Shown: positions 1 to 64,000 of the stretch, one piece after another
Layout of the letters: each line of letters opens with the position of its first letter
Position numbering within the stretch: position 1 is the stretch's first letter
NCBI RefSeq assembly: GCF_021028975.2
Contig: NC_059438.1
Span: forward strand, 28,272,001 to 28,336,000
Length of the DNA: 64,000 bases
Reading direction: 5' to 3'
Source: Sphaerodactylus townsendi
Taxonomy: Eukaryota
The notes under the pieces: model-generated
What the model saw: the letters and a program-made list of their open reading frames with translations, nothing else
What the model was told of the DNA's origin: nothing
Database searches by the model: none
Program-made: the position numbers and the translations under genes

Positions 1-1098
1 TTCTGCAAATCTTGGCATTCCCAGGATTTGCAGAGCTGTGGCTGTAACTGGTCCTGTAATGCGGATTTTTTGATCCTCACTGGGATAAACCTTGGCAATT
101 AGAAATTCAATTACACTTCATTTCATACAAGGACTGTCCAAAGAGCCCAATTGTTGTTGGAACATTACCATTGCTGATATTGCACGTGATATAAATAAAA
201 TTAATCCAAGCTAAGCCTATATAACCAACAAATAATGATTGAAAAGCATGTGACCCTACCAATTAAAACAATAAATTATATGATAGTCAAGACAATTGTA
301 TTTATTGTTTAGCCTGAGGCCCCCACCCACTCATGTTCTCAAAATGATATGGCAAGAACCAAATCAATTACACTTCCATGGCAAGTTTAAGGAAAATGTT
401 AAGTATGTGAAAAAAATAGTACGCTGAAAGTGTCACATCTTAAAAGGCCCCTGCCTAAGTTTTAATCTCATGCCCTGATTGGAAAGGATTATGTACCAGA
501 AACAGCAAGAAACTTCCTGGTTGGTTAATATCTTCTAGTCAGAGGCTGTCTGAACATGGGCAGTGAAGAGGGCTTGAAAACCTTTGAAAACTGCTCATAG
601 AAACAGAGAAAAGGTCAGCTTTGTGTGCAACTCAAACGTCCAGTGTTCAACGGAAAAACATCACCTGTCTACACATGCAGAATGGCTTCTCCTTATCTTT
701 ACAACAAAATAAATTGAAACCCAGTTTAATTTTATACCTGACAAATGACAATGGATATTAGGGCCATATCTTCTCAGTGCCACTCATCCGAATTTCATAG
801 GTCTGAGCTACTGAACCACAGCAACCTGTCAGTGCATTTTCTAGCTCATGATCCGAGATGATTTGGAGCTCAGGTGACTGTGATTAACTCTATGACCTCC
901 CATCCTTCAAAAGAGGGGGAGGCTAATTCTATTCTTTCCCTCTGGGGTCCCCACCCCATTCCTGAATACTGAGAAGGCTCTAGTTTAGCATTAGCTCGAT
1001 GGCTGAAATAAGTCTTGCCTGTCTCCACTTCATAGACATCAAAAGAACCATTTATGAAAGGAAAATGAGAAAAAAAATGGCTAAATTATTCCACTGAC

Positions 1099-1254
1099 CC
1101 TGGAACGGATCTTCTCTTCCATGTATCTCAGCACCTTATCGGAAGCTATGATACTGCCTTTCTTTTTGGTTATAGTTTGGACTATGTCTTTTTCAAAGTC
1201 TGCTAAGGCTTTCTTAATGTCAACCATGCGAATATCTTCCTCCTCCAGGACAGC
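1099..1254 (-). CDS. CCDC113: CCDC113 coding exon 4 (AVLEEEDIRMVDIKKALADFEKDIV...KKGSIIASDKVLRYMEEKIRSR); the gene continues left of the window
   Basis: ctgcag acceptor, gtcagt donor, 156 nt open; FEKDI..KKGSI motif. Confidence 0.92.
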
Positions 1255-1321
1255 CTGCAGAATTCAAATCACAGCATGAGTACCAACGTATCACATTTCA
1301 CTCAATCTCTGGGGAGGAGCC

Positions 1322-1648
1322 TGTTGGGTTTTACCACACAGAAAAGAGGCTAACACACTAGTTAAAAGGGGTAAAAGGTAAATGTTTATTGGGAACTACA
1401 TTTAGGATAGGAAAAAAGGGAAAAATAACATGCTGCTGTCTCGCTAGCTAGGACGAGTCTCTGCAACTAACTTCCACAATGTAGGAGGACATTAGACCTG
1501 AGAGTATCAGTCTAAGGACAGACAAAAGGGGACCCAGCAGGACCAAGGGGTCACTAACCTTACAGCCTTCTCTAGCTGACCACTTGCCTGGTCCCTGCTG
1601 GGTCTTCTTCTCAGTTCCTTTGCACATTAGACATTGCTACATCCAACA
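1322..1648 (-). mobile_element. Probable solo LTR
   Basis: TGTTGG...CCAACA termini, internal TTTATT (polyA signal on -), imperfect 5-bp flanks gagcc/gggct. Confidence 0.5.
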
Positions 1649-2788
1649 GGGCTTAAAGCCACATGGGTCACGAAGCTGAGTTGGAAGCAAGCAGTGTGCC
1701 AATACAGAGGCACTTATGTATAGTGGCCCCTCCCTTAGATTTAAAGAAGCAATGGAGAAAATCAGTATTTAGTTGGGCCACCATTGACCTAGGTTCCTTC
1801 AATGAACTTAAAAAGGCATAATGCTGCTTAGGATGCCACGGATAATCACCTTTCAAGCAGCTCTGAAAATTTGCCCATGATCATGCAGCTGACATGCTGA
1901 TACATGGGGCAGTAGCAAGGCCAGACTGAAAGGCAGGAAGCTCAATAAATATGGGGCTTGCCCACGTTCTTCTTCTAAGAAATTGTGTGAGGAAGTAACT
2001 ACCAGCATCATCAAAGAATGGTTAACTTTATGGACGCTGTTTCTATGGGAGCATCTGAAGTAGGACTCCTCAAAAGTCAGTCTCAGTTCAATGGGGCTTA
2101 CTCTGGATAGTGTTCTTAGGATTGCAATCTCTGTCAATATGGCACTGAATGAGGAAGTAGGAAAGAAGGCCTAATTTGCAACTATTGTTTCCAAGTTCAA
2201 GTGCCCAAATGGAGCCCTTTTTGGGCAGCACTAACAGACATTCTGGTCTTTTGTATGTTAAATAGAAGAGCAAAACCACCTCTAAGCTCGGATTATAATG
2301 TCAAAGCTAATGCTGTTGGCTTCCTGTAGGAGTCAGTTTGGCAGGCTGCGAGAAGCCACATGACTCCCCAATCAATAGTAATCAATTGAACCTTTCAAAT
2401 GACCCATCCTCTGCAGAACGAAGACTGCAGTGCCTTTCAGGATCCATGAATGTCTGCCTAAAGCTTTTCCCTCTCTGGGCTTGTGGAGCCAAACAGTTGG
2501 AATACTAAATCCCAGACATTTTAAGGAACTCTGAAAGCCTTAAGTTTTAAAGTTTTTGCTTACTTGAAAAGAAAAATAAAACACCTGTAGGCTATTTATC
2601 TATGTCTTCAGTTAACTGGAGCTTTTTTGGCAATAAGGTCCACAGGTACCAGGGAACCTGCCTCATCAGACACAGGAGCAGATGCATGGCCAGAAATGCC
2701 AAACACCGATGTTAGTGGATCTGCCCTCAAATGAAGACAGAACAAAGACGAATGCAGTATGAACCAAATGCACATGGACAACTATTAC

Positions 2789-2950
2789 CAGGTAGTTTTG
2801 CAAAACCCGTTCTGAGTTCTCCTTCATCCGCTGAATGTCTTCCTTGGTCTCCTCCAGCTCCCGTTGTGCTAAATCACACTTCTGTTCCACAGTCAAGCAT
2901 ATCAGTCGATCTGTTGCTACACGGGATTTAGATCTGCGCCTGCTGCGCGG
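2789..2950 (-). CDS. CCDC113: CCDC113 coding exon 3 (PRSRRRSKSRVATDRLICLTVEQKCDLAQRELEE...QNYL)
   Basis: RRRSKSR...LT..QK motif of CCDC113; AG/GT boundaries; 162 nt, phase 0. Confidence 0.92.
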
Positions 2951-3204
2951 CTGCAATCCAAAAGGAAAGCAAGGAACAGTATGAAGTAGTGAAGAAGCCA
3001 CAACGAATGCTCTGCTAAACTCTGTCATTTGAGGCTTTCGTGGTTGAATGTTAAAAAGTTGTTAAGATGTCTTAGACAGGATTTGTGGTTGACTGGATGC
3101 AAAGATGACTTGGCAGTAACAGAGGAGAGGAGGTGAAATGGGGTGGTGTGTTGGACTGGCTTTGAGGAAACTCAGGCTCAAATCCCCACTCCTCAAAGAA
3201 AATC

Positions 3205-3470
3205 AGAATGGTGTAGCAGTAAAGAGCAGGTGAACTCTAATCTGGGTTTGATTCCCTGTTTCTGCCACTTGAGCTGTGGAGGCTTATCTGGTGAACTCGA
3301 TTAGCTTGTGTACTCCAACACATGCCAGCTGGGTGACCTTGAGCTAGTCATAGTTCTTCGGAGCTCTCTCAGCCCCACCCACCACACAGGGGAAGGGAAA
3401 GAAGATTGTAAGCCACTTTGAGTCTCATGGGAGAGAAAGGGGGGATAAAAATCCAAACTCTTCTTCTTCT
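3205..3470 (+). mobile_element. Squam3-type tRNA-derived SINE
   Basis: ggtgtagcagtaaagagc...ctctaatctgg head, ctctctcagccccac body, (TTC)n tail; many similar copies in the window. Confidence 0.8.
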
Positions 3471-3619
3471 CAGTAGGGCTGGATTGTCAAAAAAAAGGGG
3501 GTAGGAAAAACCATGTATGCCCCCATGACTTCCTTGAAGAAAGGACAAATAGACTGATATGACTGATTAATAGCTAGCTGTGTAAAATGTAGATGTTAAA
3601 GCAGTGATAAAAGCATGTA

Positions 3620-4171
3620 CTTTATATACTTGCGTATAAGTCTACTTTTTCAGCACATTTTTGTGCTGAAAAAGCCCCCCCCTCGATTTATACGCGAGTG
3701 AGGGCCCCACTTAACTCTTGTGTGACGTTCCCCCTCTCCCGTCTTCACTCTCTCCTGCCTTCTTCTCTGCCTTCCCCTTTTCAGCTTTCTCTGCCTCTGC
3801 TTCGCTCTCCTCTGCCTTCTTCTCTGCCTTCCCCCTTTCAGCCACTTTCTCTGCCTCTGCCTTCTTCTCAGCGGCGGCCAGCCCCTGGCTCTCGGTGAGT
3901 GACAGCCAGTTGACCTGGGTGAGCTGGACAAGCTGCAGGATGGAGAGGTCGGTGGCAGAGACCTTGGGATTGGTGAGATGGGAGGGGGGGTCAGTGGCAG
4001 AGACCCCAAATAGTGCCCAACCATATCTATTTTTATTTTTGAAATTTGCCAGTAGCTGCTGCATTTCCCACCCTAGACTTATACTCGAGTCAATAAGTTT
4101 TCCCAGTTTTTTGTGGTAAAATTAGGTGCCTTAACTTATATTCGGGTCGACTTATACACAAGTATATATGG
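3620..4171. mobile_element. Tc1/mariner (Tc2/Tigger-like) non-autonomous DNA transposon
   Basis: TIRs tatatacttgcgtataagtc / gacttatacacaagtatata, TA on both flanks, internal subterminal repeats and a CT-rich low-complexity tract. Confidence 0.75.
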
Positions 4172-4528
4172 TAATTGGCTGCTAACTGTAAACAGCATGG
4201 TTTTTCTCCTGCTTTTTATTATTATCAGATTATCTGGGAAACAAAAAATAATCAGACAATGTAAATTGGGAGCTAAGAGAAATGAAGTGAAATTTAAGTG
4301 TAACAAAACTGAGAAAGTAAATAAAATATTTCAGGATAAAATGGAATTGGACAATCTAAGAATCTGGAAAAAAGAGGCAAAATGAGTGCGCGTGAGTCAG
4401 ACCAGCAGCTTTACAGAGCTTGGGGAGAAAAGCGGCAAGACCCATTCAATCACCACCTTCAAAGCTACAAAAATCCTGTGTTACAATAATAGGAACATCA
4501 ATCCCTACCAAGCAACCCGGTTGCTTAC

Positions 4529-4658
4529 AAATGTCACTTGCCCCAAATCCATCGAAGAGGGATGTCTTTCTGGCACGGCGTGGCTATCCTTTGGCTCCAT
4601 CCGACTTAAAAATTTCTGAAATATAGCTGACTCCAGTTTGAGAATGGAATAGGCATGG
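4529..4658 (-). CDS. CCDC113: CCDC113 coding exon 2 (HAYSILKLESAIFQKFLSRMEPKD...QVTF)
   Basis: Acceptor tcttttcag, donor gtaagc, 130 nt open in the correct phase; similar to mammalian NSALKTETEMFEKYYAKLEPRD. Confidence 0.88.
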
Positions 4659-5725
4659 CTGAAAAGAGATGACAGTTGATGTGAAGAAATTTAGCTGTTT
4701 GTATGCACTGTGTTCTTACAGAAACATGAGTGTTCTGTAGTTCAAACCAGAGGGATGCCAATGGTGTTCAAAACCCTCAAATGGCACACAGAATGCCTCC
4801 CAAGGCACTCCACTCCTTAGTGCAGTCATTATACCATAATAGCTTTCAGAGCACATTCAAGCTAGTAATGTAAGGTATGAATTTTACCTGGTTTCTCTAG
4901 GATGTTCTGTAAAATCTCCTAAATTATCTTAGAAAAATGCTAAAAATGGCAGGACTTTCCCCAATTTTTTTCCAACTTTGAAATATTTAAACACAATACC
5001 CTTCCTCAATTCTCTTTTGTCTCGGCCAGGATCCACTATGGGGCCATAGATTGTTCCCTTCTAGTCCCTGAAACAAGGACTTGCCACACAGATGTAATTA
5101 TCTGTTTTTCAGTTTCCAGTCCATAAAGTTAATAATTACGACTGAGTCCTACAATGAAAGTAACAGTTTAAAAAAATGATGTCCCATTCGTCATGTGAAT
5201 TCTTGTTTTGCTGCAATCAGTGACGACACCTTTGTGATTTCCTTTTTTCTCTTTTGGTGATTTAGATAATGTTCAAAAAATTAAGTATGTCACATAAAGA
5301 TTTTTCTTTCTCTGGTACCGCTAATGGGGACATGGGGTATCCCATATCCCCGGGCGCACGCTGTGGCCACCCACTGCTGAGCCTCACCCCCCTCCCGCTG
5401 AGCCTCACTCAGCAATTCTTGGTGAAATTATGGGGTGAAAAATTTGTAGGATCTGAAGAGAAACCACAGTATGATTCTTGGCAAAATTATGAAGATAATG
5501 AAGTGGATCTCCTTATAGCAATGCAGGTCAGCTTTGCGGCCAACCAGCATAAAGCTGAAATTTTGCCACTTAGCTCCCATTCCTGAATGGCTCATGGAAT
5601 CCAGCAAACTTCTTTTTTTAAAAGCAAGGAATTCTATGACTCATGCCTTGTTCAAAAGTGATGCTGGCTGAGGCAAAAAGAACTGGCCCTTGAAACTCTG
5701 ATGTCACACAGCACCTGAGCTTCTA

Positions 5726-5787
5726 CATGAGCAAAGAAGTGACACAGGTAACTAGCATGAGCAAAGAAGTGACACAGGTAACTAGCA
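5726..5787. repeat. Perfect 30-bp tandem duplication
   Basis: catgagcaaagaagtgacacaggtaactag x2. Confidence 0.9.
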
Positions 5788-6022
5788 GTGCACAGATGTG
5801 CCAAGTTGTTTTTGCCTCAGTCGGTGCCACTTTTCAACAAAGTCTCACAACTTTGTCTCTGTATGAAGGGCCGCTTTCCCTCAATTATTGAGCCACCCAC
5901 AACTTTCTTCCTCAACAGTTGTATGCAACATGGAAATTGCCTTCATTGTCAGAACATCCCCACCCTTTCCATAACATCCCAGTGTGATGCTGCTCTCTCT
6001 AAGTAAGCTGGAAACATACTGG

Positions 6023-6200
6023 GGAAGTCAGTGTGGTGCAGTGGTTAAGACTGGGATCAGGAGCATTCAGGTTCAAGCCCTCACCTTACTGTGAAGATAG
6101 GTGGGTGATTCTGGGCAAGTTGTTTTCTCTCAGCTTCAGCTACCTCACAAGGTTGTTGTGAGAATACAAGGAAAGGGAGAGCATGTAATGCAGGTAGGTA
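6023..6200 (+). mobile_element. Older Squam3-like SINE followed by an (AG)n microsatellite
   Basis: gtgtggtgcagtggttaaga head, cctcacaaggttgttgtgag body. Confidence 0.6.
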
Positions 6201-6834
6201 CAATGCACAATACAGAGAGAGAGAGAGAGAGAGAGGAAGTAATAGTGAGCTTGAGGCAGATGGGAGATAAACGTGGTAAATAGATAACGGTGCGCTGGAT
6301 CCAATGAGCAAAAGGAGTTAAACGTGCAATAGCAAGAAGTAACAGTGCACCAGAGAGTAAGAATGTACTAGCTAGCAAGGAGCAGAGGTGCCCAATAGCC
6401 CATGCTAACAGACTTGGAGAAAAATGTCCTCTCCCTTTAATAGAACATGCGGCGTTTTTTACTATTATTATTTACTCATTTGTGTGTCCATAAAGTGCTT
6501 CAAGTCGCAGCTGACATATGGGATTTCCAGGCAAGAGATTAGCATTCCTTGGTGGGCTCCCACCCAAATACTAACCACTAACCAGGACTGATCCTGTTTA
6601 TGAAATCTGAAGAGATCGCTAGCCTGGATCATCCAGGTCGAGACTCTTGCATGATTCTCCTCTTCTCCGCTTTATCCTCACAACAACCCCATAAGGTAGG
6701 CTAGGCTAGGAGCTGTGTGATTGTCCCCAAGTCGTCCAGCAACTTCTCTCAGAATCTAGTCCGACACGCTCCCCATTACAACTGGACGTTTTGGGTGGCG
6801 TGGAGATCCACAAACCCCCCGCTCGGCCGCCCAC

Positions 6835-6980
6835 CTCAACTCCTGCACTGTACTGCGGAGCTCGAACAGGGAGAGCGGGGCCAAGTCCTGGAGGATCTCT
6901 TCGCCCAATTCCCTCGACTCCCCCGTATAGATGCTGCCGCGGTCCGACTCCTCGTCCGTCAACAAAGGGCGGCTATCCAT
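6835..6980 (-). CDS. CCDC113: CCDC113/CFAP263 coding exon 1 (MDSRPLLTDEESD...STVQEL)
   Basis: ATG at 6980-6978; TDEES..L...V.EL resembles the mammalian N-terminus MTDDES...VEELS; donor AG|GTGGGC; phase 2 matches exon 2. Confidence 0.85.
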
Positions 6981-7093
6981 CTTTCACCCGCGCCTTCGGA
7001 CGATGCCCGTGTCCGTCACGCGTTTGGCACGTCCCCACGTTACCGAGTTGGTGCCAGCAGCGCCGGGAAACACCCAACGCGGTCCAGCAAAGC

Positions 7094-7107
7094 GTTGCCA
7101 TGGCGCC
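7094..7107. promoter_or_regulatory. RFX X-box-like site GTTGCCATGGCGCC
   Basis: 12/14 match to GTTGCCATGGCAAC, about 115 bp upstream of the ATG of the ciliary gene CCDC113. Confidence 0.65.
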
Positions 7108-7298
7108 GGTGGGTGGGCGGGGCACTGGAGCAGGCGGTGGGTCGGTTGCGCGCGCAGCAGCAGGAGACCTCCGGCGCTGAGAGGGTCACTGCGCCCGCGC
7201 GCGGGCCGGTGGGCGAGTTGGTTGCGCGCGCAATCCGGAGGAGTCTTTTGACGCTCAAAGGATGGGGAACGGGCGTGAGTGCTGGAGGGGCGAGCTAG

Positions 7299-7796
<498 letters not shown>

Positions 7797-8036
7797 TAAG
7801 CAGAAGAAGGGGCGGGCGGGCTCTCCCCCCGGGGCCGGGGCTGCCTCCTTTCAGCCGACCGGCCCCCAGTGGGCGCGTGCTCCAGTGAACCGGCTCTTCC
7901 TTCCCGAGCTTGCAGGCTCTATTTTCTGCTCCCCGCCCCGAAATGTTGCATTCGCACAATTGCACCTTCTGCTTCCTCTTTCTGCCCAGGCAAAGGGAGC
8001 TCCACGGCTGGATGCTGGGAGGAGGCCGCGTCGATG

Positions 8037-8067
<31 letters not shown>

Positions 8068-8439
8068 CGGGCCGTGGTTTCTAATGCCTTGTTTGTGGGC
8101 TCTCCAGGGCAACGGGTTGTGTGTGAAACAAAAGGTTGGACCGGGTAAAAAACAGGGGTTTGAGTATCGGAGTTTGACAGTGCAATTGTAGTACCGTAGC
8201 ACTGTCCTGGGAGTGAGGCCCAATAATAACATGGGAGTAACTCCAGATTAGACCTATTTAGGATGTCGCCCTTAAAGCCCCAAGGGGCTGTGCCTAAACT
8301 TGGCATTACTGTTCCGGTATCTAAGAAAGATCTGACCTGAGTATCTCAGTAAATAATAGAGGATTCGCCACTTTGTGGAGAAAAAGGAGGTAGAAAGAGC
8401 CTTTTGTTTCTCTCCCACTGGTGTGCCCAGTGAAGTGGA

Positions 8440-8780
8440 TGGGTGACTGATTCATGATGGATGAAAGGAAATTCTTCTTTACTCAACAATTAATTAAATT
8501 GTAGCATTCCCTTTTAGTGGATGTAGTGATGGCTTTGATCATAGAGTGGGGTTAGTCAGGTTCATGAAGGACAGGCCCAACCATAGCTGGTAGCCAGAAT
8601 GCGTAAGCGGAATCCCCATGTACAGAAGTAGTCAATCTCTGATTACAAGTTCCAGGAGGCAAAATTGGGAAGGCTGCATCTTCTGTGTTTTGACTCTTCA
8701 AACTGGATCACAGTGTGAGACAGGATGCTAGACTAGATGATCACTAGTCTGATCCAACTGGGCACTTCTAAATATTTCTG
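8440..8780 (+). mobile_element. Degenerate CR1 3' end
   Basis: aaaggaaattcttctttactcaac...gatgtagtgatggc...tagtctgatcca resembles the 3' end of the young CR1 at 51.8-52.1 kb. Confidence 0.65.
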
Positions 8781-9574
8781 GGATGAGATCTTCAGTCAAA
8801 TGTGAGGCAGGTCAGTATGTTTCTAACAAGGGACAAATTTTGCAATAGCATTACTTTGGGTCTCAACTTTAACTTCTTTTTTTGCACCCATTCACAATAA
8901 TTAGTATCAGATCATGTGGGAAAGACCTCTTTGGCTGGGGTGAGCCCTTTTGTGGAAAAAGAGATCCAAGGCACACACTTAATGCTTCTGCTTGTTGGCA
9001 GAAATGAATGCATCAGTTTAGAGCCGTGGCATACAGCCTGAAAGCATACCTATAAGATTAAATGTTATTAGTTTCTTTGAATTCCTTTTTGTATCTGAAC
9101 CAGAGTGGCAGTTGGATTGATCTGGACTTTGGAAATAGGTAGTGCTAATTAGGAATGTTATCCTGTGACTGGTTAGGGAGCAATTTATCCTTCCCTGTTT
9201 TCTTGTTGGGATGTTTGTAGGAAAGGGAAGAGGAAAAAGTCTCATGTAGAGAATTGTCTTCCTCACCCAAGGGCTGTGAGGGAGAAACAGGCACACCACC
9301 CCTAACATGTATTTCAGAACATAAGTCAAGGCAGATGTCGACTGGTTGATTTAAAGGACTCTGGCAGCTGTTGGCAGATTTCCTGATCTCATGGTTACAG
9401 ATGGATAGCACGTGTTCAGAATTCTTAGCTCGGATGATTTTATTTTTTTATCTCCTCCCCTGCATCTGGTATAATACTGAGATGGTAGCTACGAAGACTC
9501 TTCTATCTAGCAATCAATGGAGTGTGGTGTTGAAGTAAATCTCACTGGTTCTCCCACATCCGGAAAGAATCTAA

Positions 9575-9805
<231 letters not shown>

Positions 9806-10559
9806 TAAAGTTGTATAATCTTTCCTACAGCTGAGTAATAGATCGTTCTTACTATTCTAATTTGTAACCATTTGAACTTTTAAATCTAGAATGGGAGTTG
9901 GGCCACTGAATTTTATCTCTGTTTTTTACTGATCTTTTGGCAATCATGTTCCCTCCCTTTGTGTCTTGGAAAACTAAAACTGGAATGAAATCCTTTTGTG
10001 AAGGAACAACATCATGCCTTGTTTTTGAATAATATCACATATACTGATACCATGCAGTAAAATAGTGAATGGTAGAGCCTACTGGGCGGAATAGATATTA
10101 AGTTATGTGAATAGTAGTACAAAGCCTGTAGGGGAATTATTCCATTAATTTTTTTGATGATTTGCATTATCCTGGCAAGAGCTGTGTCATAGTGACTACC
10201 TGGATGGATTTTGAACAAGCATGTTTGAATGTTGCTATTGGTAGTAAAGCAGTACATGCTAATGTTAGTCAGCTTACCTTAAAATTAGGTGGGAAGCATA
10301 TTTATCACTGTATTGCATTTGGTCTCACAGCATTTTAACAGGATAACAGTTTAGTGGCACGTTTAAAAACTAACAAAATTATTGTGGTATATGCTTTTGT
10401 GAGTCAAATCTGTTTTTTTTTTTAAGTGCATGAAATGTAACAGCCAGTTGGCAGGGAGAAGGGGAGAAATATCTGAAGTAGCTAACAAGAGAGGGGTGGG
10501 GGGATGTGGTGGTTACATCAAGAAGAGGCTAGAACATTATCTCAGGATGCATATCGGTG

Positions 10560-11330
10560 GTCTTAAAGTTGCAGGGCACAGATGAAAATAAGATCCAGTC
10601 AAAAGAATAAGTGGCCATAGTCTGGGCATGGATTACTAAAGCCCAACAGTTCTTGAATTGGCAAAGTAGGATAAATCCGAGTAGTGTGCATAAACCTGAA
10701 AAGAATAATTGCTTTCTGCAGTATCTTCGTTTTTAAATGACTTGTCTTTTATCTTTTTTGCGTATAGACGTGAGTTTGCTGAGTTAATTGCTGAAGGGCA
10801 TTGCTAGTTCATGATAGCATATATTACATTAAAATATGTACAGGTGAATGAGCCAGTGGCAATACAATGAGTGCTGTAGTATTGTTGCTAGAGTAGGTGT
10901 GAGAGATGTGGGTGGGGCTGGTTGTCCCTTGTTTCTTTGCTGGGAGGTCTGTTAATGCTGTAAATTAGTTGTTCAGGTTGGGAGTCTGTAAAGCAAGACC
11001 AAGACTGCTCTCTGAGGAGGAAGGGATGGTCTTCCAGAAGTGACTATGTGTCTCTGATGATGCACTGAAAAGATTCCAGGACTGGGCCTTAGGTGATAAA
11101 CGGTAGCAATCCATTACATTTTATGCTAGGGCTGTCCTGTGGAAGAGGACTCTTGGGTTCCGACCTAGCCTTGTACTGTACTTTAATAAATGTTGGATGT
11201 AAATCCTACATAAGCCTGTCTATTTCTGTGCCATCACTCAGAACTAAAGTTTGCTGCAATGTCTTCTGAAAGAACTCCTCCTAAGTCTCAGTTGGTGGGC
11301 TATGTATCTGAAATGAAGCTTCATTTGTTC
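10560..11330 (-). mobile_element. Degenerate Penelope-like element (RT C-terminus / GIY-YIG region)
   Basis: Minus strand reads gtaatatatgctatcatg...caatgcccttcagc (VIYAIM..QCPSA), typical of Penelope GIY-YIG; heavily disrupted. Confidence 0.55.
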
Positions 11331-12714
11331 TTGGCTCCTGCCTTGTGAGAATGAGCTATGAGCAAAGAAGCCACACCTCAAATCTCACAGCCACCATGAA
11401 TCAGTGGGTGGGCTTAGGCGCGGAAGCAACATGCACTGCCAGACCGAAGTAGAAATGCAGTTCTTCACGGCTTCAATAGTCCTGTGTAAGGTGAGGATGT
11501 TTGTCAGTTGGGCACCTGTTATTTTACCAAGGAACGTCTGTTGGAAGAATTATAATTAACTCCCTAATCTTACCTTGCCTTGATCATTGGTTCCACTTTT
11601 CCAGGTAGTACTATGATAATCAAGGAGCAGCTCGAATTAGTGAATAGGAAAAGGGATGCTATCCTGAGCCTCTTGGAGGAAAAGCAGAGCAACAGTGTGA
11701 TAGGTAGTAAATTCTGTGTTCGGGAGCGGAGGATCTGTGTGGTTGCCACCTCCCATATGGAGACCAAACAGTAGTTAAAAATGCACATTAACATTTAAAC
11801 TTTTTTTGCATTTGCAGTGGCATACTGGGCATATTCAGTAGTCCTCTTGTCTGAAATGCTGCTAGTACATCAGCAGTTCATAATAAGTTGGAAGGTCCTG
11901 ATGCTTCTCCAAGGCCAGCCTTTGTGCCCTTGATGGAAGGTGCCGGAGCTCTGTGTGCGCGTTGGTTTTCCTCAAAATATTTTGCAAGAGTAACATGCTT
12001 ATCTTGACCCAGCCAGTGTAGAGCAGCTACTTACAAGGGGGAGGCTCTTGTGAAACGTGACACACAGTTAACTTCCTGGGTTTGATGTGATTCTGCAGTT
12101 TTGCTACTGTCCTGATTCTGTGTGCTGTATTGCTAAATCAGAGGGTTGCACATTTTAACGAAGCAACGGAGGGCAGCATTTAAGGCATTAGTTTGTGTTG
12201 TGGAGTTCCTCAAACCACTAAGGCAGGGCTCTGCTCCAAGGAGCTTACAGTCTGGTCTTTCAGTCAGGAGAGATGACAGAGAGGCCTAATGTAAGGGAGG
12301 CCAGGGCTGTGGCAGCTGTTCCATTGAATTTGTATTTTTAAAGCACTGGAGTCTGTGCAGAGCCAACATTTACAACCCTTTGAGAACTTTGCTGTCGGTG
12401 TCTCCTGGGTATACAACATGCCCTATGTATGATATTTTATTGGATAACTCTTAGCATAAGTTGCATGCATCTTACTGGGAGCAGTCCCCATTTAACACGG
12501 CTTACTTTCTTAATGCTCTGAGCTAGTCTTCAAGCAAGCAAATATAATTTCTAAAGATAATTTTTCTAATTGATTTATGTGCGTAGTCAACCCAGACTTC
12601 CATTTCCCAAGTTTTCTTCAGAGGTTTTTTTTTGTTTATTTATTTTCCCCATGTTTTTGCTATCAAGTTGCAGCCTGCAGGGTTTTCAGGGCAAGAGACA
12701 ATCAGATGTGGTTT

Positions 12715-12833
12715 AGCATAGTCTGCCTCTATAGTGTCCCTGGTATTCCTTGGTGGTCTCCCATCCAAATACTGCCCAGGGCTGAATCTGCTCAGCTTCT
12801 GATATCTGACAAGATCTCCCAACCTGGGCTATC
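12715..12833 (-). mobile_element. 5S rRNA-derived SINE fragment (similar copies near 6545-6640 and 18830-18930)
   Basis: ggtctcccatccaaatact...cagcttctgatatctgacaagatc is the reverse complement of the 5S internal promoter region, diverged. Confidence 0.75.
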
Positions 12834-12836
12834 TAG

Positions 12837-12954
12837 GGCGGATTCCGCATGGGCCAAAAACAGCGGTGTGCAAACTGTGTGAAATGGTTTAAAATGGTGT
12901 AAAAGGGTTTACACCGTTTTCACACCACTGTTTTTGGCCCATGTGGAATCCGCC
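12837..12954. mobile_element. PIF/Harbinger-like MITE, 118 bp
   Basis: About 34-bp TIRs ggcggattccgcatgggccaaaaacag..., 3-bp TSD TAG on both sides. Confidence 0.85.
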
Positions 12955-13739
12955 TAGGTTTGGGCTACTCAGTCTATTGAAGGTTCTAAACAACCTCTCA
13001 GCACTTTTTATGTAACTGCCATCGTGCCTTTTGACATAGTAATAGAATGTAAGACATGCACAGCACCCACATAGTGGATATAGCATGATTATCTGACCCA
13101 AAAACCGTCATCAGTAAGCAGGGGGATTCAAAGGGGAAGACAAATGCCATCGCACTCTGCAGCCTGCCTTTCTTATTCCATCTACACCTTTCCCTCCCTT
13201 CCTTGTGCTTTCCCTCACTTGCTCTGACTCTCATTCTTCAGCCCCCCTTTCTTTTATTAGTTTCTATTTTCTGCTCTTAGTTCTCCTCTCCACCTACCAG
13301 AGTCCCTGTGTCTTCTTCCCTTTCCTAACCCAGTTTCTGCTTTTAACCCCTGCAAAATAGTTTAAAAGTGCAAAGAACTTTGAACACTGTCTTGCGAGAT
13401 CATGGCTGCCATTTTGAGTTGTGCAGGTGATTGGTGTCTGGAGCATACTATTCAAACCCAAAATGGTAGCTGTAACATAGTCTTGCAGGATATTTTCACC
13501 TTTAAACCCACCCTCCCACCCCTTTGATTTTAAGATTTTTCTGCAAACTTAGAAGTTTTTCTGGTTTGCAGAAATGTCTGTTCTAGCGTTGGGTGCCTCC
13601 ATTTTGTGGATTTTGCAATCCATGTGGTGGGACCACCCATTGCTGTTAGGTAGATATATTGCATTTATTTTATAATATTTAAATTCAGCCTTATCTCCTC
13701 AAATTCAAGTAGCTAGCAAAGAAGCAAGTTGTAAATGCA

Positions 13740-14900
13740 TAAAAACAGTTCATCCACCAAATGTCCTCTGAAATTGCACCATTTTGCAATCCTTCTTGAA
13801 TGCGCTAAGTGAAAGTACATTCCACACCCACATTGGAAGGACTGGACATAGCACAGAAAAATCCCACAACCTGATTGTTGCCAGATGGGCAATCCTAAAA
13901 GAGGACACTACAAGGAGAAAGTTGTCTGAAGAACATGGCCGGTACAGGGGAATATACCAGGAGATATGCTGCAATAAGTATGAGATTCCTAGGCTGAGAA
14001 TGTGATAAACATCAATTTGAATTTAGCCTGGAAGTAAATACAGAACCAGTACAGTTGACACCATGGTGAAGTTATATATTCCAAGCAATTGACGGAATTT
14101 TCACTGCTGTGTTTTGTGCTAATCAAAGCTTCCGAGATTCCTTCTTACAATAGTCCAGTCTGGAGTTTAATAGTAGCATAGAAAAGAACAGCTCAGTTCT
14201 AAGGGGGAGGCAGTTTGCAAGGAACATGTAACTCAAAGAAGGTACCCTTAGCAACAGCTTATTTATCCATTGATGCATCTGGGTCCATGGGCACCCGCAA
14301 ATTCTTAGCTAAAGTTCTCTTTAATAGACTGTTAATCCTGTACCAACCAAACACTCTGACTTCCCAGCCTCTGAACATATCTTGCCTTGAAATCCCTACC
14401 GGGGCTGCCATAAGTCAGATGTGACACAAAAATAATAATGAAATAATAATTTAAAAAATTACTCTTGCTTAAATTTTAGCCAGAGATCATAATCCAAGAC
14501 CAATAGTGATGTTCTAGTCCTGATGCCAGACTGAAATGAACCAAAATTAGTAAAAAAAATTAGTCAAAATCCAGAAAAATCAGGGGTTATTTTCCTGTAA
14601 CCTGCTCTGTCACCTTGTTCCAAAAGGGGAGAGTGAGCGCAAGTCAGCACATTCTGGGTACCCAAAGATGATTTCTCAAAGAAGTCTAATCACATCTTCT
14701 TTCAGCTGTGAAGGGAATACCCTTTGGGAGAACAGCATATTAATCTTCCTTTGGAGAGTTTCCAGTTTCTCCCAGCACTGTTTTAATAGTCAGGATGGCA
14801 AGGATCCAGTATAAGGTAGTTGCTTATACTGCTACTGATGCGTTGGGTCATGTTAATGTTTTTGAGCCGCTGTAAATAATGCAAGATCTTCCTCGAGTCA
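13740..14900 (-). mobile_element. Degenerate L2 LINE
   Basis: Minus strand ctccagactggactattgt (SRLDYC) and an L2-like 3' region; many stops. Confidence 0.55.
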
Positions 14901-15339
14901 TAAATCTTTCTCACTTACCCCTTGATCAGTTCCTCCTTTCTAGACTTTTAAAATTTATTCTCCATATGCAATGCTGAATTGTCTTACACAGGAGGGAACA
15001 TATGGATCCTTGAACTTTTCTACAGTTGGACTTGGACTTTTCTACAGTTACTTGCTAATCAAATTAGCATTGAATATATGTGAAAGCAATTTTTCTGAAA
15101 ACTGTGTGGGTGAAAACACTATTAAATAAGTAACTGTAAATTTGTTGGTTAATTCAACTAGGATTTTATTTGTTTTGGGGATAAATCCATCGTGTACTTT
15201 GAGATTGAAAAAGTAAGGGTGGAATACTTGAAGGCTGGAAAAATCAGTGGCAGTTGCTGTTTGTTATAAGCAAGTGGAGGTTATTTTGGTTGATTGATGT
15301 CTGTCGATTAAGAAGGTAGCCGTGTTCGTCTACAAAACA

Positions 15340-15480
15340 AGTTAGAGTTGAGCCAGTAGCACCTTAGAGACCAGCAAGATTTTTGGGGACTTTTGAGAGC
15401 CAAAGCTGATGAAAAGAGCTTTGAGTTTCAAAAGCTCATAGCCCAAAATCTTGTTGGTCTCTAAGGTGCTGGTGGACCGT
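15340..15480 (+). mobile_element. Penelope-derived palindromic element with a decayed hammerhead core
   Basis: Inverted ends agcaccttagagaccagcaagatttt / aaaatcttgttggtctctaaggtgct enclosing CTGATGA...caaaagctca. Confidence 0.65.
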
Positions 15481-15964
15481 AATCTTGATAGATGCATGTG
15501 ATACATGTACTCTTGTGAGGAAGTTAAGATTGTCAGTGACTCCCCAGTACATGTACCCTAATTAGAGAACAGGTTTTGTTGCTTCAGAATACTTTTAAAC
15601 GTCAGTTTCAGCTGGTAAAAACTTGGTTCATATCTAGGCATCCTCTTGGCATCTTCCACAACAAAACCAATTAATGCTAAGAAGAGTTCTCTTTGCTGTT
15701 TTCTTGTATGAGCTTTACTGAGATACAGGACAGTTGCGGCATGCATTCTAAAAGAAACCTTGGGTGCATTAGAAATCTGGTGGAGTATTGAGAATAGCTT
15801 TGATAATAGTTTATCCCTGGATTAAAAATCTGTAGAAGGGATGGGGAAAGATGGATTTTTGGAAAGTGTTGCTAAATATGATTATGGACAAGAGAGACAA
15901 ACGAACTAGAAAAGAGAAGCAAACTTTAAAGAGGATCACAACAAATCGAATTTGACCGTTTTAA

Positions 15965-16439
15965 AGCGGATTCTGCACAGGCCAAAATAATTGTTGTTGG
16001 CCTGGTAAAAACACCAGTTGGGGGAGGGGAACTTCTCATGGCTGCCACCTCCAAATTGAGGCAGTGCTGCTCTCCCCCTTCAATGGTGTTTTCTTGACTC
16101 GCCAAATGAGCGAGTCTATTGGCACTGTGTGGACGCTGCTGTTTTCTGGCACACTGCATTTTTTTTACAAACTTACCTCCTCGTCCCTGCATAGCTCCGT
16201 CAGGACGAGGGGACACGACCCCTGCTCCAACCGCCCGGGCCATTGCCAGGGCCATGAGGGCATGTCCCCTAATCCTGACTATGCAGGGACGAGGAGGTAA
16301 GTTTGTAAAAAGCAGCGGTGCACCTCGTGGAGAGGAAGCTTCGGGGCTGCTCGCGCACACGTGTGCGGACAGCCCCAGACCAGTGCCGATGTCATGCACA
16401 CCGGTGCCCCGCCGCTCCCGGGCCCATGCAGTATCTGCC
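15965..16439. mobile_element. PIF/Harbinger-like MITE, 475 bp, with an internal perfect 33-bp inverted repeat
   Basis: TIRs gcggattctgcacaggcc / ggcccatgcagtatctgc related to the 12837 MITE; TAA TSD at 15962-15964 and 16440-16442. Confidence 0.8.
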
Positions 16440-16739
16440 TAAATGTGGTAATGGCTAGAAACTGGATGGCTGAAGGATAGCATGCAGATCCTTTTAAGCA
16501 ATTACGTAATGAAGATTGCTGACATTATTTGTTGTTTTTATGCTGCATTTCCATCAAACTTGGTCATTAGGGTGGTTTACATTAATAAAATCCAGATCAA
16601 CGATAAAACATTAAAATTACAATTAATAACAAGTAGCTGTGAGTATCATTTAAAAGAGTTGTTTGAACAGCAATTTAAAAACAGCTGCAGAAACTGTAAT
16701 AGATAAATGAATGATCATAAATTGAGGAGAATAAGGCAG

Positions 16740-17260
16740 ATATAATTAACAAATATAAGCCAGCAACTTATTGCAGGAGTACCCAAAATGGACTCAGCTG
16801 CAGAAATGCTCCTTTCTCTGGTAGCCACTTTCTGAAGGTGGAGCATGCCCAAAGAAGAGCTTCCATTGACTGACTGTGCTTGCAGGCAGATTCCCAGGAG
16901 ATAAGGTCCTTTGGATACTCCAGTCTCAGATGTTTAGGGCTTTAAAGGTCAAACCAGAGCTTGAAATTGTGCCCAGAAGCCAACTGGCAGCCAATAAAAT
17001 GTATTGTAATACCAGATGAAACATATTTGCATATTTGCTCAACCAGTTGATATTGCAAGGCTCTGCAAAGGTAACCTCATCTACAAGAAATTGTAGCAAT
17101 CAAGCTTTACCATTAGTAAAGCATGCCTAACTGTGACAAGGTCATCCTTTTCCAGGAGATAGCTGATGTATTAGCTGGAGAAGATAGCTGATGTATTAGC
17201 TGGAGAAGATAAAAGGTTCCTCAAGCTACAGATGCCATGTCTGTGTTGATAAGCATCTAA
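16740..17260 (-). mobile_element. Degenerate L2 fragment containing a 25-bp tandem duplication (17157-17206)
   Basis: tttagggctttaaaggtcaaaccag...gcccagaagccaactggcagcca is an L2-like 3' region; similar fragment near 22330-22500. Confidence 0.55.
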
Positions 17261-18124
17261 TAGCATCTTCATGGTCTTTGAAAGTGTGTGTGAGCTCATC
17301 CATCACAACTTAGATATTACCACCATGTTCAGTTATTTGTTAAAAATTGTTTCTGTACAAACCTTGCACAAGTAAAATGAGTTTGGCTTACAAAAGTGTG
17401 GCTAAATTTTTTAAGCAGTCCTAATGCATCTTTGTTAATATAGAACTTGATAGTCAAAAATCCATGAAGCTCTGCCAGCAAACTTATTCAAGGTAGCAGC
17501 TCTTAAATTAACCCAGTTTCCATAATTTGTGAAAGACAGGGTGAGGGTGCTGCTTGAATATACACCAGAATCTCTTTCTAGAGCTGTTACTGGAAAAAAA
17601 AATCTATGGAATGGGCCCCGACAGCCCTTGCTTTCCTGAGGGAAGGGATGGCCCAGAGAAGTTGGCTCAGTAAATGAAACGGGAGCGTAGACTTGTGTAA
17701 GGATTGGTGGTCCTTTAGTTTTACCTAGATTTAGCTACTGTTTTAGCCCCTATAAATTTTGTTACTAAAAGTTTGTGCAGTGTAGTGGTCAGAATGTCCG
17801 ACCAGGGCTGGGAAAAACCATTATTTGCAGTCACACTCGCTGATGGAGCTTGTATTCGGAGTCCCACTCAATGGTGGAGCTTGTAACCTTGAGCTAGTAA
17901 ATTTTGGCCTAATATACCTGAGAATAAAATAGACTTAGAGGCTCCAGTTGGTACACAATGTTATAGCTTGGTTATAATCAGGAGCTAGATGGAATGTCTG
18001 TATTACTCACATCTTGCTGTTCTTCTGGCTGTCCATTAGTTACTGAGTTCAAATCAAGGTACTGGCTATTACATACAAAACCTTTTCAATGTGATACAAA
18101 ACCTTGTGTATATACCTTTGTTTC

Positions 18125-18460
18125 AGAGCAGGATTGGCGTAGTGGTTAAGAGCAGGTGCACTCTAATCTGGAGGAACCGGTTTTGATTCCCCACTCTCCT
18201 GCCTGAGCTGTGGAGGCTTATCTGGGGAATTCAGATTAGCCTGTACACTCCAACACATGCCAGCTGGGTGACCTTGGGTGAGTCACAGTTCTTCTGAGCT
18301 CTCTCAGCCCCACCCTTCACTTAGGGTGTTTGCTGTGAGCGGGGAAGGGAAAGGAGATTGTAAGCCCCTTTGAGTCTCCTATAGGAGAGAAAGGGGACAT
18401 ATACATCCAGACTCCTCCTCCTCCTCCTTCTATTACTATTACTAATACTACCACCACCAC
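18125..18460 (+). mobile_element. Squam3-type SINE
   Basis: tggcgtagtggttaagagcagg...ctctaatctggaggaaccgg; simple-repeat tail. Confidence 0.85.
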
Positions 18461-21109
18461 CCGCAGGAATGCCCCACTATATTCTGCCATGACAGTTTCG
18501 CTCATGTGTCATTCCTGCAGATATAAAAGGGACAGAGCCTGCAAATGGGCAAGATAAACATGTGCATTCTGCTGTGGTTCTCACCCTTGCAGAATGGCCC
18601 ATTTGAGGAGGCCAGCAAAGCTCCCATGTTCCACAAACTATGTAAAATAGAGTCATTCAGATGGGCATTTTTAGAAAGGTAATACTGTTGTATTATAACT
18701 GGATGATTCAAGAAGATGCTCTGGTAAAGGGATAGTCAAGTCGCTGCTGGTGTGTGATGACTCCATAAGGTTTTCAAGGCAGGAGATGTTCAGAGGTGGT
18801 TTGGCATGGCATACTGTGTAGCGACTCTTGTATTTCTTGGTGGTCTCCCATCCAAATACTAATCAGAGCTGACACTGCTGAGCTTCCAAGATCTGATGCA
18901 ATTGGGCTAGCCTGGACTATCCAGATCAGGGCAGAAGGGATATAGTGTGCCTTGAATCTTGGTGAGAAAGGTGGGCTATAAATAACATACAGTAGAAGTA
19001 GTGGAGAATTTTGTTGCCCTTGGCAAGATGATCTAATTGCCACAATGAACGTAGATGAACACTTGATCCCTGTTTGGAGCTCAATTCATCTGTGGCCCAG
19101 GACTGTCTGTTCAGATACTTTTCTTCTTCTTACCATGCAACCACTGTGCTGCCCTAAGGCGTAATCCTTCCATTGTAATTTGGTGTGGAAGCCTGGCTTT
19201 GCCCAGGTATTGTGGCCTTTGTTAACGTCCTTCTTTTCTATGTGTACCCTCCTTTTCTCCTTAAAAGGATACCAAAGCAGTTTACATCATTTTCCTCATA
19301 TCCTTTTATCCTCACAAACATCCTTCACAAACATCCTGTAATACAGAGTGTGTGACCGACTCAAGGTCGCCCAGCAGTTTCCATCCAAGGGATGGAGAGA
19401 GGTAAGGTTGGAGGGAAAGCTGGAGTCGCTGAGCTGAAGTGCGTCCTGTCTTCTGTTCCCTAAATCAGCAACCCAAAACAACTGAAAAAATGCACCCAAA
19501 GGCTTACTAGAAAACATCTAGTGAGCAGCTAGCAAAGGGGAAGATGAGAGCTGAATCGAAGGCAAACTTAACAAGCTGTCCCCCCAAAAATCTGCAGTCC
19601 CTGGGGGGCAATTAAAATTATTCCGGAGATTGTTAGCATTGTGTGCATAATCCTGGGACAATTGGAAGGGTTCTACCTCTACACCAGAGTACTTCCCATT
19701 CTGGTTAGCTTGGACCATGTTTTGTGAATCAGCAGTGGATTCGTTGTTATTTACATTTCAAGAATCTATTCTCATAAGGACATTTAAAGACATGCTACTT
19801 TGTATTAGAATCATGTATTTATATATTATAGAGCCTAAGAGAATATTCATTTGAGTTGAAATTGTATGTTGAGTCTTGCATTTTTGGTAGACTCTTGTAT
19901 TGAGGAAACTGAAAAGTCAACTTGTTTGTGCTCTTGATATTAGATGCTTGTTTACTGACACATTTGTTGACTTGTTTTATGTATGATAATTGTGAATGCG
20001 TACTTGTGTGTCTCTCAGATTGCGCTGTGCGAGATAGTGATTGGAAACTTCTCACCTAGTGAAGGTTTTTCATTAGCCTCTTGCAGCATGGTCGCTTTTA
20101 GACATTTTCTAGTCAGCCTTTGGATGCAATTTTTGAGCTGTTTTGGCCCTTCTCTTCCCAGGCTACCTTTGAGTCAGTCTTTCAGAGAAAATATACTGGG
20201 ATGGAAGGTGTGAATGGATTCGGGAGCTCTGATTGTGGCGGTGGGGGGGGGAGGTTGGTTTTGAGAGTCAAGATGGTTCTTGCCTGTTGTCCAATCTCTT
20301 TCCTACTCTCAGCCATGTGAATGAAGATGTTCTCTTGCCCCCCACCCCCACTTCTGTCAAGTTTGTGCAATGCAAAATCATGTAGGGATATAAAACTTCC
20401 CATTTGTTTTGTCTTGGTGGAAGACAGAAGATGCTGATTTTGCTTGTGTAGCTGAAATGAATACCTACCAGTGGTATACTATCTTAAATTGTTCCTACCA
20501 GGTGACCCAGGTGTGTAATCCTCTAGCAATAACTTGAGTGACAGTTGGGGGTTGCTTTGGTTTTTTGTGTGTCTCTTTTCATAGCTTCTCTATGCAAACA
20601 GTTGTCAGTCCTGATTGTACCTTGTGGTGGGTGCCAAAGACAGTCTGGGCCTGTTGAGTGCTCGGCTGATCCTTCATTAGTGGATGATGGATGTGGAAGG
20701 CAGGTGCCTATTAGTCTGTTGTAGAAAAACACACATTCCTGAAAACATTGATAAGGTTACACACAGTTCATAGGGCAGTCATATTTCCCCCCAGTAGAAC
20801 CAAGATCTGATATTTTTCTTTTCCAAGTTCCCTGTAGAGAAAATGGGAGAATTCTAATAACTAGGAGCAGCTGGTATGCATCTTTCTCCTTGAAGGGGTG
20901 TCTTTCTCTTCTTAAAGGAAAATAAAATTGCTGCAAAACTGCTGTTGGGTGACTGTTTCAATTGTCTCTTTCTCAGTCCAGAGGTGACCTTCTTGCCAGT
21001 GGCCTGTGTGTCCCTGAGACTGCCAACCTTGTATCCATCCGTCTTAAACTGCTGGGTGCAAACTAACACTGAAAGAAATCTTACTTCTAATCACTCTTGT
21101 GTATTTAAG

Positions 21110-21211
21110 CCAGTGAAGAAAAAGAAGATAAAACGAGAAGTTAAGATTTTGGAGAACTTACGAGGTGGAACCAACATCATCAAACTGGTCGACACTGTTA
21201 AGGATCCAGTG
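21110..21211 (+). CDS. CSNK2A2: CSNK2A2 exon 3 ([34 protein letters not shown])
   Basis: CK2 basic cluster; AAG acceptor, gtatgt donor; 102 nt. Confidence 0.97.
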
Positions 21212-21764
21212 GTATGTGCTTATATGACCTTCCTTTCTCTGTGTGTGTGTGTCTGTTTTATTGTTTTTAATTGCTTTTGTACTTTGTATTGGAAAGTTTT
21301 TTTAAAATCACTCTCTACCTTGGGGGATCTTAAGGAACGTGAAAAGATGGTATTAAAATGATTCAAGTAAATATGTGGTGGGGATATTGGGATGGTTTGG
21401 CTTAATTGCATAAGTGGGTTTTGGGAACTGTTGAGTTTCTCATAGAGCATTTTTTGTGCATTGTAGATATAGCACTTATCCAGTTTGGGATTTTTGTGCT
21501 GATTTCCTAATAGTGTTAAGTTTGCTATCTTGCATTGCTTTTAACCCACAGTTAAGGTCACAGTTTCGAGTAGGATGGGAATGATTGAAATAAATTGAGA
21601 CTTTTAATTTCTTGCACTTATCTGTAGAAAGTGAAGTTCATGCTAATACTTCATCGTTACTCTTTGAGTCTTGGGGGTTGTATTCAGTGGAAGGGTAGAA
21701 TAATTGGGGTGGAGGGAGGTTTATAGAACGATGTGACTGAACGATGGCTTTTTCTGTCTTACAG

Positions 21765-21815
21765 TCGAAGACTCCAGCACTAGTATTTGAATACATCAAT
21801 AATACAGATTTTAAG
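21765..21815 (+). CDS. CSNK2A2: CSNK2A2 exon 4 (SKTPALVFEYINNTDFK)
   Basis: 51 nt, canonical splice sites. Confidence 0.97.
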
Positions 21816-24800
21816 GTGAGTCTTTAGCTTTCTGTACATATTAAGTTTCCTAAAAACACTTGGAGAGAGATGTTGAAATACAAGGATTTGGTTGGCCTCA
21901 TGTGTGCTGTTAATAATTACTGTATCTTGAGCAGGGAAAATACGATCAATCTCTGTGGCACTGCAGCTAAGGGCCAGACTACAAGGGATGGTGGGCCGTC
22001 CTGGCCCACACCATTTTAGAAGCATGTGTAGCCCTTTAAAAATTGTCACAAAGCCTTGACCTGTATTGGGTGCACAGTGGAGCCAAACCCAGGAGCTGTT
22101 GTCTCCCCTTCCCACCCCTGGTTCCTGTTCAAGTGGAGAAATACCCCCCCCCCCCATGGCTATTTCTGCACTTGGGGAAAGTGTAGGGGGTGGGGGGAGG
22201 CAAGACCTGTTGGGACTGTCCCAGCTCTCAAATGGGTATCCAATCCAGATTTTCTAGCATTGGTGGAAAAAATACTCATCTTGGTACATCTCAGTTATTA
22301 ATCACATTTTGCTTTATTTTAAACTAATGGAAGCTTTCAGGCTTTAGGGACAGCCCATGTATGGCACATTGCAGTAATCTAACTTGTCCATCACAAAAGC
22401 ATGGCCATGCCATCTTCCTTGCTGGCACACCAGCCTAAGTTGGTGGAAGTAGCATATAGCGCTTGGGTCTCCAAGGTGTTACAGATCTAATAGCACCCCA
22501 ATCTGGACACATCCTTATTTAGGAGGGAATGCAGCCTTGCTTTTTAAGCTACCTGCCAGTGGTCCTTCTGTCTCATCTGGCTCACGTTTCAATGTATTGA
22601 CCCTTAGCAGCTCAGGTTTGTGGAAGAAAGAACTGTGTGGGGCGGGTTCAAAGGGTGTGGTGCAAGAGAAGATTATATTTAATTTCCCAGCTAGCCTGTC
22701 TTGGTGTAGCAACAGTTGCTGTATTTCCAAGCTTATCCCGCTGCCGTGATACTCTGTTTACAGCAGTGTTGTTGGGATGGTATGCCTGGGTTTTTCTTTA
22801 TATAGTACAGGTATAGAACTGCAGCTTGTAGAGAAAGGTGGTTTAGGCTTGGGCTGGCCTTGAGCGGAAAAGTCTTCCTGCTCATCAGTGGAGATCATTG
22901 ATGCATTTGAGACTAAATAAAACTCAAGCAGCTGCTATGACTCCTCGGTCTCCCCCTCTTTAATTTTGGTTATAAAAACCTGCAGAGAGTTCTTCCACAT
23001 TATCTGCCTCTTGAGTAGGCAAGGCCTGGCTTACAAAAGCTTAAGCTGAATTAAACTCTGTAGGTTTTTAGGTGCCACTGGACTTCACTTTTATTTTGCT
23101 ATAGTAGATTAGAGATGCAAAATTTCTGGAAATTTTCAAGCCACGGGGGGATTTTTTCCCCCTATTTTACTTTTTGCTGGGGAAAAATGGAAACATTCGG
23201 GAAAATTTAATTCTTTGCAGTACTTACTCTTCAATCAAACGGGAAGTTGAAAGAAATTGCAGCTGCATTTAACTTGGCACTCTTAACCATATAGACCATG
23301 CTGAGCCTGTAACAAGTGTTTGCACAGTCTGAGTTGTGGTCTTATGCTTTTTGGCAGTTTCTTTTAGCACCTTTTACAGTCCCAGTCACAATTATTCAGA
23401 TGCTGAGAAGCTCATTGTATTTTAACTGGATGAACCAATGTAAGAGGGTTGCCTCTCACTAAACTTTTGAAACAAGTCTTCAAAATCTCAGAACACAAAT
23501 TCAATATCGAATGTAGAAGATCGCAAATAGGACATAAGCGCCAAAAGCAGTACCAGTTTCACATTAGCTACCTTTCCTTTCCAATGTAGCCATTTAGATC
23601 TTTAATTGGTCACTGCATTTATGCAGCAGAACATCGCAGTTGGAAAAGGAATTAACTGTCTTAAGGGGAGGCAGGGGGAGAAATTAAGTCACTGTACCTT
23701 GGGATGAAATATCTGTAAAAGCACACCTATGATTCCTCTCAGGTTGGCCATCTGGAACTTTAAATCTTGTTTAATAAAGAACCCTCAGGAATCATTTGCT
23801 TGTGGGGCTCAATTTATTATTGTGTGAATGCTGACGAGATGGTCCATGTGATATGTCTCTTACATCCCCTGTTGCTCATATATGGAACAACAGCAGCATT
23901 AAAATCTCTAGCCAGCACTGAAGTAAGAAAAACGTAAGCTAAAACTTCAGTGACCTATTTTCTAACATCTATAATCTGTAATATTTGGTTCCCTTTGGAG
24001 TTGTGTAGAGGTTCAAGATTCCATGGGGAAAACAGAACCTTACCCTACTGCCCAAACCAGTGGGAAATTCACGTCGTTTGTATTCAAATTCTGTTTTAAG
24101 CTAGTCAAAATGGCTCCCCATACACAAACTCTCTGCCATCATGAAGAAACTTTTTGCTGAAATAAGTCTGTGCCCTGGGTAATTTTTTTTTTGATTCCTG
24201 AGCCCAGTTCTCTTGCAGACTATATCATGGGCATTCATTATATCTTCTTTCCAAAGGGTATGGTGTTCTGCAGCATTCTAAGAAAGCAGTAAAATGTAAC
24301 TAGACCCTGCAGATAATGTAACTAGACCCTGTAGATAACTGGGGATTGGGGGGAGGATTGTTGATTGGCAGAAAACTGGGTCCTGATTTCTTTTGGGACA
24401 CTTTTGCTGTAACCTGCTGGCATGCCTTCTTTTATTCTATTTAAAGGGTTTAGTAGTCTCCATACAGAGATACCCAGAAGCACTTAATTTCTCCACCGAG
24501 TGCTAGAGGCTGGCTCAACTGGAATACTATCTGGATTCTTGAAATCTGTCTTACCTTATAAACCAAGTCCCCTCTACAGTCATCCCTCTCACATTGCGGT
24601 TTTGACTGATCATGGGTGGAAAGTCACAGCAGTGCTTACCTGGTGGCCCAGGGCAGTGGAGAGGCCCAGGAGGTGGCAGGGCTGCCAGTGAGAGTCGATG
24701 GAGCAGCGGCCTTAAAGGACCAGGAAGAGATAGAGCAGGCCAGAGGGTGGAAGGAAGAGTCTGGCCATGAGGACAGGGCTTGGGCTGGAAGTGGGGAAAA

Positions 24801-25273
24801 TGATTGGGGAGAGCAAAAACAATTTTATGTGGTTTCCACATTGCGGGGGCGTGCACTCCTAACCCTTGCAATGTGGGAGGGACAACTGTATCCTCTTAAA
24901 TGTACACTTTTGTAGTTCAGTCAGTGGTGAAGGCAAAGTTCCAAAGTTCCAGACTCCAAGGGTAGGTTCCTCCTTGAGTCATTAAGGACTACTGCATGAA
25001 ATTTGGTACACTCTCTCAATTAGTGGGGAGAAGTGCTTTGAGCCTATGACTGCTTCTGACTCTTTAAAGGGTAGCCTCAGCTTTCTCCTTCATTGCTGTT
25101 AACTTCTATTCTCAGGGGAGAGGAGTTCACTGTCAACCTTATGCCATGCGTGACCTTTTCCATAAGTTTACAGAGGGCAAAATAGTCCTTCTGCCAGACT
25201 TTTAGAGCAAGTGCTGAATGCTGACAGAAAAAGTACAGTATTGACTTTCTTTTCTTTTTCAAATCCATTTCAG

Positions 25274-25333
25274 CAACTATACCAGATCCTGACAGACTTT
25301 GATATTCGGTTTTATATGTATGAATTGCTCAAG
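25274..25333 (+). CDS. CSNK2A2: CSNK2A2 exon 5 (QLYQILTDFDIRFYMYELLK)
   Basis: 60 nt, canonical splice sites. Confidence 0.97.
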
Positions 25334-28087
25334 GTGAGTATCTGAGGAAGTCAAAGGGCCTGGTGTTTGACTGTGTTAGGAATGGAGTCGTCAGAGAAAA
25401 AGCCATACCAGATTGATTTATGGTGTGTATAATAGTACTGTTTAGCAATATAGAAACTGTAACATGAAAACAGAGAAATGAATCATGCGTATGGATTCAG
25501 CGCCATGTTCTGAACAAATTGGGAACAAATCCATGATGCAAAATTATATCCACTTCACAGCTTCAAATGTTACACATTTGTCATATCCAACAGCTAAATC
25601 AGTTTGTGCTGTGAGGCCCAGCGAGCCAATGTTTGAGATAAATGACTCCAGAATGGCTGGCTAATAGACGTGCCAGGCAAACATATAATGGTCAAGGTCT
25701 GTGACATGGTATGACCCTCAAAGACAAAATCTTTCCTCAAATGGATTGTGTTTGTCAAATTTTATAATCCACTCCATTGTCTGAAGCTGAATTTAGTAAA
25801 AAGCTGTCTTTAGATTTGCTAGATTTTGTCTAGTACTGCTGCTATTTGAATATGGAAGAATAGAAGTGTTCTAGAAAGTAACAGCGGAATTCTACATATG
25901 TCAGTCTGTGTTAAACAAGTGTGTTCTTAGCACAACAACAGGGAAAAAATAAGCTAACTCGCCACAAACATTTTTATTCATGAATTTGTAGATCTGAGTT
26001 AGGCAAAGTTGGAAAGGTGGAAGGAAGAGTCTGGCCATGAGGGCAGGGCTTGGGCTGGAAATGGGGGAAACGATTGGGGAGAGCAAAAAGGGAGGGGGAG
26101 GGGTGGCATGCAAGGGAGGGAGAGGGAGGGAAGGGGAGGGGTGGCATGCAAGGGAGGGAGGGGAGGGAGTAAGGGGTGGCATGCAGGGGAGAGGAGGGAG
26201 GGATATTTGTAGAGGTTATTTAATATTTTAGAGATGCATATCTCCTGCCCTTTCCATCAATTGATCCTTGAGGCAACTTACAAAACCCACTTTAATAATA
26301 ATATTCAGCAGCCTTTGTTGAATACAGTAGCCAGAGTTTGTTCCCATCACATCTGCAATCCCTGGGCAACTGGTGGGTTGCACAGTGTGTTTGCCCTGGT
26401 GGGGAGAGGGCAGCTGGCTCCCTGTGGCTACTGCTGATTTAGATAATAGCTGTGGCAAAGTTTTGAATGTAACTTGGAGAAATGTCTGTATTGTATCTGA
26501 AAACGGAACTTTCAACCAGTCATGTTTTGGCATATGTAACTTTAGTCAGAACAAAATTTGAAAGTACTGGAAGCCTAATTTTGAACGGTGAGGCACCTTG
26601 AATGCAATGGCAGAAGGAGTCTTCCAAGCATTCTTTGTGTTGGGAATAGGCTGCTTCCGTCAAAGGAACATGCCTCTGCTGGTGGAACAGGACCTGTGTG
26701 ATCTAACCTTGATCTCTGAAGGAGACTACTTGAGCAGTTTGGTTATCTGTTTTCAGTAGTCATGTATTTTCTTCAGAAGTTACTTGAGCCCAGTTCTGTT
26801 ACGTGGCAATGGAATCACCTTGTCAGTATAGACTAGAACTGTGAGTAGTTGGTCAACCAACTAGAAATGTCATTATTTAGTGAAAAAATACATCACTGAC
26901 ATAAATTTAAAAAAAACACACAGAGATATGAGAATACAGCCTTGAGTTGGGTCTGTCAAGGAGCCCTTCAGGGAAATGTGCATCTAGTGCTAAGTTACTT
27001 GATATAGAATCTGCATCCACATAAAATGATTAGATATATTAGTGGCTCCTATAAAATCTTTGGAGTTCCACACTATGTCCCCTATGCAGTCCTTTGCCTT
27101 GAGGTAGGACAGCACCTTCTGGAAACTAGGGCGTGGGTCACCACTTTCAAATTTTGGGTGCGCCTCTGTTTCCATTCCGACTCCCACAGCTTGGTCCAAC
27201 TAGTGATGCATGAACTCCAGACCTCTGACTGGTGGCTACTAACTGAGGCTAAGATCTCATTGGGCCTTGCCTGGGACTTTCTCATGCTCACTGCCAATGA
27301 GGTTCACCTTCAATTAAAAAACAACTATTAGTGGCTCCTCACTTTTGCAAAAGCTATACTTTATAATATGATCAGAAGCGGAAAGCTTTATTATTAACAA
27401 ACGAGGCAAACAATCTTTGTGCCATACATTGTGGAATGTATACCAAAGATCCATGGTAGATCTGCCCTTACAGAAGTCTGCTTCCTCCAAGACAGAATGT
27501 TCAGAAACGAAACCCTCCAGTTTGGTTTGAGAACACTGTATGCAATTTGGCTGCAGTATCAAAGATGCTAAGAAGTTGGAGGCAGTTGAGACAAGACCAG
27601 TTTCCTGTTTTGAATATAGGAACTGCTACACTAGTGGACTAACTGCCTTGGTAGAAAATATTCCTGAAGCTGGCAAAAGGCATGAAAGATCTCTAATGCA
27701 TTTGCCTTTCTGCATGGTTTGACACAGAGTCTTTCAGTGGCTTTCAAGAATCCTTTGGGTTAAGATTGTATGGCTTCTAGTGGAAAGCTCAGTATCCCTT
27801 GTTACAAGCATTCTGTCTTGGAAAGCGTGATTCCATTTTGAACTTCAAAAGCTTGAAGGAGTGCAAGTCGTGGAAGAAATAAAAGTCTGGCTTGCATATT
27901 TAGAATTTAAGATGCTTGTTCAGTGTTGCCTTTCTGGTTGGGCCAATCTTGACTGATGTGTACGTCCTAGAAAGTTGACATTCTTATTGGCTGTGCCCAG
28001 GCTGTAGAAAGAAACCAGTACCTGTTAGCAGTTGGATTATTTGACTCAGTGTCGTGTTGGGCATTAACCTGTATGTCTCTCTGGCAG

Positions 28088-28171
28088 GCCTTGGATTACT
28101 GTCACAGCATGGGGATCATGCACAGAGATGTCAAACCTCACAACGTTATGATTGACCACCAACAGAAAAAG
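28088..28171 (+). CDS. CSNK2A2: CSNK2A2 exon 6 ([28 protein letters not shown])
   Basis: HRD catalytic loop; 84 nt. Confidence 0.98.
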
Positions 28172-28309
28172 GTACTGCTATGAGGAGGCATTTGAAGACA
28201 GCACAGTTGGATCCTTGGTGTAGGCATTGGACTACGTCTACATTCCCAAAGTTGTAGGGTTAAGGCTTCTGTTTTGGGAGGTTTCTGATACTTCCATCAA
28301 CCCATGCAG

Positions 28310-28500
28310 CTGCCTCACACTGAATTAAACCAGTGGTCTTTACAGGTCAGTTTTGTCTGCTCTGACTGGCAGTGGCTGTCCAGGGTCACAGGTGGAACTG
28401 CTCCCCATCACCTTCTGCCTGACCTTCTTAACTGGAGCAGCTAGGAACTGAATGTGGGACTCTGCAGTTGTAAAGCAGATGCTGTGCAGCTGAACAATCC
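28310..28500 (-). mobile_element. tRNA-derived SINE (Squam2-like), diverged
   Basis: Similar to the 48155-48361 copy (tctgactggcagtggctgtccagggtc...). Confidence 0.55.
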
Positions 28501-29947
28501 TGGCCCAGAAGCCAGGGTTTTCCAACTGTGACATTTGTGCAGGCTTGTTGATTTGTTTTAGGTTTGTATGACATTCTTTCATCACATTTGCAAAACAGTT
28601 TACAAACCAAAGAAAAACATTAATGCAGTTATTTGAAATAACCATCCGGGGGAAAGTGTAAACACTTTCCTGCCTTCCAGTTTTGCCGGTGTCTGGGTTC
28701 TAAATAGGGCGATTTATCGTCTGTTCTAAAAGCACAATATTCAGGGGAGGGGAATTAGATGGCCCATTTGCCCAGCACAGCCAGTGCCTGGGAAATGGCA
28801 GAAACTCACCTTTGCTTGATGTTAGATGTGAAGGAGCAGTCATTGCAGTGCATCAGATCAGAAGGCCTGGAGGAGCTTGTATATTCTGTGAGCAAATCCT
28901 AAGACTCCCCCAATGCTCTCAGTGGCCAACAAGGCCTTTATTTATTTCTTTGTTTATTTTATTTGGCTTGTATGCTACCCTTCACCTCATGGTCTTAGGG
29001 TGGCTTCCATCATGTAAAAACAATGAAAGAATTCCTTAAATAACAATGTAAACATAGAGGAAAGCTAAAAGTCAATCTTAAATATACTGAAATTCCAAAA
29101 ACACAGTGACAGCCCAACCAATAAGCAGAATAACAAAATGGAGGAGAAGTGAGGAGAGAGAGGTCTTTGGATGGTGAGAAAACCATAGCTGCTTCAACCA
29201 TATGCCTGGTGGAACAGCTTTATCTTACAGATCTTGTGGAATTGGCTAAAGTACCATAGGACACTGTGTTTTTAAAATTCCTTTTCTTGTGACTCTGTAT
29301 TTTTGAATTCTGTTTCATATTCTCTGACCAGATTTGATGTTTTAGGAACCCCAGGCAGTTATCAGAGGCACACATTACAACGAGACCTTGCTCCCCTTGC
29401 TTTAAAGCTGTTGGTTTCCAAAAATATTGCTTAGGATGTTGATCAAGGAGAAAGCACCATTAAAAAAAACTTCCTTGGGGGGGGAAAAAATCCTGATTTC
29501 CATAGTTTGCCTAGTATCCTTACACATAAAGAGAACCTCTGGCATTGAGTGAACCGCAGGTCACTTGGCTGGTAGGTTGCCAACTGGATCAGGATCTCCC
29601 TGTGCATTAAAGACAACTGCTAGGAATTACCATGTGAGTGAGGCAAGACGCCCAACCTGCATCTGCAAGCAACACTTGTGTGCTGTGCAGAAGGTCAGAG
29701 TGTTGTCCTTGGGGACTGGTGCCTTCCATTTTTGGTTGTTCTCCACAGTCCCGTTCCCAGCATCAGGGAACCATTTTAGACAGCCTTTTAGTTAACAAAT
29801 AAGCCAGCTGGGCACTAGGTGATCCAACCGGCATCTACAACGCTCAACAGATAAAAGCGGCAGAGCAGTGTGAGGCTGCTTAAGTGCTGTGTATTTGGCC
29901 AAAGTGTTTGGCAGACTTCCTGACCTCCTTGTACGGTGTATTCATAG

Positions 29948-30124
<177 letters not shown>

Positions 30125-31689
30125 TAGGTGCCTGGGCATGCCCCAAAAGCTGCAAGAAAAGAGAGAGAGAGAGAGAGAGAACCCTCCCCATACAAGGAAG
30201 GGGCAGAAAAAAGTGGCTGGGTTCAGCGTTTTTGCCACCATCTGGCCACAGACCAAATGTGGGTGGCTTCCTGACACTAATGAAGCGCATACAAAGAGTC
30301 TTTCTCAGTGGTTGCTTCTCTCCTGTCCCTTAGAATCTTAGCCTGGACAGTTTCTAGAAGCGATGGATGCCTCTGCCTACCCTCATTGTATGTGATAGGA
30401 TAGTCGTGTAATAGATTAAAGACTCTGCTATCCAATCGGGCTGCCCTGATCCCAGCTACCCAAGTTCTTCCTTATGTGGTTTTGTTCCCTCTGCAATGAG
30501 GAGGTTTCCCATTAGCTCACCTTTCTGGTCTCAGACAAGGCAGCCTGTTTGCCCTTTCAGTGAGGTTGTAGGGTGTTTTCAGAGACTCGCTCCCTCTAGA
30601 GGCTTTGTTCAACATATTTGACAGGGCAGCTTTTGGTCTCTGAAGGAACTGCTGTTGCAGGAGTGATGGAGGGCAGGAAGTGCCAAAATAACCAGATGGA
30701 AAAATTCACTATAGAGCTAGGGAAGAAATCAGGGAAGAGCTGGCCGTTTTGGCATACTCTTAAGGTCCAAACTACATAGTAACATTTCTTCATGAGTCTG
30801 GTTCAGTTTTAGTTTTTAATGCACATACAGCACCCACACTAGGGCAAATAATACTTCCTGCAGAGCAGTTTTTGATGGTGAAATGGTGGGGGACTGCAGC
30901 CCCTCCTCCCTTACCTTGATTGTTCCCAAAAGCCATCTTGTGACCATTAGAACATCAGAGTTGAGTCAAGGAAACCCAGAAGCCCAGCGCATGGAAATTT
31001 TTTTGTGTAAATTGGAACTAATAGTTGTATCCTTTTACAAAGCACACTGTCTCTCTTCAATCCAGTTAGATGAGCAACTTGGGCTCTGCCCATCTATATT
31101 ATTGGGTTCAAAAAATGACACATGCTGAACCTGCAGTCTAGGAAAGGAAATGGACACAAGGTGGAAGAAACAGTGTGAAAAGCAGAGGTCATGTTGTAAC
31201 GACTGAGTTTGGGTGCTCCCATGGTATATTCAGTGGGACAAGATCTCTGGACTGTAGTACATGCAAAGCTGCTTGGGTGGGTGGAGGGAGGGAGGCTGTT
31301 CTTAGTTGCACTGGTGAAAAAAGACACCTCTATCACACTTAGCCTTCTCTTACCACAGCTAATAGCAACTTTACTGGGATTATTTCTGTGGAGAAAACAT
31401 GATACAGAAAAAGAGTTAACTCACCTTTCCCAGGGCCAATACATTTTGCACTGCCCCTTCTTTGGAAGAAGTGTGTGGGGTGGGGGTGGGATCACGCTCA
31501 TAATCTAGTCATGGATCTCCACATAACATGCAGTTTGCCACTGAGAGAAGAACTGGTAATATGGAATAATAGAATTAGGTGAGAATGTATATGTAAAGGA
31601 CACACTCCTGATCCAAAGCTGCTTCAACAAATTCTGGACCTTCCTTGAAGGCAGCTGATGGCAGCCTATATTTGGGAGTGGGGGGGGGG

Positions 31690-31985
31690 AGGACCAGCAG
31701 CAGTGGCATAGTGGTTAAGAGCAGATGCACTCTAATCTGGAGAACGGGTTTGATTCCCCACTCTGCCACTTGAGCTGTGGAGGCTTATCTGGGGAACTAT
31801 ATTAGCCTGAGCACTCCAGCTGGGTGACCATGGGTGAGTCACAGAGTCTTGGGTGAGTCTTCAAAGCTCTCTGAGCCCCACCCACCTCACATGGTGTTTG
31901 TTGTGGGGGAGGAGATTGTAAGCCTCTGAGTCTCCTTACAGGAGAGAAAGGGTGGGGGGTAATAAATCCAAACTCTTCTTCTTGT
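31690..31985 (+). mobile_element. Squam3-type SINE
   Basis: cagtggcatagtggttaagagc head, aaatccaaactcttcttc tail. Confidence 0.85.
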
Positions 31986-32151
31986 TCTTTGAAAAGTAGG
32001 GAGATGATCTAGGGAGCACTAGTTCACAGCAAAGGCTCTTCTGGAGCAGTTCCTTTCTGGGATTAAAAAAGAAATATTGTATAATAATTATGGAATCTGG
32101 TGCTATAGCTGTGCTGTTTTTGAAAGTCAAGTTGAGTTTCTGAGGGACTAA

Positions 32152-32370
<219 letters not shown>

Positions 32371-32934
32371 TAGTTGTGGAGTACAATGTTTCCCTTCCAT
32401 GCCCATTGTGGAGCTGAATCTAGATGGAATTATATTAAGTATCTTAAGCTTTTGGTGGTGAAAGGAGATCCCAGTTCGTAACCTCTCAATTTAAGGTATT
32501 TTCCTGGACAGTTTGAGTGGAATGTGCTCTCACCCTTGGACCAAAGGACCAAATCACTGGCTTTCTATCTTTCCCGTAAAATTATGGTATTTCCTATTAA
32601 GTAGTAGTGGCTCGTCTGTCCAGCAAGGGGATGCAGAGCTCATTTCTTTCCTTTGACTTCCCAATACATGGTTTTTAAGCAAAGCCAAACCTGCAGTCAC
32701 CAAGCAGAGCTATTCTAGATGCCCTGCAATGTCTGCCAAAAGCACAGGTGAGCACTGAATTTGGGCTGTCCTGCTCCTTCTTTCCTGCAGGTTTGAGAAT
32801 TTAAAGAGAAATTAAAACCGCTCTTTGTTCTTAGAAAATTCCTTTTCGTGGCAATCACAGCAGGCTCAGGAAAGGTTGCCCTTTGCCCTGCACCTGCTCG
32901 TCATCCTTGAACTGGGAGTGCTTGAGCCAGCTAG

Positions 32935-33126
<192 letters not shown>

Positions 33127-35066
33127 TAAGCTCTTGGGGTTTATATTTTTGACCGGGAAGAGAGTGGTACAGCTAGTGTGATGTTTGGCCTTCTCTCTTT
33201 CACAGGCAGATGCCGCTTTCCTTCCTTTCTGTAGCCTGTGCATTTCTAAGCCCAGACAGATTTTCTTTTTTCTCTTGCTCTGTTTTATTTTGCACTGTTG
33301 CGTGAGGTTTTGGTTCTCTATTTACTCTCTTGTTCTATTGTGTGGCATCCTCTCTTTGAGAATGTAAAATGTAGCTGTTCGCCAAGTGCCTCTTGAGCAC
33401 GAGACACACAGATCCCTGGTACAGAAGAGAGCAAAAGAAAAAGATGACTTCAGTCGGATGAGCAAAAGCCAGATATGCATTTCAAGATGTTGCCTGGTAC
33501 CTGGTAAAGAGTCTCCAGCTTTGATCATGGGAGAACTATCAAGTTTTTTTCTTTTTCTGTCTGCCTGGCCAGGGATCTGTGCATCTGAATCCGGGCTGAC
33601 TAACTGCTTCTGCTTATATTCATAAAGAGCAAATGCTGGGTTTTTTCCCTCTCCTCTTTTGGCCCGGCAGTCATTGGTGGAACTTGAAACCTGTCTTTGC
33701 ACCATCTAATCCAATTTAGCTCACAGCACGTCCCGTTTTCCATTTTGGAGCTACAACTGCAGACTTGGATCGTTGCCACTGTGGCTGGAGGCCCCACCCC
33801 ACCCCTCTCTCTCTTTTTTTTTTTAACTGAATGTCCAGCTTGTTGAATCCTTCTAGAGCATTTGGGATCTTGAATAATAAACTGTGATCTTTTGGCTGTT
33901 TCTGATAAAAAATACTTCATGATTTTTTGGATCAGCCTATACCATTGTGGCTCTTTGCATATCTTGTGTATTGACAGACTTGTCTCCAGTTCTGTTGTAA
34001 CTGGGTATGAGTAGATTCCTTCAGTTCCTGCGTGGTGGTGTTCTACAATATTACTTTAAATCCTCTTCAGTTGCCTTCCAGCATCAAATAACAACTTTGG
34101 GCAAGTAGATTACAGGTTTCACAATGGAACAAAATTCCTTGGAGATTTTAAAATGTTTTCAATTTTAAACTGCTTCCTTAAAAGGAAAAAAAGCCATCTC
34201 TTTAAACTATCTTCACGGAAACGCAACAGAACGTCGATACTATGCAGCATGAAAAAGAAATTTCAAAGCCAAATCCCTTGAGCATCAAAACCATTTTTTA
34301 TATTTGTTTGTAATTTTGACAAATAAAGGACTAGTTTTGAAGTGGTTTATAATCAAGGGTTTTTTTTGTACATATTTTCTGAAGAATCCCAGATTCTGAC
34401 ATGATGGTGTCTTCTCCAGTATCGATTTTCACTAATGTGAAGCCCTAAAATATTGGGGGGACAGTTCAGCACAGGTGGAATCGTGGTGGAGTCTTAAAGC
34501 CTGGACTAGGAAACCAGTTGATTCCTCCAAATATTTGTTAGAGAACTGATTACAAAACTGAATTTTATGGAGCTTTTGGCCTGTGCTTGTAACAGTATGT
34601 TCAAATGCCCATAAAATGTGATTGTCTAAACAGTTCTCTAGTAAATGTTTAATGCGCAACAGTTTTAAACAAAGATATATCGGCTTAATATAACTTTGTT
34701 TGCATTTTGTTGTGTGTAATTGATTTTCCTGTCCATACAGATCTTTACATAAATAAATGAGAAACCATTTTGATAAGGAGAAGCCGCAACTCTCTGTGTC
34801 TTTCCCAAAGGAGAATCAAATCACATAATTTTCTTTTTTTTGACACATGGAAATGTCTGCATTTTTAGTACCTTGAAGAAAGTTGCAGAATCTTCGTAAA
34901 AGATGGAAAGTTTTTACTCTGGGCCAGTGTTACTTAATGTTGAAAACAAATGAGCGATCCAGATCTGTCCTGGCTGGGAGTTAGGTTTGAAAAACGATGG
35001 GTCTCTTTTCTGGGTTCTAGCATTTCATTTCTTTCCCCTAGAGGTTGTTTCAGCACAACAAAGTGA

Positions 35067-35291
<225 letters not shown>

Positions 35292-36768
35292 TAATTGTTT
35301 ATTCAGGCTATATAGTAAAGTTTTGAGCTAGTGGGCTACCATTTTCCAATTATTTTGACCTTTTGAGAAAGGAACATTCTGATTTAAAAGAAGTCAGCAA
35401 TAATTTTGCATGTGATTTGCAGAACTACTGAAAAACAAACCTGATGTATGTAGATTTTTGTGAAAATCTTTTAAAATCAAAGCTGAAGATTCTGACTAAA
35501 GGTCCAGGAAGAATGTGTTAATTGGAGCATGGGCATGTTCTGAGTTGGAAGTCCAGTTTTAAGTTGCCTAGATGCAGCTTCTGGGAGAACTGAAAATTTT
35601 GTTCTGTATATAACAGCACTAGCAATGGCACTTCAAAGCTTCATAAGCAAAGATGTCTGGTTCCTCTCCATCCTCTTGCCCCGCCCCCCTGTGGAGAGTG
35701 GAGTCAGGCAGTTCTTCATGTCTAGACTTGGTTTAAATTGGGAGAGAGATCATGGGAAATCAGACCAGAAATTACCAGTAAGTTCCTCCATTGCAGTTAG
35801 TTAGAACTGTTTCTGCTTGGCGTTACTCTGAGGCTGCTCCTCTGTTATGGAACAGGCTCCGTGAGGATGAGAGCGAGGCCCAAACGGAAGACATTCCAGA
35901 TTGTCTGCAAAGAGCTTTTCTGACATGTTTTTGATGGCTCGTTCAGAGGGGTTCTGGTTTGATTAGTTTTACTTGCATTTTTGTAGAATTGAGGTTTTAG
36001 CTGGTTTTGATGAATGGAAGGCACTCTGTGTTCATTGATGGGAGAAAAGCAGGATGTGAAAAATTCAAAAGTATCAAGCATTTCATGGGTTTTGAAGAGG
36101 GATATCGAAGTAATATCAAGTTGGTGCATTTGGAGTTGCCTTTTTCTGATCAGATCACATAGAGTACAGGAACTGGTCCATTTTTACTTCATACGTTGCC
36201 TGCCTTTCTTGCTGAGACTCGAGGCAAATTACAAAATATAGACATTTGTTCAAATGAACAGGAAAGACCTGCAGTAAACATTGCAACAGGAGTGGGATTG
36301 GAGAATTAGAATGCAAGAAAAGATGGTGTAAGCCTAGGCAATAAAAAGTCTGAGGCATGACACAGCGTTGGAAATATGGTTACAGTGCAGATGGTCTCTT
36401 TTCTCTGAGATTTGGTTCACACATGCCTGTTGCTCCAGTGATGTCTCATCACCTGCTGCTTCAGCTAAATCTTCAAACTGTCAAGAGGACATACTTCTCA
36501 GAAGGGCATCACAAAGCATTGGTGAATGCCGCTTTAAACCAGGATTACACCAATGCTGTACTGAGATTCCATGAAAAATTGTCAGGTGTGACAGAACTCT
36601 TGAGGAGTGGGGGAAGTTGAGATACTTAGCCCTACTGGGGTTCACTTACTCTGGAAGTAGCTTTCTGGCTTCTTTGGGGTACTCCAGGGAAAACCTCTCC
36701 CTTTCCAAAAGGGTCAGATCATAGGTTCTGGTCCGTGAATCTCAGTAACCTCTTCTCCTCTCCTGCAG

Positions 36769-36845
36769 ATCCAGTTGTGAAGGAGCAGGCCCAGCCCAGC
36801 TCCGACAGTTCTGTGCTCTCCAGTGGCCTAACAGCTGCACGATGA
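36769..36845 (+). CDS. CSNK2A2: CSNK2A2 exon 11, last coding part (YPVVKEQAQPSSDSSVLSSGLTAAR*)
   Basis: C-terminus SSGLTAAR diagnostic of alpha'; TGA at 36843-36845; exon sum 1053 nt = 350 aa + stop. Confidence 0.97.
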
Positions 36846-39800
36846 AGTTTGGGAAACGACGGGTAATTCCAGAGGTTTACAAATACACCTTCAGTCCCCC
36901 AGGGAAAGGGTGAACCAAACCCATGCGTTCAGCAGAAGCCTCGTCTTGAAGGGGGGTCAGGGCTTCGCCTCCATCTCTCTTCAGCACTTATGGCTACCCT
37001 AAGTTTCTCCTTGTGTTACCAAAGCCCTGACATCAGACAGTGAGCAAGATTTGTGTGGATATGGTGTGCGCTGCACCAGTGGGCTCTGGGTGATTCTGCA
37101 GTTTCCTACACCCCCTCTTCTAACTGGCCATTTTTCCTGTTCTTCCATCAGGCAACTTTTGGATCCCCACCCCCACCCCCACCCCCACCCCACCGGAATG
37201 TAGCATGCACTCCACTAAAACAAGCCTTTGTGTCATTAGGCATAATCAAAAGCAAGCCCAGCAAGTGGTGGGTGTCACTCCTGTTTCCTCCTGATCTCAA
37301 TTCGACCCTCAACATCCCCCCCCCCGCCCCCCCGAGTTTTTTAAGCAGCACATTTTGGAAGTGGTTCGATTCAATCAGGCCGGTATTCTTCAAAACACAT
37401 TTAGAACAGGCAGCTGTTGAGGAGAATCCTCATTGTCCCTTTCTTTGTAGGGAAGGGTCTACTTTAGCAGGAGAAAAAACTGAAGGAGCTTCCTGTAGTT
37501 CTTGTGTGGCAAGACGTATTAGCTAGAAAAAAACCGTGTTGTAATTCCCAGCGATGTGCATTTTTCAGGATTGTTTTGATTCCAGCAGCTTCACGGTGTG
37601 TGGAGATGTAAAGAGGCCATGCGGGCAAGGAGGCCAGCAGGAAACTTTGGAAGCCAGAAACAGAGGGGGCTGTTCAGGTGTACAGCTCCTGTATCCAGGG
37701 TTTAGATTCCCGTAGTTGTTTTTACATGACAGTCCAGTGTTGGAGCTGTTCCTTTGGGGAAGGGGTATGAGATGCTGCGTATTGTTTTTTTTCCATTTGG
37801 GTCTCTTTCTGAGCCCCATAGTTATTGTTTTGGAGGGGGGATTATCTTACGCGACTCCGGTGACCTCAGAATTAAGTCCGCAGTTTCTGTCGCCGTGCCT
37901 AAGTGCAGATTCCCCCCTCCTTTCATTGCATTGTTAAATATTTAATTTAACTAATAAGGTTAGACTGTCTTTATTTGAAACATCTGTTTACATTCCACAT
38001 CCCAAGAACAAGTTAGCATTGATATCAGGTCAGATCCACTTGTACAATTCACTGGAACCAATAAATCTCTCTAAATACAAACTTGTCTTGTCCTCAGTCT
38101 AGTCTCTGGGAAGGGAAGGAAAGGATTTGTGTAGGGGTGAGAGCTCTCTTCGGTGCTTAGGAGGTGAACCCTCTTGGAGCCCTGCATCTTAGAAATTAAA
38201 TGGTTAGCAAAGGCATGGAGTAATATATTAGATGTGGAAATTGGGGACCGGAGTGCAAGCGGCTGATGACTGAGATTGGTACTCTTGGCTTCATCCAAGT
38301 TTGCTAAATGGAGGCCAGCGAGATCTGGTCTTGAAGTTGTAAGAGCCCAAGAATCCCCCAAGTCTTACGCCTAGGATAGCTGTGATGATAACTATGACTC
38401 CTCTTCTTCCTGCGTGCTGGAATCTTTTCCTTTCTGAATATTTGGATGGAGTTGCTGTGTTCTTAGGCTGCATTGGTAGCAGCATGTATCAAAGCAATGC
38501 ACTCTCCAGAGAGCTTCTTTTCACTAGACCCCCACAAGAAGGCCCTGGTAGCCATACGGTGGAGTTTCCCTGATAGGTTCTAGTCACTGTCCTCTAGCCA
38601 TAGCTTATTCTTAATCCATTCACCATCTGCTGTCTCCCTGGAAGCAACAATAATCTGTTGCAATTCCTAATGTATTCTTAAAACAGTGACTTCAAACTAA
38701 ATAGTGTAAACATGCCCGAAGCACAGGCCAAACAGAGCTTGTGTTTTGGAACTCTGTGTCCTGTGCCTGAAATAGTGAACTTCAGTACGGGAAGTCTAAA
38801 AGGATTCCTGCATTGTGTCAACTTCTCTTGTTCTCTCTCTGTTGGATATAACTTAATGGGCTTCCTAGTTCGGAAAGCCCTGATTTTTGTGTTCCCCAAT
38901 ATTTGGCTTTTCCTAGAGCAGTAAAACAGTCAGGAAAGGCAGCACTGAACAGTCTTCTTTGTACAGTGAGAGTTACTCCCATAGGGGCTGGGGGAGGCTA
39001 GAAGCTGTGTCCAACGATCCTCAAAGTATCCTCAGTTATCAGTGAAATGTGGAATAGGTTTTATGAGGTGGCTAATTCTCCTCAACCTCCGTCATCTGTG
39101 GTCCCAAAGAGTGTTGTGAGCACCAATTAATGTGTGTTTTTACATAGCCACGGTCAAGCTAAACCCACTCACCAACAGCTGGCATGGGAAGTGTGTGAGG
39201 GAGGGGGCATCCTTGAAAAGGTGGACTACTGTTTCAGCTTCAGACATCATTCATGGCACTTCTTCCTGCTGCGACCTCACCCACCCATCCCAGGAGAGAA
39301 GTCTTCAGGGGCTCTTCATCACCCATTATGTGTTTTCCACCCCCTTTTTGTACACATGCCACTTTGCTGTGCATCACAGTACACATGTAGCCAATCACCT
39401 ACATCCAGGTCACTGAGATGAAGAGAAGTTACCAGCAGAGCACAAGAGGACGGCACAGGAGTGCAAGCCAAGCTTTTCGCCCATGGGACCTCCAGTCCAG
39501 TAGTGCCTCACACTCTCTAGCATTAGGCCACCATGAGAGGCGCTGCAAACGGGGCTGTGTGTACCGTTTGCATAAAAATAGTTACAGTTCTGTGCTAAGA
39601 AAAACTGGATTGTGTGTTCTGTGTAAGTTATACACAGTTGTTGTTTTTTTATATTAAACTTTTATACCGCCCCATCCCCGAAGGGCTCTGGGCAGTGCAC
39701 AACATATAAAATACAATATAAAATGATAACATATAAAAGCAGCGATAAAAATTTCCAAGTCTTAGTCCAATTTTAAAAATTCAAAAATTTGAATTTAAAT

Positions 39801-40969
39801 TTAAGTGTGAGGTGGCGTCCAGCAATCCAGTAACATAAAGTCCCTCCCTCCCCACGAAAAAGTTGTATGTCCTTTTTTGCATACTGAGGAGGACTATGCA
39901 TTTCCTGGAAGCCTTGCCTCTCTTTGGCTTGTGACTTTAGCACACATTACCCAAAGAATCCATAATACCAATGCCACTTTCTGGTGTGTTCTGTAGCAAA
40001 TCCTCTGAAGACTCCCCCAAAGCACATAAACGCACCTTGGGTGTGGGGCAGTTGACGTCCGGTTCTTTCCTGTATGCTGACCTGAGCAAGGCTGTTAATG
40101 ATAGGATGCCATCTGAAAGTCATTGATTCATAAGGTCACCCATGTCTTCATGGCACATAACACGCATGTGTAGTCCTGGCATTAAATTAAAAAGGGATAC
40201 TGGAATGGCCAATGTTCCTTTACCGTCAGGAGAGCTGACACACATCATACCCAAGAATCCTTGAGAGGCAAGCCCTGTCCACGTACTGGTCCCCTACTAC
40301 CGTAGCATGTAAGCAGATTCTGCCCTGTCCAGTCCTTGAAGTTCATCATATAGGGTGCTGCACAGGCTACTGGGTAAATTATTCTTTAGTACTGGAATTC
40401 TAGTATAAGCAATAATTCTAGTAAGCGTGATTCTAATGAGTATACAATCAATCTCTAAGGTATGAGCGAGTTCCTCTCTGTTAATCCTGCCTTCTGAATT
40501 CACCTTCCTGCCTGATGTTCTGGATGCTTACCAGAAAAAAAAACCTTGGGGAAAGTCTAGCTTTCGTAGAAAGGGCCTGGAGGAGCTATTTTATTGCTCA
40601 AACTGGGATCTAGCACTCAATGAAGAGGGGCAAAAATGTAAGGTGGCAATTAAAAATGTGAATTGGGATGAGAACAGTTTGAGCTTCTCACTCCAATTGC
40701 TCACTCAAACACATCACAATTTTGGGACAACTCCAGCAGAGGCATTGTCACTTCCTTTGTGGATGGGAGAAGCCCTGGCAGAAAGGTTGGTGCTATGCCG
40801 TTGGTACCTCCATGGGGAAAGGGCAGGGGTTGGACCAGCAGGCCCTAGGTGATGCATGCATGCACGTACGTTCATCCCTGTGCCCTTGTTCATGTTACTA
40901 ACCCTTCTGGCTACACAATGCTGCCAGTCCCAGCTTTGTGTTTGATGTTCGCTTCCCATTTTTCCCCAG

Positions 40970-41400
40970 GTCTGTCTGATGCTGTTCCTCCCAATTTTCC
41001 ATAACCAGAACAAAATCAAACGCCTTATCCGCTTGTGTACAGAGATGGTGGTGTGCAGCTTCCAGAAGTCATCCCAGTGGCGGGTTATGGGAACAGGGAC
41101 TGCGGTGGTGGCAGCTGACGGCACCCAACAGCATACAAAAACACAAACTTGTGTCTTTGACTTCCTGTTGACTTCCTCCTGACCAAGAAAGCATGGGCGT
41201 TGTGAAGGGTATGCAAAACTGTGGCTGGCTCGTGTGGCTTCCCTCCGACCTTGGTGCCCCTCCCCTAAACCCAGCCCACGTTCTGATAAAATGGCTCCTG
41301 TTTGGCAGGCTGGGAGAGGAGGGAGGCTCTGTGGCATGATGGACAGTTCTATAACAAAAAAATTATATATTGTTGAATAAAAGTTTTAAAAGTTAAATGT
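40970..41400 (+). other. CSNK2A2: CSNK2A2 non-coding terminal (3'UTR) exon
   Basis: Donor GG|gtaatt after 36862; acceptor tttttccccag at 40969; exon start GTCTGT...TTTTCCATAA.CAGAACAA..ATCAAACG resembles the mammalian CSNK2A2 3'UTR as recalled; AATAAA at 41376. Confidence 0.8.
41376..41381 (+). terminator. CSNK2A2 polyadenylation signal AATAAA
   Basis: Canonical hexamer at the end of the predicted terminal exon. Confidence 0.7.
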
Positions 41401-43879
41401 ATGGAGAATGTTATGGATGAAAGAAACTATGCCCCGAGGATTGCTTCTCTGGAACCGGCCTGGGTATGTAATCATTGGTTTTGTTTCTTCTGGGCTAGGG
41501 TGAGGAATCTCTAGGAGCAGCGGTGGGTTTTTTTTACAGTTTTTATTGAGTTTTCAAAGGGAGGCTTAATCACTGTAAAAAAAGATACATATGAAACCAT
41601 CTGTTAGATCCAAGCCTTTCCACTTAGTATAATCTAGCCTTTCAACAGCAAATTGTCTTCCACCTATTTTGTGTGAAATATGTAGAAACAACATCATCAT
41701 GGAAACAGGGTGGAGATAATGAGCAAACCAGCAAGCATTTTAGTATGCGTGTAGCGTCTGCCTTTGCCATTTGTATTTGCAGAATTTGTTTTAATTTCTG
41801 TGCCATCTTTCTTGCAAGATGAGCTTGCCAAACAGTCAATAGCCTAAAGCCACAAAACACCAAGGTAACACAGATGGAAGAACTGCTGGGTATCAGACCA
41901 GAAGCAGCACTGACAGAAATAAGTTTTCTCAACAACCACATGCAAGCCCCAAAAACAGCACAACAGTTAAATTTCCCCCTGGAAGTGTGGGAGTTGCTGC
42001 TTTGCATAGGTGGGCATTATTTTTCTCTTGCCTGTTCTCACACTGGGGGTTGGGGTGATTCCTTTGCAACCTAAGCTGTACTCTGTCTTCTGAATAAGGA
42101 TGTGCACAAGTCTTATAACTTATAACTTTTTCTGGGACCCAATTTAAACATGACAATAACAGGACAAAAGAACTTGCCCGTGTGAGGGCATGTGTATATC
42201 AGCTTTGGTTAAACTGGGTCTTTGGTCACAGCACATTGACGTGCCAGAAAATCACTGGCTGGGCAGATGTTGCGTCAAGATGCTAATGGTTCACATCATG
42301 TGGAACTGCACGCTTAAGTGGCTTGGTTTACAGAAGACCCTGTGCAATATGTGCATCATCATAAGGGAAGGGTTTGTCCTGCCGGAATCACTCTTAAACT
42401 ATTCTATTCACTTAACCCTTGTTCCTCCGCACTGAGAACAAAGTCTACCCTTTCCACATGCATTATTACATTGTTACGACAATTCACAATTTATCATGTT
42501 ATGCAAATTAAGGATTAGACCGTTTAGTGACTGTTCTTCACTCAGAATTAGCCAAGACACAATTATGTTGAAGTTACAGAGATGTAGCCATGTTAGTCTG
42601 TTGCAGTAGGAACAAGCAGGAATCTTGCATCTGTACTAACACATTTTAGTGGCAGGAGATGGAATGTTTTGCCACCTGTCCAAGTTGGAATCCTCCCTCA
42701 TTAGATATACACTGCAGTAGAAGGAAGGTGGGGACCCTCCTCCTTAAGCTGAGCAAAGTGTTATAAAATATTTAAAATGCTGTGTCAATTCCAGCTTTGT
42801 TCCTCTTGCAGAGGTACAAATGGCCTTTCTATTAAGCGTGTGCACTGTCTTCTGTTTGTGATGGTTGTGTGAAAGGATGGGAGCACTGTGGAAGAACAAT
42901 AGTTCTCAGTGCTGTCTACTCAGTCCTTAATATGGGTCCTGTACTGGTACAAAACCAGCTCCAAAAGTTCCAGAACTCTACCTCAGAAGTCTCCTCCCTC
43001 AAGGGAGAAGTTTGCCTCTCTGATCATGACTGGCTGAAGTCAGGTTTCTAGCAGCAATGTCCACATCTCCATTTCAGGTTGCAGCTCAAAGCTGTGCAGG
43101 TACACAAGGCTGTGCATTAATCTCAAGCACCTTAAAAATGGCCCAAATGCTGTAGCAGTTGCAAAGGTCTTATTAGCTGATAGCTGACAAGGATGGAAAG
43201 AAAAAAGAAATTGCAGGTCCTCATAAGTGGTTCATTCCCCAGATCCAACATTACCAACCATTACAGTTACATCCCTGGAAGCCTTGAGGGTCTTTTGTGG
43301 AGACCTCACAGTCAGATACCTGCTCTCCTGAACAGTAAAGAATGTACATCTAGCTGCCTGAAGTCCATTAATTTTGTTTTACTGAGTATTGTTCAATAAT
43401 GTTTGCAGATAGCTATGGACAATGGGGCAGTGTACCCCTACTTGAACAAACAAGGGTATGTCTCATACACTATTTAAGCGACATGACATTTTTGTTACAG
43501 CTATTCATCTTCCCAATCAAAATCACCACATGCTCATGCACCCAGCAGAAGGAAGGAAGTGATTTACTGCTGGATAATGAACCCATGATACCAGCACAAA
43601 ATGGTTTGTCCTTGGGCCACCCTACTTTCTGTTGTCGTATATGAAATAATCCCTTCACTGTTACAGCAGAGGAAGCTGTGAAAGATTATACCTAGATGAC
43701 TCTGTTCTCTAGCATGGGGGGATAGGCCTTTCCACCTTTGCATCTGTTCACTCAACTACTCCGGAAGTTAATGACTGACATGGCCATATTCTGGTTCATA
43801 TTCTTCCTTACCTGCTTTGACATGAAAGCGTCTTTTGCTACCTCTTCCAAATCCCTGTATTAACATTACACGTATGGGC

Positions 43880-45690
43880 CATGAGATGCCAACCTCTGTT
43901 GGGGTAGGCAGCAGAGATTAAGGCCTGATACTGTCCATAACCCTGCATTCAGTTATCAAAGGTGTGCTCTGCCTACTCCTTACTGGGTGCCTTGGCAAAA
44001 GATTTTCCTGTAGCACCATGGAACCCATCGGGCTTCAGGAGGGAAAAAATATCCACATAATAGCTATCTAGAGCCCGCTCCTTAAGTTTGCAAGGTAGAT
44101 GAGATCTGGGAGGGTCTCTGGTCCTAATTTCCTCAGAGTTGTGTGTGGGGGCTGGGCCCTGGGTCCACTGTCAGTTGGACCTTCTACGCCTGGCTAACCA
44201 ATGAGGCAACCCAGGAACATCCTTCCCCCCCCCCTCCAATAAGAGCCGCAAGCATGGACAGTATCTAAGGAAGACTCACTAGATGACGAGCTGCTGGGAC
44301 AACGGCAAGAGTGGCGGCATGACCTCTGGTGCTTCCGGTGATGATTGCAAGCTCTGGTGGGAGCCTCAAACCCAGGGTCTGCTGGTGGGCCGGGAATCTC
44401 GCCGCTGTCGGAAGGGCCCTCCCCCACGCCCAAGCTGCCCCCTTGCTGTGGAGCCCCCTCTTGATTTTTGCTTGGGGATGGAGGCCCCCCGTGCCAAGCT
44501 GGCCCATGCACTGTGAGAGCTGCATGAGAGTCCTGGTAAAGGCATGGCAAAAGTCATTGTTAGTGTTGCCTACGGAGGATTCTGGTGCTGCCATGTTGAT
44601 GGTGGAAGGGCAATGAGGAAACAGGCCAACCCGCCCCATGGAGCATAGAGGTGGCTCAAGCTGCGAGCCCCCACCAGGAGAGGAGTAAGGGTTGTCCTCT
44701 TCCTGTTGGTGTGCGACCCATGGTGTGCTGGGTAGGGACTGGCCCAGGCATGCTGCCTCATCCATCTGCTCCATTGCTTGCCCTGTTGCCAGGAGGCCCA
44801 GAGCCCAGCCCCCAGTGGCTTCTCAGGCTGGGGTCTGTTGCTCCTGTTCCACCCCAGATGCTGCTAGAAAGGCCCCCAACTGTTAGCTTGGTTGCTGGGG
44901 GCCGGCCCCATAACTGGACACCAGGTGCCTGGGCCCCAAGTATCTTGGAGCTGGCTGAAGGTTGTTAACTGATCCCATCCCCCAAGATCTGACTGGTGGC
45001 CGCTCGTGATGGTGCTGCTGAGGCCTGGAGGCCTGGAAAGCTTGGCTGGTGTCCCCCCCGCCGGCAGGCCTTCCCACCTGGAGCTTGTGGGAATTGTTCC
45101 TGGTGTCTCCAAGTATCAAATTCATCACTATGTTGTCCTTGATTTCTGCCGTGGTCTTGAAGACTGGGACAGCTGATGTGAAAGGTGGGAGTATTGACCC
45201 GGGGAAAGAACAATACTTCTGACAAATGTCTTCTTCAGCCACTTTAGGCACTATCGTTCTATCATAATAATAATGGTAGAAAATATGAACAAAGAAATAA
45301 TCCCACAACATAGACACAATAATTGTAATAAGCTGATGCCACGAGCTTGATCCTGGTCTGAGCTGGATGGGCTTCCCCATCCCCACTAGATGGTAGAGGG
45401 CCCCCCGAGATTGTGTGTGGCACAACCCTCATGGGGTCAGTTGCACTTCTGCTACCCCTGGTGCTGCTGCTTGCCCCTGCTCTTAAGGTGCCTGGCATTG
45501 CCTGTGGCCTGGAGGGGAACTCGACTGAGTTGCTCCTACCGCCCATGCTGTTCCCTCCTGCCATTGGTGCCCCTTCCCCTCTCTGGAGCTTTGGTCTTTT
45601 CCCTGGCATCTCCTGCCTGAGCTCCAAAAAGGGGGGATCCCTATTACTGCTGGGCTCAGTGCAGCAGGCTCCTTGTTGTCCACCCTTGCG
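43880..45690 (-). mobile_element. Degenerate DIRS-like retroelement gag region (probably extends to about 46400)
   Basis: Minus strand encodes LKERALDSYYVDIFSLL and HTFDN*MQGY, matching recalled DIRS gag motifs (EYVDIFSLL; TF.NWLQ.F); GC-rich, frameshifted. Confidence 0.5.
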
Positions 45691-45692
45691 TG

Positions 45693-46104
45693 CAGTGGTG
45701 GGATTCAAATAATTTAGAAGAAGAAGAAGAGTTTATATTTATATTCCCCTTTCTCTCCTGCAGGAGACTCAAAGGGGCTTACAATCTCCTTGCCCTTCCC
45801 CCCTCACAACAAACACCCTGTGAGGTAGGTGGGGCTGAGAGAGCTCCGAGAAGCTATGACTAGCTCAAGGTCACCCAGCTGGCGTGTGTGGGAGTGTACA
45901 GGCTAATCTGAATTCCCCAGATAAGCCTCCACAGCTCAGGCGGCAGAGTGGGGAATCAAACCCGGTTCCTCCAGATTAGATACATGAGCTCTTAACCTCC
46001 CACGCCACTGCTGCTCCGTTTAATTTAACAACTGGTTGTTTACAAGCACCATTTTAACTACCGGTTCTGCTGAAGTGGGGCAAACCTGGTGACTCCCACC
46101 ACTG
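45693..46104. mobile_element. hAT MITE interrupted by a SINE
   Basis: TIRs cagtggtggga / tcccaccactg; perfect 8-bp TSD cttgcgtg at 45685-45692 and 46105-46112. Confidence 0.9.
45717..46020 (-). mobile_element. Young full-length Squam3-type SINE nested in the hAT MITE
   Basis: (GAA)n tail on +; TSD taattta at 45710-45716 and 46021-46027. Confidence 0.9.
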
Positions 46105-46399
46105 CTTGCGTGCCACTCAAAGTTGCACTGCACTCCGCCAGGTGCAATCCCTCAGTTCCCAGTCGCTCACTGCTGCAAGTCTGCTGCTGCTACCTTGCTC
46201 AATTCAGGCCTCCTTCCATTGTCTAGAGCCACTGCTGTTCCACTGCTCCACATGTCCTGATAAACAGCTGCCAGGTGACAGGAGGGAGAGAGAAGCCATG
46301 GCGCTCTGGCAAGAAGAGGCGTGGGGTGGCTGGCCTGGCCTGGATGCTGGCGCTGAGACCTATGAAGTGGTCTCCACCTGGTAGCCTTCCATGCGACAC

Positions 46400-47110
46400 G
46401 ACAAGACCCGAAAGGAGTTCACAAAGCGACCCTTCCGCTAGGCTGGACCAGGCCTGAGGGAACCGACGGTGCGACCACCAAGCCACGCCCTCAGTCCCCT
46501 CTCTCATGCGTACTGTTCTCTATTGCGCCTGCGCGTTTGAATGAGCGAGGCCTTCTCCGTGGCGACCCAGAGCGATGCGCCAAGGGGGCGGGGTCCTGGC
46601 AACGGACTCCAGCCAGCTCTTTCGCCAGCCTCCCCGTCGCCTTGGAAGCACGCACGCGTCGCGACAACACTCGCCGGGGGAACGAGTTCCGGCAGAAAAA
46701 TAGTCCGTTCCGGGGCAGCGGCTGCTGGTGGCGTTGTGACGGGGAAGCGGAGCGGTCTCGGTTTTGTTCGGCAGTGCGCACGCGTCCGCGTCTCCTTCCG
46801 CGCGGCGCCTGAGGGCTGAGAGCGAGACGGCCGCGCTCGGCGGCAGCAGCAGCCCGCGCGGAGCCACCCCCTCGGCCCGGCTTGGCTCGGCGGGATGTTC
46901 AAGAACACGTTCCAGAGCGGCTTCCTGTCCATCCTCTACAGTATCGGGAGCAAACCGCTGCAGATCTGGGACAAGAAGGTGGCTGTGGGGGGGCGGGGGC
47001 GGGAACCGTGGTCTCCGTTAGCTGCTGCTGGAAAACAAGTTTCTGTCCCTCATGAAGGTTGTGGCGGGGGGCTGGGGGTTGTTGCCTCAGTTTCCTCCTG
47101 GCGCGGCTTT
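46400..47110 (+). promoter_or_regulatory. CFAP20 CpG-island promoter with NRF1-like site (46524-46534) and several degenerate X-boxes
   Basis: CpG-dense; TGCGCCTGCGC; TTCTCCGTGGCGAC, CCTGGCAAC, GTCGCCTTGGAAGC, GTCGCGACAAC. Confidence 0.8.
46895..46978 (+). CDS. CFAP20: CFAP20 exon 1 ([28 protein letters not shown])
   Basis: Invariant CFAP20/BUG22 N-terminus; 84 nt. Confidence 0.98.
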
Positions 47111-47449
47111 TTCTACAGCTGTCAGGCTCCCTAAGTGCCCTGGCCTTGCATGCTTCTCTGCTGCAAAAGCTGGACGCTCCAGATCGAGCCGGGCTTGGGG
47201 AGGGGACAGACGAGGTAGACGTGCCTGAGGCTGTGCCCCTTGCTGTGTAGGACGAGAGTTTGCTTGGCGTGCATTTGTAGTTTCATGTCCCTCTCTTCTG
47301 CTCTGGAGGCAGACTGGGTATATTGGTGCTCCTCCACTCTGGCAGGTGCTCTGCATCATCTTAACCCTGAGCCGATCTGGGGTGTCTCGCTTTTGCAGCT
47401 AGCTAATCCAGCCTCTGTCATACAATGACCTCCCTGTGTAGGGTCTCTT

Positions 47450-47700
47450 TAAAGGTAAAGTTTCCCCTTCAGTCGTCTCCGACCCTGGGGTACCACTGCA
47501 AGCAATGATTTCATAGGCAAGCCTATGAAAGCAATGGGGTAGTTTGCCATTGCTTTCCCCAGCTATTCTTTACCCCCTAGCTATGAGCTAGGTGCTCATT
47601 TACCGACCAAGGAATGGATGGATGGCTGAGTTGACCATGAGTCAGCTGCGAGGATATCTGACCCACAGGGGGCTCGAACTCCTGACCATGTGAGCCTCTA
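47450..47700 (-). mobile_element. Sauria SINE (Squam1)-like element
   Basis: aaaggtaaagtttcccc..agtcgtctccgaccctgg...catttaccgacc...gatggctgagttgacc matches the Sauria SINE reverse strand as recalled. Confidence 0.75.
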
Positions 47701-48154
47701 GTTCCATTTAACTGATATAATGTACATTAAAATCACTACACATTGAAGGGGAGCAGACGCAAATATGCTGGCTCATGGAGCTAGACCATTGGTCTGTCAT
47801 TTTCGTATCGTCTGCACTGGCTGGCAGCAGCTCTCTAGGTTGGACATCTTGCACGTCACTCGCTGTTAGATTTGAATCCAGTAGCACTTTAGAGACCAAC
47901 AGGAGTTTCAGGGTATTATCTTTCAAGGGTCAAAGTTCACTTTTCTTTTTGGTCTCCTAAGATGTTACTGGACTGGAATCTGTTTTAATGCAGATCAACA
48001 TGGCTGCCATCTGAAATGATCACTTATTGTGGAATCTTTGGACATGCCAGGGGTTGAATCTGAGGCTTTCTGCGTGCCACACAGATACTCCTCTGCCTAG
48101 AAACGCTCTCTCCATGTGCATTGCTCTGTCACTGAGCTTTGGCATCTTGTTTGA

Positions 48155-48361
48155 ACACACCTGAAGCTGCCTTATCCTGAATCAGACCTTTGGGCCATTA
48201 TGGTCAGCATTGTCTACTCCGACTGGCAGCAGCTTCCCACTGCCTCAAGCCTCAGCCTTTCCTGTCACCTCCTTCCTGGTTAGTTTAAGTGGAGCTGCAG
48301 GGGATTGAACCTGAGACCTTCAGCATGCCAAGCAATTGCTCTGCCACTGAGCCACAGCCCC
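48155..48361 (-). mobile_element. tRNA-derived SINE (Squam2-like)
   Basis: Minus strand ggggctgtggctcagtggcagagc (A box)...ggttcaatcccc (B box), LINE-like tail. Confidence 0.75.
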
Positions 48362-49562
48362 CTTCCCCGCACGTGTGTAGTCAAGCCATTGGTCTGTCTG
48401 TATAGATGACACCTGTTTGTCAGCCATGGTGTGATCAAGTAGATGTTTAAGTGGAGGTCTGGAGGTAGGAACAGACTGGATGGGAACCAGCAGGTGAAAG
48501 CTCAGTGCAGACAAAAATTCAGGCAGTACTGTAGATAATATGATTGGGGACCATGACATCAGTCTGTGCTAGGTAAAGTTGCACCTTCTCTCAGAGAGCA
48601 GGTTCATGGTTTGGGCGTGTGTTGTTCTGTGTTTGCGGGTGGAACTTGGATCCCATCTGCACTGTGTAGTGCCTTTTAGTCAAGTTCAGTTGGTTTGCCA
48701 AATGCATCCTTTTCTGGAAGAGTGAGATTTGTCCACAGCAATCTGGCATTCACGATATATTAGTTAGACTATTATGATGTGTTTTGCATGGGGCTGTCTT
48801 GGAAGGCTGTTTGGGCACCTTGGTTGGTCCAGAATGCCTCCATGAGAAAGGCTGTACTTCCCCAGTATTAGAAGAATTGCACTGGCAGCCAGTTCATTGC
48901 TGGATACAACTAGAAGAGCTTGGGGTGTCCAGAGAACTACCTGTTTCCACATGAGCTTACCTAATCTTCAGAAAAGACCCTGATTTGTGCTTTGTCCCTA
49001 CCCACCACTTTCATCAGTAAGGTAGGTGGGAACTGGAGCGTGTGTGTGCCTGGGCTGGCACTTTGATTTTTGAATTGCTCCAACACGACAGTGGCTCACA
49101 TAATACTGTGTCTTTTAAGTGTTCTAGGCTTTTGCTGATTGCTAATATCTGATTTATATAATCTGATCTCTCTTTTTTGCTAGCCCTGTAGACTGTTCAG
49201 TGTCTTGTGATAACTCTCATTTTGGTTTGGTTAATATTAATTATTCTATTGTATTTTTGTTGATTCCTTCTAAGTTGCCTCCTGAACTGTGTTACAAGGC
49301 CGTGTAGCAATATTTTCAATACAGCAAATGTAAGCCGCTCCATTCAGACGTGAATTATTTTGGAGGCTGCAATTGGACTTCTCTGCTTTTGTCACATTTT
49401 GCCATCCTTTGCCTCCTGCTGTTTTTTTTGAAGGCACAGACTGTCTCACTGGATTTTGGGAACATTTACAACTGTTATTTTCCTAGCAGAGATCATGGGC
49501 AGCCCTTGGGGCAGGGATCTTTGTTGTTCAGAACATGATGGGCTGTTTCCTCCATCTTTTAG

Positions 49563-49642
49563 GTGCGCAATGGTCACATTAAGAGAATCACGGATAATGA
49601 TATCCAGTCACTGGTGCTGGAGATTGAAGGAACCAATGTCAG
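49563..49642 (+). CDS. CFAP20: CFAP20 exon 2 (VRNGHIKRITDNDIQSLVLEIEGTNV)
   Basis: 80 nt, AG/GT boundaries. Confidence 0.98.
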
Positions 49643-50024
49643 GTAGGACAGAGTGACTATTTACACTCGCTATTGAATGTTTCACATATACAGTTAACAC
49701 ACACAATCACAGAAAGAAAGGGGAAAAATTCGATACATCCTGGTCAATGTGATTCTAAATGTTTGGAAGCTGGGGAGTCAAAGGGGAACCTTCATGGAGC
49801 CTTTGCGGGGAGAAAGTCCCCCTCATTTCCAAACCAAAGACACCCCCACGCCAAACACAGCAAACTTACAGAATGCTCAAATACACAAAGAAGCTAAACT
49901 TGGGTCTCGATTGAGTAGGGTCTACCGTTGGCTTTGCAGCATGGAATGTCTGACTTCCCCCTGGCACGAGAGCTGCAGCTACTGATTAATAGATTTTAAT
50001 GTGCAATCTTTCTTTCTTTTCCAG

Positions 50025-50136
50025 TACCACGTATATCACGTGTCCTGCTGACCCAAAGAAAACGCTGGGAATCAAGTTGCCCTTTCTGGTGATGATAATC
50101 AAGAACCTGAAGAAGTACTTCACATTTGAAGTACAG
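50025..50136 (+). CDS. CFAP20: CFAP20 exon 3 ([37 protein letters not shown])
   Basis: 112 nt, AG/GT boundaries. Confidence 0.98.
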
Positions 50137-51556
50137 GTTAGAGAGCTGTGTGAGGGGGAGGGAGGTTTGGGGGGGAGGGGAGGGTGTGATCAGAGTACTT
50201 GGGTACTCTGGGTACTTTCATCTCAAGGGGATAGTTCTTCTTTATTTACAGATGAAATGCTTGGAGCTGCCCAGAGAGGCTGTAGGCAGATAAGCTCTCT
50301 CAAGTTTCTGAAGGGCCAAGGCAGTCTTCCAGTCATTAACTTAATGCTAGTCAACACAGTTATGACTTCTTTCAGGAGGCAGAGGCTCTTGCTGGGTGAG
50401 ATATGTAATTTACAAGAAGGTGACTTATGAGAACTCATGTGGAAGAGGCGTGGACATCCTGCTCCCTGTCCTCCCTGGAGCTTCACTTTTTCATTTCCAC
50501 TTTTTTCTTCCTCAATCCCAGTTCTGTTCCATTCTTTTCTCCCATAACAGTTTCCTTCACTGGATGTCATTTTTCTTTCTTTCCTGACTCTCCTTTCTTA
50601 CCCTCTAGCAGCCACCACAGTATGTCCCTATTAGGCCTTGGCTCAAAAATCAATAAGGGGACTCTGGGTCCAGGATCAATCGTCTTTATTGAAGTTGGCA
50701 ACAAGCACTCTAAACTTCAAGAAGCCAGTTCTGCTGATCTGGCTCTTCATTCATATTTATCTTCCAGGTTTTGCTCCCCATAAGTCCCCCTCCCGTTTTT
50801 CCAAAGAATGTGAGAAAGTAAAGTGTGAATAAGAATGTTTTTGAAAGCGGTCCTTCCAAAGCCACGGCAGCGATAGTCAGATAGCCTCCTGCTGGGTTCG
50901 TTCCTTCCTCCATGCCCCTCCCGGGGCCCCAGCAGGGTCAGCCTAGTTATCTACATTTACAAGCACATAGGAACAGATCAAACAGAGTGAAGATCCATTA
51001 GCACAACAGAAAGCAAGTGGCATTGTAAAGCATATCTCAATCCCCATACAGCAGAATCCATACTCCCTCACACAGGTGTGAAACCCATCACCTGATGGCG
51101 CCTCGATGGCTGATGCTGGGAAAGGCAGGCGCCGTTCCAGAGTCCCCCATCTCCTTTTCTATCCCACTCTTCTCTCTCTGATAAATGCTGTTTTACCCAT
51201 CCTTCTCAGCTTTACTTCTCTCACCCTCCCAACCCCTGTGGTCCACTTCCCTTTCTTTCCTCTGTCTCTGACTCCCAGGCCCCATTTATTGACAGGCAAC
51301 ATTTGACATCATTGTTGATACTTTAATTTTTCAAAAATGAGGTTAGATCATCCCCCCCTTTTAAATACATTTTCGACAAACTTGAGATTTCCCCTGGGCC
51401 TGCATTCCCCTGGATTATTTTAAATCCTCACAGGAGCCATATTTCGCTATTAGGAAGATGGTGGCAGAACCAGTCACCCAGTTTCTGGGCTGGGCCTCCA
51501 CCTTGGGCAGCCTCATGCCTGGATTCCTTCTCAGGGGTGGCGTTTTTCTTTACTAG

Positions 51557-51745
51557 GTGCTGGATGATAAAAATGTGCGCCGGCGATTCCGTGCCAGCAA
51601 CTACCAGAGCACAACCCGTGTGAAGCCCTTCATCTGCACCATGCCCATGCGGCTGGATGATGGCTGGAATCAGATTCAGTTCAACCTGTCCGACTTCACT
51701 CGCCGAGCGTACGGCACCAACTACATTGAGACCCTGAGAGTGCAG
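51557..51745 (+). CDS. CFAP20: CFAP20 exon 4 ([25 protein letters not shown]...YIETLRVQ)
   Basis: 189 nt, AG/GT boundaries. Confidence 0.98.
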
Positions 51746-51750
51746 GTGAG

Positions 51751-52853
51751 AACATAAGAACATAAGAACAAGCCAGCTGGATCAGACCAAAGTCCATCTA
51801 GTCCAGCTCTCTGCTACTCGCAGTGGCCCACCAGGTGCCTTTGGGAGCGCACATGTAGGATGTGAACGCAATGGCCTTCTGCGGCTGTTGCTCCCGATCA
51901 CCTGGTCTGTTAAGGCATTTGCAATCTCAGATCAAAGAGGATCAAGATTGGTAACCATAAATCAACTTCTCCTCCATAAATCTGTCCAAGCCCCTTTTAA
52001 AGCTATCCAGGTTAGTGGCCATCACCACCTCCTGTGGCAGCATATTCCAAACACCAATCACACATTGCGTGAAGAAGTGTTTCCTTTTATTAGTCCTAAT
52101 TCTTCCCCCCAGCATTTTCAATGAATGCCCCCTGGTTCTAGTATTGTGAGAAAGAGAGAAAAATTTCTCTCTGTCAACATTGTCTACCCCATGCATAATT
52201 TTGTAGACTTCAATCATATCCCCCCTCAGCCGCCTCCTCTCCAAACTAAAGAGTCCCAAACGCTGCAGCCTCTCCTCATAGGGAAGGTGCTCCAGTCCCT
52301 CAATCATCCTTGTTGCCCTTCTCTGCACTTTTTCTATCTCCTCAATATCCTTTTTGAGATGCCGCGACCAGAACTGGACACAGTACTCCAAGTGCGGTCG
52401 CACCACTGCTTTATATAAGGGCATGACAATCTTTGCAGTTTTATTATCAATTCCTTTTCTAATGATTCCCAGCATAGAGTTTGCCTTTTTCACAGCTGCC
52501 ATGCATTGAGTTGACATTCCCATGGAACTATCAACTAAGACGCCTAAATCCCTTTCCTGGTCTGTGACTGATAGCACTGACCCCTGTAGCGTGTATGTGA
52601 AGTTTGGATTTTTTGCCCCTATGTGCATCACTTTACATCTTGCTACATTGAACTGCATTTGCCATTTCTGAGCCCACTCACCTAATTTATCAAGGTCCGC
52701 TTGGAGCTCTTCGCAATCCTTTGTGGTTCTCACCACCCTACATAATTTGGTATCATCTGCAAACTTGGCCACCACGCTACCCACCCCTACTTCCAGGTCA
52801 TTTATGAATAAGTTAAAGAGCACTGGTCCCAAAACGGATCCTTGGGGGACACC
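51751..52853 (-). mobile_element. 5'-truncated young CR1 LINE (ORF2 RT C-terminal part, 3'UTR and (TTATGTTC)-type microsatellite tail)
   Basis: Open frame 52853-51942 with GVPQGSVLGP, KFADDTKL, VRPHLEYCVQFW, RRLRGDMIEVYK; tail reads agaacata repeats on +. Confidence 0.96.
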
Positions 52854-53194
52854 GGTCGTGAGCAGCCGGTCGTGGACCTAATGCGGCCCTTGGGGTGGTA
52901 GCCCCTCTGAGTACGGTGGGCTCTGAACCAGAAACTCCAAGACACCAAAATTATTTAAAATTTTGTTAAAGTAAAATGATTGAAATACAAAATTAAAACA
53001 ACAGTGAAACGCAACAAGGTGCATACAGTTATGCAGAAGAAAACAAAGGCTAGTTTTTACATACCACAATTAACTCTTACAAGCAGAAGGTGCTAGATGT
53101 CTTGAGTACATGTGCAGAATCCCAGTAGCATTGCATGGAGAGTGCAGGGAAAGGGAAAAGGATCAAGGAAGGGTAATTAGCCAATGTTATAGGT

Positions 53195-53330
53195 ACTAGT
53201 TGTTGTGGGTTTTCTGGGCTGTGTGGCTGTGGTCTGTTAGATCTTGTTCCTAATGTTTTGCCTGCATCTGTGGCTGGCATCTTCAGAGGTGTACCACAGA
53301 GGGAAGTCTGTTACACACTGTGTCCAGTGA
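53195..53330 (-). mobile_element. Penelope-type pLTR fragment with a CpG-decayed hammerhead
   Basis: Near-identical to 53925-54025, but the core reads ggcAAAACATTAGG instead of ggcGAAACGTTAGG. Confidence 0.7.
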
Positions 53331-53541
53331 TCGATTTTGGTTATTATTGTTTTGCACTGACCTGAATTGAGCCAGCCGTGGAGTTTGTACCTGGTTCTCC
53401 TGCTTGTAGCTCCAAAACTCTCCCCAAAACAGACGCTCCCATCTGTTGCTTGGAAACAGTTGGTATGAGAATATTGCCATTTGCCTTGATGTGTAGCAAG
53501 ACCTGCTGCAGCTGCCTCTCTTACTTCCATCCACTTTTTAG

Positions 53542-53652
53542 ATCCATGCAAACTGTCGCATCCGCAGAATTTACTTCTCAGACAGGCTGTACTCAGAGGA
53601 TGAGCTTCCAGCTGAGTTCAAGTTGTACATCCCTGTCCAAAACAAGGCCAAG
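53542..53652 (+). CDS. CFAP20: CFAP20 exon 5 ([37 protein letters not shown])
   Basis: 111 nt, AG/GT boundaries. Confidence 0.98.
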
Positions 53653-53972
53653 GTAAATGGATGTCTTTGGGGGAAGAGGGTGATGGGAGAAGGAATACCC
53701 CTTATCAGATAGCTGTCAGAGAAGAGTCAGCTGAGTAAATTTTCTTTAAACCTGGTGCTTTAAATGGAGCCTCAGGTGATCAGGGCCCTGCAGATTACAA
53801 CTTTGGCTGGACTGTTTCTCTGCCCAAAGCCCAGAAGTCTTTCAAATGGGAGGTTGTCATCTTGATTATACTTTTAGCTGGTTGTCATCGTTAGAATGGG
53901 AAAGGAATTATTCCCCAAGCTGGTTCTGGTGGGTTTTCCAGGCTGTGTGGCCGTAGTCTGGTGGATTTTGTT

Positions 53973-54013
53973 CCTAACGTTTCGCCTGCATCTGTGGCTG
54001 GCATCTTCAGAGG
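53973..54013 (-). ncRNA. Minimal type I hammerhead ribozyme in a Penelope-type pLTR fragment (53925-54025)
   Basis: Minus strand cct-CTGAAGA-tgccagccacagatgcaggc-GAAA-CGTT-agg: intact core, stem II gcc/ggc, palindromic stem III AACGTT, stem I cct/agg. Confidence 0.7.
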
Positions 54014-54813
54014 TGTATCACAGAGAAGCCTTCGACAATATTCCCCAAGCAATTGAGGAACAATTGAGGAAGCTCAATTCTAAGCAAAGTTTGGCTCAGA
54101 ATTGGACTTCTGTCCCTGGCATGCCAAATGTTCCTGCCACTCCCTTTTCTCAAATGTCCACATCCTTTAAATGATCCCCAGATGTTTTCTGACAACACCC
54201 ATTTCTGAAATTGGTGTGCTTGCTTCATATTTTCAATAACTTTTCTGGATCTCACATTCCCCAACTCTCAATGGAACTTGATTGAAGGAAGTGTGGTGTA
54301 TGACCTAAATTGCACATTAGTGCCCAGATGCTGTACCGTAAACAGCTTACCTTGTTTGCTCCCTCTACTCCTTATTGTGATGTCACTAAAGGGATCCTTA
54401 GGCAAGCTGCTGTCTAGATGGAGGTGAAGATACTGGCCTACCTTATAAGGCTGTTGTAAAGATGACTGGTCCCATTTGGACAGGAACATATTACTGCAAT
54501 GCTAGGAAGTGTTAGCAGTTGAGCCAGTCACTCCAGGGGGATATTTGCCACTGACTGCACTGTGTCCTGGGCTACCCTCGCTGATTCCTTTGTTTTCACC
54601 TGAAAGCACAGGGCAGTGATCACGATGGCTCAGTTGAACCTGGAGCTCCCAAGAGTCCTGACCACCCGACTCCCCTTCCCATGGAAGAGCGATCAAGAGA
54701 CGTAGTTTTGTTCCCCAGAGGGAGAGCGGGAGGGTTTGGATTTTGAATGCTTGAGAATAACTGCAGAGGTACCGACTGACCCTGTCTCCCTCCTTCTCTT
54801 TTCTCACTCGCAG

Positions 54814-54819
54814 CAATGA
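54814..54819 (+). CDS. CFAP20: CFAP20 exon 6 coding part (Q*), followed by a short 3'UTR
   Basis: Long polypyrimidine tract + CAG, then CAA TGA; gives 193 aa; AATAAA at 54926. Confidence 0.88.
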   Translation, partial: Q

Positions 54820-54925
54820 TGGTACTTTTCTGGGAAGCCATCGAAGAGATGGACTCTGAAGACGGGTGGAACTTTTTTTATTATACAACATTTAGGTGTT
54901 GATTTGCATAGAATAACTGTTATTT

Positions 54926-54931
54926 AATAAA
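54926..54931 (+). terminator. CFAP20 polyadenylation signal AATAAA
   Basis: Canonical hexamer about 105 nt after the stop. Confidence 0.7.
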
Positions 54932-57016
54932 GCTATTATCTCTAACTCTGGGGCAGGACACCGCTAACCATGTCATTGTTGGACGTGAGGAACGACACTC
55001 CTGATCAGGCTTTTGGTTTAAAGCCAGCCCCTGTGGACGTGCAGGACCTGACCTGTGAGGCCACCATCCTGTGACCTATTCGGATGCCAACAGCTTCCTC
55101 TATATTTTTTATTTTGCTCTTCCTGTGTCGTTTGGTATCTGCTATACATGTGTGTGGCCTGCTCTCCCTCCAGAAGCAATTATTAAATATTTGATTCTCT
55201 TTGTAAGGCTGGCCATGGTGTCTGGTCTTCTCTGACTTGTAAGCCTAATCTTTGGCTCTCTGCCAGTGTGTCCCAAATGGTCACTGGCCAAGGGACGGGG
55301 GTGAGAGAGCCGACATTCACATCTGCCAGGCGGGGGCGAGGGGGGAATGGCGCCTAGGGCAGAACCTGCTCCGGGTGCTCCCACACCCCACTTACCTGAC
55401 TGGGCCACTGCCGGGCACCCCTTAGCCCCGCCCTGTCATGCTGCTCCTTCCAAAGAAGCAGCCTGGTGGGGTAGGGTGGGGCAGAGGGGAGGGGAGGGGT
55501 GTGAGGAAGTGATTCTCCGCTCCCCACGTGACCAGCTGGCATGCACCCGGGGGACATGTGACCCCAAATGTTCCCATGAGCGCTCCGCCTCTGCCACCAG
55601 GTCCCATTTCTGCTCCTCATTTATTCAAGAGGGCTCTGCACTGCAAATGCAACAGTGGAACAGTGCCGAGGAGGACAGGGGCAGAAACAACCATACTCAA
55701 TTCAACAAAATTTATTGCTGAACGAAAAAGATTTCAGATTAAACTGAGGCTTGGCAGGTGGCTGTGTGGAAGGAGGTTATGATCGAGAGGCCACCACCGA
55801 GAAGGTCCAGTCCCTGGTAGTTAACAACTACACATCTGAAGGTGGGGGCACACAGAGAAAAGGGCCAGGTGGGGGGGAAAAACCAATCAGTACGAGGCTC
55901 GGTATCAGTTTACGGACACTTCACAACACTTCTCGGGTGAACTGGTGGCATTCCTGAACTGAGCATATGACTATATGGCCTGCAGGAGTGGGGATAAAAA
56001 CCCGGACTTGCTGAGTGGGTTGTGCATGGGAGAGTTGTAAAATGCCTGTTCTAGATGGGGCCCAACCCCACCCTACCAGATGTGATGAAGTTTGGGGGTG
56101 GTACTGATCCTGCCATTGAGGTCCAAGCACACAGCCCCAACTTCGCATGAGGACATTGAAGCATTAGCACGTGCTGTGTTTTGGACACCCGGCCCACTTC
56201 CCCATTCATCTTCTTGATGCTCCTAGCTGCCTGTCAACCATCTGTATTTGATAGGTTGATATACCACCTTTCTGCTATTTGTGTTTACAGCAGTTTACAA
56301 TTCAATATGATACGCATAATAGAAAAGTAAAAGTGGTCAGGAAGGGAAAAGAATGAAGGGCAAAATTGGGCCCTGACTCTGAGATAATATTTAACTGTTC
56401 CTTAACAGCTGAGAGAACAGCTGCCTGCAGGTGAACGTTGCTTTATTCCATGCTTACACCATCCCCAAGTCAAAATGAATCCTTCAAGAAAGATTCCAAA
56501 GGTGAAAGAAGTGGTTTGGCTGTTGACCACCTTCTGGCTTCTCAGAACCCCGAGGCAGGGGCGTGGCGGGGTGCCCTGGGCGTTGTTCCTCCTTGCTCTG
56601 CCCCTGCTTCAATGTCACCACCTTTCCCAGGGTCATCTCTGTATTCACTCAAAGGAGTTTGCATTGCTGGTTTATTTCCAAAGCCCACCACCTAAAAAAA
56701 GGAATGTGCTCTAGGTTCTCTTGGCATCTTCAGGAACTTGACAGAACAGCTTTCCAGAAGGATTACAACTTGTTATATTGATTTCTCCTCAACCCTTCTG
56801 CTGCTGGATCTCAGCAGTGGACTTTTCATGCTGTGAGCTGCCACTACCCTTGGAGCATGTTCTGGTAAGGGGCAGGTGTGACCTCCACCAGCCATTAGCA
56901 GGGGCATACCAAAGCCTAAAATCTCAAGAACAGTCACACAGTCTCATTTGTTTATCTGTCCATCTGTCTTGGGTGTACAGGCCAGGACTTTGGCCAAGCT
57001 GACCATACATGTTTTA

Positions 57017-57230
57017 TTCTAATCTGGAGAACCGGGTTTGATTCTCCACTCCTCCAACTGAGTGGCGGAGGCGTATCTGGTGAACCAGATGTTTCTGTAC
57101 TCCTACGTTCCTGTTGGTTGGCAATTCTTCAGAACTCTCTCAGCTCCACCTACCTCACAAGGTGTCTGTTGTGGGGAGAGGAAGGGAAAGGAGCTTGTAA
57201 GCCACCTTGAGTCTCCTTCTCGTCTTCATT
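57017..57230 (+). mobile_element. Squam3-type SINE, 5'-truncated
   Basis: tctaatctggagaaccgggtttgattc...ctacctcacaaggtgtctgttgtgggg. Confidence 0.75.
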
Positions 57231-58164
57231 CTCATAAATGTACCTGTGGATCTGGTTGCCATTCTTTTCTCTGGAGATTGCAAAGGAGGACAAATTGTTT
57301 AACTGTATCTGTTGTTCTTGAACGTCCTTGTGACAGTTGCTGGTTATCCTGCAGGATGGGCTAAGAGAAGATCTGGGTAGGCAGATGCTGTTCTCCCCCC
57401 CCCCCCTAAACACTGTATGACCATGCTCCTCGACTCCTTGAAGCTGGCAGAGACACCAAAAGGATCCTCATCATAGATGACCACTTGAAGAGCATAAGCT
57501 ACAGGTGAGCAGCCTGTTCTTTTAAGAAGGAAATGGATTGTACTACTTCTTAGTCTCCGTGCATCACACAGATGTGCTTTGCACCTGTGCCAAGCTACAA
57601 CTTGGAAACCTCTACAGTTGCGCTTTTAGGTGCCAGTTTAGATGATGCACATGCAGACAGAAAAGGAGTCACATCTTATTCAGCTCCTTTGAGTCTGCTG
57701 CAACAGCAGCACTGTTTAGGAACTTCTCCAGAGCTATCTTCTTCGGAGCCAATTTTTCATGCAAATTAAGACATATTTTGCATGGACGTGCTTCAACTGT
57801 TGGGGCCAGTTTCTTAATTTGTTCTATAGCCCTGTCTCTTATGGAAAAGGATTTTGGATAGATGAACATCCAGGAATACCAATACAAGAAGGTTTCTTTT
57901 GGACCCAGGGTTTCTGGGAAAGGGAGGAGATCCCTGGGATGAAGAGAAACCGGGGTGGACAAAACTGATATAAATCTGCACTTCCTGGGACTGAAAAAAG
58001 ACCTATATAGTCTACCACAAAGCTGTTCCCAAAAGCCCCCCTCCCACACCAATGTAGAGTCTCTGGCATTCACTGACAGAGCAACTCAACTTTGCTAGAT
58101 TGGTCTCTTCCCTCTGTTTGCAGGAAAAGCAGAATTCTGCAGGCATCTGTTCCTGGCAGGGAAA

Positions 58165-58495
58165 ACTTATTTATATTTTATTTATTTATTTATTACATTT
58201 ATATACCGCCCTCCCCTGAAGGGCTCAGGGCGGTGAACATGAATATACAACTAGAGCACAAAATAAAATCAATAAATCTCAGATCATTAAATAAATCATA
58301 GTAAATGGCTCTATAGTCTTTGAATCATTAAAACCCCATTAAAAGCAGCGTATTAATATCAAATACAATAAATAATACAATAAGAGGCGACCTACTAACC
58401 AATCCCCTAAAAGAGGGGAGGGACGGCAGGATCCACAGATGTTAACGGGGGGGGGGGGCATCAGCGGCCAGCCTCCCCAAAAGCCTGGCAGGCTG
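58165..58495 (-). mobile_element. L2-type LINE 3' end (similar copy near 39650-39860)
   Basis: (TTTA)n tail then tttatataccgccctcccctgaagggctcagggcgg. Confidence 0.6.
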
Positions 58496-58871
58496 AAGGT
58501 TGGCTGGCTGGTCGGTTTTGGCCCAGGCCATGGAAGCAGCTGCAAGGAGCAGAATGGCAGCAAGAGCCTTCCAATACTTATGCTTTTCCACAGCTTCAAA
58601 TTCAGAAACCACAACCAAAGTGCAAATGATGTGCAGTGCCAGAATGATTGGCAACCTCTGTTGTTCCTCTGGATGCCTGCAGGGGTTGCTCAGGGGCGTA
58701 AGGAGACAAACTGGAGCCCTGGGCAAAACCTGAGTTGGATGCCAGCCCCCAAGGGCGGCCACCCCATCACAACCCCCCAATTTTTTTTTACGCACCAGGT
58801 CATTGGTGCCTGCAGGGGATGCATTTTTAGACATATCTGCACCAAAATGACATATCAGCACAAAGAATGCT

Positions 58872-59790
58872 GCTGGGGACGCCGCTGCCCTCCAGTGGCC
58901 AAAGGTGTGAATTACAAGCGCAACACACACCTCAACCCACGCGGCATTTCTCAGGTTATAGTTGCTATAATGTGGCGAATCGGGGCCTCTTTGAGCAGGG
59001 CAGCCCGTTTGGGCAATGCAGCTGAGAGCCCTTCGCACGAGGCCCCAGGTCGAGGCTGTGGCGTGTCCGAGCCTCTTTGGGCAGGGGAGCCGCTGGGATG
59101 CTGCTGCCCTCCAGTGGCCAAAGGTGTGAATTACAAGCGCAACCCCTGGCACCCACCACGCGGCATTTCTCAGGTTATAGTTGCTATAATGTGGCGAATC
59201 GGGACCTCTTTGAGCAGGGGAGCCGCTGCGGAGGGCTCCCCGAGAGCGTGGGGACGCTTCCCGAGTTTTTGCTGAGACCACGCTAACCCGCTCCGAGAGC
59301 GTTGTAACGCTCGCCGAGACAGCTCTAACACTCTCCAAGAGCGTGGTAAGGCTTTTCCCGAGAGCGTTGTAACGCCTCCTAGACCGTGCTAACCTTCTCC
59401 GAGAGCGTGGTAAGCCCTCCCGACAGCGTTGTGACGCTCCCGAGACCGCGCTAATGCGCCCCAGAGAGCGTTGTAACGCTTCCCATGAGCGTTGTGACGC
59501 TCTCCGAGAAGCGTTCCCACGCTCTCAGGGAACACTCCGCAGTGGCTCCCCTGCTCAAAGAGGCCTCGATTCACCACATTATAGCAACTATAACCTGAGA
59601 AATGCCGCGTGGGTTGGGGTGTGCGCTTGTAATTCACACTTTGGCCACTGGAGGGCAGCGGCGTCCCCAGCGGCTCCCCTGCCCAAAGAGGCTCGGACAC
59701 GCCACAACCTCGACGTGGGGTCTCGTGCGAAGGTGGCGCCCTAGGGACTCTCAGCTACATTGCCCAAACGGGCTGCCAAGCTCAAAGAGG
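58872..59790. repeat. Composite CpG-rich repeat: 219-bp direct repeat, about 280-bp inverted arms (58986-59263 / 59505-59790) and a 21-bp minisatellite spacer
   Basis: Directly visible: gctgccctccagtggccaaaggtgtgaattacaagcgc at 58884 and 59103 and its reverse complement at 59622-59659; spacer units ccgagagcgttgtaacgct.. Confidence 0.93.
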
Positions 59791-59799
59791 TCTGGGAAG

Positions 59800-60300
59800 A
59801 TAGCGTAATCACCCCATAACATCCACGTGCGGTCTCGTGCGAAGGCGGCGGTCAGCGTGGCGTGGTCCAGGGGAGGGACGGGGGGAGCACTGTGGGGCAG
59901 ATTCTCCTCAGCTGCGGCACCCCATCAGGACGTGCGGGGGAAGGGGGGTCCCGGGGGAGCCAGGCCAAGTTGGGGGGGGGCATTTGAAGCCAATGATGGG
60001 ACCCCTCCCTCCCTCCCTCCCCGTCGCCTCCGGGGTGACGAGTCCCGAGAGAGCGCGCCGATTGGGCCGCCGCCTTTCCTCCTCCTCCTCCCGCTTGATT
60101 GGCCGGCGGGCCGTAAAGGCGGAAGCGTTCAGGGGGGCCCGTGAGCGAAGCGGCCGGCGGGGAGAAGGAGGAGGGGGCCCTTCTGCAGGGTCGTCGTCGT
60201 CGGTGGGGGGACTCTGGCCGCCCTCCCTCTCTCCCTCGCTGGCCCTGATGGACGGGGAGGGGCTGTCCGTCGCTGCCTGCTTTTCTATGCCAGGCAAGTG
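59800..60300 (+). promoter_or_regulatory. CpG-island promoter and probable first exon of an unidentified gene
   Basis: CCAAT at 59990, ATTGG at 60061 and 60098, GGCGGAAG (ETS-like) at 60118, candidate donors at 60294/60298. Confidence 0.6.
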
Positions 60301-60351
60301 AGGCAGACAGAAATGAAGCAGGCAGATCCTGACAGCTCAGTTGGTTCGTTC

Positions 60352-60352
60352 G

Positions 60353-60384
<32 letters not shown>

Positions 60385-60386
60385 CC
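60352..60386. repeat. (GCCT)n microsatellite
   Basis: About 8 tandem GCCT units. Confidence 0.9.
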
Positions 60387-60469
60387 AGGGCGGAAGGCCA
60401 GAGGAATGGATCCAGTGGGATTTCAGAATGCTTTGGGGGAGAATATGAATGGTAACTCTGGAGGGAGGG

Positions 60470-60935
60470 AAGAAGAAGAGTTGGTTTTTATAACCCGCCA
60501 ATGTGGTGTAGTGGTTAGGAGCAGCAGACTGTCATCTGGAGAACTGGATTTGACTCCCTGCTGCTTCACATGAGTGGCTGACTCTAATCTGGTGAACTGG
60601 GTTTGTTTTCCCTGCTCCTCCACTGAAGCCTGCTGGGTGACCTTGGGCTAGTCACAGTTCTCTCAGAACTCTCTCAGCCCCACCTGCCTCACAAGGTGCC
60701 CCTTGTGAGGAAGGTGATTGTAAGCCCCTTTGAGGCTCCTTAAAGGTAGAGAAAAGTCTTGAAGCAGCTTACCTTCCGCTCCCTGCAAGAGGCACCTTGT
60801 GAGGAAGGTGGGGCTCAGACAGTTCTGAGAGATCATTGACTAAGCCAAGGTCACCAAACAGACTTCATGTGGAGGAGGGGGGGGGATCGAACCTGGTTTT
60901 CCAGATTAGACTCTGCCACTCTTAACCACCACACT
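60470..60935. mobile_element. Two Squam3-type SINEs, a plus-strand copy (about 60500-60760) nested in a minus-strand copy
   Basis: (GAA)n tail at 60469, then tgtggtgtagtggttagg head on +, then minus body and head ending cttaaccaccacacta. Confidence 0.75.
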
Positions 60936-62399
60936 AGGTTGGCTTTCTGGCTCCACCTTGGACTGCTGTTAAATGTTCAGGGGCAGAGACGTAAGATTTC
61001 AAGACATTTTGAAGTAGTCTTCCAGATCCTTTTGGAAACAATGGAAATTGGGGAGGGGGGTGGGATTGAAATATGCATAATACTGATTAAATCCTAACTT
61101 ACATTTTCTGTTTGAACTAACATAATATCAATAATTTATGTGGCAACATATAAAATTGTGCTACACATCATCTTTGGGGAGAGGGAGAGAAAGAGGGCAA
61201 GACCTATCCCGTTAAAACAGATACAAAGGGGAAAAATTGAAATAGGTTGGAAACAGGAATCAAATTTTGCAGCAAATAAAGGAGACAGTATCATTTGGAC
61301 AGACGTGGTCTCATACCTAACAGTATTTACTCAAATGCAAGACAGGCTTATTTTCACAGAGATGCAATAAAAAAGTGGAGAACAATCTTACATTGTTCCA
61401 GGCATATATAATTATTCTGTTTTTTCTTTGTGTATAACATTTTTAAGGGGATGGTCTTGCATGCAATGCCATGTTCCTTTAGAAGAAACGGAGCATTTGG
61501 AAATCAAGCTGAATTTTGTCAACAATGAAAACACAACGAACCCTTCAATGACATATCATCATCATAGCATTCTTTGTATCAATTGTGAACAAAATTAGCT
61601 ACGCGTGAACAATAAACACATCCTTGAAATTGCATAGGTTTATATTATGTACTGCATTGATCATTGCTATCATTATTTGCTTGACTAGGGATACCAGCCC
61701 CCAAGTGAGATTGAAGGATTCCCTGGAATTGCAGGTCATCTCTACACACACACACCCGCCCCCGCCAGTGGCCACGGAGGACCAGGAAACCATATTTGCC
61801 TCAGCAAAAATGTTAACACTACGTGTTTCAACTGAACATAATCTTGCCTAAAAACTGTTCTCTCATTCCAATAAAGGGAGGGTTTGTGGGGAGGTATCTG
61901 TCCCCAATTTCCAATTTTCCCGTTTCAGGAAGTACTCTCTTTTCTCCAGAGGAGTCTTTTTTCCCCACACGGACCTTACTTCACATCTGTACTCAGACAA
62001 TAAACTGGATTGCACCCAAGTATCCATTGCCACTCCCTATCAAAGCCCTGGTCCACTGTTCATAGAGCACCTGAAAAGACAGGTTCCAAATCAAAAAGAA
62101 AACATCACAGATACCTCTGAAGTGACTGTGACAGCCACGAGAAAGGCATATTCTGCATTACTGAATCTCTTTCAGCCCAATTTTTCAGAGTAGTTTAGAA
62201 TTTGACAGCACTTCAGTCGAGGTCTTCCCCTCCTTTGTGACGGTGATTCATTTATTAACTGGGTGGGGTTTTTTGCATAATTCTTAACTGATCAGATTAT
62301 CTGATCCAGTCTGACTGGCGCCATCTTGTCATTTTTTTCATGGCTAGTTTTGGACTGATGCCGACAGGATTCTAGGGGCTGCAAATGCGGCCAGCTACA

Positions 62400-63330
62400 A
62401 AACAGATTCCCCACCCTTCATGGGCAGTGATATCAAGCCTGGAGAAAATAAAAGCTCCTCTGTCCAGAGTTATTACATCTCTGGCAGAGGGAACAGTCCC
62501 TACACCTTTAAAGGTGGCCATAATGGTACTGTTGTCAGAAAAATAGACCTTTCTGTAGCAAAAAAATTAGTAATCACCTGACCAATTACAGCCTGACTTC
62601 TAATTTGTCATTTTTGGGATGTAAGGTGATTCAGTGGGCGGTGGTAGATCAATGTCTGGTGTTCTTGATGATACATCTGCTCTTGACCCATTTCAATCTG
62701 GCTTTGGAACAGAGACAATATAACTCATCCTGATCCCCGTGGACAGTCTCTGCCTGCAAAAAGGTAAGGCGAAATGCTGAATCTGTCAGCTGCCTTTGAC
62801 ACAGTTGTCCAACTTGCTTGTTATGCTTTATTGAGATGCTTGGAAAATATATTAGGGGTGAAGACAACAACATTTTGTTAGATCAGAGAGGCAAACTGAG
62901 GGCATCAAAGGATGCCAAGTCAGCAGTTTGGAAGGTACCCTGTGGGGTGATTGCAAGACTTTCAGTTGCCTATGCTTTTTAACTTCTGTTAGGACCTGAA
63001 ATGAGATTGTCCATAGCTTTGGTCTTTGGATGGCTTAATTGTGTGGAAAACAAAGCCCCACAGAAGTGGTAAAAGATGAGGCAGCCAGAGACACAGTGGA
63101 ACATCTGTCCTTCCAGGATTACTGTCTGTCTCCAAGCTCATCTCAATGTGCCTGGTCATGCATTTAAAGTCCTTCATGATCTAGGTCCCATGCACCTGAG
63201 GGACTCTCTCTCTAGGTATGCTCTGCTTGTGTATTCTGCCGGGGATAAACTAAAACCATACAATGTGTTCAGTCCCCACTAGAACATCAGCTTTAGCAAA
63301 CAATCGCTTCTGTCTTGTGTCAGGATCAGT
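62400..63330 (+). mobile_element. Degenerate L2 LINE ORF2 remnant
   Basis: Fragments SLAEGTVPTPLK, NYSLTSNLSFLG, LDPFQSGF, SAAFDTV in broken frames. Confidence 0.7.
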
Positions 63331-64000
63331 TTTAGGGCATTCTTCCCCACCTACATAAGCACCTAGGCTCAGACAGAGATGACAGCATTTGGAGGCTTAT
63401 TCATAGAGACTGATGGTAGGATTTGGAGCTCTTCACAACCCCAAAATAAGGTCTGATAAGACTAATTACAAACAGCAACACAAATGCAACAAGCAATCCC
63501 AACAAGGCCCATAAAAAGAGTGGGAGGTATCTTCAATTGCAGGTCTTACTAGCACGCTCTGCAGTGCCTGGTAGGAGAGAATGGTCTTACTTGCCTTCAA
63601 AAAAAAGATCAGGGAAAGAACAGGATAAACTCCACAGGACAACATGGCCAGGTGGGGAATTCTTCATTCACACAAGATCAGTTTAAAGTATTTGCTTTAT
63701 AACATTTAGTTTGCAGATTTTTCAGCAAGGTCCTCCTCATTCATTTAATGCTCCATTTAACATGTCTTGGGCTATGTCCCCTTGCCTGAGTGGAGTAGGA
63801 CTTTCTTGAGCCTCTCCAGTTGGTTGTCAGGGTATTTGGTTGTTATTTTCCCAGGGATCGCAGTTGTCTACACCTGCACTTTATAATCAATGGCCATCTC
63901 CCCACCCCCTCCCAGTCCACCATCTCAGTATATGAGACTTGGGGAAAGGGCACTTCCTTCTGCTTTTCAGAGTCTGGCTGCTGGTAGCACCTGCGCTGGA

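What the first reader, a model, noticed from the sequence alone, without database searches (positions are those of the whole stretch)
58872..59790. CpG-rich ~800-bp palindrome built from a 219-bp unit, upstream of an unknown promoter
Seen: arms 58986-59263 and 59505-59790 are high-identity reverse complements around a ~240-bp spacer, and the left side carries an extra partial direct copy at a 219-bp period. CpGs are largely retained, unlike neighbouring repeats. I see no TSD, ORF or tail that would make it a known transposon. Inference: a locally built, probably unmethylated regulatory element that could extrude a cruciform or, if transcribed, form a ~280-bp dsRNA hairpin (endo-siRNA or ADAR substrate).
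Basis: partly seen in the sequence, partly recalled or inferred. Interest (0 to 1): 0.8.

Follow-up and report, generated by a model that had tools for sequence, protein, structure and literature searches.

The report
Repeat-family foldback beside CpG-rich block
The 0.9-kb palindrome is real, but its building blocks occur in roughly hundreds of copies in this gecko and two relatives, so it is most likely an old foldback-type mobile-element relic and not a device built at this locus.

Summary
Arms 58986-59263 and 59505-59790 are reverse complements: 93% identical at aligned bases, 86% counting gaps. A 219-bp-period direct copy on the left is 90% identical. CpG o/e is 0.67-1.23, against 0.07-0.19 in the flanks.

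Three things are new.
- The ~240-bp "spacer" is an array of about 11.5 copies of a 21-bp unit that is itself a small palindrome.
- The arms consist of modules (A ~137 bp, B ~90 bp) whose summed contig depth is about 120-470 times single-copy depth in three related geckos. At 59791, 59806 and 59923, 25-37 distinct contigs share a letter that this copy lacks. The modules therefore belong to a multi-copy family.
- The multi-copy signal runs on into the adjacent "promoter" block, to about 60,200.

An independent contig from a second species spans the whole centre, so this is not an assembly artefact. A third species also carries the locus.

One RNA run shows almost no reads over the centre. I found no TSD, terminal TIR, ORF homolog or Rfam match.

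The "locally built" reading is contradicted. Hairpin potential and CpG retention are real, but no function is shown.

The scan earlier noted a similar CpG-rich foldback elsewhere in this genome (s1-746392). Whether it is the same family was not tested.

The parts
58869..59005 (+). Module A1, the outermost unit of the left arm. Its left edge is cut off inside the B/A junction. It carries a CTCF-like motif on the minus strand at 58884.
   Evidence: 90% identical to A2 and 93-95% to A'.
59006..59094 (+). Module B of the left arm.
   Evidence: I3: 59030-59097 is 96% complementary to 59666-59733. Alignment. Most family contigs carry an extra G after 59094 (table 4).
59095..59224 (+). Module A2, the direct repeat of A1 at a 219-bp period. 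CTCF-like motif on the minus strand at 59103.
   Evidence: D4 and I1.
59225..59263 (+). Module C, the inner end of the left arm. It is already a unit of the 21-bp type.
   Evidence: D1 (reference copy 59237-59264) and I1.
59264..59504 (+). Centre: a tandem array of about 11.5 copies of a 21-bp unit (GAGAGCGTT..AACGCTCTC, itself a palindrome) with a 64-bp higher-order period. The array is direct and so has a polarity. CpG o/e is 1.23.
   Evidence: (D1-D3). Depth is only 6-9 times baseline. X4 record 10 spans 59222-59571 with 3 mismatches.
59505..59543 (-). Module C', the inner end of the right arm.
   Evidence: I1.
59544..59674 (-). Module A' of the right arm. CTCF-like motif on the plus strand at 59645.
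   Evidence: (I1, I2, I6).
59675..59793 (-). Module B' followed by the short end piece of another A-type module.
   Evidence: I3 and I4.
59794..59850 (-).
   Evidence: D8 (85% to 59698-59738) and I9. One family contig shows B-type units in tandem (table 5c: 59850 joined back to 59770).
59851..60200 (.). CpG-rich promoter-like block with CCAAT at 59990, ATTGG at 60061 and 60098, and CGGAAG at 60120. It is also multi-copy. The right limit of the multi-copy signal lies between about 60175 and 60286.
   Evidence: depth 4,282-10,737 against a baseline near 31; 29 contigs share G at 59923; depth 6,182 at 60107; paralogous contigs X4 record 12 and X5 record 19; only 1 contig at about 3 times baseline at 60287. 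Motifs.

Best explanation
The stretch 58869 to about 60200 is one old, rearranged copy of a CpG-rich, modular, multi-copy repeat family shared by at least three closely related geckos. The copy is laid out as a foldback. Two oppositely oriented arrays of A (~137 bp) and B (~90 bp) modules flank an array of a 21-bp palindromic unit, and the right arm runs on into a promoter-like CpG block. The most likely origin is a non-autonomous foldback-type DNA transposon: long, internally repetitive inverted arms, a non-coding middle, and a left arm cut off at 58869. Shown here: the palindrome, the module plan, the multi-copy nature of the arms, the presence of the centre in a second species, and the absence of coding capacity. 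Inferred: that the inverted layout is the family's own plan and was delivered by transposition. Its high CpG content is best read as a property of the family plus its position inside a 1.5-kb CpG-island-like block. No regulatory or RNA function is shown.
For: The palindrome and its modules are documented. For multi-copy status, single-copy flanks have depth about 31 (X1), 5-8 (X4) and 40 (X5). The arm bins read 3,731-14,525, 199-1,133 and 3,384-12,372, while the centre reads only 177-285, 18-38 and 161-392. At 59791, 59806 and 59923, 25, 37 and 29 distinct X1 contigs carry one and the same other letter. Twelve contigs carry an extra G after 59094, which means the B/A2 junction, and so the 219-bp period, is a family feature. 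Paralogous contigs about 10-11% diverged were laid on 59107-59265, 59057-59251, 59765-59914, 59948-60091 and 60007-60174. The arms differ from each other by 7%. That is similar to or slightly less than the 10-11% between paralogs, as expected for the two arms of one insertion of about the family's age. The structure is real and old. X4 record 10 spans 59222-59571 with 3 mismatches. X5 contigs cover 59453-59573 with 4 differences, about 2%, matching flank divergence. There is no coding capacity and no RNA family match. Foldback transposons with about 220-bp tandem repeats inside long TIRs and a non-coding middle are documented for Tetris (PMC4079207).
Against: No target-site duplication and no matching outer termini were found. 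The only candidate is an 8-mer, AGAATGCT, at 58864 and 60425. It has roughly a 1-in-10 chance expectation and no TIR beside it. The left arm ends abruptly and has no promoter-like block. The centre array is at only 6-9 times baseline, so most family copies either lack this centre or carry a version less than 80% alike, and I could not see whether other copies are foldbacks. Summed contig depth is a rough proxy for copy number. It cannot tell dispersed copies from tandem, satellite-like ones. No Dfam, Repbase or whole-genome search was available.
Confidence: 0.5

Rival explanations
1. Local fold-back duplication. A one-directional family copy (21-bp array, then C, A and B modules, then the promoter-like block) sat here first. 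The hairpin-prone 21-bp palindromic array then caused replication template switching or fold-back repair, which copied the neighbouring modules in reverse to make the left arm. The modules are dispersed, but the palindrome itself was made here.
For: The centre array is direct and polar (64-bp higher-order period over 59293-59509), so it belongs with one arm. Its depth is 6-9 times baseline against 120-470 times for the arms, so most family copies may lack this arrangement. The left arm is short, has no promoter-like block and no continuation to the left. No TSD or termini were found. The arms are slightly closer to each other (7% different) than to sampled paralogs (10-11%).
Against: The left arm is not a simple mirror of the right. 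Reading outward, the left is A2-B-A1 and the right is A'-B'-B''. A' resembles A1 more than its mirror partner A2 in the variable segment. Earlier unchecked notes of this scan report other CpG-rich foldbacks with repeat cores in this genome, which hints at a family-level plan.
Confidence: 0.3
2. A functional regulatory element. The block would be a hypomethylated CpG-island-like promoter or insulator, exapted from repeats. Three CTCF-like sites point < < >, and the promoter-like block fires rightward.
For: CpG o/e is 0.77 over 1,477 bp against 0.07-0.19 nearby. Fifteen of 21 CpG columns are kept in both arms, and CpG sites changed only about 2.5 times as often per site as other sites. CCACTGGAGGGCAGC, one mismatch from CCASYAGRKGGCRSY, occurs once in each A module and nowhere else in 58000-61000. 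CCAAT, ATTGG and ETS-like motifs lie at 59990-60125. A few RNA reads match the species-specific allele at 60287 with no other difference.
Against: The motifs come with a multi-copy family, so their presence here needs no selection. Divergence between species in the centre (about 2%) matches the flanks, so no extra constraint is visible. RNA depth is low (2-8 reads), unstranded, and could come from paralogs. Unique sequence to the right (61016-61800) has almost no RNA. No methylation, accessibility or binding data were available.
Confidence: 0.12
3. A source of hairpin RNA: the palindrome is transcribed as a dsRNA of about 280 bp that feeds endo-siRNA production or ADAR editing.
For: The predicted fold is very strong.
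Against: In the one RNA run laid, depth over the low-copy centre is 0-0.4, and the few reads on the arms can come from any of the family's copies. The strong fold follows from DNA-level palindromy. No small-RNA data were available.
Confidence: 0.04
4. An assembly artefact, such as a false fold-back join.
For: Palindromes are a known artefact class in long-read data (PMC12870357, title and abstract only).
Against: A Logan contig from a different organism and study (X4 record 10, 351 nt) spans 59222-59571, covering the inner ends of both arms and the whole centre, with 3 mismatches. X1 record 5 and X5 contigs also cover the centre.
Confidence: 0.03

Closest known systems
Tetris foldback transposon of Drosophila virilis (PMC4079207)
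   Same: Non-coding. Long inverted arms contain tandem repeats of about 220 bp. The middle domain is variable and non-coding. Many copies are rearranged or fragmentary. The modules are also found outside complete elements.
   Different: Tetris is an insect element. It has a defined outer flanking domain of the TIR and 8-10 bp TSDs, and neither was found here. It has no CpG-island-like composition and no promoter-like block. There is no sequence relationship; the likeness is architectural only.
Drosophila FB and Galileo elements, with long internally repetitive TIRs (from my own knowledge and the abstracts of PMC3573991 and PMC4168063)
   Same: The inverted arms are built from tandem subrepeats, arm length and structure vary between copies, and the elements can form hairpins.
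   Different: Galileo encodes a P-type transposase, and FB copies have TSDs. No transposase, termini or TSD are seen here, and the host is a vertebrate.
CpG-rich foldback repeats noted earlier in this genome by this scan (s1-746392; also s1-743037, s1-740236)
   Same: The same genome. A palindrome of about 1 kb with CpG-rich, promoter-like arms around a phased repeat core, and arms reported as multi-copy in this gecko and relatives.
   Different: Those are AI notes that I did not check. Whether it is the same family is unknown.
Palindromes made by fold-back (template-switch) inverted duplication at short hairpin-forming repeats (from my own knowledge)
   Same: A short palindromic array sits exactly at the axis of a larger inverted duplication.
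   Different: That mechanism yields arms that are identical at first and strict mirrors. Here the arms differ in module order at their outer ends.

Membership tests
Foldback-type DNA transposon (FB/Tetris-like) | Long inverted arms containing tandem subrepeats | tested here: met
   Arms of about 280-390 bp are built of A and B modules, with a 219-bp direct period on the left and a 112-bp period on the right.
Foldback-type DNA transposon (FB/Tetris-like) | Non-coding or variable middle domain between the arms | tested here: met
   A 241-bp array of a 21-bp unit, with no Pfam or homolog hits.
Foldback-type DNA transposon (FB/Tetris-like) | Multiple copies in the genome | tested here: met
   Arm depth is about 120-470 times baseline in three organisms, and 25-37 distinct contigs share family letters. 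Dispersed and tandem arrangements were not distinguished.
Foldback-type DNA transposon (FB/Tetris-like) | Target-site duplication (8-10 bp in Tetris) flanking matching outer termini | tested here: not met
   The TSD plus TIR scan found nothing credible. There is only an 8-mer at 58864 and 60425 with no TIR beside it. The left arm is cut off, so an old or damaged copy could have lost these features.
Foldback-type DNA transposon (FB/Tetris-like) | Other copies of the family share the foldback plan | not testable with these tools
   No whole-genome search was available, and the single read-laying run lists only the best-supported joints.
hAT or other TIR MITE | Short terminal inverted repeats with a TSD of fixed length | tested here: not met
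SINE or LINE (retroposon) | A tRNA, 7SL or 5S head, or an ORF; a 3' tail; a variable TSD | tested here: not met
   No tRNA, no Rfam hit, no ORF homolog, and no A-rich or simple-repeat tail at either edge.
CpG-island promoter of a gene | Single-copy CpG island with a transcription start and a downstream spliced transcript | tested here: inconclusive
   The composition fits, as do the CCAAT and ETS-like motifs. But 59851 to about 60200 is multi-copy, and RNA depth is only 2-8 with none in unique DNA to the right. No gene was identified.

The most novel reading that the evidence does not exclude
Geckos might carry a family of foldback elements whose arms bring a CpG-island-type promoter block (NF-Y and ETS motifs) and one CTCF-like site per module, and which resist CpG decay. 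Such a family would act as a portable seed of orphan CpG islands and paired, oppositely oriented insulator-like sites. This copy, 3-5 kb downstream of CFAP20, would be one that is still hypomethylated and weakly transcribed.
Probability: 0.12. Interest if true: 0.6.

Novelty: new member of a known kind. Interest (0 to 1): 0.27.

Why it matters
For this locus the result is deflationary. A striking CpG-rich palindrome next to a promoter-like island is explained by multi-copy repeat modules, so it should not be treated as a purpose-built regulatory hairpin.

One wider point may deserve a genome-wide look. A 1.5-kb block that meets CpG-island criteria, including its CCAAT and ETS-like "promoter", is largely repeat-derived, and each A module carries a CTCF-like motif. 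Together with other unchecked notes of this scan, this suggests that repeat families in this gecko spread CpG-island-like and CTCF-like sequence. That would affect how CpG islands and promoters are annotated in squamate genomes.

Tried and rejected
- **Other copies in the window:** blastn with word sizes 11 and 9 found none for the palindrome or the promoter-like block. Only the flanking SINE recurs.
- **Left arm beyond 58869, and hidden TIRs:** local alignments scored no better than shuffles. The TSD plus TIR scan was negative.
- **Coding capacity:** six ORFs, including 278 aa and 298 aa on opposite strands, have no Pfam match. The long ORFs are a by-product of GC-rich repeated modules.
- **Fetching paralogs through spurious ORF translations:** the 96-aa ORF found nothing. 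The 298-aa ORF had 0 hits among 1.84 billion representatives.
- **RNA families:** Rfam at E up to 1 gave nothing in the palindrome, only four weak chance hits elsewhere. No tRNA-like head was found.
- **Exact 22-mer of module A in JGI metagenome contigs:** 0 hits. This was expected and is not informative.
- **Earlier notes by sequence:** blank.
- **Literature:** no paper holds 'gecko', 'foldback' and 'transposable' together.

Full report

Yes. The repeat finder and blastn both find the inverted arms at the stated places. The match is 58986-59263 against 59790-59505, 86.3% over 292 columns, E = 2e-83. A Smith-Waterman alignment gives 252 identical of 271 aligned bases (93%), with 22 gap columns, mostly one 13-bp indel. 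The ungapped blocks are 91-97% complementary.

The extra direct copy on the left is 58876-59005 against 59095-59224, 90% identical, with a start-to-start spacing of 219 bp (D4). Folded as one strand, 58869-59860 gives -704.7 kcal/mol. Dinucleotide shuffles give -391 +/- 7, so z = -43.6.

CpG observed/expected:

| Region | CpG o/e |
|---|---|
| Left arm | 0.67 |
| Centre | 1.23 |
| Right arm | 0.83 |
| Repeats on either side | 0.16 and 0.07 |
| Unique flanks | 0.18-0.19 |

There is no TSD plus TIR pair, no ORF with a Pfam domain, and no tail.

**2. Anatomy, refined**

The arms are modular.

- **Left arm, 5' to 3':** A1 58869-59005, B 59006-59094, A2 59095-59224, C 59225-59263.
- **Right arm, as reverse complements:** C' 59505-59543, A' 59544-59674, B' plus the end piece of an A-type unit 59675-59793, and a diverged further B-type unit B'' 59794-59850.

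A and B end in the same ~35-bp motif (D5).

The "spacer" 59264-59504 is a tandem array of about 11.5 copies of a 21-bp unit with a 64-bp higher-order period. The commonest unit is itself a 9+9 palindrome (GAGAGCGTT..AACGCTCTC). The array is direct and therefore has a polarity, so it is not itself mirrored about a centre.

A' resembles A1 more than its mirror partner A2 in the variable middle segment. The two arms are therefore not a simple fresh mirror copy.

The left arm stops abruptly at 58869, inside a B/A junction. Nothing to its left resembles the right-hand continuation.

**3. Are the units local or repeated elsewhere?**

No whole-genome search was available, so I laid public data on 57800-61800 at 80% likeness or better. 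The data were Logan contigs of three organisms and one RNA run.

- X1 (organism A) matches unique flanks almost perfectly, so it is the same species as the window or nearly so.
- X4 (organism B) differs by about 0-2%.
- X5 (organism C) differs by about 2-3%.

Summed contig depth by region:

| Region | X1 | X4 | X5 |
|---|---|---|---|
| Single-copy flanks | ~31 | 5-8 | ~40 |
| Arm bins | 3,731-14,525 | 199-1,133 | 3,384-12,372 |
| Two centre bins | 177-285 | 18-38 | 161-392 |

The arms are thus about 120-470 times baseline, and the centre about 6-9 times.

Summed contig depth is only a rough proxy for copy number, but independent signs agree with it.

- At 59791, 59806 and 59923, 25, 37 and 29 distinct X1 contigs carry one and the same letter that this copy lacks.
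- Twelve contigs carry an extra G after 59094. The B/A2 junction, and hence the 219-bp period, is therefore a property of the family and was not made at this locus.
- Individual contigs about 10-11% diverged were laid on 59107-59265, 59057-59251, 59765-59914, 59948-60091 and 60007-60174.
- One contig shows B-type units in tandem (table 5c).

The arms are therefore members of a multi-copy family, in the order of hundreds of copies, shared by three related geckos. I cannot say whether those copies are dispersed or partly tandem.

**4. The "unknown promoter"**

The multi-copy signal does not stop at the palindrome. Depth is 4,282-10,737 over 59810-60211. At 60107, inside the CCAAT/ETS-like motif cluster, it is 6,182. 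At 60287 a single contig sits at about 3 times baseline. The promoter-like block, to about 60,200, therefore belongs to the same multi-copy stretch as the right arm.

Its motifs are CCAAT at 59990, ATTGG at 60061 and 60098, and CGGAAG at 60120.

CFAP20 lies upstream on the + strand, with its start codon at 46895 (motif search from memory, a lead only). The block is therefore downstream of CFAP20 and is not its promoter. I could not identify any gene served by it.

**5. Real structure or artefact, and how old?**

X4 record 10 is a 351-nt contig from another organism and study. It spans 59222-59571, covering the inner ends of both arms and the entire centre, with 3 mismatches and 1 gap. X1 record 5 and X5 contigs also cover the centre. 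The fold-back junction is therefore real and predates the split of these species.

X5 differs from the window at 4 positions in about 190 bp of the centre (about 2%), the same as in the unique flanks. No special constraint or acceleration is visible.

The arms differ from each other by 7%, against 10-11% between sampled paralogs. The structure is therefore about as old as the family's spread, or a little younger.

**6. Transcription**

The one RNA run laid was X15, from organism C, unstranded in practice, with about 6% of the run read.

- Depth over the low-copy centre is 0-0.4.
- Depth on the arms is 0.6-8, and those reads can come from any family copy.
- Depth over 59944-60479 is 2-5 per mate orientation.
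- Depth is about 0 in unique DNA on both sides.

Three reads match organism C's own allele at 60287 with no other difference, so there is a little transcription at or near this locus. Nothing supports a long hairpin transcript. This is one sample of unknown tissue, and absence there is weak evidence.

**7. CpG retention**

Between the arms, 15 CpG columns are kept in both, 5 have decayed to TG or CA in one arm, and 1 changed otherwise. There are 13 transitions and 6 transversions overall. By my own arithmetic on these counts, CpG sites changed only about 2.5 times as often per site as other sites. That is far less than is usual for methylated vertebrate DNA (my own knowledge).

The sample is small, but it fits long-term low methylation of the 1,477-bp block 58869-60345 (GC 63%, o/e 0.77). 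Methylation itself was not testable.

**8. What it most likely is**

My best reading, at about 0.5, is an old, damaged copy of a non-coding foldback-type mobile element. It has long inverted arms made of tandem modules, a non-coding repeat middle, and a family in many copies. The closest described architecture is Tetris of Drosophila virilis, a foldback transposon with about 220-bp tandem repeats inside its TIRs and many rearranged copies (PMC4079207). The likeness is architectural only. The defining TSD and outer termini were looked for and not found, so I do not file it as a proven member.

The main rival, at about 0.3, is that only the modules are repeated. On that reading, the inversion was made here by fold-back or template-switch duplication seeded by the hairpin-prone 21-bp array. 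The polar, low-copy centre and the short left arm favour this. The non-mirror module order argues somewhat against it.

A selected regulatory role as a promoter or insulator (about 0.12), a hairpin-RNA source (about 0.04) and an assembly artefact (about 0.03) are less likely, for the reasons given under each rival.

**9. Relation to earlier notes of this scan**

All of these notes are unchecked leads. A similar 1.26-kb CpG-rich foldback with promoter-like arms and a phased repeat core was followed up on another piece of this genome and likewise assigned to a multi-copy family (s1-746392). Whether it is the same family is not known.

A second first-stage note on my own stretch (s1-758277) reports three CTCF-like motifs in < < > orientation. 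I confirm them: CCACTGGAGGGCAGC, one mismatch from CCASYAGRKGGCRSY, lies at 58884(-), 59103(-) and 59645(+), once per A module and nowhere else in 58000-61000. Since the A module is multi-copy, the motif's presence here needs no local selection.

**10. Verdict**

This is a new member of a known kind of structure, of modest interest.

One caveat applies. The genome-wide habit of repeat families carrying CpG-island-like and CTCF-like sequence in this gecko may deserve a proper survey.

Noticed in passing
window 58164-58487: This 324-bp stretch is absent from organism C: X5 record 18 joins 58163 to 58488 with 5 other letters between. It starts with a (TTAT)n run, has multi-copy depth, and is flanked by the direct repeat CCTGGCAGG. 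It looks like a lineage-specific SINE-type insertion on the minus strand.
   Followed up: partly
window 60503-60910: Two fragments of a tRNA-derived-looking SINE lie in opposite orientation. Summed depth is extremely high, up to about 9 million against a baseline of 31. Other copies in the window lie near 3242, 18135, 31703, 45762 and 57018. ARAGORN finds no intact tRNA.
   Followed up: partly
window 58488-58868: This repeat abuts the left arm, and its depth rises from about 300 times to about 14,000 times baseline towards 58868. That profile is expected of 5'-truncated LINE-type copies. CpG o/e is 0.16, in contrast to the palindrome next to it.
   Followed up: no
window 58884, 59103 (minus strand) and 59645 (plus strand): One CTCF-like motif, CCACTGGAGGGCAGC, sits in each A module in < < > orientation, with none elsewhere in 58000-61000. 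This is the same observation as the separate first-stage note s1-758277.
   Followed up: partly
window 58439-59338: ORFs of 278 aa (+) and 298 aa (-) overlap on opposite strands across the left arm. Neither has a Pfam match or any homolog among 1.84 billion representatives. They are a by-product of GC-rich repeated modules and not genes.
   Followed up: yes
window 58864-58871 and 60425-60432: The 8-mer AGAATGCT occurs just left of the palindrome and again about 1.55 kb to the right. It could be a TSD of hAT-like length, but there are no matching termini, the chance expectation is about 1 in 10, and 60200-60424 is not multi-copy.
   Followed up: partly
window 60240-60303: An ATG at 60249 opens a short frame that ends at a possible splice donor (CAA|GTGAGG at about 60297), just beyond the multi-copy block. 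A few clean RNA reads cover 60287. It could be a first exon driven by the repeat-derived promoter-like block. No joint was listed.
   Followed up: no
window 6701-8100, 16201-16400 and 46401-46900: These are other CpG-island-like blocks in the window. The last is at the CFAP20 start. None resembles the block studied here.
   Followed up: no

What the first reader, a model, noticed from the sequence alone, without database searches (positions are those of the whole stretch)
58884..59659. Three extended CTCF-like motifs in divergent (< < >) orientation: candidate insulator generated by duplication plus inversion
Seen: TGGCCACTGGAGGGCAGC occurs on the minus strand at 58884-58901 and 59103-59120 and on the plus strand at 59642-59659, each preceded by TGTAATTC at 7 bp (left copies) or 6 bp (right copy). 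Known: the CTCF core is CCASYAGRKGGCRS (one mismatch here), zinc fingers 9-11 read an upstream TGCAG/TGCAA-like module at two spacings differing by 1 bp, and divergent CTCF clusters mark loop/TAD boundaries. Inference: the palindrome builds a bidirectional, possibly methylation-sensitive boundary between CFAP20 and the next promoter. Weaker motifs lie at about 59727 (GCGAAGGTGGCGCC) and 59838.
Basis: partly seen in the sequence, partly recalled or inferred. Interest (0 to 1): 0.78.

Follow-up and report, generated by a model that had tools for sequence, protein, structure and literature searches.

The report
Repeat-built palindrome carrying CTCF-like motifs
Three identical, strong matches to the CTCF binding motif do sit downstream of CFAP20, pointing away from each other. 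They are copies of one segment of a repeat family present in many copies in this lizard genome, folded into a ~0.8-kb palindrome, so the layout comes from repeat architecture and any insulator role is untested.

Summary
TGGCCACTGGAGGGCAGC occurs exactly three times, at 58884-58901 (-), 59103-59120 (-) and 59642-59659 (+), each with TGTAATTC 7, 7 and 6 bp upstream.

They are the three best sites in the 64-kb window.

The sites are not independent. Each lies in a 137-bp unit (U1) that alternates with an ~90-bp unit (U2) in a 219-bp period. About 1.5-2 periods stand inverted on each side of a 21-bp hairpin-unit minisatellite. The imperfect palindrome spans 58986-59790, with arms 93% identical, plus one extra unit on the left.

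In read-derived contigs under three species labels, the arms are laid about 60-430 times deeper than the unique flanks. The centre is only about 4-12 times deeper. The units therefore belong to a dispersed repeat family.

The two "weaker motifs" score negative. The core holds no CpG. The upstream module matches 6 of 10 positions at canonical spacing. The "next promoter" is unverified. CTCF binding is plausible but insulation is untested.

The scan has noted similar CpG-rich foldbacks and CTCF-bearing transposon modules elsewhere in this genome.

The parts
58883..58901 (-). CTCF-like core motif, copy 1 (19-mer TGGCCACTGGAGGGCAGCG). It lies in unit A1, outside the palindrome stem.
   Evidence: Exact match; 18.2 bits
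59102..59120 (-). CTCF-like core motif, copy 2 (TGGCCACTGGAGGGCAGCA), in unit A2 of the left arm
   Evidence: Exact match; 18.8 bits
59642..59660 (+). CTCF-like core motif, copy 3, in unit A3 of the right arm
   Evidence: Exact match; 18.2 bits
58909..58916 (-). TGTAATTC, a candidate upstream (ZF9-11) module of copy 1. The same 8-mer lies at 59128-59135 (-) and 59628-59635 (+).
   Evidence: Sequence read. The 10-mer TTGTAATTCA matches 6/10 of the CTGCAGTTCC-like consensus quoted in PMC12885311. The linker before TGG is 6 bp in the left copies and 5 bp in the right copy.
58869..59005 (+). Repeat unit U1, copy A1 (137 bp): an extra tandem unit to the left of the palindrome
   Evidence: Direct repeat D4, 90% to A2; alignment; nhmmer E 1e-48
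59006..59094 (+). Repeat unit U2 (modules C+B), left arm
   Evidence: Inverted repeats I3 and I4, 96% and 91%; nhmmer
59088..59263 (+). Repeat unit U1, copy A2, plus the inner end of the left arm
   Evidence: Inverted repeat I1, 108 nt at 92%
59284..59526 (.). Central minisatellite: 21-bp units (11.5 copies, with a 64-bp super-period). Many units form an 8-bp-stem hairpin, AGAGCGTT-GT-AACGCTCT. CpG o/e is 1.23. The array is nearly locus-specific.
   Evidence: TRF; D1-D3; depth only about 4-12x the flanks, and an X4 contig spans 59222-59571; CpG
59505..59674 (-). Repeat unit U1, copy A3, plus the inner end of the right arm
   Evidence: I1, I2, I6; nhmmer E 2e-44
59670..59770 (-). Repeat unit U2, right arm (B', C')
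   Evidence: I3, I4; nhmmer E 5e-34
59771..59850 (-). Diverged further unit (degenerate U1 tail plus B''); it lacks the CTCF-like motif
   Evidence: D8, 85% to 59698-59738; nhmmer U2 E 9e-7; alignment
58986..59790 (.). The imperfect palindrome proper: arms 58986-59263 and 59505-59790, 93.4% identical, with a 241-bp spacer
   Evidence: Global alignment of the arms; single-strand DNA fold gives one long hairpin, -406.7 kcal/mol
59791..60313 (.). It appears multi-copy, and its promoter status is unverified.
   Evidence: Sequence; CpG statistics; contig depth about 105-330x the flanks, then a drop to unique level at 60314, with no strand-specific RNA

Best explanation
The locus is a CpG-rich foldback built from a dispersed repeat family. 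It is not a one-off regulatory construction.

A 137-bp unit (U1) contains the CTCF-like core and its TGTAATTC neighbour. It alternates with an ~90-bp unit (U2) in a 219-bp period. One and a half to two periods stand in inverted orientation on either side of a 21-bp minisatellite whose units are themselves small hairpins.

The three motifs and their < < > layout follow mechanically from that structure: two tandem U1 copies on the left and one inverted U1 copy on the right.

Shown here:
- the anatomy;
- that the arms are multi-copy in the genome;
- that the centre is near-unique;
- that the centre and its junctions with both inner arms stand in contigs of other read sets;
- that the PWM match is strong.

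Inferred:
- The palindrome arose either as a foldback-type mobile element with a variable centre, or by fold-back (hairpin-primed) inverted duplication at the palindromic 21-bp array inside a copy of the family.
- Because the core match is strong and the block has CpG-island composition (young, or hypomethylated in the germline), CTCF may well bind at least one of the sites. I put this at about 40-50%. If bound, the left sites would face the CSNK2A2/CFAP20 side and the right site the other side.
- A real insulating effect is possible but unproven. I put this at about 15-20%.
For: - Repeat anatomy. The arms are 93.4% identical, the period is 219 bp, and there is a central 21-bp array.
- Dispersed family: in run X1 the unique flanks have summed word depth 30-36. 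The arm bins reach 3,837 (58974-59107), 8,756 (59108-59241), 1,941 (59510-59643) and 13,290 (59644-59777). The centre bins reach only 381 and 126. Runs X4 and X5 show the same profile.
- At several arm positions every laid contig carries a letter different from the window, for example 59806 T>G in 23 contigs and 59204 A>G in 9 contigs. These contigs are therefore other copies.
- One contig repeats 59770-59850 in tandem with 35 other letters between, so the units also form arrays at other loci.
- Not an assembly artefact: an X4 contig spans 59222-59571 with 3 differences, and X1 contigs tile 59222-59601.
- The centre is also covered in X5, whose flanks differ by about 2-4%, so the structure predates that split.
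- PWM strength.
- CpG o/e is 0.85 against 0.16-0.19 in the flanks.
- Scan notes report other CpG-rich foldbacks with multi-copy arms in this genome. These are leads only.
Against: - No terminal inverted-repeat ends or target-site duplication could be identified around the block, so mobility is not demonstrated.
- No second copy could be fetched. It is therefore unknown whether other family members share the foldback form or keep the motif.
- Summed contig depth is only a rough proxy for copy number, as the tool itself warns. Matching at 90% likeness may let low-complexity DNA contribute in 59912-60313.
- Retention of three identical 18-mers in arms that differ by 6-10% could reflect selection. 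However, a 38-bp block elsewhere in U1 (CACGCGGCATTTCTCAGGTTATAGTTGCTATAATGTGG) is equally invariant.
Confidence: 0.68

Rival explanations
1. One reading: the palindrome is a functional, bidirectional CTCF insulator or TAD-type boundary between CFAP20 and the next transcription unit. The left sites would stop cohesin arriving from the CFAP20 side and the right site cohesin arriving from the other side. It may have been co-opted from a repeat.
For: - The three sites are the strongest CTCF core matches in 64 kb (p about 4e-7 to 1e-6).
- The divergent orientation is the one typical of boundaries (established knowledge, not tested here).
- There is a partial upstream module at canonical 5/6-bp linkers.
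- CpG-island composition suggests open, hypomethylated chromatin.
- The position is intergenic, about 3-5 kb 3' of CFAP20.
- The locus is kept in related species.
Against: - There are no occupancy or contact data.
- The motif copies come with a multi-copy repeat, and most repeat-borne motif instances in other vertebrates are unbound (my own knowledge).
- The near-invariant A at matrix position 9 is G.
- The upstream module matches only 6/10.
- The core has no CpG, so the methylation-switch idea lacks a basis.
- The extra weak motifs fail the PWM.
- The neighbouring promoter is unverified.
Confidence: 0.17
2. The palindrome is part of a CpG-island promoter or regulatory region for an unannotated transcript that starts near 60000-60300. 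The repeated units would act as promoter-proximal factor-binding arrays, with CTCF only one of the candidate factors.
For: - A continuous 1.45-kb CpG-rich block runs from 58869 to 60313 (o/e 0.64-1.23).
- There are three CCAAT boxes and an ETS-like CGGAAG at 59988-60130, and a possible ATG-plus-donor at 60249-60300.
- Factor-site-like repeats are present: 6 copies of CCTCTTTGAGCAGGGGAGCC and a 21-bp palindromic array.
Against: - RNA reads laid from one run are 99% partial matches (5,318 of 5,369), fall equally on both strands, and are absent from 60314-60447.
- The block itself appears multi-copy.
- No coding exon was recognised downstream within the window.
Confidence: 0.1
3. The palindrome is an assembly artefact, a chimeric fold-back read.
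For: Palindromes are a known artefact class in long-read assemblies (my own knowledge).
Against: - The arms differ by 6.6% and by several indels.
- Short-read contigs from other samples span the centre and both inner arm junctions.
Confidence: 0.02

Closest known systems
Repeat-borne CTCF motifs, e.g. SINE B2-derived CTCF sites of rodents (PMC10982698, found; wider literature from my own knowledge)
   Same: A good CTCF core motif is part of a repeat unit and is multiplied with it. Orientation is dictated by the orientation of the repeat.
   Different: The carrier here is not a SINE. It is a CpG-rich tandem/foldback repeat of a gecko. One locus receives three sites in divergent layout at once. 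Binding has not been shown.
Foldback-type elements and long-inverted-repeat MITEs
   Same: Long inverted arms are built of tandem subrepeats. The arms are multi-copy and the central part is variable or unique. There is no coding capacity.
   Different: No defined termini or target-site duplication were found. It is not known whether other copies are also foldbacks.
Divergent CTCF clusters at TAD boundaries, and insulator sites with an upstream ZF9-11 module (PMC12885311)
   Same: The motif orientation is < < >. The core has a preceding TGG, with a partial upstream module after a 5- or 6-bp linker.
   Different: All three sites lie within 780 bp and derive from one repeat. The upstream module matches only 6/10. 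No occupancy, cohesin or insulation data exist.
Other CpG-rich foldbacks noted by this scan in the same genome (s1-746392, s1-743037)
   Same: They are reported as roughly kilobase-sized CpG-rich palindromes whose arms occur in many copies in this gecko and its relatives.
   Different: Sequence relationship to this locus is not established: the look-up by sequence was blank.

Membership tests
Vertebrate CTCF binding site | Core motif match (CCASYAGRKGGCRS / MA0139.1) at genome-wide significance | tested here: met
   18.2-18.8 of 26.1 bits, p 4e-7 (uniform) to 1.2e-6 (GC 60%); the top 3 sites of the window. There is one mismatch, G for the near-invariant A.
Vertebrate CTCF binding site | Upstream ZF9-11 module (CTGCAGTTCC-like) at the usual linker, for the 'extended' subclass | tested here: inconclusive
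   TTGTAATTCA matches 6/10. The linker before TGG is 5 bp (right) or 6 bp (left), consistent with the spacing in PMC12885311. The chance of 6 or more matches out of 10 at a fixed place is about 0.02. The three copies count as one observation. No official extended matrix was available.
Vertebrate CTCF binding site | CpG at the methylation-sensitive core positions, for the 'methylation-sensitive' subclass | tested here: not met
   The core CCACTGGAGGGCAGC has CA at both critical C positions (the positions are from my own knowledge of the CTCF-DNA structures). The nearest CpGs lie in the flanks only.
Vertebrate CTCF binding site | In vivo occupancy by CTCF | not testable with these tools
   No ChIP or CUT&Tag data are accessible.
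Insulator / TAD boundary | Divergent motif orientation | tested here: met
   The strands are -, -, +.
Insulator / TAD boundary | Cohesin retention, an insulation minimum, and enhancer blocking | not testable with these tools
   No Hi-C or functional data are available.
Dispersed repeat / transposable element | Many copies elsewhere in the genome | tested here: met
   Arm bins are laid about 60-430 times deeper than the unique flanks in three runs. Up to 23 distinct contigs at one arm position all differ from the window. The copy number is rough.
Dispersed repeat / transposable element | Defined termini (TIR or LTR ends) with a target-site duplication | tested here: not met
   No outer inverted or direct terminal repeats and no duplication were found around 58869-59850 or 58869-60313 (and reading the sequence).
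Foldback element | Long inverted arms composed of tandem subrepeats around a variable centre | tested here: met
   near-unique centre depth.
Foldback element | The same foldback form recurs at other insertion sites | not testable with these tools
   No other copy could be fetched: the ORF word search, the metagenome scan and the window search were all blank.

The most novel reading that the evidence does not exclude
The repeat family as a whole could be a carrier of ready-made divergent CTCF site pairs. In that case a CpG-rich foldback element would have seeded dozens to hundreds of boundary-type CTCF clusters across gecko genomes. This would be a squamate counterpart of the SINE-driven CTCF expansions of mammals, but one that delivers both orientations in a single insertion.
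Probability: 0.1. Interest if true: 0.7.

Novelty: new member of a known kind. Interest (0 to 1): 0.3.

Why it matters
If CTCF binds here, the locus would be an example outside mammals of a repeat supplying boundary-type CTCF sites, and of a palindrome supplying both orientations at once. As it stands, it is a well-documented case where three motifs in a meaningful arrangement are explained by repeat architecture. That is a useful caution for motif-based calls of insulators in repeat-rich squamate genomes.

Tried and rejected
- I tried to fetch other family copies through called ORFs. A word search with the 103-aa ORF 59389-59700 (-) found 2 candidates and none significant.
- An exact-pattern scan of metagenome contigs for the extended motif found 0 hits.
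- The look-up of earlier findings by sequence was blank.
- blastn at word size 9 and nhmmer profiles of U1, U2 and 59791-60313 against the window found no copy outside the locus.
- Rfam at gathering score found nothing. At E up to 1 there were only three sub-threshold miRNA-model hits in 60153-60386, so there is no hammerhead, tRNA-like or other RNA family in the palindrome. No tRNA was found.
- I considered an LTR reading (TG...CA ends at 58868 and 60309) and dropped it for lack of a convincing target duplication.
- I considered a classical TIR transposon and dropped it because the two outer ends are unrelated.
- I rejected an assembly artefact on the read-contig evidence.
- I rejected the weaker motifs at 59727 and 59838.

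Full report
**1. The observation**

The 18-mer TGGCCACTGGAGGGCAGC is present exactly three times in the 64-kb window: at 58884-58901 (-), 59103-59120 (-) and 59642-59659 (+). No further match appears even with two mismatches, and none in 100 dinucleotide-preserving shuffles.

Reading the sequence confirms TGTAATTC at 7 bp from the two left copies (58909-58916 and 59128-59135, minus strand) and at 6 bp from the right copy (59628-59635).

I scanned both strands of the window with the JASPAR MA0139.1 count matrix.
- The three sites score 18.2, 18.8 and 18.2 bits out of a possible 26.1. They are the three best sites of the window, and the next best scores 14.0.
- The exact p-value is about 4e-7 on a uniform background and 1.2e-6 at 60% GC.
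- The only penalised position is G in place of the nearly invariant A of CCASYAG (-2.8 bits).
They are not CTCF-like.

**2. Anatomy**

The three sites are not independent events. Repeat finding, tandem-repeat finding and alignment show two unit types:
- U1 is 137 bp and carries the motif, the TGTAATTC, a variable linker and a 38-bp block that is also identical in all three copies.
- U2 is about 90 bp.
- Both end in CCTCTTTGAGCAGGGGAGCC-like sequence, which occurs six times.

Reading towards the centre:
- The left side is U1 (A1, 58869-59005), U2 (59006-59094), then U1 (A2, 59088-59263). This gives the 219-bp period.
- The right side, reverse-complemented, is a degenerate unit without the motif (59771-59850), U2 (59670-59770), then U1 (A3, 59505-59674).

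Between the arms lies a 21-bp minisatellite (59284-59526, 11.5 copies, with a 64-bp super-period). Many of its units are small hairpins, AGAGCGTT-GT-AACGCTCT.

The arms 58986-59263 and 59505-59790 align at 93.4% identity, with 13 transitions, 5 transversions and 22 gap columns. As single-stranded DNA, 58860-59860 folds into one long hairpin of -406.7 kcal/mol. Motif copy 1 sits in the extra left unit, outside the stem. The < < > layout is therefore two tandem U1 copies plus one inverted U1 copy.

**3. The units are a dispersed repeat family**

I laid contigs of three runs (three species labels) and raw RNA reads of a fourth on 57500-61500.

| Region (run X1) | Summed word depth |
|---|---|
| Unique flanks | 30-36 |
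| 58974-59107 (arm) | 3,837 |
| 59108-59241 (arm) | 8,756 |
| 59242-59375 (centre) | 381 |
| 59376-59509 (centre) | 126 |
| 59510-59643 (arm) | 1,941 |
| 59644-59777 (arm) | 13,290 |
| 59778-59911 | 10,203 |

Runs X4 and X5 show the same profile.

At several arm positions every laid contig differs from the window: 59806 T>G in 23 contigs, 59204 A>G in 9, and 59923 C>G in 14. Those contigs are other copies. One contig repeats 59770-59850 in tandem with 35 other letters between, so the units form arrays elsewhere too.

The tool warns that summed depth is not a copy number. I read it only as tens to a few hundred copies at 90% likeness or more.

The centre is close to unique. An X4 contig spans it together with both inner arm junctions (59222-59571, 3 differences), and X1 contigs tile 59222-59601. 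This excludes an assembly artefact. X5, whose flanks differ by about 2-4%, also covers the centre, so the structure is older than that split.

No other copy lies in the window. I could not fetch copies from elsewhere. Two things therefore stay open: whether other members are also foldbacks, and whether they keep the motif. I found no terminal repeats or target-site duplication, so mobility is inferred, not shown.

Notes of this scan say the genome is a gecko's. They report other CpG-rich foldbacks whose arms are multi-copy, and several transposon modules with CTCF-like motifs. I use these as leads only.

**4. Context**

CFAP20 is on the + strand. Its start codon is at 46895, and its large 3' coding exon ([37 protein letters not shown]) is at about 53545-53650. 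The palindrome lies roughly 3-5 kb beyond the gene.

The block has CpG-island composition:
- GC is 60% and CpG o/e is 0.85 over 58869-59850.
- The centre has o/e 1.23 and the arms 0.64-0.73.
- The flanks have o/e 0.16-0.19 and the whole window 0.31.
- The block runs on into a CpG-rich stretch, 59791-60313.

Its status is doubtful for three reasons:
- It is also laid about 105-330 times deeper than the flanks, then drops to unique level at 60314. Part of that depth may come from low-complexity runs.
- 5,318 of the 5,369 RNA reads laid are partial matches, and they fall equally on both strands.
- No RNA reads fall in 60314-60447.

The promoter is therefore unverified.

**5. The extended-motif and methylation claims**

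PMC12885311 describes the upstream ZF9-11 consensus as CTGCAGTTCC- or CAGCTGTTCC-like. It reports the commonest linker as 5 bp before a frequent TGG, with variable length.

Here TTGTAATTCA matches 6 of 10 positions of CTGCAGTTCC. The linker is 5 bp in the right copy and 6 bp in the left copies. The spacing is canonical, but the sequence match is weak: the chance of 6 or more matches at a fixed place is about 0.02, and the three copies count as one observation.

The 15-bp core CCACTGGAGGGCAGC contains no CpG. The two cytosines known to make CTCF methylation-sensitive (my own knowledge of the structural work) are followed by A here. A direct methylation switch has no basis in the sequence.

**6. 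How it most likely works**

The best-supported reading is a repeat-derived CpG-rich foldback that passively carries three strong CTCF core matches.

Its origin is either a foldback-type mobile element with a variable centre, or a fold-back (hairpin-primed) inverted duplication at the palindromic 21-bp array inside a family copy. These two cannot be separated here.

- CTCF binding to at least one site is plausible, given the strong core and island-like composition. I put it at about 40-50%.
- A true insulating role I put at about 15-20%.
- The identical 18-mers are not evidence of selection, because another 38-bp block of U1 is equally invariant.

**7. Comparison and novelty**

The closest known kind is the repeat-borne CTCF motif, such as the SINE B2-derived sites of mice (PMC10982698), combined with foldback-type repeat architecture. 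This is a new instance of that kind in a squamate, not a new kind. It would become interesting if the family as a whole turned out to deliver divergent site pairs that are bound.

**8. Limits**

- The CTCF matrix came from memory.
- Only one laying of reads was allowed, at 134-bp bins.
- No genome-wide search of this animal's assembly was possible.

Noticed in passing
window 58164-58487: A 324-bp retroposon-like insertion with an A-rich/(TTAT)n tail at its left end, so the element is on the minus strand. It is flanked by a direct duplication CCTGGCAGG (58153-58161 and 58483-58491). A contig of run X5 (a related species) joins 58163 directly to 58488, so the insertion is absent there. RNA reads carry poly(A) loose ends at 58239.
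   Followed up: partly
window 60448-60983: Two tRNA-like SINE copies lie in opposite orientation (about 60500-60700 on +, about 60790-60940 on -). Together they form a second inverted repeat right after the CpG-rich block. Summed contig depth reaches 8.6 million in X1, against about 30 for unique DNA, making this one of the most abundant repeats of this genome.
   Followed up: no
window 58706-58839: A short, very high-copy segment (summed depth about 730,000 in X1) around a T9 run at 58781-58789. At 58706 nearly all other copies carry G instead of A. A 133-bp-spaced direct repeat TGCCTGCAGGGG(T/A)TGC lies at 58674 and 58807.
   Followed up: no
window 60352-60386: A perfect (GCCT)n microsatellite of 8.8 copies, just 3' of the CpG-rich block. 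Sub-threshold miRNA-model hits there are most likely due to this simple repeat.
   Followed up: no
window 51942-52832 (-): An intact 296-aa ORF with the C-terminal part of a CR1-type reverse transcriptase, inside CFAP20 next to the exon at about 51557-51757. This matches the scan note on a young CR1 at a CFAP20 splice donor.
   Followed up: no
window 59284-59526: The 21-bp units of the central array are near-perfect 18-bp palindromes (AGAGCGTT GT AACGCTCT) with CpG o/e 1.23. This looks like an array of sites for a dimeric DNA-binding protein, or a set of hairpin-forming units. No factor could be assigned.
   Followed up: partly
window 6001-8000 and 46400-47300: Two further CpG-rich blocks. The second is the CFAP20 promoter (GC 64%, CpG o/e 0.87). 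The first (GC 61%) is presumably the promoter of the upstream gene on the same strand, which would be CSNK2A2 if synteny with human holds. This was not checked.
   Followed up: no
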